Counted from the stretch's first letter, positions 1-49,834 are shown. The stretch: DNA of 49,834 bases from Dehalococcoidales bacterium (GCA_034430515.1 DAOUEP010000035.1:1-49834), one strand, 5' to 3'. The notes: generated by a model from the letters alone, not told the origin. Numbers and translations are program-made.

Positions 1-1005
1 CAGGCGGTTGAAGTCCACGCCGTTGGCGGTGCGCCGCGGCATCCCGAAGCTGGTGGTGGTCGTCAGCGCCTGAATCTCCACCAGCAGGGGGCGGCTGCCC
101 TCGATGACGGGTACTACCGCCGCGCCGATGGTCGCCTCCCCGTGCTGCGAGAGGAAGGCCAGCGACGGGTTGGCCACTTCCACCAGCCCCTTTTCTTTCA
201 TCTCGAAGACGCCCACCTCGTTGGTGGAGCCGAAGCGGTTCTTGACGCTGCGCAAGAGGCGGTAGGCGCTGAAAGGCTCGCCCTCCAGGTAGAGGACGCA
301 GTCGACGATGTGTTCCAGCAGGCGCGGCCCGGCGATGGCCCCCTCCTTGGTGACGTGGCCGGAGACGAAGACCGGCACGCCGTGCTGCTTGGCCCACTGC
401 ATGAGGCGCATGGTGGCCTCGCGCACCTGGCTGATGTTGCCCGGCGCCGCCTCGACGGCGGGCAGGTAGACGGTCTGGATGGAATCGACGATGAGCAGGC
501 CCGGCGCCATCGCCTCGGCCTGCTCCAGCGCCGCCTCCAGGTCGGTCTCGGCCAGGATGAAGAGCCCCGCCCCGCTCATCCCCAGCCGCTCCGCCCGCAG
601 CTTAAGCTGGTGGGCCGTTTCCTCGCCGGTGACGTAGACCACGGGGCTCCGGCCATCGGCTATGGCGGCGGCGGCCTGGAGGAGTAAGGTGGACTTGCCG
701 ATGCCGGGGTCGCCGGAGACGAGCACCAGCGAGCCGGCCACCACCCCGCCGCCGAGGACGCGGTTAAGCTCGCCGATGGCTACGGGACGGCGGTCGGCGC
801 TCTCGGTGCTCACCCGGGAAAGCTCCTGGGGCGGCTGTAGCGGGCCGGGGACGCGCGCTGCGGGGGCGGCTCGGGCCACCGTTACCTCCACGAAGCTGTT
901 CCACTGCTGGCAGTCGGGGCAGCGCCCCAGCCACTTGGGGCTTTCTTTGCCGCATTCCTGGCAGACGAAGACGGCTTTGGGGGAAGATTTTTCGGTCTTG
1001 CTCAC
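1..1005 (-). CDS. radA: DNA repair protein RadA/Sms, N-terminal 335 codons (3-prime part lies outside the window)
   Basis: The reverse frame is open from position 1 up to a GTG at 1003-1005. The translation starts MSKTEKSSPKAVFVCQECGKESPKWLGRCPDCQQWNSF (zinc ribbon) and contains Walker A GDPGIGKSTLL and the KNRFGST motif. It is absent from the ORF track because the window edge truncates it. Confidence 0.9.
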   Translation of the reverse strand, partial: MSKTEKSSPKAVFVCQECGKESPKWLGRCPDCQQWNSFVEVTVARAAPAARVPGPLQPPQELSRVSTESADRRPVAIGELNRVLGGGVVAGSLVLVSGDPGIGKSTLLLQAAAAIADGRSPVVYVTGEETAHQLKLRAERLGMSGAGLFILAETDLEAALEQAEAMAPGLLIVDSIQTVYLPAVEAAPGNISQVREATMRLMQWAKQHGVPVFVSGHVTKEGAIAGPRLLEHIVDCVLYLEGEPFSAYRLLRSVKNRFGSTNEVGVFEMKEKGLVEVANPSLAFLSQHGEATIGAAVVPVIEGSRPLLVEIQALTTTTSFGMPRRTANGVDFNRL

Positions 1006-1056
1006 ACGTTGACTTTAGCGGATTTTATATAATAAGGCAAGAGATAACTTCTTCAT

Positions 1057-1086
1057 TTGACAGTCTTCTCCCCCCACTATTAAGAT
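1057..1086 (+). promoter_or_regulatory. Candidate sigma70-type promoter for the HMGCS-like/thiolase operon
   Basis: TTGACA (1057-1062), an 18-nt spacer, then TAAGAT (1081-1086), about 60 nt upstream of the 1146 start. Confidence 0.35.
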
Positions 1087-1145
1087 GTGAATGGAGCTTA
1101 GCCACTCTATCCCCCCGGCGGAATAATCCAGAGAAAAGGAACAAG

Positions 1146-2567
1146 ATGGCGGGTATTCGTTCCATCGGCGTCTATCTCCCCGTCTACCGGCTCCACCGAG
1201 ACGCGGTGGCCCAGGTCTGGCGGGGGCGGGACGGCGCCGGCGCGCGGGCCGTGGCCGGCTACGACGAGGACAGCGTTACCATGGCCGTGGCGGCCGCGCT
1301 CGACTGCCTCAAGCGGGGAAAGACCGCGCCCGACGGCCTCTACCTGGCGACGACCACCGCCCCCTACCGCGAGAAGCAGGCGGCGGCGATTGTCGCCGCG
1401 GCCACCGACCTGCCCGATACCTGCCGCACCGCCGATTTCACCGATTCTGTAAGGTCGGGGACGGCGGCCCTGCGGGCGGCCCTGGACGCGGTGGCGGCCG
1501 GCTCGGCCCGGAGCGTGCTAGTGGCGGCGGCGGACAGCCGCCCGGCGGCGGCCCAGGGCAACCTGGAGATGGTCTTGGGGGACGGCGCCGCCGCTCTGGC
1601 TATCGGGGATGATGATGTCATCGCCGAGGTGGAGGAGGTCTACTCGCTCTACAACGATTTCACCGACTACTGGCGCGCCGCGGACGACAAGTTCATTCGC
1701 GCCGCCGAGGGGCGCTTCATCGACGAGGCCGGCTATTTCCCCACCATGACGGCGGCGGTGGACGGCCTGCTGAAGAAATGCAAGCTCGCCCCGACGGACA
1801 TCAGCAAATACGTCTATTACGCCGCCGACGCCCGCCAGCACGCCGGGCTGGCCCGGCGCCTCAAGCTGGATAAAGCCAGGGTGCAGCCGCCCCTCTACGA
1901 TGCTATCGGCAACAGCGGTACGGCGGCCGGCTTCCTGATGCTGGCGGCGGCCCTGGAAACGGCCCGACCGGGCGATAAAATCCTCTTCGCCGCCTACAGC
2001 GACGGCGCCGACGCCTTTATCCTGAGAGTCACCGATAAGATTAAGCAGTTTCAGAAAAGTCAGATTATCACCCCCAGGCTGGCGGGTAAAGTGAACATCG
2101 GCTACGGGCAGTACCTCACCTGGCGCGCTCTGGTGCCGGTGGAGGTCTCGACCCTGCCGGAGCGCACTGCCCTCTCGCTGCCGGCCCGCTGGCGCGAGCG
2201 CAAGACCGTGACGGCGCTCTACGGGGCCAAATGCAAGCAGTGCGGCACGCCGCAGATTTCCCAGATTGGCCAGACGCCGCGCGTCTGCGTAAATTGCCAG
2301 GCCAGAGACCAGTTCGAGCCGTACAAGTTCTCCGATAAGAAGGGCACGCTTTTCAGCTATACCATCGACCAACTCCAGCCCACCCTCAACCCGCCCGGCG
2401 TCAACGGCGTCGTCGATTTCGAGGGCGGGGGGCGCCTCATCTGCGAGCTGACCGACTGCCCGCCGGAGCAGGCCAGGGTGGGCCTGCCGGTGGCGATGAC
2501 CTACCGCAAGATGTTCGTCAGCCGCGGCATTATCAACTATTTCTGGAAGGCGATGCCGGCGGATTAG
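1146..2567 (+). CDS. HMG-CoA synthase-like (thiolase-fold) domain fused to a C-terminal DUF35 zinc-ribbon/OB-fold domain
   Basis: 473-aa ORF. The N-terminal ~330 aa resemble archaeal-type HMGCS/KAS III (IGVYLPVYRL, GNSGTAAGFLMLAAAL). The C-terminus has CKQCGTPQ...CVNCQ followed by an OB-like segment, as in DUF35. The thiolase gene follows 13 nt downstream. Confidence 0.7.
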   Translation: MAGIRSIGVYLPVYRLHRDAVAQVWRGRDGAGARAVAGYDEDSVTMAVAAALDCLKRGKTAPDGLYLATTTAPYREKQAAAIVAAATDLPDTCRTADFTDSVRSGTAALRAALDAVAAGSARSVLVAAADSRPAAAQGNLEMVLGDGAAALAIGDDDVIAEVEEVYSLYNDFTDYWRAADDKFIRAAEGRFIDEAGYFPTMTAAVDGLLKKCKLAPTDISKYVYYAADARQHAGLARRLKLDKARVQPPLYDAIGNSGTAAGFLMLAAALETARPGDKILFAAYSDGADAFILRVTDKIKQFQKSQIITPRLAGKVNIGYGQYLTWRALVPVEVSTLPERTALSLPARWRERKTVTALYGAKCKQCGTPQISQIGQTPRVCVNCQARDQFEPYKFSDKKGTLFSYTIDQLQPTLNPPGVNGVVDFEGGGRLICELTDCPPEQARVGLPVAMTYRKMFVSRGIINYFWKAMPAD

Positions 2568-2580
2568 CCGGGAGGCTTTA

Positions 2581-3771
2581 GTGGAGAGTATTAAGGATAA
2601 AGTCGCCATCGTGGGCATGGGCTGCACCCGTTTCGGCGAGCGCTGGGACAAGGGCGTCGAAGACCTCGTCGTCGAGGCCGCTTACGAAGCCTTTGAGGAC
2701 GCCGGTATCGAGCCGGAAGCAGTCCAGGCGGCCTGGGTGGGCACCGTCTTTTCCGGCCTCAGCGCCCTCACCCTGGCGCCGCTGCAATTGCAGTACGTCC
2801 CCATGACCCGCGTCGAGAACATGTGCGCCACCGGCTCGGAGGCGCTGCGGGGGGCGGCCTACGCCGTGGCCGCCGGCGTCTGCGACGTCGCCCTGGCGGT
2901 GGGCGTGGAGAAGCTCAAGGATGCCGGCACCACCGGCGTCAAGGGGCCCTCTATCGTCGGGGACAACCAGGAAGGGGCCTCGGGCATCGGGCCCGGCTAC
3001 AGCGCCCCGGCCTCGTTCGCCTACCTGGCGACGCGCTACTTCCACCATTACAAAATTCCCCCGGAGGAGGGCCGGCGCCTGCTGGCGCAGATTGCCGTCA
3101 AGAACCACCACAACGGCTCGCTCAACCCCAAGGCGCACTTCCAGAACGAGCTGACCGTGGCGCAGGCGGTCAACGCCCCCATCGTCGCCTGGCCGCTGGG
3201 CCTCTACGACTGCTGCGGCGTCAGCGACGGGGCCGCCGCGGCCGTGGTCACCCGCGCCGACCTGGCCCGGAAGTTCCGCCCCGACCCCATCTACATCAAG
3301 AGTATGCAAATCAACGTGGGGGCGCGCCAGGGGACGACCCTCCCCAACTACGACTTCGTCCACATCGAGGAGAACGTCCTCGGCTCGCGCCGGGCCTACG
3401 CCGAGGCGGGCATTAAAGACCCGCGCCGGGAGCTAAGCTGCGCCGAGGTGCACGACTGCTTTTCCATCCACGAGCTGATTATCTACGAAGACCTCGGCTT
3501 CAGCCGGCGCGGCGGCGCCCGCGAGGACATCGAGGCGGGTACTTTTGCGCTGGCCGGGGAGCTTCCCGTCAACACCGACGGCGGCTTAAAATGCTTCGGC
3601 CACCCCCTCGGCGCCAGCGGCCTGCGCATGATGTACGAGGTCTATAAGCAGCTCCAGGGTAAGGCCGGCCCGCGCCAGGTCAACAACCCGCGCCTGGGCC
3701 TGACCCACAACCTGGGCGGCAACGCCGGCAACGGCGTCTGCTCCTGCATTATCGTGGGGAACGAGAGGTAA
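2581..3771 (+). CDS. SCP-x/archaeal-type thiolase (acetyl-CoA acetyltransferase-like)
   Basis: GTG start, 396 aa. VAIVGMGCTRFG N-terminus, nucleophile context NMCATGSEAL and C-terminal CFGHPLGASG. Confidence 0.85.
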   Translation: MESIKDKVAIVGMGCTRFGERWDKGVEDLVVEAAYEAFEDAGIEPEAVQAAWVGTVFSGLSALTLAPLQLQYVPMTRVENMCATGSEALRGAAYAVAAGVCDVALAVGVEKLKDAGTTGVKGPSIVGDNQEGASGIGPGYSAPASFAYLATRYFHHYKIPPEEGRRLLAQIAVKNHHNGSLNPKAHFQNELTVAQAVNAPIVAWPLGLYDCCGVSDGAAAAVVTRADLARKFRPDPIYIKSMQINVGARQGTTLPNYDFVHIEENVLGSRRAYAEAGIKDPRRELSCAEVHDCFSIHELIIYEDLGFSRRGGAREDIEAGTFALAGELPVNTDGGLKCFGHPLGASGLRMMYEVYKQLQGKAGPRQVNNPRLGLTHNLGGNAGNGVCSCIIVGNER

Positions 3772-3791
3772 GCTTTTACGGGAGGCCAATC

Positions 3792-4190
3792 ATGGTAAAC
3801 AAAATCGACCACATCGCCATCGTCGTCAGGGACATCGCGGCGGCGCTCCAGCTCTACGGGGAGATGTTCGGCTTTAAGGCCGTGGAGACGCTGGACGGCC
3901 CCGGCGGCGAGTTCCGGGCGGTGCTGGCGCGCGCCGGGGACATCACCCTGGAGTTCTTCCAGCCGCTCAAGGAGGGAACGGAGTTCGCCCGCTTCCTGGA
4001 CGAGCGCGGCGGCGGCCTGCACCATATCTCCTTCGCCACCGACGACATCGCCGGGGAACTCGGCAAGCTCAAGGCCCAGGGGCGCAAGCTCCGGAACGAG
4101 GAGCCGGTGGCGCTGCCCAATGCTAAAATTGCCTTCCTGTCCCCCGCCGCCGCCGAGAACGTCCTCATCGAGTTGGTTGAGCGGGGGTAG
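3792..4190 (+). CDS. Methylmalonyl-CoA epimerase / VOC (glyoxalase-fold) protein
   Basis: 132 aa. IDHIAIVVRDI ... GGGLHHISFATDDI pattern. It is a paralog of 28424..28843. Confidence 0.75.
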   Translation: MVNKIDHIAIVVRDIAAALQLYGEMFGFKAVETLDGPGGEFRAVLARAGDITLEFFQPLKEGTEFARFLDERGGGLHHISFATDDIAGELGKLKAQGRKLRNEEPVALPNAKIAFLSPAAAENVLIELVERG

Positions 4191-4235
4191 GGTAGGACGT
4201 GGATGGGGTAAAGGGGTGGAAAAACTAAGAGATAA

Positions 4236-4292
4236 GCGGCAGATGCCGCAGGGCGGCCAGGGTGGGAATAGATAACACCGAGGGGGGCGGGG
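4236..4292 (+). repeat. Intergenic repeat, Z-module copy 1 (GATGCCGCAGGGCGGC..GGGTGGGAATAGATA..GGGGCGGGG)
   Basis: Aligns by eye with 22295-22349 (same orientation) and 23202-23257 (inverted). Confidence 0.8.
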
Positions 4293-4309
4293 TGTTAGAG
4301 GTGAGATTC

Positions 4310-4384
4310 TGGAGCGGGTGACGAGATTCGAACTCGCGACCCTCTGCTTGGGAAGCAGATACTCTACCACTGAGTTACACCCGC
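4310..4384 (-). tRNA. tRNA-Gly (anticodon CCC)
   Basis: The reverse complement is GCGGGTGTAACTCAGTGGTAGAGTATCTGCTTCCCAAGCAGAGGGTCGCGAGTTCGAATCTCGTCACCCGCTCCA. It folds as a 75-nt cloverleaf with anticodon loop TTCCCAA and an encoded CCA. Confidence 0.95.
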
Positions 4385-4446
4385 TTAAAGCCTCCCCATT
4401 GTAGCCCAAAAGGCCGGGGTTGTAAAGGAGACCCGCCCAAGCAGCA

Positions 4447-4481
4447 GGGCCGGGATTAGCTAACCCCGGCCCCCGGTTTTT
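4447..4481. terminator. GC hairpin (8 bp) with T5 run on the plus strand; possible terminator between the tRNA-Gly and lipoprotein genes
   Basis: GGGCCGGG (4447-4454) pairs with CCCGGCCC (4465-4472), followed by ccggTTTTT. It is unclear which strand it serves. Confidence 0.3.
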
Positions 4482-4502
4482 ACGTTCTGTCGCGGTTCTT
4501 TT

Positions 4503-4781
4503 TTACTGAACCGGCACGTAGTAGCCGCCTTCACCGTCGGGGGTGAGATCGATGTCACCCTCGCTGAAGTCGCCGCTAAGGTCTACGTCGATGTAGCCGC
4601 GCGAGAGGTTGTCCGCGGGGTCGCTCCCGGCGGGGTTATCTACACCGGACGAGACGATGGCCGTGGGTGTGAGGTCGCCGGTCTGCGACTCGTCCTGGGC
4701 GGGATCCGTCCCCGTGCAGCCGACGGCTACCGCCGCGACTATCGCCACCACCGCCACCATTCCCAAAATTCGCTTTTTCAT
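4503..4781 (-). CDS. Small acidic lipoprotein (hypothetical)
   Basis: 92 aa. Signal peptide with a lipobox (AVAVGC) and a D/E/G-rich mature part. Confidence 0.7.
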   Translation of the reverse strand: MKKRILGMVAVVAIVAAVAVGCTGTDPAQDESQTGDLTPTAIVSSGVDNPAGSDPADNLSRGYIDVDLSGDFSEGDIDLTPDGEGGYYVPVQ

Positions 4782-4827
4782 CTGATTCCTCCTTTAGTTC
4801 TGCTTACAATACGGATGCGGTACGGTT

Positions 4828-5259
4828 TTATAATCTGGTTGCCAGGCATTTGGCGCCGGCCCCGGTCCTGGCGGCGACTTTGGCGCCCTTCGCGGCGCGG
4901 CGGCGCTTGGCATTGATGCGGTCGGCCAGCTCCAGGATGCTGAAGGGTTTTCGGATGCAGTCGTCGGCGCCGTGGTTGATGGCGTCGTGGGCAATGTCTT
5001 CCTCGGCCCGGGCGGTGAGCACGATAATGGGCACGTCGGAATTTTGGCGGATAATATCCAGCAGCTGAAAGCCGCTTAAGTCGGGCAGCATGATATCCAG
5101 CACCACCAGGTCGGGCCGGTGGGTTTCCAGCAGCTTAAGGGCCTCTTTGCCGCCGGAGGCGGTGATGACGTCGTACCCGTCGGCGGTGAGGTTGACGCGG
5201 AGCAGCTTTAAGAGCGCTTCCTCGTCGTCCACGGCGATGATGAGCGGGCGGTTTTCCAT
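4828..5259 (-). CDS. Stand-alone receiver (REC) domain protein with a basic C-terminal tail
   Basis: ATG at 5259 is preceded by GAGGAGGA. DD, D (VVLDIMLPD), T and K (IRKPF) receiver residues are present and there is no output domain. The ORF track extends to a GTG at 5304 that overlaps the upstream stop codon. Confidence 0.8.
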   Translation of the reverse strand: MENRPLIIAVDDEEALLKLLRVNLTADGYDVITASGGKEALKLLETHRPDLVVLDIMLPDLSGFQLLDIIRQNSDVPIIVLTARAEEDIAHDAINHGADDCIRKPFSILELADRINAKRRRAAKGAKVAARTGAGAKCLATRL

Positions 5260-5300
5260 TTTGCTTTCCTCCTCGGGGGCTTCCCTCGGGGTTGCCTTGT

Positions 5301-6029
5301 TCACGACGCCACCACTGGAATCGTGTCGTTAGTCTCTTCGCAGTGGGGCATCATGTAGCCGATGCCCGGCTTGGTGAGGATATAGCGGGGGCTACGGGCG
5401 TCGTCCTCCAGCTTCTGGCGCAGGCGGCCGATGTTGACGTGGAGCAGGTGCGACTCGCCGTGGTACTCCTCGCCCCAGACCGCCTTGAGTATCTGATTGA
5501 TGGTGAGGATGTGGTCGGTGTTGCTGGCTAAATAGGAAATCAGCCGGAACTCGGTGCCGGTGAGGTCTATTTCGCGGCCGTCCCGGGTAACCCGGTGGCG
5601 GGCGAAATCGATGACCAGGTCGTAGCAGTGCACCTCCGGACGGGTATCGTCTTCGTACTGGTAGCTGCGGCGCATTACCGCCTTGACCCGGGCAATCAGC
5701 TCCTCGATGCCGAAGGGCTTGGAGATGTAATCGTCGGCGCCGAGCGAGAGACACTTGACCTTATCATCCTGGTAGCCGCGGGCGCTGAGCATAATGATGG
5801 GTACCTGAGACCAGCCGCGCAGCCGCCGGCAGACCTCGAAGCCGTCCACGTTGGGCATGACGATATCCAGAATCACCAGGTCGGGCGTTTCCGTCTCCAG
5901 TATCTTCAGGGCCTCGGCGCCGTCGCCGGCGATGAGGGTATCGTAGCCTTCTACCTTGAGATTGGCCCGCACGAACTTGAGGATGGCCGGGTCGTCGTCG
6001 GTAATAAGTATTCTGGGTTGCCGTTTCAT
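5301..6029 (-). CDS. OmpR-family response regulator, KdpE-like
   Basis: 242 aa, REC plus winged helix. LSARGYQDDKVKCLSLGADDYISKPFGIEEL and the C-terminal PGIGY resemble KdpE. Confidence 0.85.
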   Translation of the reverse strand: MKRQPRILITDDDPAILKFVRANLKVEGYDTLIAGDGAEALKILETETPDLVILDIVMPNVDGFEVCRRLRGWSQVPIIMLSARGYQDDKVKCLSLGADDYISKPFGIEELIARVKAVMRRSYQYEDDTRPEVHCYDLVIDFARHRVTRDGREIDLTGTEFRLISYLASNTDHILTINQILKAVWGEEYHGESHLLHVNIGRLRQKLEDDARSPRYILTKPGIGYMMPHCEETNDTIPVVAS

Positions 6030-6043
6030 CTCGTCTCCTTCGG

Positions 6044-6808
6044 CTAGGCGGGCAGGTTCCCCGCCACGCGCTGCAGTGCCTCCAGCAGACCTTTGAGTAT
6101 CTCCATCCGGCGCAAGCGCTTATCCAGCTCCTGTTCGCCGGCGGCATCGTCGTCGTCGCCAAGCTGAAAGGTGAGCCGGGTTACATCGGCCTGCTCCAGC
6201 ACGTAGGCCTCAAACAGGCGGTTTACCAGTGTCTTCACCGTTTCCCGGCGGGTGCGGCCGGTGGTTTGCGGGACGGCGGCCGGGGCGGGTGTCGCCTTAT
6301 CCGGCTCGCCCATCTCCCGACTTACCTTGCCCAGCCGTTCCAGCAGGGTTTCCATCTGAGCCAGGCGGCGCTGGCGCTGCGCTAGCTCCTGCGCTAGCTC
6401 CTCGTCGTTGCCCTGGCCCCGCCGGGCCTCCAGGGTCTCTATCTCCACCTGCTCCAGCATGTAGTTCTGGAGCACGCGGTCGCGCCAGGCGATGGTCTCG
6501 GCCAGTCCCATTTGCGGCGACCAGCCTTCCACCTCGACGCGGCAGGTGGCGGGGTCGGTTTCTTCCTCGGGGAAGACGTTATCAATATCGTTCATCAGGC
6601 GGAGCAGGGCCCGGCCGGCGTCGGTCAGGGAGAGGACGCCGGGGATGCCTTCCACCTCGACGGCCAGACCGCGGTTGAGGATGTGCTCGCGGTAGCGGTC
6701 GTACTCGTCGGGGGCCAGCTCCAGCTTCTGGCAGACGATTTCCTCGTCGCTGCCGACGGTCTTTAATATCTCTTCGACAATCTTTACCTGAGACCACTGG
6801 TGGTTCAT
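6044..6808 (-). CDS. Hypothetical cytoplasmic protein: N-terminal wHTH-like segment plus two internally repeated coiled-coil modules
   Basis: 254 aa. LSLTDAGRALLRL helix. Internal repeat (LQNYMLEQVEIETLEA...RRLAQMETLLERLGKV versus LFEAYVLEQADVTRLTF...KRLRRMEILKGLLEALQRV). The start overlaps the upstream stop as ATGA. Confidence 0.6.
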   Translation of the reverse strand: MNHQWSQVKIVEEILKTVGSDEEIVCQKLELAPDEYDRYREHILNRGLAVEVEGIPGVLSLTDAGRALLRLMNDIDNVFPEEETDPATCRVEVEGWSPQMGLAETIAWRDRVLQNYMLEQVEIETLEARRGQGNDEELAQELAQRQRRLAQMETLLERLGKVSREMGEPDKATPAPAAVPQTTGRTRRETVKTLVNRLFEAYVLEQADVTRLTFQLGDDDDAAGEQELDKRLRRMEILKGLLEALQRVAGNLPA

Positions 6809-7386
6809 GATGCACCTCCCGTAAAAGTAAGCGGTTCGATGATGCAGCCCAGGTCGTAAAAACCGGGCGCTATCACGTCGCTGACGGCGATGACGATGGT
6901 CAGGTCGGTTTCGTAATCGTTTTCGTTGGGGTCGAGGGTGAGAGCCCAGGTATCGGGCCCCATTCTTACGGCGCCGTTGGCGCCGTCGCTGGCGGTCATG
7001 GCCAGGGTGAAGCCGGCCGGGGCGGTCATTTTGACCTGGAGGTCCAGGGGCTGCTGGCTCCTATTGACCAGGGCCAGGTTGATGGTGAACTGGTCGCCGG
7101 TGAAGCACTCGACGGGGGCCTTGAAGCTGGCCCCGTCGTCACTGATGATGACACGCCCGCCGCTGGCGCTGCCGACCGTACCGCTGGCGACGCCGAGGGT
7201 CTGGTCGGCGTTGATGTTGACGTCGCCGCCGGCGGTGTCGGCCATGGCCTGACCGGCCACTCCTGCCGAGACGATGGTCAGGACGATGGCGGCCAGGACG
7301 ACGTAGAAACGGCGGCGCAGGTGCCTTTTAGGGGTGGGCACCGTTTCCGTTTCCATTGTTCCCGTTGTTTCCGCTGGTGCTATCAT
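6805..7386 (-). CDS. Secreted or membrane-anchored protein with a beta-sandwich (Ig-like) look
   Basis: 193 aa. RRRFYVVLAAIVLTIVSAGVAG hydrophobic anchor, then a T/S/G/V-rich beta-type sequence. AAGAGG lies 7 nt upstream of the ATG. Confidence 0.6.
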   Translation of the reverse strand: MIAPAETTGTMETETVPTPKRHLRRRFYVVLAAIVLTIVSAGVAGQAMADTAGGDVNINADQTLGVASGTVGSASGGRVIISDDGASFKAPVECFTGDQFTINLALVNRSQQPLDLQVKMTAPAGFTLAMTASDGANGAVRMGPDTWALTLDPNENDYETDLTIVIAVSDVIAPGFYDLGCIIEPLTFTGGAS

Positions 7387-7544
7387 GGCTTAGCCTCTTT
7401 TTACTGATTTGTGAGGGCGGGTCTTATCTCCGGTTTTCCCTCGCGATACTTACAGGATAGCGGCGCGGGGCTGAACGGAGGCTGAATATACCACGGCGAA
7501 TAATGGACAATAACTGAAGATGAAGATGTTTAAGCAAAGTCTAG

Positions 7545-7580
7545 GGATAAATAAAGAGCCTTCCGGTTGAGGAAGGCTCT
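7545..7580 (-). terminator. Rho-independent terminator
   Basis: A 10-bp stem AGAGCCTTCC/GGAAGGCTCT (7555-7564 / 7571-7580) is followed on the minus strand by TTTATTTAT. Confidence 0.75.
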
Positions 7581-7613
7581 AAACTGGCGGGAATGAGTAC
7601 CAGCACTTTGGTA

Positions 7614-7670
7614 CTAGGGGCCGTTCATGTAGATTTCGCAGGCCGGGCCCAGCGGCGCAAGGTCGCTCAT
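7614..7670 (-). CDS. Candidate 18-aa small ORF (MSDLAPLGPACEIYMNGP)
   Basis: An ATG..TAG ORF that runs directly into a 7-bp hairpin (7596-7615) and then the 7545-7580 terminator. It has no clear SD. Confidence 0.2.
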   Translation of the reverse strand: MSDLAPLGPACEIYMNGP

Positions 7671-7723
7671 CTGATTGTCTCAGAGGACGGGGGTAACGAG
7701 GTTGGTGTAGACTTCAATGCCGC

Positions 7724-7771
7724 CTAAGGCGGTAATGCCCATGCCGCCGGCATGGTAACGGTCGTTTTCAT
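7724..7771 (-). CDS. Candidate 15-aa small ORF (MKTTVTMPAAWALPP)
   Basis: ATG is preceded by GAAGGAGA with 8-nt spacing. It lies in an AT-richer 550-nt spacer. Confidence 0.3.
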   Translation of the reverse strand: MKTTVTMPAAWALPP

Positions 7772-7873
7772 TCGGACGTCTCCTTCGACCTGTTTACTTG
7801 CAGGATACAGTCGGCTGGCTAAACAGGGGCTGAACAACGCCGGGGGAATTCTGGATTTTTTCTGGATAAGACC

Positions 7874-7903
7874 CCAAAAATTAAGCGCCCCGAAGGGGGC
7901 GCC
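7874..7903 (-). terminator. Rho-independent terminator of the HK-REC-RR operon
   Basis: The stem GCGCCCC/GGGGCGC (7885-7891 / 7896-7902) is followed on the minus strand by TTAATTTTT, 35 nt after the stop at 7939. Confidence 0.75.
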
Positions 7904-7938
7904 GGGTGGTTTAGGGGGTCACGCTGGTGAGGCGTATT

Positions 7939-8634
7939 TTATTTATGGCTTTTAAAACGGTAGCCCACGCCGGGGACACTGACGATGTACCGGGGCCGGG
8001 TGGGGTCTGGCTCCAGCTTGTGGCGCAGGCGGCGCACGAAGGTATGCAGGTATTCCTTTTCCTCGCGGTACTCCGGGCCCCACACCTTGCTCAGGATGTG
8101 CATGTGGGTGAGCACCTTGCCCTCGTTGAGGACAAGCTCCTGGAGGAGCCGGTACTCGGTGGGGGTCAGCTTGACTTCCTGGCCGGCCAGGGTCACCATC
8201 CGCTGGGTGAAGTTGACCTCGATATCGCCGCCCTTAAAGGTCGGCTGGGCCGGCTCGCTCAGGGCCGCCTGGGTGCGCCGCAGCACCGCCTTGACGCGGG
8301 CGATGAGCTCATCCAGGCCGAACGGCTTGGAGACATAGTCGTCGGCGCCCAGGCCCAGGCTCTTGACCTTATCGCTCTCGTCGCCGCGGGCGCTGAGTAC
8401 GATAATGGGAATCTGCGACCATTCCCGCAGGCGCTGGAGGACCTCAAAGCCGTCCACCTTGGGCATCACCAGGTCGAGGATGATGAGGTCGGGCATCTCC
8501 CTTTCGATTACCTCCAGCGCCTCGGCGCCGTCCAGGGCCGTCAGCGCCTCGTAATCTTCGACGCTAAGGTTGGCGCGGAGGAATTTAACGATGGCCAGGT
8601 CGTCGTCGACGATGAGAATGCGGGGCTTGTGCAT
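7939..8634 (-). CDS. OmpR-family response regulator, KdpE-like (paralog of 5301..6029)
   Basis: 231 aa. LSARGDESDKVKSLGLGADDYVSKPFGLDEL, and YLHTFVRRLRHKLEPDPTRPRYIVSVPGVGYRF. Confidence 0.85.
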   Translation of the reverse strand: MHKPRILIVDDDLAIVKFLRANLSVEDYEALTALDGAEALEVIEREMPDLIILDLVMPKVDGFEVLQRLREWSQIPIIVLSARGDESDKVKSLGLGADDYVSKPFGLDELIARVKAVLRRTQAALSEPAQPTFKGGDIEVNFTQRMVTLAGQEVKLTPTEYRLLQELVLNEGKVLTHMHILSKVWGPEYREEKEYLHTFVRRLRHKLEPDPTRPRYIVSVPGVGYRFKSHK

Positions 8635-8637
8635 GGG

Positions 8638-9009
8638 TTATCCTCCCGTATGCAGTGCCTGAGCTACTTTACGTACCAGCTCCTTTATCTCGAAGGGTTT
8701 TATCAGATAGCCGGCGGTGCGCATGCTGGCGAGCTTGTAATCCGTTCCCTGCGGCGCCGTGGCCGTCATGATTATCACCGGCAGCCTCTTGAGCCGGCGG
8801 TCGGTGCGGATGAGCATGAGGACGTCCCAGCCGCTCATGTCGGGCAGCCTCAGGTCGAGCAGGACGAGGTCGGGGCGCTCCCGGCGGCTGAGCTTGACGC
8901 CGCTCTCGCCGTTATCGGCGACGAATACCTTGTAACCGCTGGCGGCGAGGTTGGCCCGGGTCAGCTTCTGGATATCCTGGTCGTCTTCAATCACCAGTAT
9001 CTTGGGCAT
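8638..9009 (-). CDS. Single-domain CheY-like receiver protein
   Basis: 123 aa. ILVIEDD, LVLLDLRLPD and LIKPF. SD GGGGGAGG. The start overlaps the kinase 3-prime end by 23 nt. Confidence 0.85.
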   Translation of the reverse strand: MPKILVIEDDQDIQKLTRANLAASGYKVFVADNGESGVKLSRRERPDLVLLDLRLPDMSGWDVLMLIRTDRRLKRLPVIIMTATAPQGTDYKLASMRTAGYLIKPFEIKELVRKVAQALHTGG

Positions 9010-12000
9010 CTGCCTCCCCCTTTCCCGCCACCGGCAGGGTGAAGCTGAACTTGGAGCCGGCCCCGGGGCGGCTTTTCACCCATATTTTCCCGCCGTGGGC
9101 CTCCACGATACCCCGGGAGATAGAAAGACCCAGTCCCGTTCCTTTCTTGCGGCCGGTGGCGACGTCTTCCACCTGATAAAAGCGGTTGAACAGCTTATCG
9201 AGGAAATCTTCGGGGATGCCGGAGCCCTCGTCGGCGACGCTGACGGTAACCTCGTCGCCGCGGTGCCGAGCCTCGATGCTGATTTTAGTCCCCTCGTCCG
9301 AGTACTTGGTGGCGTTCTCGACGAGGTTGGTCAGCACCTGGCCGACGCGCGTTTCGTCCACGTAGACCGGCGGCAGCTTGGCGGGGGCGGTTACCTCCAG
9401 CTTGTGCCGGGCGGTGAGGCTGGCGAGGTTGCCCTGGACGGATTCCAGTATCTCGGAGAGGTGGTAGACGTCCCGGTCCAGCTTGAGGGCCCCGGCGTCG
9501 AGCCGGGAGATATCCAGCAGGTCGCTGATGAGGCGCGTCAGCCGGTTGGCCTCCCGGTCTATCGTTTCCAGGAAATCGCGCTCGTCTTTCTCCTCCCACT
9601 TGACATCGGTGCGCAGCAGCGTGGAGACAAAACCCTTGATGGAGGTCAGCGGCGTGCGCAGCTCGTGGGAGATATTGGCCAGGAACTGGCTCCTTAGCTT
9701 GTCCACGTCCCGCAGCACCTCCAGCTCCCGCTCCCGTTTCTCCCTCTCCCGGATTTCGGTAATATCCGTGGTCACGAAGACGAAGCCGATGGATTCCCCC
9801 TCGGTGCCCCGCAGCGCGGCGGCGTTGAGTTCGGCGGGGAACTGGCTGCCGTCCTGCTTGAGGAGAGTGCTTTCCACCATCAGGCTCCGGCCGGTCTCCA
9901 GCATGCGTTTCAGCTGGGTCGACACCTTGGGCTGGTCGTTGGGGGCGACGAAATCCAGGAAGCTCCGGACGATGAAGTCGTCTTTCTTTTTATAGCCGTG
10001 TATGCCGACGGTGGCGCTGTTTACCTCCAGGATTTGCCCCTCTAGGTCGGCGATGAAGATTCCCTCCGGCACCGATTCGAAGGTAAGACGCAGCTTTTCC
10101 TCCGACTGGCGCAGCTTCTCGACGGCCAGCTCGCGCTCGGCGCGCATGTGCAGCGAGACTATCCCGAAGGCCAGGTCGTTGGCCAGCTCGGTGAGCAGGA
10201 TTAGCTCATCCTCGTTAAAGGTGTCCGTATCGGCGGTGTAGATGTTCAGGGCGCCCAGGGTCTTGCCTCCGGTTACCAGGGGGAGCGCCACCGAGGACAG
10301 GTAACCACGCTTCAGGGCCTCCTCGCGCCAGGCGCCGTGATAATTACCGTTGCTGGCAATATTCTGGGCGATACTCGTCTGGCCGGTCCGGATGGCCTGG
10401 CCGGTAGGCGAGCGCCCCGGTTCGGTATCGGCCCAGGTGATATTGAGCTTATCCAGGTAGCCCGAGTTATCGCCGGCGTGGGCGGCCAGGCGCACCGTTT
10501 TGGCCTCGTCGTGCTCGGCGAGGCCCACCCAGGCCAGGCGGTACTGTCCTTCTTCCACGATGACCCGGCATATTTCGTTGAGCAGGTCGTCCTCGCTGGT
10601 GGCGTGTATCAGCGCCTGATTGGAGTGGCCGAGCACGGTGAGGGCCCGGTTTACCTTGATAATCTCCGCCTCGGCCTGCTTGCGGTCGGTGATATCCAGC
10701 GAGAGGACAAAAATGCCTTTGGGCACCGGCTCAATGCTGAACTCGAACCATCGCTGCGAGCCGTCGGCGTAGGTGAAGAGGTTTTCCAGGCGGTGATGCC
10801 GGCGCTTTTCCATGCAGTCGCGGAACTTGGCGAACATCTCCGTATTCTCGATGCCGGGGTAGGCCTCCATCATGGTATGCCCCAGCAGCTTTTTCTTGGG
10901 CAGGCGGTTGTGGCTGACGGCGCTATCGTTGAGGTAGACGTAGCGCCAGTCGAAGTCGATAATCTGGCAGCCCTCCATCATGTTATCCAGGGTGACCCGG
11001 TGGCGCTCTTCCGATGTGCGCAGGTCCTCGATGGCCCGCTCTTCCCGGGTGATGTCCTTTTGCTGGCAGATGACATGGGCTACCTTGCCGTCCCCGTCCT
11101 CAACGGCCGACATCGTATATTCCAGGACGAGATGGCCGTTATTTTTAAGTTTCAGCTGCTTTTCCCGTCCGGCATCGTAGTCCAGCTTGAAGCTGGCGGT
11201 CTGGCCCTTTTTAAAGACGGCCTCCACCAGCTTACGGTAACCCTGCTGGGCTATCTGGGTATCCTTGAGGACGTTGTATTTGCCGATGACTTCTTCATCG
11301 CTCATATGCAGCATATCGCGCAGGGCCTGGTTCATGCGGATGATGTTGCCTTTGTTATCGGCTACCCAGAGGGCACTGGGGCTGTGCTCGATGAGACTAT
11401 CCAGAAACTCCTGTCGCCAGCGGAGGTCGGCCTCATTTTCCTTGAGTTCGGTGATGTCCTGCACCGTCCCCAGCGAGCGGAGCGGGTTGCCCTGGTCATC
11501 GTACTGGGTCTCGCACCTTTCCTCGACGTACTTAATCAGGCCGCCTTTCAGCCGCAGCCGGTGGATGATGTTATAAGGGGTCTTTTTCGCGAGCGACTGG
11601 ATGTAAGCCTGGTTCACCATCTCCCGGTCGCCCGGGTGGATGCTATCCAGGAAGGCCTTGTAGGTTGCCTCGAATTCCTCCGGCTTCAGACCGAACATCC
11701 GGTACACTTCGTCGGACAAGGTGAGGGTATCGGTAGTAATATCCAGCTCCCAGTTGCCGATATGGGCCAGGCGCTGGGCCTCGGCCAGCCTGGCCTGGCT
11801 CTGGCGCAGGGTTGCCTCGGCCTGCTCCCGGCTCTGGATTTCCTCGACCAGCGCCCTGGTTCGCGATCTCACCTGTCGCCGCACTAGCAGCCTGTGGCTG
11901 CCGACCAGAAGTATCGCGCCGGCCACGCCGATGATGAGCCACTTGACCCACCCCGGCACCACCGTCGTCTCGGTTGCCTCCGTCACCAGCAATTTGTCCA

Positions 12001-12196
12001 GGGCCTGGTAGTAGGCCGAGTTCGTATCCGCCCAGAATCCGGACACGTTGCCCTGGGCGTCGGTGAAAATCTTGGGGTTGTTTTCGTAGACCCCCACCCT
12101 TACCGTGAGGGCATCGTCCGCCGCCGTAGCCGCGGCGGGGAAGCAGCTGAGAAGCGGCGCCGCCAGGAGAAGCAGCCAGAAACGTTTCTTCGTCAT
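8987..12196 (-). CDS. Multi-sensor histidine kinase (signal peptide, short periplasmic stub, TM, several PAS, GAF, PAS, HisKA, HATPase)
   Basis: 1069 aa. H-box SHELRTPLTSIKGF, N/G boxes NLVENATKY, DEGSGIP and GTGLGLSI. Several PAS-like repeats and one GAF-like block. Confidence 0.9.
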   Translation of the reverse strand: MTKKRFWLLLLAAPLLSCFPAAATAADDALTVRVGVYENNPKIFTDAQGNVSGFWADTNSAYYQALDKLLVTEATETTVVPGWVKWLIIGVAGAILLVGSHRLLVRRQVRSRTRALVEEIQSREQAEATLRQSQARLAEAQRLAHIGNWELDITTDTLTLSDEVYRMFGLKPEEFEATYKAFLDSIHPGDREMVNQAYIQSLAKKTPYNIIHRLRLKGGLIKYVEERCETQYDDQGNPLRSLGTVQDITELKENEADLRWRQEFLDSLIEHSPSALWVADNKGNIIRMNQALRDMLHMSDEEVIGKYNVLKDTQIAQQGYRKLVEAVFKKGQTASFKLDYDAGREKQLKLKNNGHLVLEYTMSAVEDGDGKVAHVICQQKDITREERAIEDLRTSEERHRVTLDNMMEGCQIIDFDWRYVYLNDSAVSHNRLPKKKLLGHTMMEAYPGIENTEMFAKFRDCMEKRRHHRLENLFTYADGSQRWFEFSIEPVPKGIFVLSLDITDRKQAEAEIIKVNRALTVLGHSNQALIHATSEDDLLNEICRVIVEEGQYRLAWVGLAEHDEAKTVRLAAHAGDNSGYLDKLNITWADTEPGRSPTGQAIRTGQTSIAQNIASNGNYHGAWREEALKRGYLSSVALPLVTGGKTLGALNIYTADTDTFNEDELILLTELANDLAFGIVSLHMRAERELAVEKLRQSEEKLRLTFESVPEGIFIADLEGQILEVNSATVGIHGYKKKDDFIVRSFLDFVAPNDQPKVSTQLKRMLETGRSLMVESTLLKQDGSQFPAELNAAALRGTEGESIGFVFVTTDITEIREREKRERELEVLRDVDKLRSQFLANISHELRTPLTSIKGFVSTLLRTDVKWEEKDERDFLETIDREANRLTRLISDLLDISRLDAGALKLDRDVYHLSEILESVQGNLASLTARHKLEVTAPAKLPPVYVDETRVGQVLTNLVENATKYSDEGTKISIEARHRGDEVTVSVADEGSGIPEDFLDKLFNRFYQVEDVATGRKKGTGLGLSISRGIVEAHGGKIWVKSRPGAGSKFSFTLPVAGKGEADAQDTGD

Positions 12197-12330
12197 AACA
12201 CCCCCTCCCCATACCCGTCCACCCCGGGGTCTGGCCTGCCCTACTAACTTTTTATACTAACTCCGTAAATAAACAGAAACACTGGTATCCCCCTCGCATG
12301 GTGAGACTTCCAGTGCCTGTGTAAAACACT

Positions 12331-12549
12331 ATTTTACCCAGGGTATGCCCCTTTGTCCTTTAGGTCCCGATTGGTTAACTCCTCCCCATAGCTATACTTT
12401 AACGCTAATAGGCATAGTTGTCAATGCCTCGTAAGTACCCCCTTTTTATCCAGGGCATGCCTCTTTGTCCTTCTGAGCGTGTCTGGTTATTCCTTTCCCT
12501 TAGCTGCAGGGTAACTTTGATAGGTATGGGTACCAGTACGAAGGTCACC
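12331..12549. repeat. Degenerate tandem duplication (two units of about 105-110 nt) in the kinase operon upstream region
   Basis: Unit A 12331-12441 and unit B 12443-12549 share TTTA(C/T)CCAGGG(T/C)ATGCC(C/T)CTTTGTCCTT ... TGGTTA ... TAGCT ... ACTTT ... ATAGG(C/T)AT. Confidence 0.7.
12396..12424 (-). promoter_or_regulatory. Candidate promoter of the kinase operon
   Basis: Minus strand TTGACA (12419-12424), 17-nt spacer, TAAAGT (12396-12401). The -35 element sits inside the palindrome AGGCAT-N8-ATGCCT (12410-12429). Confidence 0.4.
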
Positions 12550-12623
12550 TGACCGGGCCGATGCCGGCGGTTTTAAGAGGTCGTCGCCGTGGGGAGAAAA
12601 GGGATAAAGAGAAAGCAGGCGCG

Positions 12624-12663
12624 TGGTGCGAATCGAACGCACGACACGCGTTTTAAGAAACCG
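12624..12663 (-). pseudogene. Relic of a tRNA 3-prime half (anticodon arm to T arm), related to tRNA-Arg(CCT) at 17716..17790
   Basis: 36 of 40 aligned positions match 17725-17763 (one 1-nt indel). The T arm GTGCG-TTCGATT-CGCAC is intact. The D arm and 5-prime acceptor are missing, and the anticodon stem no longer pairs. Confidence 0.7.
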
Positions 12664-12690
12664 TTTTGTGGGTTGGCCGCTTTAGCGGTA

Positions 12691-15354
12691 CTATTTTTTC
12701 AGTGCCGCCAGTCCCTTTTTAACCCTGTCCGGGGTGGCCGGCAGGTCGTGGATGCGCACGCCGCAGGCGTTATAGATGGCATTGGTTACCGATGGCGCCG
12801 TAGAAATCATCGTCATTTCGCCAATGCCCGTGGCGCCCAGCGTGCCGTTGGGTCGCGGGGTCTCGCGGAGGATAATCTCCATTTCCGGCATCATCTGGAT
12901 GGTCGGGAACTTGAACGTCTTCCAGTCGAGCGTCTGGCCGTGGATGTATTCCTCGCGCAGGGCGAAGCCGATACCCTGGTCCATGCCGCCCTCCAGCTGA
13001 CCCTCGACGGCCTGGGGGTTGATGATGGGGCCGGCATCGACGGCGGTGGTCATCTTGAGCACTTTGGCCTCGCCGGTTTGGGTATTCACCTCCACCTCCG
13101 CCATCTGGATGTTGTGCACGATGGACTCGTTGGAATCGCCCTGGCCGGTCTTGGGGTCCCACTTGCCGCCCTTGAGCTTCTTTTCGCCGATATAGCGGGT
13201 GGGCTTGCCGGCTTTCTCCAGGGCGGCACGGGTCTTGGCGCCGACCTCGTCCCAGGCTTTCTTAAGCTGCTCCACGGCCAGCTGCAGCGAGCCGCCGCCG
13301 ATATAGGTCATCCGGCTGCCGGCGGCCGGGCCCATGGCCACGGTCTTGCTGGTATCGCGGGTCTCCAGGCGGACTCTATCCATAGATATGCCCAGGACGT
13401 GCGCCGCAATCTGGGTCAGCATGGCGTCGTTACCCTCGCCGGGGTCGGCGATGGCGCCGAAGATGGTGACGGTATCGTCGGGGTTGACCTCGACCTCCAC
13501 GTGGCCCTGGTCGCCGGGGCCGCCGATGCCGAAGGCGTGCACCCCCAGGCCGACGCCCCGCTTGAGCTTATCGTTTTTCTGGTTAAAGGCGGCGGCGTCC
13601 TTTTTGGCCCTCTCCCAGTGGGGCTGGATGACGTCGCAGATTTCCGGGAACTCCCACTGGTCGAGCGTCGCCCCGGTGGAGCGCGGCTCGCCCGGTTTCA
13701 GCGAGTTGAGCTTGCGGAACGCCAGGCGGTCCATGCCCACCTTCTCCGCCAGCATATCGATGATGGACTCGACGCCGAAGTTGGACTGGGGCGGCCCGGC
13801 GCCGCGGGCGGCGGCACCCGGGGCGTTGCTGGTATAGACCAGCTTGCAGTTGGCCCAGACATTGGGGATTTTGTAGGCGCTGGAGAGCATGTGCAGGGTG
13901 CGGTGAATGGTCAGGCCGCCCAGGATAAAATAGGCCCCTTTATTGATGTACATATCCATCCACAGGCCGGTAAAGCGCCCGTTTTCGTCGGCGCCCATGC
14001 GGACGTTCATGATGTAAGGGTGGCGTTTGGGGCTGAGGAAAAGGGACTCGGCCAGCGAGGGGACGTAGCGTACCGGCCGCTTGAAGTGCACGCAGGCCGC
14101 CGCGGCCAGGGCCTCGGTGATGATGGCCGATTTCTGGCCGAACTGCCCGCCGGAGAAGGCCTCCAGATAGCGGGTCTTGTCCCAGCCGACCGCCTCGCCG
14201 ATGACGGCGGCGTTGGGGTGGATATTGATGCTGCGCCCGATGACGATTAGCTCGGCCTCGTCGCCTTCGCCCTCCAGATAGCAGACGGTGGTCTCCGGCT
14301 CTAGCGGGGCCTGGTGGTTGACCTGGGTGGAGAACTGCGCCGCGACCACGTATTTGGACTGGGACAGGGCCTTTTCGGCGTCGCCGAAAATCTGGGGCGT
14401 TTCCGATATCAAATTGGGAGACCAGTCGTGCAGCTTGTCAGCGCCGGGGGCCAGGGCCTCCTGGGAGGTCATGTAGTACGGCAGGGGCTCGTATTCCACC
14501 TTGACGGCGGCGGCGGCCGCCCGGGCCTGCTCGCGGGTCGCGGCGGCGACGATGGCGATGGGGTCGCCGTAAGACTTGACCATATCCTCGACCAGCAGGG
14601 GCTTGTCCGGCACGGCCTCGCGGACACGATTGGTGCCTTCGATTTCGTGATAGGTGATGATGCCCACCACGCCCGGCATTTTGGCGGCGGCGGTGGTATC
14701 AAGCGACTTGATTTTGGCGCGATGGATAAAGCAGTGGGCGCAGGCGATTTCCAGCGCGCCGTCGAAGTAGTAGTCCGCCGAGAACTTGGCCAGGCCGCAG
14801 GCCTTAATCATGGACGTGGGGCGGGGGTGCGACACGCCCATGGCCTTCTTAGGCAGGGCGGCCCTCACCTTGGCCGGGGTGGTCTCGCCGCGAAGGAATT
14901 TAGCGGCCAGCTGCACGGCGTCGACGATTTTTTTGTAGCCGGTGCACCGGCAGAGGTTGCCGGCCAGGGCTTTTTTAATATCGTCCAGGGTGGGGTTGGG
15001 GTTCTTGTCCAGCAGGGCCTTGGTGGCCATAATCATGCCGGGCGTGCAGTAGCCGCACTGGATAGCCCCGGTGAGGACGTAGGCCTCCTGAATCAGGTGC
15101 GGGTTGTCCGGCGTGCCCAGCCCCTCCACCGTGATGACCTCGGCGCCTTCCAGGTCGCTTACCTTGCGCAGGCAGGAGCGCACCGCCTTGTCGTTGACGA
15201 TGACGGTGCAGGCGCCGCACTGCCCCTTGCGGTCGCAGGACTGCTTGGTGCCGGTCAGGTGCAGGTCTTCACGCAGCAAGTCGAGCAGGACTTTTTCCGG
15301 GCCGACCTCAACCTGTTTCTTGATGCCGTTAATCGTCAGGGTAACTTTTTTCAT
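12691..15354 (-). CDS. Aldehyde oxidoreductase, Mop type (N-terminal 2x[2Fe-2S] plus molybdopterin domains, no FAD domain)
   Basis: Begins MKKVTLTINGI...CDRKGQCGACTV...GAIQCGYCTPGMIM...NLCRCTGY and continues with xanthine-dehydrogenase-family Moco domains. Its size of about 890-908 aa matches the Desulfovibrio gigas MOP architecture. The ORF track start at 15417 is an alternative. Confidence 0.85.
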   Translation of the reverse strand: MKKVTLTINGIKKQVEVGPEKVLLDLLREDLHLTGTKQSCDRKGQCGACTVIVNDKAVRSCLRKVSDLEGAEVITVEGLGTPDNPHLIQEAYVLTGAIQCGYCTPGMIMATKALLDKNPNPTLDDIKKALAGNLCRCTGYKKIVDAVQLAAKFLRGETTPAKVRAALPKKAMGVSHPRPTSMIKACGLAKFSADYYFDGALEIACAHCFIHRAKIKSLDTTAAAKMPGVVGIITYHEIEGTNRVREAVPDKPLLVEDMVKSYGDPIAIVAAATREQARAAAAAVKVEYEPLPYYMTSQEALAPGADKLHDWSPNLISETPQIFGDAEKALSQSKYVVAAQFSTQVNHQAPLEPETTVCYLEGEGDEAELIVIGRSINIHPNAAVIGEAVGWDKTRYLEAFSGGQFGQKSAIITEALAAAACVHFKRPVRYVPSLAESLFLSPKRHPYIMNVRMGADENGRFTGLWMDMYINKGAYFILGGLTIHRTLHMLSSAYKIPNVWANCKLVYTSNAPGAAARGAGPPQSNFGVESIIDMLAEKVGMDRLAFRKLNSLKPGEPRSTGATLDQWEFPEICDVIQPHWERAKKDAAAFNQKNDKLKRGVGLGVHAFGIGGPGDQGHVEVEVNPDDTVTIFGAIADPGEGNDAMLTQIAAHVLGISMDRVRLETRDTSKTVAMGPAAGSRMTYIGGGSLQLAVEQLKKAWDEVGAKTRAALEKAGKPTRYIGEKKLKGGKWDPKTGQGDSNESIVHNIQMAEVEVNTQTGEAKVLKMTTAVDAGPIINPQAVEGQLEGGMDQGIGFALREEYIHGQTLDWKTFKFPTIQMMPEMEIILRETPRPNGTLGATGIGEMTMISTAPSVTNAIYNACGVRIHDLPATPDRVKKGLAALKK

Positions 15355-15438
15355 TACTTTACCTACCTTATTTTTTACGCTATCTGGTACGGTTGTATTA
15401 AAATATAGCGTTTTCAACTGAAAAATGTCAAAAAGGAG

Positions 15439-17430
15439 TTATCCCATCTCCGTTTTCCTCAGCTTTTCCAGCTCGCTCTCCAGCTCCCCACTTAGCTTTT
15501 CGACCCGGGCGCTCAGGTCTTGCCGCTGGCCGGTAAGCGAACCGATTCGCTCCTTGAGCGCGTGGTACTCCCGGCTGGTCTCGCCGACCCTGGCGCCGTC
15601 TTTGTAGTGCTCCGGGTCTGCCAGCCGCGCCTCGACCTCGCTCAGGCGCCGGTTGAGGGCGGTAAGCTCGCTGGCCACGGCGGCGGCTTGCTGTTTCAGG
15701 GGGGTTATGCGGCGGCTGTATTCGTTCCGCAGATTCCCTTCCAGGGTCTTGCGCTGGCGGCCCTTGCGGGCGCCGCCGGAACGATTGTCGCGGGATGCGG
15801 CCCGCACCGGCTGGGGGACGTCCGCGGCCCGCGGCTCCCTGGCATACAGGTAATCGTCGTAGCCGCCGGGGAAGACCCGTATTCGGCCCTCGTTTACCTC
15901 GATTATCTGGTTGGCCACCTCGCGTATCAGGGTGCGGTCGTGGGTGATGAGGCAAATCGTCCCCGTGTAGGCCTGGAGGGCGTCGGTGAGTATCTCGCGG
16001 GAGGGGATATCCAGGTGGTTGGTCGGCTCGTCGAGGAGGAGGAAGTTGGCCGGGTGAGCCAGCATCCGGGCCAGGGCCACCCGCGTCTTTTCCCCGCCGG
16101 AGAGCACGCCCACCTTTTTGTAGACGTCCTCCCCGCTGAAGAGGAAGGCCCCCAGCAGGCCCCGCAGGCGCTGCTCCGGCTCGTCCGGGGCGACCCGCCG
16201 GATTTCCTCAAGGAGGTTATTGGCCGGGTCGAGCAGCTCGATATAGTACTGGGCGAAATAGGCCGTCCCCACATTATGCCCCAGGGCGCGCCGGCCTTTC
16301 TCGAAGGGCAGCACCCCGGCCAGCATCCTGAGCAGGGTGGTCTTGCCGGCCCCGTTGGGGCCCACCAGCGCCGCCTTGTCGCCGCGGCTCAGGGTCAGGT
16401 CGAGGTCGCGGTAGACCGGTTTGTCGCCGTAAGATTTGGCGATGCCTTCCAGCGTGATAACGGTATGGCCGCTGCGCCGCGGCTCGGGGAAGGCAAAGCG
16501 GATTTTCGGCGTGGCGCGCGGCACGACCACCCGCTCCATCCTGGCCAGCTGCTTCAGCCGGCTCTGCACCTGGGTGGCCTTGGTGTTCTTGGCGCGGAAC
16601 CGCTCGATGAAGCGCATCTCTTTCTTGAGCCGGGCCTCCTGCCTTTTGGCCTGCGCCCGGCGGATGGCCGCTTCCTTCTGGCGGGCCAGGACATAATCGT
16701 CGTAGTCCCCGGTGAAGAAGATGACCTCGTCGCGCTCGATGGCCATGATTTTCCCGGCGACGTTGTTCAGGAAGGCCCGGTCGTGGGAGGTAACCAAGAC
16801 CGCCCCGTGATAGCCCTTGAGATAGCTCTCGAACCAGGCTATCGTCTCCAGGTCGAGGTGATTGGTCGGCTCGTCCAGGATGAGGACGTCGGGATTGAGG
16901 AAGAGGAGCTTGGCCAGCTCGATGCGCGTGTGCCAGCCGCCGCTGAACTCGGCTAGGGAACGCCGGAAGTCGACCTCGGTAAAGCCCAGGCCGGCCAGGA
17001 TTAACTTGGCCTCGTGCTCGGCGTTGTAGCCGCCGCTCCCCTCGAACTCGCTCTGGAGCTCGCCGAGGTCGGCCAGCAGCGCGGCGATATTCCCGGCGTC
17101 TTTCTCCTCGGCCAGCTCCTCCTGGAGCAGCCGGATTTTGTGGGCCAGGTCGCTCACGGCGCCGGCGGCGCCGACCACCTCGTCGAGCAGGCGACTGCGG
17201 GAGGTGGGCCGGATATCCTGCCGCAGGTAGCCGATGGAGGTGCCGCGGCGCACCGAGATGGAGCCGGAGTCCGGGCTGATATGGCCGGCGATGATTTCGA
17301 AGAGGGTCGTTTTGCCGGTGCCGTTGGCGCCGATGACGGCGATGCGGTCTTTCATCCCGACGGTAAAGCTGACATCGGAAAAGAGGTAGCGCTGGTTATA
17401 TGACTTGGATATATTATTGATGCTTAGCAT
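15439..17430 (-). CDS. ABC-F family ATPase (two ABC cassettes, linker, C-terminal coiled coil)
   Basis: 663 aa. Two Walker A motifs ([18 protein letters not shown]), two LSGG signatures and no TM domain. The R/K/E-rich C-terminal helix resembles Uup/YheS-type proteins. Confidence 0.9.
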
Positions 17431-17473
17431 TGGCTATTTATCCCTCGTTTTAAGCTCGCTGAAACCGGGCAAC

Positions 17474-17500
17474 AAAAAAGCCCAGGGTTATCGCCTGGGC
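17474..17500 (-). terminator. Intrinsic terminator (attenuator) in the ABC-F leader
   Basis: Minus strand GCCCAGG-cgataac-CCTGGGC followed by TTTTTT, about 45 nt upstream of the ABC-F ATG. Confidence 0.7.
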
Positions 17501-17525
17501 TCGGATTGCGTTTTTCCGGTGGTTC

Positions 17526-17642
17526 TTACGCCGTATCTACCTGAAAAAGGACGCACCGAGCCCTTGGCGACGCCGCCGCCGGTATGGCCACGATTACCGC
17601 GCTCATCCGGCTGCCGCTATTTATTTGACTCAGTAAACGCAT
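17526..17642 (-). CDS. Candidate 38-codon leader ORF (MRLLSQINSGSRMSAVIVAIPAAASPRARCVLFQVDTA)
   Basis: ATG is preceded by GAAGGGA. Its 3-prime third overlaps the 5-prime strand of a putative antiterminator helix. It is below the ORF-track length cutoff. Confidence 0.4.
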   Translation of the reverse strand: MRLLSQINSGSRMSAVIVAIPAAASPRARCVLFQVDTA

Positions 17643-17671
17643 CGGAGTTCCCTTCGGCAGAAGTACGGGTA

Positions 17672-17701
17672 ATTATATTATGGGGGCAAGGGGGTTGTCA
17701 A
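17672..17701 (-). promoter_or_regulatory. Near-consensus sigma70-type promoter for the ABC-F leader
   Basis: Minus strand TTGACA (17696-17701), 18-nt spacer, TATAAT (17672-17677), starting 15 nt after the tRNA-Arg 3-prime end. Confidence 0.6.
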
Positions 17702-17715
17702 TGCTCGGAAAGGAG

Positions 17716-17790
17716 TGGTACCCCTGGTGCGACTCGAACGCACGCACGCGGTTTAGGAAACCGCTGCTCTATCCTCTGAGCTACAGGGGC
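17716..17790 (-). tRNA. tRNA-Arg (anticodon CCT)
   Basis: The reverse complement is GCCCCTGTAGCTCAGAGGATAGAGCAGCGGTTTCCTAAACCGCGTGCGTGCGTTCGAGTCGCACCAGGGGTACCA. 75 nt, anticodon loop TTCCTAA, CCA encoded, G1-U72 wobble. Confidence 0.9.
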
Positions 17791-17853
17791 ACGTCGGCGT
17801 TGCCAAGCCTAATTTTAGCAGCAAAACGGGGCATCCGCAACCGGGGGCGGCCT

Positions 17854-18261
17854 TTAGTCGGTGCGGTGGCCGGTGAGCGAGACCGCCATGCAGACGTAGG
17901 GCTTGTCGATGCGCTTGGTAACGATGGGGCAGTGGTAGAGGCCGGCCGGGGCCACCAGCACGGTGGGCTTATCAAAGGTATGTTTTTCCTCCTGGCCCGG
18001 CGCGCCGACGGATACCTCCACCTCGGCGCCCAGCTCGTCGAGGTGGGCCGGGTCGGAGCCGATGAAGAAAACGGCCTCGTCGTACCGGTGCACGTGGGGC
18101 TTGGTGGAGAGGCCGGTGATGCCCGTTTCGTAGGCGCAGGCGTAAATGACGTTGAGGTTGAGGCCCCCCAGCACCTCGCCGCCGGTGGCGAACAGGGCCC
18201 CGTTGGGCGTCTGGTGGAAGGGGATGGTTACCAGGTTTTTAGCGTATTTGGTTTCGGCCAT
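17854..18261 (-). CDS. Small metal-binding cupin of unknown function
   Basis: 135 aa. Cupin motif 1 HVHRYDEAVFFIG and motif 2 APAGLYHCP. Paralog of 44154..44588. Starts 2 nt after the upstream DUF169 gene. Confidence 0.65.
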   Translation of the reverse strand: MAETKYAKNLVTIPFHQTPNGALFATGGEVLGGLNLNVIYACAYETGITGLSTKPHVHRYDEAVFFIGSDPAHLDELGAEVEVSVGAPGQEEKHTFDKPTVLVAPAGLYHCPIVTKRIDKPYVCMAVSLTGHRTD

Positions 18262-18263
18262 GT

Positions 18264-19019
18264 CTATTCCTCGATTCTCTTTCTCAGGTCTTTCAGCAGC
18301 TGGTTGACGCGCTTACGGTGGGCCGGTCCGCCCGGGCCCGGCGGGGTGGGCTTGGCGTCGATTGCCTTGAGGTTATCCAGCGCGATGGGGAGCACCTGGA
18401 AAGGTATTGAGATGATGAACAGCCCCGGCGGGAAGATATTGAGCTCCTGCATGCCCAGCCCCAGGCCGGTGATGAAGTAGTTCAGCTCGCCGCTGACGAC
18501 GGGGTAGACGTAAATCCAGGCGCAGGCCACTACCGGCGTCGACCGGCTCACGTAAGGCCGGCCGGTGGAGTAGTTGACCGAGCGCAGCAGCACCTGGGCC
18601 TGCGAGACGTCGGCGACCACGATGAGTAAATCGGGGTCGAAGGTAAGCTCGGGGAGCGGCGCGAAGGCCACGTAATGCACCGAGCCTTCGGGCAGGCGGG
18701 GCAGGTACTGGTACATGGCGCGGCAGGCGCTGTTATCGCGGTAGAGTCCCTCGTCCCCGCCCAGCATCCCGGTAACCAGCGCCGGCTCCGGGTCTTCCAT
18801 GCCCAGTATCATCTGCTCCACGCCCACGCAGACCCAGTCCTCCGGCGCCACGTAAAAGGCGCCGTTCTCCTGCGCCTCCTTGAGCATCTCGCAGAAGTTG
18901 ACCTCCTTGCTTATTCGGGGGATGCCTTCCGGCCGGGCGGCGAGGAACTTGACCCCCACCGGCGGGCGCGCGAAGTTGAACTTGTCCAGTACCGAGTAGT
19001 CCCTGGTCTTGGCGCTCAT
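18264..19019 (-). CDS. DUF169 (COG2043)-like protein
   Basis: 251 aa. N-terminal PPVGVKF ... FCEM pattern, YVAFAPL and FDPDLLI. SD AGGAGG. Paralogs at 19042..19785 and 36905..37657. Confidence 0.6.
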   Translation of the reverse strand: MSAKTRDYSVLDKFNFARPPVGVKFLAARPEGIPRISKEVNFCEMLKEAQENGAFYVAPEDWVCVGVEQMILGMEDPEPALVTGMLGGDEGLYRDNSACRAMYQYLPRLPEGSVHYVAFAPLPELTFDPDLLIVVADVSQAQVLLRSVNYSTGRPYVSRSTPVVACAWIYVYPVVSGELNYFITGLGLGMQELNIFPPGLFIISIPFQVLPIALDNLKAIDAKPTPPGPGGPAHRKRVNQLLKDLRKRIEE

Positions 19020-19041
19020 TTTAGCCTCCTGTTAGTGCGTC

Positions 19042-19785
19042 TCAGGACTCTTTTTCCAGCTTGCCGACAATGCGGCGTATCTTCTGCTTGTGCCCCTCCG
19101 CCCCCAGCCGAAACGACTCCGGCTCCCACTCCATTTCAGCGAGGTTCTGCATCATGCCGGGGAGCTTGTCCCAGGGGATGGAGATGAGCATGCGGCCCTC
19201 CGGGAAGAGCCGCCGCGCCTTCATGCCGAAACCCAGGCCGGTAACGGTGAGGTTGACCTCGCCGGTGAGGTAGGGCTTGAGGTAGAGCCAGGTGCAGCCG
19301 GCCACCGGCGTGCCTTCCGCCGACCAGGTCTCGCCGGTGGTGTAGCCCTTGGCGCGCAGCAGTATCTCGGCCTGGCTTACCGTGGCCATGATAATGAGCA
19401 GGTCGGGGTCAAAGCTGAGTTTGTCCAGCGGCGCGAAGGCGACGTAGCGCACCGAGTTGTGGGCCAGGCGGGGCAGGTACTGGTAGATGCGGCGGTTGGC
19501 ACGGGGATCCTTGTAGGCGCCCAGCGCCGGCCCGACGCGCCCGCTTTCGAAGACGGTGTCCCCCTCCACCATGCCCAGCATCAGCGGGCCGATGCAGGTG
19601 AAGTCCTCCCGGGTCACGTAGAAGGCCCGGCCCTGCTGCGCCTCGGCCAGCATCTCGCAGAAGTCCAGCACCTTGCCCGGCCGCTGGATGCCTTCAGGCT
19701 TAGTTGAGGTGAACTTGACGCCCACCGGCGGGCGCTCGAAATCAAACTTCTTGAGAATGGCGAGTTCCTTGGGGATGGGGCTCAT
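19042..19785 (-). CDS. DUF169 (COG2043)-like protein
   Basis: ATG at 19785 with GGAGG 5 nt upstream (the track start at 19800 is a TTG). PPVGVKF, FCEM, YVAFAPL and FDPDLLI. Confidence 0.6.
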   Translation of the reverse strand: MSPIPKELAILKKFDFERPPVGVKFTSTKPEGIQRPGKVLDFCEMLAEAQQGRAFYVTREDFTCIGPLMLGMVEGDTVFESGRVGPALGAYKDPRANRRIYQYLPRLAHNSVRYVAFAPLDKLSFDPDLLIIMATVSQAEILLRAKGYTTGETWSAEGTPVAGCTWLYLKPYLTGEVNLTVTGLGFGMKARRLFPEGRMLISIPWDKLPGMMQNLAEMEWEPESFRLGAEGHKQKIRRIVGKLEKES

Positions 19786-19864
19786 GGCAACCTCCAACAA
19801 GAGTAGTATTGGTAACCCAATTATAGTCGCATCGCCGGAGGTTTGGCAAAAATGGGGTAGCCTG

Positions 19865-19873
19865 TGTTATAAT
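19865..19873 (+). promoter_or_regulatory. Extended -10 promoter element (TGtTATAAT) upstream of slyD
   Basis: TGTTATAAT at 19865-19873, with TTGGCA 19 nt upstream. This leaves a 5-prime UTR of about 150 nt containing a 7-bp hairpin CGGCCGC/GCGGCCG. Confidence 0.4.
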
Positions 19874-20026
19874 CGCGGGGTATATCAGTTATAAGCCCAC
19901 CTTCGGCCGCTAATCTTCAAGCGGCCGTAAACCCCCCACCGGATACTCCCCGCACTATCTCGCGCCGGTATTTCAGGCGCATTTAACCCCCGCTGTCCGG
20001 TCCCCTCCGGAAGAAAGGAGTCAACC

Positions 20027-20455
20027 ATGACAGAAGCCAGGAGCGGCGATACCGTTAAAGTCCACTACACGGGCCGCCTTGACGACGGCACCGTCTTCGA
20101 CACGTCCGCCGAGAAGGAGCCGCTGGAGTTTAAAATCGGCGCGGGGCAGCTCATCGCCGACTTCGAGCAGGCCGTCGTCGGCATGGAGCCGGGCGAGAGC
20201 AAGACGGTGATGATAACCTCCGATGACGCCTACGGCCCCCACCACGACGAGATGGTGCTCCAGATAGCCCGCCATGACCTGCCGGAAGGGCTAGACCCCA
20301 AGGTAGACCAGCGCCTGCAGGTGCGCCGCGATAGCGGCGAGACCTTCGTGGTTACGGTTGCGGCCGTCTCCGCGGAGAGCGTCACCCTGGACGCCAATCA
20401 CCCCTTGGCGGGGAAAGACCTCACCTTTGATATCCAGCTCATGGAGATTGCCTGA
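20027..20455 (+). CDS. slyD: FKBP-type peptidyl-prolyl cis-trans isomerase (SlyD-like, with IF insert)
   Basis: 142 aa. VKVHYTGRLDDGTVFDTS ... LEFKIGAGQLI ... NHPLAGKDLTFDIQL. Confidence 0.85.
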   Translation: MTEARSGDTVKVHYTGRLDDGTVFDTSAEKEPLEFKIGAGQLIADFEQAVVGMEPGESKTVMITSDDAYGPHHDEMVLQIARHDLPEGLDPKVDQRLQVRRDSGETFVVTVAAVSAESVTLDANHPLAGKDLTFDIQLMEIA

Positions 20456-20518
20456 GCCATTGCGCCCTCACCCCGTTTCGCCTATAATATTACCGGTACA
20501 GGCTGGAGGGGAGGCGGG

Positions 20519-21034
20519 ATGCAGATTAACGTCTCTCAGCTGCTTCAGGCGCCCGTCGGGGCAGTCCGGGACTACGCGGTCGACGAAGCGGCTGATATTA
20601 CCGGCAACGGTAGAGAGAAAAATATCCGGGGGGAGTGCCGCCTGCTGCGCACGCCGCGCAGCATTCTGGTAAAGTGCGTACTTACTACCGAGGTGGAGCT
20701 GGGTTGCAGCCGCTGCCTGGGCCGCTTCCGCCACCCCCTGAAGATAAAATTTGAAGAGGAGTATTTCCCCACCGTGGATGTAGACAGCGGCGCGGCGCTG
20801 CCGCCGCCGGAGGAGGCCAGCACCTTCACCATCGACGCGCACCACGTCCTGGACACCACCGAGGCGGTGCGCCAGTACGCCCTGCTGGCCGTCCCCATGA
20901 AGCCCCTCTGCCGCCCGGACTGCGCCGGGCTGTGCCCGCGCTGCGGGCATGACCTCAACCAGGGGCCGTGCGGCTGCCCGGCGGATATCGACCCGCGCTG
21001 GTCGGCCCTGACCAATATCGACCGCGCCAAATAA
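20519..21034 (+). CDS. yceD: YceD/DUF177 family protein (large-subunit rRNA accumulation protein)
   Basis: 171 aa. CSRCL ... CRPDCAGLCPRCGHDLN cysteine pattern, immediately upstream of rpmF as in many bacteria. Confidence 0.8.
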   Translation: MQINVSQLLQAPVGAVRDYAVDEAADITGNGREKNIRGECRLLRTPRSILVKCVLTTEVELGCSRCLGRFRHPLKIKFEEEYFPTVDVDSGAALPPPEEASTFTIDAHHVLDTTEAVRQYALLAVPMKPLCRPDCAGLCPRCGHDLNQGPCGCPADIDPRWSALTNIDRAK

Positions 21035-21054
21035 AAACAAGAATGGAGTAACCT

Positions 21055-21255
21055 ATGGGAGCCCTGCCGAAGAGAAAAAAGAGCAAGTCGCGTGCCGGTA
21101 ACCGGCTCAGCCACCGCGCCCTGAAACCCCCGGCGCTGGATATCTGCCCGCAATGCCACAGCCGCAAGCTGCCGCACCACGCCTGCCCCGTCTGCGGTAC
21201 TTATAACGGCCACGAGGCCATCCAGATAAAGGAGCGCAAGAAGGCGGCCGAGTAA
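21055..21255 (+). CDS. rpmF: 50S ribosomal protein L32
   Basis: 66 aa. MGALPKRKKSKSR... with CPQC...CPVCG. Confidence 0.9.
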   Translation: MGALPKRKKSKSRAGNRLSHRALKPPALDICPQCHSRKLPHHACPVCGTYNGHEAIQIKERKKAAE

Positions 21256-21274
21256 CCTCCCCCGTTAAGCGACG

Positions 21275-21311
21275 CTTCCCCGCCCCTGGCGGCACCATCC
21301 GGGCGGGGAAG
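21275..21311 (+). terminator. 11-bp GC hairpin after rpmF (terminator or attenuator-like; weak T tract)
   Basis: CTTCCCCGCCC (21275-21285) pairs with GGGCGGGGAAG (21301-21311). Confidence 0.35.
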
Positions 21312-21356
21312 TCCTGCTTTAAGCCGAAAACGCCTTTGAGGAGGGAAATAACCGAA

Positions 21357-22292
21357 ATGACGCAGTGTGCCTGGGTGTTCCCCGGACAGGGTTCGCAGGT
21401 GGTGGGGATGGGGCGCGACCTCTACGACAACGTGCCCGCCGCCCGGGCCGCCATCGACGCGGCGGACGAGGCGCTGGGCCTGCCCCTTTCCGACCTTTTC
21501 TTCAACGGGCCGGAGGACGACCTCCGCCAGACCATCAACGCCCAGCCGGCGCTGGTAACGGTGGCCTACGCCTGCCTGGCGGCGGCCCGCGAGCTCAACG
21601 GCGCCAACCTGCCCCGGCCGGCCTTTCTGGCCGGGCACAGCCTGGGCGAGTACACGGCGCTGGCGGTAGCCGGCGTCATCGACTTCCCCGCGGCGGTTAG
21701 ACTCGCCCGCGAGCGCGGCCGCCTCATGCACGAGGCGGGGCAAAAGCGGGCCGGGGCCATGGCCGCCGTCCTGGGGCTGGACGAGGACAACCTGGCCGGG
21801 ATATGCCGGGAGACCGAGACCGTCATGGCCAATGTCAACTGCCCGGGGCAAATCGTCATCAGCGGCGCCGCCGCTAACATCGCCAAGGCCATGGAGAAGG
21901 CCACCGCCGCCGGGGCCAGCCGCGTCGTGGCGCTCCAGGTGAGCGGCGCCTTCCACTCGCCCCTGATGGTACCGGCCGTAGAAGGTATGAAGCAGTACCT
22001 GGACGCCACCGAGTTCAAGACGCCCGCCATTCCTGTTGTCGGCAACGTCACCGGCCGCCCGCTGGCCGACGGGGCCGCCGTCCGAAAGGAGCTTATCGAC
22101 CAGCTCACCAACCCCGTCCAGTGGCAGCGTACCATCGAGTACATGCTGGACAATGGCGTGACCACCTTCATCGAAATCGGGCCGGGGCGGGTGCTCACCG
22201 GGCTTATCCGCCGCATCAACAAAGAGGCCACCACCATTAACATCGGCGATTTGGCGGCGGTGGAAGGATTAGGGAAACCGGCGGCGGGCTAA
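21357..22292 (+). CDS. fabD: Malonyl-CoA:ACP transacylase
   Basis: MTQCAWVFPGQGSQ start (the track begins at an upstream TTG, 21336). GHSLGEY active-site motif. Confidence 0.9.
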   Translation: MTQCAWVFPGQGSQVVGMGRDLYDNVPAARAAIDAADEALGLPLSDLFFNGPEDDLRQTINAQPALVTVAYACLAAARELNGANLPRPAFLAGHSLGEYTALAVAGVIDFPAAVRLARERGRLMHEAGQKRAGAMAAVLGLDEDNLAGICRETETVMANVNCPGQIVISGAAANIAKAMEKATAAGASRVVALQVSGAFHSPLMVPAVEGMKQYLDATEFKTPAIPVVGNVTGRPLADGAAVRKELIDQLTNPVQWQRTIEYMLDNGVTTFIEIGPGRVLTGLIRRINKEATTINIGDLAAVEGLGKPAAG

Positions 22293-22294
22293 GC

Positions 22295-22349
22295 GGTGGA
22301 TGCCGCGAGGGTGGCCCGGGTGGGAATAGATATTATAGACGGGGCGGGG
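22295..22349 (+). repeat. Intergenic repeat, Z-module copy 2
   Basis: GGTGGATGCCGCGAGGGTGGCCCGGGTGGGAATAGATATTATAGACGGGGCGGGG. See 4236 and 23202. Confidence 0.8.
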
Positions 22350-22355
22350 AGGCGG

Positions 22356-22420
22356 CTGGATTCCCGCTTGCGCGGGAATGACAAGCAGATTGCTTCGTCG
22401 CTGCGCTTCTCGCAATGACA
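22356..22420 (+). repeat. Intergenic repeat modules Y (CTGGATTCCCGC..GCGGGAATGACAAG hairpin) and X (ATTGCTTCGTCGCTGCGCTTCTCGCAAT hairpin)
   Basis: Y recurs at 28887-28915, with a half copy at 22-28937 of the same region (28922-28937). Both modules are imperfect palindromes. Confidence 0.7.
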
Positions 22421-22437
22421 TTTTAAGGGGGCAAGCC

Positions 22438-23178
22438 ATGAACCTCACCGATAGAGTCGCCATCGTCACCGGCAGCGGCCGGGGCATCGGGCGGGCCATC
22501 GCCCTCCGGCTGGCTAAGGCCGGGGCCGACATCGTCGTCAACGACATCAACGAAGCCTCCCTGGGCGATACCGTCGCCGCCGTCGAGGCTTTGGGTCGCA
22601 AGGCTCTGGCCGCCCCCGCCGACGTCAGCTCGCCGGAAGCCGTCGCCCGGATGGTGGATGCGGCCGTGGAGAATTTTAAACGTGTTGATATCTTGGTCAA
22701 TAACGCCGGCGTCACCCGCGACCAGCTGGTGATGCGCATGAGCGACGCCGACTGGGACACCGTGCTGGCCATCGACCTCAAGAGCGCCTTCCTCTGCACG
22801 CGGGCGGTGCTGCGCCACATGCTGCGGCAGCGCTGGGGCAGAATCGTCAGCCTGGCCAGCGTGGTGGGCATCACCGGCAACGCCGGGCAGGCCAACTACG
22901 CCGCCGCCAAGGCCGGCGTCATCGCCTTTACCCGCTCCGTGGCCAAGGAGGTCGCCTCGCGCGGCATTACCGCCAACGCCGTCGCCCCCGGCTACATCGC
23001 CACCGCCATGACCGGGGCGCTGGACGAAAAACATACCGCCGAGCTTATGAAGCTGGTCCCCATCGGCGCGCCGGGCACCCCGGAGGACGTGGCCGAGGCG
23101 GTGGCCTTTCTGGCCTCGGAGGAGGCGAGCTACATCACCGGGCAGGTGCTCAACATCGACGGCGGCATGGCGATATAG
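22438..23178 (+). CDS. fabG: 3-oxoacyl-ACP reductase
   Basis: MNLTDRVAIVTGSGRGIGRAIA start, NNAG, and a YAAAK catalytic Tyr/Lys. The longer track ORF (from 22378) reads through the repeat element. Confidence 0.9.
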   Translation: MNLTDRVAIVTGSGRGIGRAIALRLAKAGADIVVNDINEASLGDTVAAVEALGRKALAAPADVSSPEAVARMVDAAVENFKRVDILVNNAGVTRDQLVMRMSDADWDTVLAIDLKSAFLCTRAVLRHMLRQRWGRIVSLASVVGITGNAGQANYAAAKAGVIAFTRSVAKEVASRGITANAVAPGYIATAMTGALDEKHTAELMKLVPIGAPGTPEDVAEAVAFLASEEASYITGQVLNIDGGMAI

Positions 23179-23201
23179 TTTTAGATTAGGATTTTCGCCG
23201 T

Positions 23202-23257
23202 GCCCCGCCGCCCCGTCGGGGTTATCTATTCCCACCCAAGCCGCCCTCGGGGCATCA
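23202..23257 (-). repeat. Intergenic repeat, Z-module copy 3 (inverted relative to copies 1 and 2)
   Basis: The reverse complement is GTTGATGCCCCGAGGGCGGCTTGGGTGGGAATAGATAACCCCGACGGGGCGGCGGGGC. Confidence 0.8.
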
Positions 23258-23287
23258 ACTGCTTAACACGTAGTTTGCCCGGATTTC

Positions 23288-23998
23288 TCAGCCGTTCTCC
23301 TTCTTATCCCCCGGTACCTCCAGGCTGTTGCCGTAGCGGCGGATGCGCCACTCGCGCAGGCAGTGCAGCACCTCGCCGTCGGTGATGTCGTGCCAGTAGC
23401 GGTAGTAGTCGGCCACGTAAAAGACCGGCTCGCGCCCCACGGCGCAGGTGACCACCTTGTCCGCCACCGACTTGATTTCCTCGACGACCCCCTCCGGCCC
23501 CACCGGCACGGCGGCGATAACGGCCTGCGGCTGGCGGCGGCGCAGCGACGCGATGGCCGCCCGCATCGTGTAGCCGGAGGCCAGCCCGTCGTCGACGATG
23601 ATGACCGTCCGCCCGCTGACGACCAGGGGCGGCCTCTCATCGTGGTAGAGCAGGCTGCGCTGGCGGATATCGGCCCGCACCTGGCTCACCTGGTAGTTAA
23701 TCTGCGCCTCGTCCAGCCCGGCCCGCCGGACGACCTCCTCATTGAGGATGATGGTGCCGTCGTCGGTGACCGAGCCGAAACCTCCCTCCGGGCTGAGGGG
23801 CAGGGGTATCTTGCGCGAGATGACCAGGCCGAGGTCGGCCTCCAGCGCCAGGGCCACGCTGAGGGCCACGGCCACGCCGCCGTTGGGAATACCCAGCACG
23901 ATGGCGCTCTGGCCGGCGTATTCGCTGAGCTGGGCGGCGAGCTTACGCCCGGCGTCGTAGCGGTTCTCGAAGATGGGGGCGGCGGCCCGGTGGCGCAT
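23288..23998 (-). CDS. Phosphoribosyltransferase-family protein (COG1926-like)
   Basis: 236 aa. PRPP-binding loop VIIVDDGLASGYT. Confidence 0.7.
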   Translation of the reverse strand: MRHRAAAPIFENRYDAGRKLAAQLSEYAGQSAIVLGIPNGGVAVALSVALALEADLGLVISRKIPLPLSPEGGFGSVTDDGTIILNEEVVRRAGLDEAQINYQVSQVRADIRQRSLLYHDERPPLVVSGRTVIIVDDGLASGYTMRAAIASLRRRQPQAVIAAVPVGPEGVVEEIKSVADKVVTCAVGREPVFYVADYYRYWHDITDGEVLHCLREWRIRRYGNSLEVPGDKKENG

Positions 23999-24023
23999 AA
24001 AAACTCCTCTGCTCCGTGCCGGT

Positions 24024-25733
24024 TTATTCTATCAGCTTGAACTCGCTGACGTCCACCAGCCCCCGGTCGGTGAGGCGCAGCTCCGGGATGACCGGCAGCG
24101 CCAGAAAGGACAGGGCGGCGAAGGGGGCGGGCAGCGTAACGCCCAGGTCGCGGGCGGCCCGCTCCAGCTGCTCCTGGGCGGCTACTACCTGTTCCAGCGG
24201 CTTGGTTGAGAGCAGCCCGGCGATGGGCGTGGCCAGACTGGCGACGATTTTGCCGCCGGCGGCGACGACCTGACCCCCCTGCATTCGCTCGATTTCCTTG
24301 ACGGCGGCGTAGATGTCCGCGTCGCTGGCGCCCACGGCGACGATGTTGTGCGAATCGTGGGCGGTGGAGGAGGCCAGCGCCCCTTTCTTGAGGCCGAAGC
24401 CGGTCACCAGCCCCAGGCCGATGTTGCCGCTGGCGTGGTGGCGCTCCACCACCGCCGCCTTGAGGATATCGCGGCTGATATCGGGCGTGACGAGGCCGTC
24501 AACGGCCCTGACCTTCATCAGCTGGCGGCGGGTGATTATCTGCCCCGGGACGACCTCGATGACGGGGCGGCTCTCCCCGGCGGCCTTGAGTTTTAAGTCC
24601 TCAACCGTAAATGGTTTGATGTTGACGGTGCGGGCAAGCCCGCCGGGCCGGGTTTGGGGGGCGGCAAAGAGGGGCCGGCCCGCCTGCGCCACCCGGCGGC
24701 CCCGGTAGTAGACGGCCTCTATCTTAAATTCGTGCAGGCCCTCCAGGACGATGAGGTTGGCGTAGTAACCGGGGGCGATGCCCCCCAGCCCGTTCAGGCG
24801 GAAGCGTACGGCCGGATTGATGGTGGCCAGCTGGACGGCGCGCACCGGGTTAAGCCCCAGGGCGATGGCCTTACGCACCACGGCGTCGATATCGCCGTCG
24901 TGGAGGACGTCGTCGGCGTGGCGGTCGTCGACGACCAGGAGGCAGCGCGGCCAGGTTGCATCGGTCACCATGGGCAGCAGGGCCTCCAGGTTCTTCTCGG
25001 TGGAGCCCTCCCGTATCATGACGTACATGCCGCGGCGGAGCTTCTCGGCCGCCTCGTCTAAAGCCGTCGACTCGTGGTCGGAAGAGATACCGGCGGCCAG
25101 GTAGGCGTTGAGGTCTTTCCCCGAGACGTCGGGGGCGTGCCCGTCGCGGACGCGGTCCCCCGCCGCCCCGAGCTTGGCCAGCATCGTTTCGTCTCCGGTG
25201 ATGACGCCGGGGTAGTTCATCACCTCGCCCAGGCCGAGGCACTCCTTGAACTTCAGGATGCTCTTAATCTCCTCCGGCCCCAGACTGGCCCCGGAGGTCT
25301 CCAGGTGGGTGGCCGGGACGCACGAGGGCGCCATGAGGAAGAGGTCGAAGGGGAGGCGGCGGGCGCACTCCAGGACGTAGCGGATACCCGCCAGGCCGCT
25401 TACGTTGGCAATCTCGTGGAGGTCGGTGACGATGGCCGCCGTGCCGTGGGGCACTACCGCCCGGGCGTATTGGCCCACGTCCAGCATCGAGCTTTCCAGG
25501 TGGACGTGCCCGTTGATGAGGCCGGGGGCGAGGTATTTCCCCTCTAAATCGATAACCTCTTTCGCCCGGGTGTAATCGCCCACGCCGGCCACGCGCTCGC
25601 CATAGAGGGCGACGTTGCCCACCTCGATTTCGCCGCTGAAGGTGTTGACGATGCGGGCGTTGGCCAGCACCAGGTCGGCGGGGGTATCGCCCCGGGCCAC
25701 CGCGATCAGGTTGGGCAGGTCGCTCAAAATCAC
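24024..25733 (-). CDS. ade: Adenine deaminase
   Basis: 569 aa amidohydrolase. LAPGLINGHVHLESSM metal motif. Length and layout are typical of Ade. Confidence 0.8.
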   Translation of the reverse strand: MILSDLPNLIAVARGDTPADLVLANARIVNTFSGEIEVGNVALYGERVAGVGDYTRAKEVIDLEGKYLAPGLINGHVHLESSMLDVGQYARAVVPHGTAAIVTDLHEIANVSGLAGIRYVLECARRLPFDLFLMAPSCVPATHLETSGASLGPEEIKSILKFKECLGLGEVMNYPGVITGDETMLAKLGAAGDRVRDGHAPDVSGKDLNAYLAAGISSDHESTALDEAAEKLRRGMYVMIREGSTEKNLEALLPMVTDATWPRCLLVVDDRHADDVLHDGDIDAVVRKAIALGLNPVRAVQLATINPAVRFRLNGLGGIAPGYYANLIVLEGLHEFKIEAVYYRGRRVAQAGRPLFAAPQTRPGGLARTVNIKPFTVEDLKLKAAGESRPVIEVVPGQIITRRQLMKVRAVDGLVTPDISRDILKAAVVERHHASGNIGLGLVTGFGLKKGALASSTAHDSHNIVAVGASDADIYAAVKEIERMQGGQVVAAGGKIVASLATPIAGLLSTKPLEQVVAAQEQLERAARDLGVTLPAPFAALSFLALPVIPELRLTDRGLVDVSEFKLIE

Positions 25734-26257
25734 TCCTCCAGGCAGCAGATATCGGGCAGGTTACGGTACTTCCCGGCGCAGTCCAGCCCGTAGCCCACCA
25801 CGAACTTGTCCGGCAGGGTCAGCCCCAGGTAGTCTATCTTGAACGGGGTCTGGCGGCGGGAGGGCTTGTCGGTGAGGGCGCAGACCCGGAGCGAGGCCGG
25901 CTTTCGCTTGCCCAGGTAGTCCCGCAGAAAGGCCAGCGTCAGGCCGGTATCCACGATGTCCTCCACCACCAGCACGTGGCGGCCCTTAACCGGCAGGCGC
26001 AGCCCCTGCACCACCCGCACCCGCCCCGAGGACTGCTGGCCGCGGCCGTAGCTGGAGAGGCGCAGAAAATCCACCTCCAGGGGGAAGTCCAGCCGGCGGA
26101 CGAGGTCGGCCAGAAAGACGAAACAGCCGTTGAGGACGCCCAGCAGGAGGGGGTTGTTGTCGCGGTAGTCGCGGGTAATGGCCGCGGCCAGGCGCGCCAC
26201 GGCGGCCTCTATCTCCGCCCGGGGGAATATCACCGCCAGCTTGGCTTCGGCATCCAT
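25730..26257 (-). CDS. hpt: Hypoxanthine(-guanine) phosphoribosyltransferase
   Basis: 175 aa. LLGVLNGCFVFLADL and VLVVEDIVDTGLTL. There is a 4-nt overlap with ade. Confidence 0.85.
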   Translation of the reverse strand: MDAEAKLAVIFPRAEIEAAVARLAAAITRDYRDNNPLLLGVLNGCFVFLADLVRRLDFPLEVDFLRLSSYGRGQQSSGRVRVVQGLRLPVKGRHVLVVEDIVDTGLTLAFLRDYLGKRKPASLRVCALTDKPSRRQTPFKIDYLGLTLPDKFVVGYGLDCAGKYRNLPDICCLEE

Positions 26258-26318
26258 GCTACCTGAGATTATAACCGCTGAGGCCGGCGGTGTCCATCCT
26301 GCCGCGACTGCCGGAGAT

Positions 26319-26362
26319 AAAAAAAGACCGGGGCCGGACTCCCTTTTGGGGATTATCCGGCC
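26319..26362 (-). terminator. Rho-independent terminator after the 49-aa small ORF
   Basis: Minus strand GGCCGGA...TCCGGCC with an inner TCCCC/GGGA extension, followed by CCGGTCTTTTTTT. Confidence 0.6.
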
Positions 26363-26407
26363 TCGGTTTGGTTCTCGGTTGACCCGATTGGTTCGGGCGG
26401 GTTTATC

Positions 26408-26557
26408 TCAGGCGGCGCTCGGGGCGATGGCTTTGCGGGCGCGCGTCTGGCGCACGGTCTGGAGGATGCTGCCGATATTAACGTACCAGACGAAGGCGGC
26501 CGGGAAGAGGATTACCGGGATGGCTGCCACCAGGGCGATTATCAATCCAGCGTTCAT
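26408..26557 (-). CDS. Unannotated 49-aa single-TM membrane protein (MNAGLIIALVAAIPVILFPAAFVWYVNIGSILQTVRQTRARKAIAPSAA)
   Basis: SD GGAGG 7 nt upstream and a terminator downstream. 25 of 42 aligned residues are identical to the 33166..33336 product. Below the ORF-track length cutoff. Confidence 0.7.
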   Translation of the reverse strand: MNAGLIIALVAAIPVILFPAAFVWYVNIGSILQTVRQTRARKAIAPSAA

Positions 26558-26624
26558 TGGGTTTACCTCCTTGTTGGCTCTCCTGTCTCTTACTACTATC
26601 AGCTTACTCCCCGCTGCTCCGAAG

Positions 26625-26668
26625 CGGCGTCCGCCGCGCTGCCTATTCCGGGGCGCGGAAATGCCTAA
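26625..26668 (-). promoter_or_regulatory. Conserved upstream block shared with 33064..33108
   Basis: In gene orientation it reads TTAGGCATTTCCGC-N6-GAATAGGCAGCGCGGCGGACGCCG. The counterpart reads TTAGGTATTTCCGC-N7-GAATAGGCGTAACGGCGGAAGCCG. Confidence 0.55.
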
Positions 26669-26766
26669 TTATCGCGGTGCGGCGGGCAGGATATGCCTAG
26701 AGGCGGGCGGCGGGCAATAGGCAGAAAGACGTAGTCAGGAGGAATAAAGGAGGGGTGGGGTAAGGC

Positions 26767-26997
26767 TTAAGTCTGCTCCGCATCGGCGGCGGCCAGGTTC
26801 AGCTTCACCTTTTTGGGGGTGGCCTCGGCGACGTGCTCCGGGCGGAAGTAGACGGCGCTGATGCCTTCGTCGGGGCGCACCACGAACTTGCGCGGCTCGC
26901 CCGACCAGGCGTCCTCAATGATGTTGGCAACCTTGCCCAGGAGCTTGTCGCTCTTATCGTAAACGGGTGTCCCGTAAGCAATGTCCTTAATATCCAT
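26767..26997 (-). CDS. Small PRC-barrel-like protein (hypothetical)
   Basis: 76 aa. GTPVYDKSDKLLGKVANII pattern as in PRC-barrel domains. Confidence 0.5.
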   Translation of the reverse strand: MDIKDIAYGTPVYDKSDKLLGKVANIIEDAWSGEPRKFVVRPDEGISAVYFRPEHVAEATPKKVKLNLAAADAEQT

Positions 26998-27196
26998 AGA
27001 GTCGCCGCTCCAATCTCGTCGCCGGATTTAAAGTCTCCCCAATAAGAAGAAGCTGGTTAGTCTCCAGCCTCTTCTAAAGACAATCTAACAGCGAAGCGGG
27101 GGCTTTGTCAAGGCCGGATTGTTTACACCCGGCGCAAAATGCCGTAAGATTAGTACGGTCTGGCCTGGCCGTTAAATAAAACCAAAGGAGCTGGTT

Positions 27197-27436
27197 ATGG
27201 CTATCGCCGGTTTTATCCTCAGCCTGGTGGCGGCCGGTTTCCTGCTCGTCGGGCTGATACCCTTCCTGGGCATCATCAACTGGTTCACCACCCTGCCCGT
27301 CGCCGTCCTGGCGGCCATCCTGAGCGGCGTGGCCCTCCCCCGCCGGAGCAGTCTGGCGGTGACGGGGTTCGTCATCAGTCTGGCGGTGTTCGGCGTGGCT
27401 ATTTTGCGGCTGTACCTGGGCGGCGGGATATTATAG
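27197..27436 (+). CDS. Small hydrophobic membrane protein (hypothetical, 2-3 TM)
   Basis: 79 aa, almost entirely hydrophobic. SD AAGGAG. Candidate promoter TTTACA-17-TAAGAT upstream. Confidence 0.6.
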   Translation: MAIAGFILSLVAAGFLLVGLIPFLGIINWFTTLPVAVLAAILSGVALPRRSSLAVTGFVISLAVFGVAILRLYLGGGIL

Positions 27437-27439
27437 CGG

Positions 27440-27943
27440 CTAGTCCACCTTCTTGAACTTACTGCGCGGTGAGCCGCAGATGGGGCAGATATCGGGAGGC
27501 TCGCCCGCCACGGTGTTGCCGCAGACCTGGCAGACGTAGTAGACCGTCTCCCTGGGCTTGCGGCCCGCCTCCAGGTCGGCCAGGGCCGTCTTGAACAGGC
27601 CGTGGTGAATCTTCTCCACCCGGTTGGCCATGTCGAAAGAGTGCACGGCGTCCTGGCTGCCTTCCTTCTTGGCGACATCGATGAAGCCGGGGTACATCTC
27701 GGTGAACTCGTAGCTCTCCCCGCCGACGGCGGCGTTGAGGTTTGCCTTATCGGTCTTGATTTCTCCCAGCACCTTAAGGTGGTTGCGGGCGTGGACGGTC
27801 TCGGCCTCGGCGGCGGCGCGGAAGAGCCGGGCCACCTGCTTATTGCCGGCGGCATCGGCCTTTTCGGCGAAGAAGGTGTACTTGCGGTTGGCCTGGCTCT
27901 CGCCGGCGAAGGCTTCGCTCAGGTTATCTTTGGTGTTGGCCAT
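27440..27943 (-). CDS. rbr: Rubrerythrin
   Basis: 167 aa. Ferritin-like EAETVHA/EKIHH diiron motifs plus a C-terminal CQVCG...CPICG rubredoxin-like domain. Confidence 0.9.
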   Translation of the reverse strand: MANTKDNLSEAFAGESQANRKYTFFAEKADAAGNKQVARLFRAAAEAETVHARNHLKVLGEIKTDKANLNAAVGGESYEFTEMYPGFIDVAKKEGSQDAVHSFDMANRVEKIHHGLFKTALADLEAGRKPRETVYYVCQVCGNTVAGEPPDICPICGSPRSKFKKVD

Positions 27944-28025
27944 GTCATCCTCCTTAACGATATCCAGATAATATTACCAGGCGCGCCGGTGCGGATGAAA
28001 CGACTTTTATCGCATTCGGGGGGCG

Positions 28026-28427
28026 CTAGCTTCCGCCCGCCAGCTTCTTAATCGCCGTGGCAATCTCGGCCGTGGGCGTGCCCGGCCCGAAGACGGCCTT
28101 TATGCCCATTTTCTCAAGCTGGGGAATGTCGTCCTCGGGGATGATGCCCCCGGCGACGACGATAACGCCGGTCATATCTTTCTCTTTCAGCCCGGCCATG
28201 ACGTCGGCGAAAAGCTCCCGGTGCGCCCCGGAGAGGCAGCTTAATCCGATAACGTCCACGTCCTCCTGGAGGGCGGCTTGGACAATCATCTCCGGGGTCT
28301 GGCGGATGCCGGTGTAGATAACCTCCAGGCCGGCGTCGCGGAGCGCCCGCGCCACCACCTTGGCCCCCCGGTCATGCCCGTCCAGGCCCGGCTTGGCCAC
28401 CAGGACGCGCAGCTTTTGGCGGCTCAT
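28026..28427 (-). CDS. Methylmalonyl-CoA mutase, B12-binding small subunit
   Basis: 133 aa. [18 protein letters not shown] (DxHxxG) B12-binding motif. Confidence 0.9.
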
Positions 28428-28843
28428 GGCTTGCGGTCTCCTTCGGCGCGCGGCTGCACCAGCTCCACCAGCACGCCGCCGACGGTTTTGGGGTGGAGAA
28501 AGGCGATTTGCCCGGCCACGCCGTCGCGCCCCTCTTTATCGATGAGCTGAAATCCCCTGGTTTCCATATTTTTGAGGTCGGCGGCGAGGTCGTCCGTCTC
28601 CAGGGCGATGTGGTGCAGCCCCTCGCCGCGCCGCTCCAGGAACTTGGCCACGGCGCTCTCCGGGCCGGTCGGCTCCAGCAGGTCGATTTCGGCGCCGCCG
28701 TCCAGGTTGAAGACGGCCTCGGTGACGCGCTGGCAGGGGGCGTCCTCAACGTGGGGCTCGACGCCGAGGAGCTGCTCGAAGAGGGCGGCGCTCTCCTTGA
28801 GGTTGCTGACGGCGATACCGATGTGGTGGACTCTTTTTATCAT
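28424..28843 (-). CDS. Methylmalonyl-CoA epimerase
   Basis: 139 aa VOC fold, VHHIGIAV...[13 protein letters not shown]. It is nested between the two mutase subunit genes. Confidence 0.8.
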
Positions 28844-28875
28844 GGTTTTTTCTTTCCTATGTTAGGCTATCCTTT

Positions 28876-28937
28876 CCCCCGCCCCGCTGGATTCCCGCTT
28901 TTGCGGGAATGACAAAAAAGGGCGCGGGAATGACAAG
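28876..28937. repeat. Intergenic repeat (Y-module copy plus half copy) inside the mutase operon
   Basis: CCCCGCCCCGCTGGATTCCCGCTTTTGCGGGAATGACAAAAAAGGGCGCGGGAATGACAAG. Matches 22341-22385. Confidence 0.7.
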
Positions 28938-28940
28938 TTG

Positions 28941-30596
<1,656 letters not shown>

Positions 30597-30667
30597 GCCT
30601 GTCTCTCCCTGCGTTTAATCCTAAAAAAACAATAGCAAAACGGGCGGGCGATTACAACCGGGGCGGC

Positions 30668-32146
30668 TTGCACGATTGCGCCGCAGGCACTAAAATAAAT
30701 CCGATGCAGGAAGAACGGCAGGCGCCGGGAAGCGGACCTATCACCCGATGGCTCGGTAATTACCTGGAATCCCCGCCGCGGGCGCTCCTCTTCTATTTCG
30801 CCGTAGCGCTCCAGCTCATCGCCTCGGCGCTGTCCGGCATCGGCTTTCTCCTGGACAGCGCCGCCTTTTTCTTCGCCGGCACCGGCGTCTGGGTGCTCTG
30901 GTTCGCCGTCATGTTCATGATGACGCTGCCGGCCACCGATAAGTTCATCGGCGGCAGTCTCCGGTCGTTCCGGCAGGCGGCGGGCTCCATTTTCGTCTGC
31001 TTTTTCGTGGTGGGCATCCTGGAAGTCATCGCCATGACGGCCATCTACCCGGCCGTCTCCGACGAGGAGAAGACGGGCGAGTTCGGCGAGGTGATGCAGG
31101 GCCTTAACCGTGTCTTTGTCTACAACGACAGCACCGCCCTCGTTCAGCAGGCCAGCGAGAACCTGCTTGCGGGCAACAACCCCTACACCAGCGCCAATAT
31201 CATCACCGCCTTGCTCCGCTTCGACGGGGCCTACGACCGGGTCACCCCGCTGCGCGTGGGCCGCTACGCCGACGTCTTTCCCTATCCCAGCAACGAGCAG
31301 CTCAAAGATGTCTGGGACGAGGCCATCCTCAATCCTGCGGAGCCGCCGCCGGAAATAGAATCGCGCGTCTCCTACCCGGCCGGCTCTTTCGTCCTGCCGG
31401 CGCCGTTCCTGGCCCTGGGCATCGGCGATATCCGTATCGTCTACGCTATCTACGTCCTGGCCGGGCTGGTCTTCGCCGTGTGGTGGCTGCCGGCGCGGCG
31501 GCGCCTCGTCTTCGTCGGGGCGATGCTCATCAGCCTGGAGATGTGGAACGCCATCGGCGGGGGAGAGACGACCTTGCTGGCTTTCCCGCTGCTGCTGGTG
31601 GCCTGGCTGACGCTGCCGCGTAAGTGGTGGGTATCGGCCCTCTTCATGGGGGTAGCCGTGGCCGCCAAGCAGACGGCCTGGTTCGTGATGCCGTTCTACC
31701 TGATTCTCTTCCTGCGTACCCACCCGCAGCGGCGGACGGCGGCGGCCATCGGCATCATCGTGGCGGTGTTCGCCGCCTTCAACCTGCCCTTCGTCATCGC
31801 CGACCCGGTGGCCTGGGTAAGCTCGGTGGCCGCCCCGATGACCGACCCCATGTTCCCCGTGGGGGTGGGCATCATCAGCATCGTCTCTACCGGCCTGGTC
31901 AATTTACAGTCCTCGCTGCCCTTCACCATCGTGGAGGTGGCGGTCATCGCCGGGGGGTGCATCTGGTACTACCGCCACTGCCGCCGCTACCCCCAGGTGG
32001 GGCTTATCCTGGCGGTGCTGCCGCTCTTCTTCGCCTGGCGCAGCCTGTGGACGTATTTCTTCTACCTGGGGTCTATCGCCATGGCGGCCGTCCTGGCCGA
32101 AGACAAGTACGCGCCGGCGCCCCCCGAACGACCGGCCGCCCCTTAA
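30668..32146 (+). CDS. Polytopic membrane protein, possibly a GT-C/DUF2029-like glycosyltransferase
   Basis: 492 aa with more than 10 predicted TM helices and one soluble loop. The true start may be the internal M at 30704. The functional assignment is weak. Confidence 0.45.
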   Translation: MHDCAAGTKINPMQEERQAPGSGPITRWLGNYLESPPRALLFYFAVALQLIASALSGIGFLLDSAAFFFAGTGVWVLWFAVMFMMTLPATDKFIGGSLRSFRQAAGSIFVCFFVVGILEVIAMTAIYPAVSDEEKTGEFGEVMQGLNRVFVYNDSTALVQQASENLLAGNNPYTSANIITALLRFDGAYDRVTPLRVGRYADVFPYPSNEQLKDVWDEAILNPAEPPPEIESRVSYPAGSFVLPAPFLALGIGDIRIVYAIYVLAGLVFAVWWLPARRRLVFVGAMLISLEMWNAIGGGETTLLAFPLLLVAWLTLPRKWWVSALFMGVAVAAKQTAWFVMPFYLILFLRTHPQRRTAAAIGIIVAVFAAFNLPFVIADPVAWVSSVAAPMTDPMFPVGVGIISIVSTGLVNLQSSLPFTIVEVAVIAGGCIWYYRHCRRYPQVGLILAVLPLFFAWRSLWTYFFYLGSIAMAAVLAEDKYAPAPPERPAAP

Positions 32147-33000
32147 AACGGGTTCAGCCAGAGCCGGTACTTGAGCCGGTAGTAGACCGCCCCGACGATG
32201 TAGGCGGGCACCGCCCCGATGACGGCCAGCACCAGCGCCAGCAGCAGCAGGCTGTAGGCGTAGCCCAGCCAGGGGGCGGCCAGCGGGATGATGCTCTGGC
32301 TATCGAACCTGGTGAGCAGGCCGATGAAATTTAGCAGCAGGAACGGCACCACGATGCAGCCCAGGCCGGTCAGGGCGGTCTTGAGGTCGGCCAGGCTGAG
32401 GCGGATGTTGGCGGCGATGCAGACGGCCAGATAGAGAAATACCCAGAACTGCCAGGCGCCGGCGTTCTCGGCGGTGAAGAGCACCCGCAGCATCGTCAGC
32501 GAGGCGTCGCCCAGCATGGTGAAAAACCCCCCGAAGGAGAAATCGCCGCCGGCCCGGTAGATGGCCAGCACGTCGTCCCAGGCCCGCGAGGCGTCCGGGA
32601 CGAGGAGGTAAAACAGCCCGAAGAGGGCAGCCCCGCCCAGCAGCACCGGCCCGATGCCGATGAAGAAATTGCCCAGCACCTGCCAGGGGTTCCAGCGGCT
32701 CCAGCTGTGGTTGACGTAGCCCAGCGTCCCCGTGTCCGGCTCCGGCTTGAAAAAGGCAATGCTGTCTATCTTATGCAGAAATATAACGCAGAAGAGGGCG
32801 TGCCCCAGCTCGTGGACGGGCGTGCCCAGCCAGGCCACCGCGTAGACGCCGCCCCGCCCGAAGGCCCGCTCCAGCGACTTGAACGTAACGTGGGAGACGA
32901 GCTGGATGATGGTGCCGAAGATGAAAATACCGGCGAACAGGGAGACGAGCTGGCCGAAGGTGGCCGTCAGGAGGTCGCGCAGGAAAATGAGGGCGTCCAT
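32143..33000 (-). CDS. Membrane protein with an HExxH motif (putative membrane-embedded zinc metalloprotease)
   Basis: 285 aa with several TM helices. TPVHELGHALF. Its stop overlaps the convergent gene stop within TTAA. Confidence 0.5.
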   Translation of the reverse strand: MDALIFLRDLLTATFGQLVSLFAGIFIFGTIIQLVSHVTFKSLERAFGRGGVYAVAWLGTPVHELGHALFCVIFLHKIDSIAFFKPEPDTGTLGYVNHSWSRWNPWQVLGNFFIGIGPVLLGGAALFGLFYLLVPDASRAWDDVLAIYRAGGDFSFGGFFTMLGDASLTMLRVLFTAENAGAWQFWVFLYLAVCIAANIRLSLADLKTALTGLGCIVVPFLLLNFIGLLTRFDSQSIIPLAAPWLGYAYSLLLLALVLAVIGAVPAYIVGAVYYRLKYRLWLNPF

Positions 33001-33063
33001 TTTGGTTGCATCATAGCCGTGCCGCCGGGGGCTGTCAAGGCAAAAGCGCCGCCGCTACGACTT

Positions 33064-33108
33064 TTAGGTATTTCCGCTGACGCAGAATAGGCGTAACGGC
33101 GGAAGCCG
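33064..33108 (+). promoter_or_regulatory. Conserved upstream block (counterpart of 26625..26668)
   Basis: TTAGGTATTTCCGCTGACGCAGAATAGGCGTAACGGCGGAAGCCG, ending 58 nt before the 33166 ATG. Confidence 0.55.
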
Positions 33109-33165
33109 TACCTATCGGCAGGGTGGTAATCTGGGGGTGGAAAATAAAACAGGGAGGTGAATCAA

Positions 33166-33336
33166 ATGGAATGGCAGATTATCGTCGCGCTGGTCATCGC
33201 CATACCGGTCGTTCTCTTCCCCGCGGCCTTCGTCTGGTACCTTAATATCGGCGGTATTTACACGGCCATCAAGGAAGCCAGGGCTCGAAGGGTGGCGCGG
33301 CAGAAGGAAGAGAAAGTAGAAGTCATCGCCAAGTAG
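33166..33336 (+). CDS. Unannotated 56-aa single-TM membrane protein (MEWQIIVALVIAIPVVLFPAAFVWYLNIGGIYTAIKEARARRVARQKEEKVEVIAK)
   Basis: SD AGGGAGG 7 nt upstream and a strong terminator downstream. Paralog of 26408..26557. The track shows only an antisense ORF here. Confidence 0.75.
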   Translation: MEWQIIVALVIAIPVVLFPAAFVWYLNIGGIYTAIKEARARRVARQKEEKVEVIAK

Positions 33337-33361
33337 CCGGGCTGCTATCACCAGTCATCCC

Positions 33362-33395
33362 GACCACCCCCGCCGCGGGGTGGTCTTCTTTTTTG
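33362..33395 (+). terminator. Rho-independent terminator
   Basis: A 9-bp stem GACCACCCC/GGGGTGGTC is followed by TTCTTTTTT. Confidence 0.85.
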
Positions 33396-33497
33396 GCCGG
33401 TAAATTATGCCGGTGCTATACTGGCGGTATCACCAGCTTCCGCGCCCTTATGGAGGCGGCCCGGGAGTACGGGGTGTACTAGCTAGCCGGGTGGCGG

Positions 33498-34328
33498 TCA
33501 GGGCTGGTGCGGGCATTTCTCCGTCCGCTCGCCCCAGGTTTCGCAGATGGCCCACTGGTCGGCCTTTATCCGCCCCAGCCGCAGGCACTTATCGACGTAC
33601 TGGCACTCGGTCGGCAGGTCTCCCTTTAAGACGTTCTCGACCACCTGGCGGGGGTCTTCCTTTTTGACAACCGAGTAAGCGGCCCCAAAGAATTCTTTAT
33701 GCAGGTCGTCGGTATCCATGTAGAGACTGAAGAGGGTCAGCCTCACCCGGTCGATGTACTGCTGGTAGTACTTGTTTCTCTCGTGGTCCTGGCAGATGTA
33801 GTTCAGCTGTTTCCGGTAGGCGAAAGAGCGCACCACCAGCATGTTGATGAAAAAGCCGAGTCCGGCCGTGCCCAGGCCCAGCGACAGGACGGCCCAGCCC
33901 GGTAAGTCGAACACCTGGGTCAGGGTAACCGTCCCCGCCCCCGACGCTACGGCCATAGAGGGGATGGATTTCAGCAGGTCGCCGGCCTTCTGGCCGAACT
34001 GCGAGGACTCCGTGTAGCCCTTGAGGATTTCGGAGCGGAGCTCTTCGTTTTCGTCAAAATTAAGCTGCCGGCCTTTATAGATGGTGTCCAGCGAGCGCAT
34101 GGCGGCGTAGATAGCGGCGGTGGCCCCCCGGACGTAGGCCCGCTCCGCCTCCCCGCCCTCCTTGCCTTTGGCGATGGCATCGTCCAGCTCGCGCTTGGCC
34201 AGCACGGCGATTTCCTTGGACTCCGTTTCTTTAGTGGAGCCACCCGTCATCGCCCAGACCAGCCGGACGCTGGTGGATGGGGAGAGAAAAGCGGTAACTT
34301 CCTGATTGGCGGCTGTTGCCCCGGCCAC
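33498..34328 (-). CDS. Hypothetical membrane protein with a central TM hairpin and a Cys-rich C-terminus
   Basis: 276 aa, GTG start with GGAGG upstream. Two TM helices (WAVLSLGLGTAGLGFFINMLVV region). The C-terminus has 4 Cys (ECQYVDKC...CETWGERTEKC). Confidence 0.6.
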   Translation of the reverse strand: MAGATAANQEVTAFLSPSTSVRLVWAMTGGSTKETESKEIAVLAKRELDDAIAKGKEGGEAERAYVRGATAAIYAAMRSLDTIYKGRQLNFDENEELRSEILKGYTESSQFGQKAGDLLKSIPSMAVASGAGTVTLTQVFDLPGWAVLSLGLGTAGLGFFINMLVVRSFAYRKQLNYICQDHERNKYYQQYIDRVRLTLFSLYMDTDDLHKEFFGAAYSVVKKEDPRQVVENVLKGDLPTECQYVDKCLRLGRIKADQWAICETWGERTEKCPHQP

Positions 34329-34454
34329 GTTTCACCTCCACGGGGTAGTTTTTCTCTAAATTATACACCGGCTGTCAATCTATTGGCGCCAAATGGCACA
34401 AGTGTCAACGTTGGTGACAGGAAAAGGAATGATAAAGGGCGTCGCCGGCTAAAA

Positions 34455-36191
34455 TCAGGGACGGCGGGGCAGGCTGAAACGGAAGGTGGAGCCTTTGCCC
34501 AACCGGCTTTCGACGCCGATATCACCGCCGTGGGCGGCCACGGTATGCTTGGCGATGGCCAGCCCCAGGCCGCTGCCGCCGCCGCTGCGGGCCTTATCGG
34601 CCTTGTAGAAGCGCTCGAAGACGTGGGGCAGGTCTTCCGCCGGGATGCCGATGCCGCTGTCGGCGACGCTGACGCTGACCGAGCGCTTGTCGAAGCTGGT
34701 GGCGGCGGTCACCTTGCCGCCGGGGCGGTTGAACTTGATGGCGTTGTGGACGAGGTTGACGATGGTCTGGCGGATGCGGTCGCGGTCGGCGGAGACTTCG
34801 GGCAGGTCGGGGGCCAGCTCTCTGAGCAAAGTGACCTGAACCCTTTCGGCCAGGGGCTTGAGGTCGTTAAGCACGCCGTCCACCAGGGCGTTGAGGTCGA
34901 CCGGCTCAATCTTGAGCTCGGCCTGGCCGGTCTCGATGCGGGAAAGCTGGGTAAGCTCGGTGACTATCTGGGTGAGGCGGTCGGCCTCGCCGACGATTTT
35001 GGCCAGAAATCCTGCGGCGGCCTTTTTATCTTCGCTGGCGCCGCCCTGGAGCGTTTCGGCCATGGCCTTGATGCCGGCGATGGGCGTCCGCAGCTCGTGC
35101 GAGATATTGCCGATGAGTTCCCGACGCATCGTCTGGAGGTCTTTAAGCTCGGTCAAATCCTGCAGCAGGAGCAGCCCGCCGCCTTCGCCGGTGGGGACGG
35201 CGATGGCCCGCAGGAAACGCCGCGTGAAGGTGGACTCGAACTGGATGTTTTGCTCCCGCCCGGTCTTAAGGCAGCGCTTGAGCACCTCGTCGGCCTGGTG
35301 GTCGTGGACGACCTCGATGAGGGGCCGGCCGGCGGCCTCGGCGGCCTCGAAGCCGAAGAGCCGCCCCGCCGCCGGATTGGCCAGGGCCACCTTCCCCCCG
35401 GCGTCGGTCATGACGACGCCGTCGGCCATGTTGTCCAGGATGTCGGCCAGGTTGGTCTTTTCGGTGGAGATGGCCGCCACCGTTTCCTGTAAATTGGCGG
35501 ACATCTCGTTAAAGGCGTGGGCCAGCTGGCCGATTTCGCCCCGGTCCGCCACGGCAATCCGCCGCCCCAGGTCGCCGGCGGCTATCCCCCGGGCGGCCCC
35601 GGTAAGCTGGCGGATGGGGCGCGTCGTGGTGCGGGCGATGAGCCAGGCCGCCAGCACCGCCAGCGCCGCGATGATGACCGTTACCAGGATAATCGTCCGC
35701 GTTACGCGGCCCACGATGGCCTCCACCTCGGTGGTGGGCAGCGCCACCCGGGCGATACCCAGTAATTCGTCCCCGGCGGTGACCGGCACGGCCACGTAGA
35801 GCATCGACTGCTCCAGGGTGGTGGAAAAGCGCTGGCTCTCCCCGATGCCGCTGGACAGGGCGGCGATGACCTCGGGGCGGCCGGCGTGGTTTTCCATGGC
35901 GGCGGGGTCTTCCCGCGAGTCGCCCAGGACGGTGCCGTCCGGGGCGATAATGGTGATGCGGCTGTCGATTTCCTCCCCCAGCCGCTTGGCCATGGCGTCG
36001 GCGTCGCCGCCGGCCGCCAGCACCGCCCCGGCCGTCTCCGCCGCCAGCCGCGCCTCCCGCTCCAGGTCTAGGCGCAGGTTATCCAGCTGGGAGCCCCTCA
36101 CCGCGCTGGTGAGGTAAATCCCCAGCACGGTCATGCTGGCCACGATGAGGACGATAAAGGGGACGGCGATGCGCCACTGGATGCTGCGCAA
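34455..36191 (-). CDS. Sensor histidine kinase, PhoR/VicK-like (TM, extracytoplasmic loop, TM, HAMP, PAS, HisKA, HATPase)
   Basis: 578 aa. HAMP segment [19 protein letters not shown]-box [14 protein letters not shown], and [25 protein letters not shown]. Confidence 0.9.
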
Positions 36192-36193
36192 AT

Positions 36194-36892
<699 letters not shown>

Positions 36893-36904
36893 CGGGATTC
36901 CTCT

Positions 36905-37657
36905 TCAGCCGTTGCGGTATTCCTGCTGTATTTCCTCCATGATTCTGGCGGCGAATTCGCCCCGCTCCGCCTCGCCGAGGGCGGTCATCGGGAGCACCCA
37001 TTCCATCTCCCGAAGATTGTCCAGCAGCATGGGGATTAAATCGAAGGGGACGGAGATGACGAACAGCCCTTCGGGCAGTATTTTTTGCATCCTGAAGCCG
37101 TAGCCGATGCCGGTGACGGTGTAGTTCAGCTCGCCGCTGAGGTACGGGTAGGCGAAGAGCCAGGCGCACATCAGCACCGGCGTAATTTTGGAGGTCAGCG
37201 GTTTGCCGGTGGAATAGCTCAATGCCCGGAGCAGTATCTCCGCCTGGGAGGGCGCGGCGGTGAGGATGAGCAAATCCGGCGCGAAGGACAGCTTGTCCAC
37301 GGAGGAGAAGGCCACGTACCGGACGGTGTCAGGGGCGAATTTCTGGATGTGGTGGTATATCCGGCGGTTGGCGCGCGCCTCCTGGTAAATCCGCTCCTTG
37401 GCGCCAATCTGGCCGCTCTCCATCGTCGGCTCGGGCGCCACCATGCCCAGCACCAGCCGGTCCACGCAGGTAAAGGTATCCTTGTCGGCGTAAAAGGGGG
37501 GGCTTGTCTGCGCCTCCCCGAACAGGCGGCAGATGGGCAGCTGTTTGGCCGTCCTGGGCAGGCCCTCGGGCCGGTTGAGCAGGAACTTGACGCCCACCGG
37601 CTGATACTCGAAGCGGAATTTATCCAGTATGGAGTAGTTCTGCTTGGCGGCTGACAT
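36905..37657 (-). CDS. DUF169 (COG2043)-like protein, first gene of the two-component operon
   Basis: 250 aa. QPVGVKF, YVAFSSV, FAPDLLI and SQAEILLRA. SD GGAGG. The regulator gene follows 12 nt downstream. Confidence 0.6.
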   Translation of the reverse strand: MSAAKQNYSILDKFRFEYQPVGVKFLLNRPEGLPRTAKQLPICRLFGEAQTSPPFYADKDTFTCVDRLVLGMVAPEPTMESGQIGAKERIYQEARANRRIYHHIQKFAPDTVRYVAFSSVDKLSFAPDLLILTAAPSQAEILLRALSYSTGKPLTSKITPVLMCAWLFAYPYLSGELNYTVTGIGYGFRMQKILPEGLFVISVPFDLIPMLLDNLREMEWVLPMTALGEAERGEFAARIMEEIQQEYRNG

Positions 37658-37690
37658 ATCGTCCTCCCCCCGGTGTTATCGGTCTATTAC

Positions 37691-37718
37691 ACTATAACAT
37701 TATTGCCAGCGGTGTAAA
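37691..37718 (-). promoter_or_regulatory. Candidate promoter of the DUF169-RR-HK operon
   Basis: Minus strand TTTACA (37713-37718), 16-nt spacer, TGtTATAGT extended -10 (hexamer at 37691-37696). Confidence 0.5.
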
Positions 37719-37732
37719 ATATCGGCGCGCAT

Positions 37733-37761
37733 TTGACTCCGGTGGGGACATGCACTATGCT
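37733..37761 (+). promoter_or_regulatory. Candidate divergent promoter of the epimerase gene
   Basis: TTGACT (37733-37738), 17-nt spacer, TATGCT (37756-37761). Confidence 0.45.
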
Positions 37762-37816
37762 GCTGGTACGGATACCTTGCTTGCCGATGTAAACAGACGC
37801 CGCCAGCGGGGAGCGC

Positions 37817-38764
37817 ATGAAGAAAAACGTGGCCATTACGGGTGTTTCCGGATACGTCGGCACCGGGCTGCTGGCCCGCCTCGACGGCGATAGCGGCGTG
37901 GGCCAAATCATCGGCATCGATACCCGGGAACCCTGGTACCAGTCCCCCAAACTGGTGTTCTACCGCCGCGATGTCCGCCGTCCCTTCGACGATATTTTCG
38001 CCGCCCATAAGGTGGCTGCGGCGGTGCACCTGGCCTTCGTCCTGCGGCCCACCCGCCGCCCGGCCCTGGCCCGGGAGATAGATATCCAGGGCACGCGGAA
38101 CCTGGTGGCGGCCTGCCGGCAGGCCGGCGTGCGGCACGTCGTCCAGCTGAGCAGCTACACCGTTTACGGCGTCCAACGCGATAGCCCGGCGCCGCTCACC
38201 GAGGCCGCCTTGCGCTGTCCTATGGCCGGCCTCCAGTACGCCCGGGATAAAATCGAGGCTGAGCGCGTCCTGGAGGACTTCGGCGCCGCCCACCGGGACG
38301 TTACCGTCACCGTGCTGCGCAGCGCCCCCATCATGGGGCCCGGCGCCGTCGGCTCGGCGGCCACCATCCTCTTCGAGCTGCCGGTGATGCTGGGTGTGAC
38401 CGGCGGCGACCCTCCGATGCAGTTTGTCCACGAGGACGACCTGGTGAGCCTCATCGCGCTGCTGCTGGCACGGCGGCAGGGGGGCGTCTATAACGTCGCC
38501 GGGAACGGCGCCATCAAGTACAGCCAGGTCGCCCGGCTGGTGGGGAAGAGGCTGCTCAACCTGCCCGCCTGGCTGCTGGAGCCGGCCATCCGGCTGTCCT
38601 GGGCGCTGCATGTCCAGAGCGTTTCTCCCGTCGGCGTCAGCTACATCAAGTACCCGCCGGTGGTCAGCACCGCCCGGCTGGCTGAGGAGCTGGGCTTTCG
38701 GTTCCGCTACTCTTCCCGGCAGGCGCTGGCGGCCTTCGTCCGGGCGTCCCGCTCCGGCCGCTAG
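37817..38764 (+). CDS. NAD-dependent epimerase/dehydratase-family protein
   Basis: 315 aa. N-terminal Rossmann motif VAITGVSGYVGTGL. Confidence 0.8.
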   Translation: MKKNVAITGVSGYVGTGLLARLDGDSGVGQIIGIDTREPWYQSPKLVFYRRDVRRPFDDIFAAHKVAAAVHLAFVLRPTRRPALAREIDIQGTRNLVAACRQAGVRHVVQLSSYTVYGVQRDSPAPLTEAALRCPMAGLQYARDKIEAERVLEDFGAAHRDVTVTVLRSAPIMGPGAVGSAATILFELPVMLGVTGGDPPMQFVHEDDLVSLIALLLARRQGGVYNVAGNGAIKYSQVARLVGKRLLNLPAWLLEPAIRLSWALHVQSVSPVGVSYIKYPPVVSTARLAEELGFRFRYSSRQALAAFVRASRSGR

Positions 38765-38928
38765 CCCGGCCGCCCGCCATTTTCCCTTGACATAACGTTA
38801 GCCAGCTATCCCCGTGTGCGACCGTACACTAATTATTTATATCCCCGGGCGAAAAATTTACGTTTTTGTTACACCCAAAATGGTTACATATAAGGTAGTT
38901 AGCTACCGAGAAAAAACAGGTAATAAGG

Positions 38929-41900
38929 ATGAATCTGGCCGAATCTTTTCCTATCTTGCTGCTCATCGTGTCCCTGGCGGCGGCGCTCCTGGTGACGGTG
39001 CTGGCCTGGCGCTACCGGGCCCGGCGCTCCGTCAAGACCTTCTTCGCCGTGATGCTGGCCCTGGACTGGTGGCTGCTCTGCTCGGTGCTGGAAAATAACA
39101 GCACGTCCCTGGCTACTCACGTCTTCTGGATGAACATGAGCTACCTGGGTATTACCCTGCTGCCGGCGCTGTGGCTGCTCTTCACCCTGTATTACACCGA
39201 CAAGGGCGAGTGGTGGCGGCGGCGCGGCCTGCCGTTGCTTTTCATCATCCCGGCGATTACCCTGGTGATGGTCTGGACCAACGGCTGGCACCACCTGATG
39301 TGGAGCGACGTCAGCCTGGATACCAGCGTCTATCCGCCGCTGAAAATATTCACCTTCCATACCTGGTTCTGGGTACACGCCTTTTACTCCTACGCGCTGC
39401 TGATTATCGGGTTCGTGCGGCTGGTGGGTCTCTACGTCCGCACCTCCGGCCTTTACCGCCGGCAGGTCAGGATTATGCTGGCGGCGACCATCGTACCCTG
39501 GGTGGCCAACATCCTCTTTATCTTCGGCGTCGTCCCCAATTTCCCCATCGACCCCACGCCGATGGCCTTTGTCATCACCGGCCTCGCTTTCCTCTGGGGA
39601 TTCTCCCTCGCCAAGCTCCTCAACATAATACCGGTGGCCTACGAGGCCATTTTTAGGAGCATCAGCGACGGCGTCATCGTCATCGACGCTCAAAACCGCA
39701 TCCGGCAGTTCAATCCCGCGGCGGCGCGGATACTGCCCGCCGGCGAGGCCGGCCTTACTGGCAAAAAGCTCGGCCAGGTAATCCCGGCGCGGGCGTATAT
39801 CTCGGAGACCCTGGCCGATAGCGGCCGCTCCGGGACAGTTATCTCGCTGGGGACGGGCCACCAGGCGCGTTTTTACAAAGTCAGCGTCACGGCCATTTCC
39901 GACGGGCAGAACGTCAGCGGGCGGATGGTGCTCCTCCACGACGACACCGAGCGCCGCAAGGCCGAAAACGAGTCCCGCGAGAAGGTCCTGCTCAAGACCG
40001 AGTTGAACGAGCGGAAAAAGACCGAGCGGCTGCAGCACGACGAGAACTACGTGCTCACGCTGATGAGCCGGGGGGCGAAGCTAAACGAGATACTGGACGC
40101 CATCGTGCGGCTGGTGGAAGCGCACAATACCAACATCATCGGCTCGATTTTGCTCTACGACAAGTCCAGCGCCATGCTTCTCCCCGCCGCGTGCCCCAGC
40201 CTGCCCGCCAACCTGGTCACCCTGTTCAAGGACGGCGTGCCCGTCGGCCCCGAGTCGGGTGCCTGCGCCGCCGCCGCCTTCCGCAAGGAGAGGGTCATCG
40301 TCCCGGATATCCGCCAGAGCCCCCTCTTCGACGTCAACCGGGCCGCCCTCCGCAAGGCCACCCGGAACAAGCTGCTCGCCTGCTGGTCGGAGCCCATCAT
40401 CAGCTCCAACGGCGAAATCCTGGGCACCATCGCCAACTATCAGGGCAAAGTGGGCGAGCCGGACGCCGATGACCTCAAGGTGCTGGAGTGGTCGGCCCGT
40501 ATCGCCGCCATCGCCATCGAGCAGCGGCGGAGCGAGCAGGCCCTGGCCGACGAAGCGGTGCGGCGGCGCATCCTCATCGAGCAGTCCAGCGATGGCATCG
40601 TCGTCCTCGACCAGAGCGGCCGCGTCTACGAGGCCAACCAGCGCTTTGCCGATATGCTGGGCTACTCCCTGGAGGAAGCCCGCCAGCTCAGTGTCTGGGA
40701 CTGGGAGGCCGACTACCCGCGCGAGCAAGTGGTCGAGATGATTAACACCGTTGACGAGAACGGCGACCACTTCGAGACACGGCACCGCCGCAAGGACGAC
40801 AGCTTCTACGACGTGGAAATAAGCACCAACGGCGCCGCGTTCGCCGGGCGAAAGCTCATCTTCTGCGTCTGCCGCGACATTACCGAGCGCAAGCGGGCCG
40901 AGGAGGCACTGCGCGAATCGGAGGAAAAATTCTCCAAGGCCTTCCGCTCCAGCCCCAACTCTATCTGCATCAGCACGCTGGAGGACGGGACCTTCCTGGA
41001 GGTCAACGACAGTTTCACGCGCGATACCGGCTGGACGCGTCAGGAGACCATCGGCCACAGCTCCCTGGAGCTGGGTCTGTGGGCCGACCCCGAGGAGCGG
41101 GAGAGGATATTAGGGAAGATGCACCGGGACGGCCGGGTGGTGAACGAGGAGTACCGCTGCCGCATCAAGTCCGGCGAAATCCGCACCCAGCTGTTCTCCG
41201 CCGAGCCGATTAGCTTCGACGGGAAGGACTGCATCCTGGCGGTTACCGCCGACATTACCGAACGCAAGCAAATGGAGGAAAAGATACGGGAGTCCGAGGA
41301 AAAGTATCACATGATTTTCGAATCGGGCAACGATATCATCATCCTCCTGGATAAAAAGGGTAAAATCATCGATATCAACCAGCAGATTACCACCATCGGC
41401 GGTTACGACCGTAACGAGCTGCTGGGCGAGCATTTCCGGACGCTCACCAAGCTAATGCCCCCAAAAAGCCTTGCTATTATCGCCAAGAATTTCATGCTGC
41501 GGCTGCTGGGGGCCAAAGTGCCGACTTACGAGGTCGAGATGTACCGCGCCAACGGCGAGCGGCTGAATGTGGAAATCAACGCCGTGGTAATTAAGGACAA
41601 CGACAAGCCCATCGGTACCCTGGCCACGCTGCGGGACGTTACCGAGCGCCGCAAGTCCGAGTCCGCCCTGCGCTACCAGCGGGAGCTCATCGGCCAAATT
41701 ATCGCCACCATCCCCAACGCCGTCCTCGTCACCAACAAGGATAAAGAGGTGCTGCTGGCCAACAATACCTTTTACCAGACCTTCGGCCTGACCAAAGAGG
41801 ACATCGAAAACAAGCCGGTAACCAGGGCGCTCCGGGTCAAAGAGTTCAGCGATGCCCTCACCGCCATCATCAAGACCAGGGAAAAGAGCCTCTCCTTTGA

Positions 41901-42708
41901 GTTCCGCTACCGGCTCCAGAACGTCGGGCACATCTTCGCCGCCGGTATCGTCAAGATGGAAAACAACCGCTACCTCATCTTCATGAACGATGTTACCGAG
42001 GAGCGGGAGAAACAGGAGCGGCTCTACCTTACCGACCGGCTGGCCTCGGTGGGCGAGATGGCCTCCGGCGTGGCCCACGAGCTGAACAACCCCCTCACCA
42101 GCATCATCGGCCTCTCCGGCCTGCTGATTCGCCAGGAGATGCCCGCGGAGCAGCGGGAAGACCTGGTGGCCGTCCACGCCGAGGCGGAGCGTTGCGCCGC
42201 CATCGTCAAGAACCTGCTCACCTTCGCCCGCAAGCACGCCCCCAAGCGGGAGCCGATCCAGGTCACTAAAATCCTGGAGGACGTCCTCAAGCTGCGGGCC
42301 TACGAGCAGCGCGGCCAGAACATCACCATCCAGACCGATTTCGCCCCCGACCTGCCGGAGGTGCTGGCCGACTATTTCCAGATGCAGCAGGTCTTTCTCA
42401 ATATCATCCTTAACGCCGAAATGGCCATGGTGGACGCCCACGGCCGCGGCACCCTGAAAATCACCAGCCGCCGGGTCGACAGCCACGTTGACATCTCCTT
42501 TAAGGACGACGGCCCGGGCATCGCCAAGGAGAACCTGGGGCTCATCTTCAACCCCTTCTTCACCACCAAGGAGGTGGGCAAGGGCACCGGCCTGGGCCTC
42601 AGCATCAGCTACGGCATCGTCGCTTCCCACGGGGGGAGGATATACGCCAAAAGCCCGTCCGCGCGAGGGACCACCTTCGTCGTCGAGCTGCCGGTGCTCA
42701 AGAACTAG
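38929..42708 (+). CDS. Multi-sensor histidine kinase with an N-terminal 7TM sensor module, PAS, GAF, several PAS, HisKA and HATPase
   Basis: 1259 aa with seven N-terminal TM helices (HisKA_7TM-like). H-box AHELNNPLTSIIGL, and DDGPGI, GTGLGLSISYGIV. Confidence 0.9.
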   Translation: MNLAESFPILLLIVSLAAALLVTVLAWRYRARRSVKTFFAVMLALDWWLLCSVLENNSTSLATHVFWMNMSYLGITLLPALWLLFTLYYTDKGEWWRRRGLPLLFIIPAITLVMVWTNGWHHLMWSDVSLDTSVYPPLKIFTFHTWFWVHAFYSYALLIIGFVRLVGLYVRTSGLYRRQVRIMLAATIVPWVANILFIFGVVPNFPIDPTPMAFVITGLAFLWGFSLAKLLNIIPVAYEAIFRSISDGVIVIDAQNRIRQFNPAAARILPAGEAGLTGKKLGQVIPARAYISETLADSGRSGTVISLGTGHQARFYKVSVTAISDGQNVSGRMVLLHDDTERRKAENESREKVLLKTELNERKKTERLQHDENYVLTLMSRGAKLNEILDAIVRLVEAHNTNIIGSILLYDKSSAMLLPAACPSLPANLVTLFKDGVPVGPESGACAAAAFRKERVIVPDIRQSPLFDVNRAALRKATRNKLLACWSEPIISSNGEILGTIANYQGKVGEPDADDLKVLEWSARIAAIAIEQRRSEQALADEAVRRRILIEQSSDGIVVLDQSGRVYEANQRFADMLGYSLEEARQLSVWDWEADYPREQVVEMINTVDENGDHFETRHRRKDDSFYDVEISTNGAAFAGRKLIFCVCRDITERKRAEEALRESEEKFSKAFRSSPNSICISTLEDGTFLEVNDSFTRDTGWTRQETIGHSSLELGLWADPEERERILGKMHRDGRVVNEEYRCRIKSGEIRTQLFSAEPISFDGKDCILAVTADITERKQMEEKIRESEEKYHMIFESGNDIIILLDKKGKIIDINQQITTIGGYDRNELLGEHFRTLTKLMPPKSLAIIAKNFMLRLLGAKVPTYEVEMYRANGERLNVEINAVVIKDNDKPIGTLATLRDVTERRKSESALRYQRELIGQIIATIPNAVLVTNKDKEVLLANNTFYQTFGLTKEDIENKPVTRALRVKEFSDALTAIIKTREKSLSFEFRYRLQNVGHIFAAGIVKMENNRYLIFMNDVTEEREKQERLYLTDRLASVGEMASGVAHELNNPLTSIIGLSGLLIRQEMPAEQREDLVAVHAEAERCAAIVKNLLTFARKHAPKREPIQVTKILEDVLKLRAYEQRGQNITIQTDFAPDLPEVLADYFQMQQVFLNIILNAEMAMVDAHGRGTLKITSRRVDSHVDISFKDDGPGIAKENLGLIFNPFFTTKEVGKGTGLGLSISYGIVASHGGRIYAKSPSARGTTFVVELPVLKN

Positions 42709-42718
42709 GGAGACCGTG

Positions 42719-43120
42719 ATGGTAAAGGCAAATAAGGCTAAAAAGAGAATACTGGTGATTGAGGACGAGGTCGTCCTGGGCCGGCTCTGCCAGCGCGTGC
42801 TTACCGCCGCCGGCTACGAGGTGGACTGGGTCGGCAGCGGGCTGACCGCCCGGGAAAAGGCCCGGGCCCGGCATTACGACCTCTGCGTCTCCGATATCCG
42901 CCTGCCGGGGCTGACCGGCATCCAGCTTTACGAGCAGTGGCGGGACAGCGGCCACTCCCTGGCAAAGCACATTATATTTATCACCGGAGACACCCTGAAT
43001 AACACCGTCCGGGACTTTCTGGAGAGGGCCGGGCGCCCCTACCTGATGAAGCCCTTCGACCTGGAAGATCTCGGCGCCGCCGTGGACCGGGCCCTGGCCC
43101 CGGTGGGTCTGGCCCGATAA
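42719..43120 (+). CDS. Single-domain receiver protein
   Basis: ATG at 42719 after GGGAGA. ILVIEDE, LCVSDIRLPG and LMKPF. The longer track ORF (from 42488) overlaps the kinase 3-prime end. Confidence 0.8.
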   Translation: MVKANKAKKRILVIEDEVVLGRLCQRVLTAAGYEVDWVGSGLTAREKARARHYDLCVSDIRLPGLTGIQLYEQWRDSGHSLAKHIIFITGDTLNNTVRDFLERAGRPYLMKPFDLEDLGAAVDRALAPVGLAR

Positions 43121-43134
43121 AGGAGGAACAGGAA

Positions 43135-44145
43135 ATGGTTAAGGAAGCCAAACAGCCCTCGGTACTCATCGTCGACGACGAAGCGCTGGTGCGCCGGACG
43201 ATACGCAAGAGTCTGGCCAGCGAAGGCTTTATCTGCTATGAGGCGGAAAGCGCCGAGAAGGCCATGGAGTGCATGCGCGCCCGGCCCGCCGAGGTGGTGA
43301 TTCTGGATATCAAGATGCCGGGCAAGACGGGTAAGGAGCTGCTGCCGGAAATCAGCGCCGTCTTCCCCGATGCGGCCATTATCATGGCCACCGCCGACGT
43401 TGAGCCGGCCACCATCGTCGAGTGCCTCAAGAACGGCGCCCGCGACTATATTACCAAGCCCTTCAGCGCCGAGCAGATTGTCGAGGGCATCCGGACGATG
43501 CTGGAGAAGAAACGGATGGAGTACGAGCTTGAGCAGCACCGGGGCCGGCTGGAAGGCAAGCTGGAAGAGAAGACCGGCGAGCTCCAGAAGCTCTTCGCCG
43601 GCGCCATCGAATCGCTGGTGGTGGCCCTGGAGGCCAAGGACGAGTACACCGCCGGGCATTCCCGCCGCGTTACCGATATGGCCGTCCGCATCGGCGAGGC
43701 CATGGGCTTGGCCGGGGCCGAGCTGGAAGACCTGCGCTGGGCGGCCCTGCTCCACGACATCGGCAAAATCGGCATCGACCCGACCGTCCTCAACAAGCCG
43801 GGCAAGCTCACGCCGGACGAGTACCGCTACATCCTCAACCACACCAATATCGGCTCCGGCATCGTGCAGTCGCTGGTCAACGAAAAGATTGTGGCCATCA
43901 TCAAGCACCACCACGACCACTACGACGGCGGCACGCCCGGCCAGCGGGTTCGCGGTAAGAAAATACCCCTGGGGGCGCGCATCCTGGCCCTGGCCGATAC
44001 CTACGACGCCATGACCTCCGACCGTCCCTACCGCCGCGCCCTTCCCGCCGCCAAAGCGATTACGGAGATTGAGCGCTGCGCCGGCTCGCAGCTCGACCCG
44101 GCGGTGGTCAAAGCCTTTCTGGCGATGGACGTCCCGGAGCGATAA
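43135..44145 (+). CDS. Response regulator with an HD-GYP-type phosphohydrolase output (variant GYP motif)
   Basis: 336 aa. REC (VLIVDDE, VVILDIKMPG, YITKPF) plus an HD domain (HSRRV, LLHDIGK, HHHDHYDGGTPGQ). Confidence 0.8.
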   Translation: MVKEAKQPSVLIVDDEALVRRTIRKSLASEGFICYEAESAEKAMECMRARPAEVVILDIKMPGKTGKELLPEISAVFPDAAIIMATADVEPATIVECLKNGARDYITKPFSAEQIVEGIRTMLEKKRMEYELEQHRGRLEGKLEEKTGELQKLFAGAIESLVVALEAKDEYTAGHSRRVTDMAVRIGEAMGLAGAELEDLRWAALLHDIGKIGIDPTVLNKPGKLTPDEYRYILNHTNIGSGIVQSLVNEKIVAIIKHHHDHYDGGTPGQRVRGKKIPLGARILALADTYDAMTSDRPYRRALPAAKAITEIERCAGSQLDPAVVKAFLAMDVPER

Positions 44146-44153
44146 CCGCCCGC

Positions 44154-44588
44154 TTACTTTTTGACCGGCCGGCCGGATGCCTCCGGGGTGAGCCGGGCGT
44201 CGATGAATATCAGCGGTTTGCTGATGCGCTTGACCACCAGCGGGCAGTGGTACATCCCCTTGGGAATAAAGGTGTAGCAGGGGTAGTTTATCTTTTCCAC
44301 CCGGCCGTCCAGCTCAAACTCGACATCGGCGTCAAAGTCCAGGAAGTTCCGGGGGTCGCCGCCGATGAGGAAGATGTACTGGTCGAAAGGGTGCTGGTGG
44401 GAAGGCCCGCCTAACGATTCGGGCTTGGTGACGTAGGCGAAGCCGACGGCCAGGTTGGATTCGGGGATGTCCTTGCCGCCCAGGGCGGTAATCATCGGCG
44501 CGGTGATGGTGTCGTGGATGGACTGCCACGGCTGAAACTCGACGATATTCGGGCCGTGCCTGATGTTCTTGAGATGTTCTAAATCCAT
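44154..44588 (-). CDS. Small metal-binding cupin of unknown function (paralog of 17854..18261)
   Basis: ATG at 44588 with AAGGAGG upstream, 144 aa. HQHPFDQYIFLIG and IPKGMYHCP cupin motifs. The track start at 44711 overlaps the upstream gene. Confidence 0.65.
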   Translation of the reverse strand: MDLEHLKNIRHGPNIVEFQPWQSIHDTITAPMITALGGKDIPESNLAVGFAYVTKPESLGGPSHQHPFDQYIFLIGGDPRNFLDFDADVEFELDGRVEKINYPCYTFIPKGMYHCPLVVKRISKPLIFIDARLTPEASGRPVKK

Positions 44589-44607
44589 ATTTGCCTCCTT
44601 GGTATCC

Positions 44608-46155
44608 CTACGGCATTGGGAAGAGATACTTAAAGCTCCAGAGGGGGAAGGGCCAGTAATCGGTGCCGATGGCGCCGGGGTGGAAGTACGGTGTCCAGGG
44701 AGGGAAGACATAGCCGAACCAGCGGCTCTCCAGCGTCCTCACCGTCAGCCAGTCGGGCAGGATATGCAGGTCTAAGGCCCACTGGGCGTAGAGCAGCGCC
44801 CCCCAGACCACCAGCGCCGCCACGACCGGCGCCAGCACGCCGAGCGGGAACCGGTCGATGACCAGCGCCGCGATGACGACGATGGGAAATAGCCCCGGCA
44901 GCAGAAAGCGGTTGAGGAGGACGAAGCCCCCGCCCATCTTGAGCCCCGCCGTCCACTCGTAGCCCAGGTAGAGCAGGAAAACGGCGGCGAACCAGCCGAT
45001 AAGCACCAGCAGGATATTCCAGGGCAGCTCGCTGTTCAGGCTCGACCACCGGCCCTCCGCCCGCCCCCGCCGGAAGAAAGCGGCGCATTTATAATAGAGC
45101 ACCAGCAGAAAACCGGGCAGGCCGATGAACAAGAGCGGGAAGCCGATGAACAGGTTGCGGCCGTAACCTTCCAGGTTATAGCGGAGTATCTGCCACGGTA
45201 TGGACTCCCCGGCGGCGTCCACCTGCCCGATGTACTGGACGGCGAAATTGATGGGGTAGGGGGAGACGGCGTAGCCGTAAACGAGCGGGGACGCGAAGAC
45301 GTAGTAGTTGTAGAGCAGAATCGCCGCCAGGGGCAGGCCGATGCCCAGCGCCAGCGGGATGATTTCCGCCCCGAAGCCGGTCTTTTGCCCCCGACGCCAG
45401 GCGATGCACCTCATCACCACCAGGTGCAGGGCCAGGATAATGGCGATGAGCAAATTGGTATAGCGCGCGATGACCGACCAGCCGATGAAAAAGAAGGCCA
45501 GGAACAGCAGGATGCCGCCCTTTACCGCCGTGAGTCGCTCTCTCTCCAGGTGGTAGTAGAGGTACAGGCCGCCGCCGATGACCAGCATCGCCAGCGAGGC
45601 GTAGGTATCCATGTAGGCCCGGTTGAGCATGACCAGGGCGATGGGCGTGAAGAGTATCAGCAGCGAGCCGATCATGGCAGCCCGCTCACCCCTCAGGCGT
45701 TTGAGCAGGATAAAGGTGACGATGACCATACCCAGCGCCAGCACGACGTTGCCCCAGCGCGGCAGCCCCATTTTCCAGAAAGGCACCAAGTAAAAGACGT
45801 AGCCCGGCGCCTTTTCCAGGACCCACTTGTTGTATTCCAGGGGCAGGTACTGGAGCAGCGAGTTGCCCTGCTGCATGGTCTCCAGGGCTTGTTCGGCCTG
45901 GGCGTAATTGCTGACGGTGAAATCGCCGGCGGAGAAGTTCTTGGCACCGTGGTAGTAAGCCCAGTCGTCGGGGTCGGGCATCTGGAGGGGCGTGGCCAGT
46001 ATCAGGGCGGCGGCGGCGATAAAGCCGACCGCGACTATAGCCCGGTTGAGAGTGATACGCTGCCTTAGATGGAGCTTGCTGGCGATGGCTGCTGGCGAAA
46101 AATAGCGCATGATGACGGTTACTAAATATAACCACATCCTCATGGCCGTTTGCAA
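44608..46155 (-). CDS. Polytopic membrane protein, GT-C-fold glycosyltransferase-like (ArnT/PMT-like)
   Basis: 515 aa with about 12 TM helices and an early extracytoplasmic loop containing PDPDDWAYY. The family assignment is tentative. Confidence 0.5.
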   Translation of the reverse strand: MQTAMRMWLYLVTVIMRYFSPAAIASKLHLRQRITLNRAIVAVGFIAAAALILATPLQMPDPDDWAYYHGAKNFSAGDFTVSNYAQAEQALETMQQGNSLLQYLPLEYNKWVLEKAPGYVFYLVPFWKMGLPRWGNVVLALGMVIVTFILLKRLRGERAAMIGSLLILFTPIALVMLNRAYMDTYASLAMLVIGGGLYLYYHLERERLTAVKGGILLFLAFFFIGWSVIARYTNLLIAIILALHLVVMRCIAWRRGQKTGFGAEIIPLALGIGLPLAAILLYNYYVFASPLVYGYAVSPYPINFAVQYIGQVDAAGESIPWQILRYNLEGYGRNLFIGFPLLFIGLPGFLLVLYYKCAAFFRRGRAEGRWSSLNSELPWNILLVLIGWFAAVFLLYLGYEWTAGLKMGGGFVLLNRFLLPGLFPIVVIAALVIDRFPLGVLAPVVAALVVWGALLYAQWALDLHILPDWLTVRTLESRWFGYVFPPWTPYFHPGAIGTDYWPFPLWSFKYLFPMP

Positions 46156-46385
46156 GCGAAGCCGCCGCCGGTGATGGCCGCCTTCTCCAGCACCGCCAGC
46201 AGCTCCTGTTTGGTGGTGACGGCCTTAAACTCCCTGAGCTTGGCGGCTACCCAGTCCACCCGCTCTATCCGCACCGGGCAGGTCTTGTAGGCCGGGGTCT
46301 GGGTGACGGGGTCGAGGGTCTCCGGGCGGGAGCTGATGAGGCGGTTGGTGGGGCACTCGGCGAAGTGGAAGGTCATGGCGACCAT
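46140..46385 (-). pseudogene. Relic of the C-terminal molybdopterin-dinucleotide-binding domain of a formate dehydrogenase/Mo-oxidoreductase alpha subunit
   Basis: GMVAMTFHFAECPTNRLISSRPETLDPVTQTPAYKTCPVRIERV matches the conserved C-terminal signature (pG.v.mpfHf.e...N.Lt...lDP.s..PeyK.caVrve). The similarity continues upstream without a start codon into the 3-prime end of the SDR gene. There is no N-terminal Mo-bisPGD domain and no SD. Confidence 0.45.
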
Positions 46386-46419
46386 GCCCGCCGGGACGGC
46401 CCCGGTGACGCGGGCGCGG

Positions 46420-47313
46420 CTATTCTTCCGGCCGCTTGAAGAGAGCGGGCAGGGTGTCGGGCAAGTCCTCGCGCGACCGGCCTCTGGTCAGCGTTTCCGG
46501 CAGGGCGCGTGCCAGCTCCTCGGCGGTGAAGTCTCCGTCTTTCCAGAGCACCTGCGCCACCGGCGGCGGCTCGACGAAGATACCCACGTGGCCGCACCAG
46601 ACCTCGAAGATGCACCCGTTGATGTGGTCGGCGGCCTCGCTGGCGAGATAGGTGACCAGCGCGCTTACGTCCTCGGGGCGGTTGGCCTCGATGGCGGCCA
46701 GCTTGGTCGCCGCGCCGCGCCAGGCGGCGATGGGGCGGATGACGTTGCAGGTAACGCCGTAACCGGCCATGTCGCGGGCGATGGAGCGGGAAAAGCCGGT
46801 GATGGCTTCCTTGGCGGTGGAGTAGGTCGCCTGGCCCTTAAACCCCAGGCCGGTGTGCGACGAGGTATTGATTATCCGGCCGTAGCCCTGCTCCCTCATG
46901 TAGCCGCAGGCCCGGCGGGTGCAGTAGAAAGTGCCGTAGACGTGGGTCTTGATAACGGCGTCCCAGTCGGCGGCGTCGATTTCGCAGATATCGTCAACGC
47001 GGATAATGCCGGCGTTGTTCACCAGGATGTCAATCCGGCCGAAACTCTCCACGGCGTCGCGGATGATGCTATCCGCGGCGGCCTCTTCAGCGACGCTGGC
47101 GTAGCTGGCCACGGCCTTGCCGCCGTCCCGCCGAATTTTGGCAACGACGGCATCGGCGGCTTCATGAGAGCTGCCGTGGCCATCGTGGGAGGTGCCGATG
47201 TCGTTAACCACCACGCTGGCGCCCTGGGCGGCGAAACTCAGCGCGTAGGCCCTCCCCAGGCCGTTGCCGGCGCCGGTGATAACGGCGACCCTGCCCTTTA
47301 ACATGTCTCCCAT
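46420..47313 (-). CDS. Short-chain dehydrogenase/reductase (hydroxyacyl-CoA dehydrogenase-like)
   Basis: 297 aa. VAVITGAGNGLGRAYA, NNAG and YSTAK. Confidence 0.85.
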   Translation of the reverse strand: MGDMLKGRVAVITGAGNGLGRAYALSFAAQGASVVVNDIGTSHDGHGSSHEAADAVVAKIRRDGGKAVASYASVAEEAAADSIIRDAVESFGRIDILVNNAGIIRVDDICEIDAADWDAVIKTHVYGTFYCTRRACGYMREQGYGRIINTSSHTGLGFKGQATYSTAKEAITGFSRSIARDMAGYGVTCNVIRPIAAWRGAATKLAAIEANRPEDVSALVTYLASEAADHINGCIFEVWCGHVGIFVEPPPVAQVLWKDGDFTAEELARALPETLTRGRSREDLPDTLPALFKRPEE

Positions 47314-47463
47314 GAGACTCTCCCTTCCCCTCTTAGCTCCTCTTGGTTGCTTGAAGAAGTTTCCGTGTGATTGTAGTATAGCGCCGCCGTGAAAGCAATA
47401 TCATAGCGATGTCATGGCGATATGACAGCCGGCGTGAGAATTGCGATTTAGTAATGATAATCT

Positions 47464-47495
47464 AAAAGAAAAACCACCCGTTTCCCGGGTGGTTT
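47464..47495 (-). terminator. Rho-independent terminator after tRNA-Lys
   Basis: Minus strand AACCACCCGGGAAACGGGTGGTT followed by TTTCTTTT. Confidence 0.75.
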
Positions 47496-47524
47496 GCGTC
47501 AGATATGAAATTGACTTTAAGAAG

Positions 47525-47597
47525 TAGGCCGTACAGGTCTCGAACCTGTGACACCCTGATTAAAAGTCAGGTGCTCTACCAACTGAGCTAACGGCCC
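47525..47597 (-). tRNA. tRNA-Lys (anticodon TTT)
   Basis: The reverse complement is GGGCCGTTAGCTCAGTTGGTAGAGCACCTGACTTTTAATCAGGGTGTCACAGGTTCGAGACCTGTACGGCCTA. 73 nt, anticodon loop CTTTTAA, CCA not encoded. Confidence 0.95.
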
Positions 47598-47655
47598 GCG
47601 TCTAGCTCTTAATTCTAGCAAATCAGTCCCCCCGGCGCAACCTGGCGCGCTGGCT

Positions 47656-47685
47656 TTGTGAAGATAACGCCCCGTAGGCTATAAT
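47656..47685 (+). promoter_or_regulatory. Candidate promoter of ribD
   Basis: TTGTGA (47656-47661), 18-nt spacer, TATAAT (47680-47685). Confidence 0.45.
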
Positions 47686-47709
47686 AACAAGCACCGGCCA
47701 CCGGTATTT

Positions 47710-48822
47710 ATGGGGCACATAATGACGAAACAGGCAACGCCCGACGCAACCTACATGGAGCGCGCCCTGAAACTCGCCCGCCGAGGCTTAGGCTACGTCA
47801 GCCCGAACCCGATGGTAGGGGTGGTTATCGTCAGGGGCGGCCGCATCGTCGGGGAGGGCTACCACCGCCGCTACGGCGGCCCGCACGCCGAGGTCAATGC
47901 CATCGCCAGCGCTCAAGGGGCGACGTCCGGGGCGACGCTGTACGTCACCCTGGAGCCCTGCTGCCACTACGGCAAGACGCCCCCCTGCGTCGCGGCCGTG
48001 ATTAAGGCCGGTATCAAGAGGGTCGTCATCGGTACGCTCGACCCGTACCCCCAGATGCAAGGTAAGAGCCTGGAGATACTGCGTGAGGCCGGTATCGAAA
48101 CAGAAGTGGGCGTGCTGGAGGCCGCGTGCCTGGCCCTCAACGAGGTCTATTTCCACTACATCAACACCGGCCGCCCCTTCGTCACCGTCAAGTTCGCCCA
48201 GACCCTCGACGGGCGCATTGCCACCGCCGCCGGAAGCTCACGCTGGATAAGCTCGCCGCCGTCGCTGAAGCTGGCCCACCGCCTGCGCGCCCGCCACGAT
48301 GCCATTCTGGTGGGGGCCGGGACGGTGCTGGCCGACGACCCCGAGCTGACTACCCGGCTGGTGCGGGGGCGTAATCCCCTCCGCGTCGTGCTCGATTCCA
48401 GGCTCCGTTTGTCGCTGGCGGCCAAGGTGCTGACCAGGCAGGATAAGGCGCGCACGCTGGTCGCCGCGACCCCGGCCGCCGACCCGGCCAGGCTGGCGGC
48501 GCTTGGGGAGATGGGCATAGAGGTATTACAGGTGGTGGCGAATGCCGCCGGGCGGGTGGATTTAGAGAAACTGCTGCCGCAGCTGGCGGAGTGGCAGGTA
48601 TCCTCGGTGCTGGTGGAAGGCGGCGCGGCCGTAATTACGGCGTTCCTCAGGGCGGGGCTGGCGGACCGGCTGGTGGTCTTCATCGCGCCGCGGATTATAG
48701 GCCGGGGCATCGAGGCGGTGGGGGAGCTGGATATCGCCGAGGTGGCCGGGGCTATCAAGATTGATTACGAGCGGGTCTACCGGAGCGGGGAGGACATCGT
48801 GGTGGAGGGGAGGGTGGGGTGA
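47710..48822 (+). CDS. ribD: Bifunctional riboflavin biosynthesis deaminase/reductase
   Basis: 370 aa. CMP/dCMP deaminase motif HAEVNA...PCCHYGKTPPC, then a RibD C-terminal reductase domain. An alternative ATG lies at 47722. Confidence 0.9.
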   Translation: MGHIMTKQATPDATYMERALKLARRGLGYVSPNPMVGVVIVRGGRIVGEGYHRRYGGPHAEVNAIASAQGATSGATLYVTLEPCCHYGKTPPCVAAVIKAGIKRVVIGTLDPYPQMQGKSLEILREAGIETEVGVLEAACLALNEVYFHYINTGRPFVTVKFAQTLDGRIATAAGSSRWISSPPSLKLAHRLRARHDAILVGAGTVLADDPELTTRLVRGRNPLRVVLDSRLRLSLAAKVLTRQDKARTLVAATPAADPARLAALGEMGIEVLQVVANAAGRVDLEKLLPQLAEWQVSSVLVEGGAAVITAFLRAGLADRLVVFIAPRIIGRGIEAVGELDIAEVAGAIKIDYERVYRSGEDIVVEGRVG

Positions 48823-49679
48823 ACAAGCCGGAGTGCCGCTACATCGATAACCGCCGCGATTACGCCGCCTACCTGCAGGCTTTTGATAACCGGAAGTACA
48901 GCATCGTCGCCCTGGACCTGGAAGCCGAGATGAACCGCCATGCCTACGGCGAGCAGCTCTGCCTGCTTCAAGTCTACGACGGCGAGCAGGCCGTCGTCAT
49001 CGACCCGTTCAGAATCGCGCCCTCCCGTCTCAAGGTCTTTCTGGAAGACCGCCGCATCCTCAAGGTGATGTACGACGCTTCCAGCGACCTGTTCCTGCTG
49101 AAAAACGCCTGCGGTATCGAGGCGAAGTCGGTACTCGACCTGCGCCCCGCCGTCGAGCTGCTCGATTACGAGAAAAAAGACCTCCACGCGGTGATAGGGG
49201 CCGAGCTGGGCGTCGCCCTGGCCGGCAAGAATAAATTCCAGACGCAGAACTGGGTGAAGCGGCCGATAACCCCGCTGGCGCTGGATTACGCCGTCAACGA
49301 CGTTATCTACCTACTCCGGCTCAAGGATGCCTTCTTTAAAAAGCTCGGCGAGCGCGGCCTGCTCGACCGGTTCTGGCTGTATAATCTGCAAATCCAGGAC
49401 CGGGACTACACCCACGACCCCGGCGACCGCTACGCCCGGATAAAGGGGTTTCACCATCTTTCCCAGGAACGTAAGGACATCTTCCGCCGCCTCTATGATA
49501 TCCGCGATAAGCACGCCCGCCGCCTTAACATGCCGCCGAATAACGTGGTGAGCAACGTGAACCTGGTGGCGCTGGCCCGCGGCGAGCGAACGCCCGGCGA
49601 GCTACGCTTTCCCCGCCGGCTGCGGCCCGCTCTGGTGCAGGCTATCCGGGGGGAGTTGGAGGGGGTGGTGGAGGGTTAG
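48819..49679 (+). CDS. rnd: 3-prime-5-prime exonuclease, RNase D-like (DEDDy domain plus HRDC-like tail)
   Basis: GTG start overlapping the ribD stop, 286 aa. ALDLEAE, MYDASSDL and YAVNDVIYL exonuclease motifs. Confidence 0.75.
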   Translation: MNKPECRYIDNRRDYAAYLQAFDNRKYSIVALDLEAEMNRHAYGEQLCLLQVYDGEQAVVIDPFRIAPSRLKVFLEDRRILKVMYDASSDLFLLKNACGIEAKSVLDLRPAVELLDYEKKDLHAVIGAELGVALAGKNKFQTQNWVKRPITPLALDYAVNDVIYLLRLKDAFFKKLGERGLLDRFWLYNLQIQDRDYTHDPGDRYARIKGFHHLSQERKDIFRRLYDIRDKHARRLNMPPNNVVSNVNLVALARGERTPGELRFPRRLRPALVQAIRGELEGVVEG

Positions 49680-49834
49680 GGTGTAGGGAGGAGGGCATTA
49701 AGGATAAAGTAATCAGGGAAACAAACCTTTTAGAAAAGAAATCATTGCTCGGTTTTCTATTTAGATCTAGAAAGGTAAATTTTATTCAGTGTAGAAACGA
49801 AGTTTTCAATCAATTTTCCCTCATTTATCATAGT

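Follow-up and report, generated by a model that had tools for sequence, protein, structure and literature searches.

A probable ribosome-dependent transcription attenuator upstream of a YheS/YdiF-like ABC-F gene in uncultured Dehalococcoidia

Leader-peptide attenuators are the standard route by which resistance-type ABC-F genes are induced, with documented cases from Firmicutes and Actinobacteria. The DNA considered here is a stretch of 49,834 nucleotides from a Dehalococcoidales bacterium (GCA_034430515.1 DAOUEP010000035.1:1-49834), which we refer to as the window; all coordinates are given for its minus strand. Within it, a gene for an ABC-F ATPase of 663 aa (15439-17430, with its own Shine-Dalgarno sequence, GAGGGA, at 17446-17441) is separated from the promoter upstream by a short open reading frame and an intrinsic terminator, and the question that this arrangement raises is how, and when, transcription would reach the gene. 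A sequence-only reading of the region had proposed that a leader ORF, together with an antiterminator and a terminator that exclude one another, controls entry into the ABC-F gene. That core reading survives the computational tests that were proposed for it, and the leader before the ABC-F gene is a real feature.

The region begins 3' of a gene for tRNA-Arg(CCT) (17716-17790) with a sigma-70-type promoter at 17672-17701, in which TTGACA (17701-17696) and TATAAT (17677-17672) flank an 18-nt spacer and match in 12/12 positions. In a promoter scan of 4 kb this was the sole 12/12 match, and sites matching in at least 9/12 positions numbered 7, against 0.7 expected. A leader ORF of 38 codons, MRLLSQINSGSRMSAVIVAIPAAASPRARCVLFQVDTA, follows at 17526-17642, with its ATG at 17642 and its TAA at 17528-17526; a Shine-Dalgarno sequence, GAAGGGA (17649-17655), can be read off the sequence 6 nt 5' of the ATG. 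A scan for intrinsic terminators returned one at 17474-17502, consisting of a 9-bp stem (GAGCCCAGG/CCUGGGCUU), a 7-nt loop and a U6 tract; the stem GAGCCCAGG/CCTGGGCTT spans 17502-17478, and the T6 of the DNA occupies 17479-17474. The distance from the terminator to the ATG of the ABC-F gene (17430) is 43 nt, and the promoter scan of this gap found no promoter-like site. Promoter, ORF and terminator thus make up a unit of ~190 nt, for which we infer a transcription start ~7 nt past TATAAT and a 3' end at ~17474. All three elements had been named in the sequence-only reading, and they are present as it described them. A functional link to the adjoining tRNA-Arg(CCT), which an AGG codon in the leader had brought to mind, was dropped because a tRNA is found nearby in 0/15 homologous loci. 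An Rfam scan of the leader region returned the tRNA as its sole match, with nothing below E = 3.6 for the leader itself, and four homologous leaders gave no match at the gathering threshold.

The antiterminator is formed by two segments that we call B and C. Segment B (GGGCUCGGUGCGU + CCUUUUUC, 17543-17563) lies within the leader ORF and codes in the window for RARCV (codons ~27-33), and segment C (GGAAAAACGCAAUCCGAGCCC, 17497-17517) includes, as its last 6 nt, the base of the 5' arm of the terminator. The B:C helix of 18 bp consists of GGGCUCGG:CCGAGCCC (8 bp), UGCGU:ACGCA (5 bp) and UUUUC:GAAAA (5 bp), and it is part of the minimum-free-energy structure that RNAfold gives for the window leader. 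An alternative helix of about this length that excludes the terminator had indeed been predicted from the sequence. The calculated energy of the B:C duplex is -28.6 kcal/mol, versus -16.5 +/- 3.4 in shuffles, of which 1/300 equalled it; that of the terminator hairpin is -16.0 kcal/mol. The previously claimed overlap of 4 nt between the two structures holds for the 7-bp GC core of the terminator but not for the full 9-bp stem, which shares 6 nt (GAGCCC) with segment C. The two structures are mutually exclusive and energetically competitive, as the proposed comparison of conformers brings out: the window leader folds at -71.4 kcal/mol when the terminator is forced and at -74.9 kcal/mol when the antiterminator is forced.

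A third helix had been missed. Segment A (17627-17643) is composed of G-AUG-C, which contains the start codon (17643-17639), and of ACUGAGUC (17634-17627), which corresponds to codons 3-5 of the leader ORF. Comparison of the homologues shows that segment A resembles segment C and that both are complementary to segment B, which can therefore serve either as the 3' strand of an anti-antiterminator or as the 5' strand of the antiterminator. In the window, A pairs with GGCUCGGU-GCGUC (17562-17550) and encloses a hairpin, P, in the central part of the leader ORF (17572-17617); hairpin P is present in all folds of the window leader (dG -25.9, z = -2.15). When the transcript ends after B, the A:B helix comprises 12-13 bp, and the energy of the duplex is -17.1 kcal/mol versus -10.3 +/- 2.7 in shuffles (equalled by 5/300). 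The A:B helix thus overlaps the upstream ORF and competes for the 5' strand of the antiterminator. With two helices only, an untranslated leader would read through by default, and it is A:B that supplies the OFF state; the two-helix account was right in outline but incomplete, since it lacked this conserved anti-antiterminator.

As to whether the arrangement is peculiar to the window, a protein-guided scan with one genome per species yielded 80 ABC-F orthologue loci (57-72% identity), nearly all of them in Dehalococcoidia/Dehalococcoidales MAGs. The whole unit recurs in at least 15 further sequences, namely 12 of the 80 orthologue loci and at least 3 metagenome contigs. The set analyzed below contains 16 leaders, the window and 15 others, and the family has at least 16 members. 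Eleven of these leaders stand directly before an ABC-F gene, four before a GNAT-ABC-F operon and one before an Rdx selenoprotein gene. What we term variant 1 is represented among the orthologue loci by 8 in which a TTGACA/TATAAT promoter, a Shine-Dalgarno sequence, an ORF of 31-38 codons and a terminator directly precede ABC-F. In variant 2 (L064, L074, L075 and L080) a diverged leader, with AAGGAG ~15 nt from the ATG, is followed by a gene for a 184-aa GNAT acetyltransferase (Acetyltransf_3) and then by ABC-F. A DNA-pattern scan of metagenomes added, among the matches listed, two ABC-F leaders (L098 and L169) and a leader, L132, that precedes a gene for an Rdx-family selenoprotein with an in-frame TGA; L113 is also genuine and is identical to L026, and the matches listed were otherwise not genuine, most of them being due to chance.

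The promoter-terminator arrangement is kept in 16/16 leaders, with TTGACA and a TATAAT-like hexamer at the equivalent position in each, and every leader is directly 5' of, and co-oriented with, a gene. Among the 80 loci, a strong terminator less than 400 nt upstream of the ABC-F start occurs only at the 8 loci with a direct leader; elsewhere none is strong, and 3 weak matches fall in unrelated sequence, one of them in a tRNA. Many of the leaderless loci that were inspected carry a TGTATAAT-type promoter near the ABC-F start codon. In a neighbor-joining tree the leader-bearing ABC-F genes appear in three places, interleaved with leaderless ones, so the leader has been lost or gained repeatedly. 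A search with a covariance model (R1) built from the 3' half of the leader recovered one copy in the window, the known one, and gave no additional convincing match among the 80 loci; its next match in the window (11993-12083, 13.8 bits) comes without a promoter, a Shine-Dalgarno-led ORF or a terminator and was treated as chance. No published description of the leader was found, and a full-text search pairing Dehalococcoidia with ABC-F gave no paper. Judged by these genomes and contigs, the leader is conserved across a clade of uncultured Dehalococcoidia.

The three helices are also seen when the 16 leaders are folded at successive transcript lengths. With the transcript ending after B, A:B forms in 14/16 leaders (6-18 bp) and is missing from L029 and L064. 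If the transcript ends after C and a 30-nt stretch around the start codon is masked, 16/16 leaders form B:C (7-18 bp), and when B is masked the terminator forms in 14/16. Folds in which the terminator is forced also contain A:B in 14/16 leaders. The B:C duplex is equalled by at most 7/300 shuffles in 15/16 leaders. The A:B duplex is equalled by at most 9/300 in 9/16 and is weaker in six (L018, L026, L029, L031, L169 and L064), where 23-48/300 shuffles are as strong. A hairpin occupies the place of hairpin P in most homologues, with weak statistical support in several. Over the 16 leaders, the energies of the forced-terminator and forced-antiterminator folds differ by -12.9 to +3.5 kcal/mol. 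Since the two states are thermodynamically competitive, the choice between them must be kinetic, made by whichever partner of B comes first. The same follows from masking A in the full-length transcript, where the terminator is still in the minimum-free-energy structure in about half of the leaders.

The alignment of the 16 sequences provides a further line of evidence. For the antiterminator, 89% of the cells are paired, versus at most 41.5% when one partner is slid along the other, and four pairs change on both sides: CG in 11 and UA in 4; CG in 8 and UA in 5; AU in 10, GU in 2 and GC in 1; and UA in 9, CG in 1 and UG in 1. Its covariation score exceeds that of all 500 shuffles, a control that relatedness alone can beat in a set of few, related sequences such as this one (15 distinct). 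For the terminator, 94% of the cells are paired, and the pair 84:99 is AU in 7 sequences and GC in 5. The A:B core and the terminator, evaluated together in the 12 variant-1 sequences, are 88% paired versus at most 61% when slid, and 5/500 shuffles score as high; here a U-to-C change in B of L001 is offset by an A-to-G change in A. The MAFFT alignment of the full leaders places hairpin P and the start-codon sub-helix of A:B out of register between ATG- and GTG-type leaders, and these two elements were accordingly judged per sequence, without column counts. In this comparison, the start codon is paired through its first base to position 2 of the codon that follows Cys (b13), such that ATG goes with GUC (Val) in 8/9 leaders and GTG with GCC (Ala) in 4/4. 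Within segment B, GGGC, UG and G are invariant in 16/16, and the core GGGCU:AGCCC never varies among the leaders. The ORF and both of the helices named in the sequence-only reading are conserved in orthologous leaders, with compensatory changes. Overall, the compensatory changes support all three helices, and the statistical support is modest.

On the basis of these observations, we consider it likely that the region is a ribosome-dependent transcription attenuator of four RNA segments that controls the ABC-F gene, in which A:B would act as the anti-antiterminator, B:C as the antiterminator and C:D as the terminator. With no ribosome on the leader, A:B would form once B is made, C would be left free for D, and transcription would stop at the U6 tract. 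By the time D emerges, a ribosome that keeps pace with the polymerase would occupy either B or the stop codon, which is in the loop between B and C; B:C would then be blocked, C:D would form, and termination would again be the outcome. If a ribosome were held up within about the first 20 codons, it would sit on or just past A and block A:B, whereupon naked B would pair with C, no terminator would form, and ABC-F would be transcribed. The output would report ribosomes that initiate yet lag behind the polymerase, and a translation inhibitor or general translation stress would be likely causes of such a lag. The sequence-only reading had termination follow when a ribosome finishes the leader ORF and thereby covers the upstream strand of the antiterminator. 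The outcome is kept in our scheme but the reason is not: 23 nt lie between the end of the core of that strand (17563-17551) and the stop codon, and a ribosome completing the ORF would be located in the B-C loop rather than on the strand. One leader precedes an Rdx selenoprotein gene and not ABC-F, so the signal may not concern ABC-F specifically.

Several features bear on whether the leader ORF is translated. Its start codons are ATG, GTG or TTG only and are associated with a Shine-Dalgarno sequence, an AGG/GGA-rich motif being found 5' of the start codon in the homologues, and its stop codon is always 24-35 nt 5' of AGCCC in segment C. The same frame is open through segment B in 15/16 leaders, whereas the other two frames together contain 1-5 stops over this span; random shuffles keep the leader frame open 17-44% of the time. 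The exception, L031, has a TTG proximal to the Shine-Dalgarno sequence that is followed at once by TAA. We predict from these features that the ORF is translated. The open frame, and a Shine-Dalgarno-preceded start codon that is held at a fixed place and is itself within helix A:B, count against a translation-independent switch in which the ORF would be incidental and a metabolite or protein would be bound through hairpin P and a conserved internal loop. Such a riboswitch would be in keeping with the recurrence in variant 1 of hairpin P with its conserved GCAGCCGGAUAA and CCAUAUC flanks, and with the presence of the leaders before three unrelated gene types. However, variants 1 and 2 show no sequence conservation in hairpin P, and no Rfam family is matched, and we regard this explanation as unlikely. 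We find it hardly credible that the region is a gene in its own right, for a small protein or a small RNA, and is unconnected with the regulation of ABC-F. At ~190 nt, and complete with promoter, ORF and terminator, the unit could be self-sufficient, but ABC-F would then be left without a promoter of its own in the 43-nt gap, the unit is always immediately 5' of a co-oriented gene, and a conserved helix that destroys the terminator would be purposeless. The peptide, moreover, is poorly conserved outside segment B, and a padded profile search of a protein database with the leader peptides found no homologous annotated protein; the lone match (E = 9) was a REP-like repeat beside an IalB gene and is unrelated.

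What the leader peptides do have in common is a C-terminal [S/P]-R-A-x-C-[V/A], which is exactly the product of segment B, with Ala and Cys invariant and Arg in 13/15 aligned peptides. This conservation could mean that the motif arrests ribosomes as part of the nascent peptide, its R-A core recalling SecM's RAGP, and that the YheS-like ABC-F would relieve the arrest in an autoregulatory loop; E. coli YheS, the closest solved relative, does free SecM-arrested ribosomes (PMC11162784, PMC13249984). We judge this decidedly unlikely, given that the motif is encoded by segment B, whose sequence has to fit both of its pairing partners, A and C. At the 'Arg' codon, each of the four nucleotides is found in first position (AGG, CGG, TGG (Trp) and GGG (Gly)), the x codon shows covariation with segment C, and the choice of Val or Ala after Cys tracks the start codon, all of which point to RNA pairing, rather than peptide function, as the cause of the conservation. 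R-A alone is common with SecM: it is followed by R, Q or Y and a Cys, where the SecM/Apd-type cores RAGP and RAPP have G/P and a Pro, and no such arrest core is present in the leader peptides. Folding also indicates that a ribosome stalled on the motif would cover B and favor termination, not induction. The N-terminal halves of the peptides are not conserved, and thus nothing suggests a sequence-specific stalling peptide. A stall of another kind, at hungry or rare early codons in an Ile/Val/Ala-rich stretch or at the conserved AGC-CGG-AUA, would make the leader an attenuator of amino-acid or tRNA supply, which we think very improbable even though its geometry is like that of trp- and ilv-type attenuators. 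In variant 1, codons 12-24 specify many Ile, Val, Ala and Thr residues, and most of the leaders carry CGG-AUA; there are, however, no codon runs, the composition is absent from variant 2 and L132, and the downstream genes are not biosynthetic. The stretch in question coincides with hairpin P, so RNA constraints explain its composition. The reading that we prefer is, as above, an attenuator that would respond to ribosomes lagging on the leader.

What kind of ABC-F protein would be controlled in this way? Pfam identifies the ABC_tran domain twice, together with an ABC_tran_Xtn linker and, at the C terminus, a weak coiled-coil domain. The best match among solved structures is E. coli YheS (362 bits), followed by YbiT, Uup and EttA, and the ARE factors PoxtA, VmlR, LsaA and MsrE rank below all four. 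Over 608 residues the protein and E. coli YheS are 34% identical and align without an indel in the interdomain linker; both have a C-terminal extension, and the architecture of two NBDs and a linker is shared. None of the NCBIfam models for ARE subfamilies (Vga, Msr, Lsa, Sal, OptrA, CplR and the producer type) is passed, with 177-317 bits against cut-offs of 680-1450. ARE status was also considered on the strength of the generic 'ribosomal protection-like' model NF000355, which the protein matches at 428 bits; E. coli YheS passes this model too, at 432 bits, and so the match is uninformative and was set aside. The YheS equivalog model NF007921 is likewise not passed (402 bits versus a cut-off of 917 bits), the architecture being common to both. 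The ABC-F is better described as YheS/YdiF-like, in the sense of the YdiF class of Murina et al. (PMC6723617), which is broad and polyphyletic; a Uup/YheS-like length and C-terminal coiled coil had already been noted in the sequence-only reading. In E. coli, the expression of yheS appears to be repressed, and its regulation was described by the authors as unknown (PMC11162784).

The scheme has a precedent in B. subtilis vmlR, where experiments demonstrated that the antiterminator can form when an antibiotic stalls a ribosome on a uORF located within the anti-antiterminator (PMC9226507). The order of the elements is the same in both cases, with a promoter, a uORF with its Shine-Dalgarno sequence, an anti-antiterminator, an antiterminator, an intrinsic terminator and an ABC-F gene (PMC9226507), and in both the uORF lies in the anti-antiterminator, such that a stalled ribosome frees the antiterminator, which for the present leader is a proposal. 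The two differ in that the vmlR uORF has 3 codons (MIN) inside SL-1, whereas the ORF here has 31-38 codons, begins in the 5' strand of A:B and continues across the 3' strand. The two leaders are not similar in sequence, and the one described here is without the hairpin that sequesters the Shine-Dalgarno sequence before the ABC-F gene. VmlR, furthermore, is an ARE2 resistance factor, whereas the ABC-F here is YheS/YdiF-like. The E. coli trp and ilv attenuators also consist of four segments with an equal logic of exclusivity (1:2, 2:3 and 3:4), in which a ribosome on segment 1 leads to the 2:3 antiterminator, and no ribosome, or a fast one, leads to 3:4 termination. Unlike them, the present leader has no regulatory codon run, the start codon itself is paired in the equivalent of 1:2, the ORF runs through segment 2 rather than stopping before it, and the downstream gene encodes a translation factor instead of a biosynthetic operon. 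Finally, msrD/MsrDL, vga(A), lmrC and ermC make the same use of a short translated leader that senses drug-stalled ribosomes and switches RNA structure. Those leaders encode drug-specific stalling peptides and precede proven resistance genes, whereas the N-terminal peptide is not conserved here. The leader thus appears to work like the known ribosome-dependent attenuators of ABC-F genes, as far as can be judged from sequence.

These results would place attenuator logic of this type in uncultured Dehalococcoidia (Chloroflexota), before a housekeeping-looking ABC-F of the YheS/YdiF type. The points of interest are the phylum, the housekeeping type of the ABC-F and the reuse of the leader before a GNAT acetyltransferase and an Rdx selenoprotein. 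The leaders would constitute a compact RNA family of ~190 nt that is absent from Rfam and has clear helices. The closely related orthologues, which alternate between attenuated and plain-promoter forms, would provide a natural experiment in inducible versus constitutive expression. The ABC-F and the co-regulated GNAT are candidates for inducible ribosome protection or for a translation-stress response. More tentatively, we raise the possibility of a 'lagging-ribosome' regulon in Dehalococcoidia, in which such leaders would control a YheS/YdiF-type ABC-F and, elsewhere, a RimJ/RimL-like GNAT and an Rdx selenoprotein. The ABC-F might then belong to a class of inducible ribosome-protection factors that has gone unrecognized in uncultured anaerobes, or it may be the first housekeeping-type ABC-F whose expression is set by the sensing of translation stress.

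In the window, the run CCUUUUUC is located directly 3′ of segment B of the leader (17543–17550, minus strand), and because it follows this segment, the A:B helix and the U-run together look similar to a pause signal or a weak terminator. A U-run after segment B is seen in only ∼5 of the 16 leaders, and that of the window also forms part of the antiterminator. The tRNA-Arg(CCT) gene (17716–17790, minus strand) ends 14 nt 5′ of the leader promoter, and AGG, the codon this tRNA reads, occurs in segment B of the window leader. A link between the two was considered and rejected; a tRNA is found near the leader in none of the 15 homologous loci, and the adjacency therefore looks coincidental. Located 5′ of the tRNA gene (17854–19800, minus strand) are an ORF of 135 aa, which has no Pfam match, and a tandem pair encoding 251 and 252 aa. 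Of this pair, the first ORF (18264–19019, minus strand) is assigned by Pfam to DUF169, and the second (19042–19800, minus strand), judged by eye, looks like a paralogue. At the other end of the ABC-F gene, an 11/12 promoter-like site, TTGACA-18-TATATT (15402–15431, minus strand), overlaps the last codons and the stop. Just downstream of this site is a 908-aa ORF (12691–15417), which from its sequence looks like a molybdopterin aldehyde oxidoreductase and the transcription of which may not depend on the attenuator.

The leader of locus L031 (2125–2346) is typical except that TAA directly follows the SD-proximal TTG, giving a start-stop, and the only start for the RAQC frame is an internal ATG that has no Shine-Dalgarno site. 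Possible explanations are decay of the leader, an error in the MAG, and a variant with a minimal ORF. Locus L073 carries a different promoter-ORF-terminator unit (1760–1977; peptide MINWNICKGQTINTGAGKPGAGYIPI), which matches the covariance model of the 3′ half of the leader only marginally (18.6 bits). The unit heads an apparent three-gene operon, in which the ABC-F gene comes last, after ORFs of 85 and 183 aa that seem to encode a 4-oxalocrotonate-tautomerase-type protein and a GNAT-like protein, respectively. Nine leaderless orthologue loci (L051, L053, L055, L058, L059, L061, L063, L067, and L076) share a conserved element of ∼90 nt, GGCTGATTGTTACCCCTAATCCTG...GATTGATTAGGACC, about 110–220 nt 5′ of the ABC-F start, with a TTGACA-N17-TACAAT promoter directly 3′ of it. 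A search of Rfam with one of these loci, L058, gave no match.

A diverged form of the leader, the peptides of which terminate in SRAYCVRFTKKT, is found at L064 (2140–2373), L074 (2137–2373), L075 (2137–2368), and L080 (1575–1806). In each, it is followed by a 184-aa GNAT gene (Acetyltransf_3, RimJ/RimL-like) and then the ABC-F gene; ABC-F and acetyltransferase are predicted to be co-regulated in this clade. At L132 (2243–2461 and 2496–2714), a family member (peptide MNSKIQLSLSIIHRTTTPGRARCVSGSELIIN) has an L-aspartate-oxidase-like gene upstream and, 3′ of it, an Rdx/SelW-like gene with an in-frame TGA (CAP-U motif). Since this leader precedes an Rdx/SelW-like gene, the leader is not tied to ABC-F genes.
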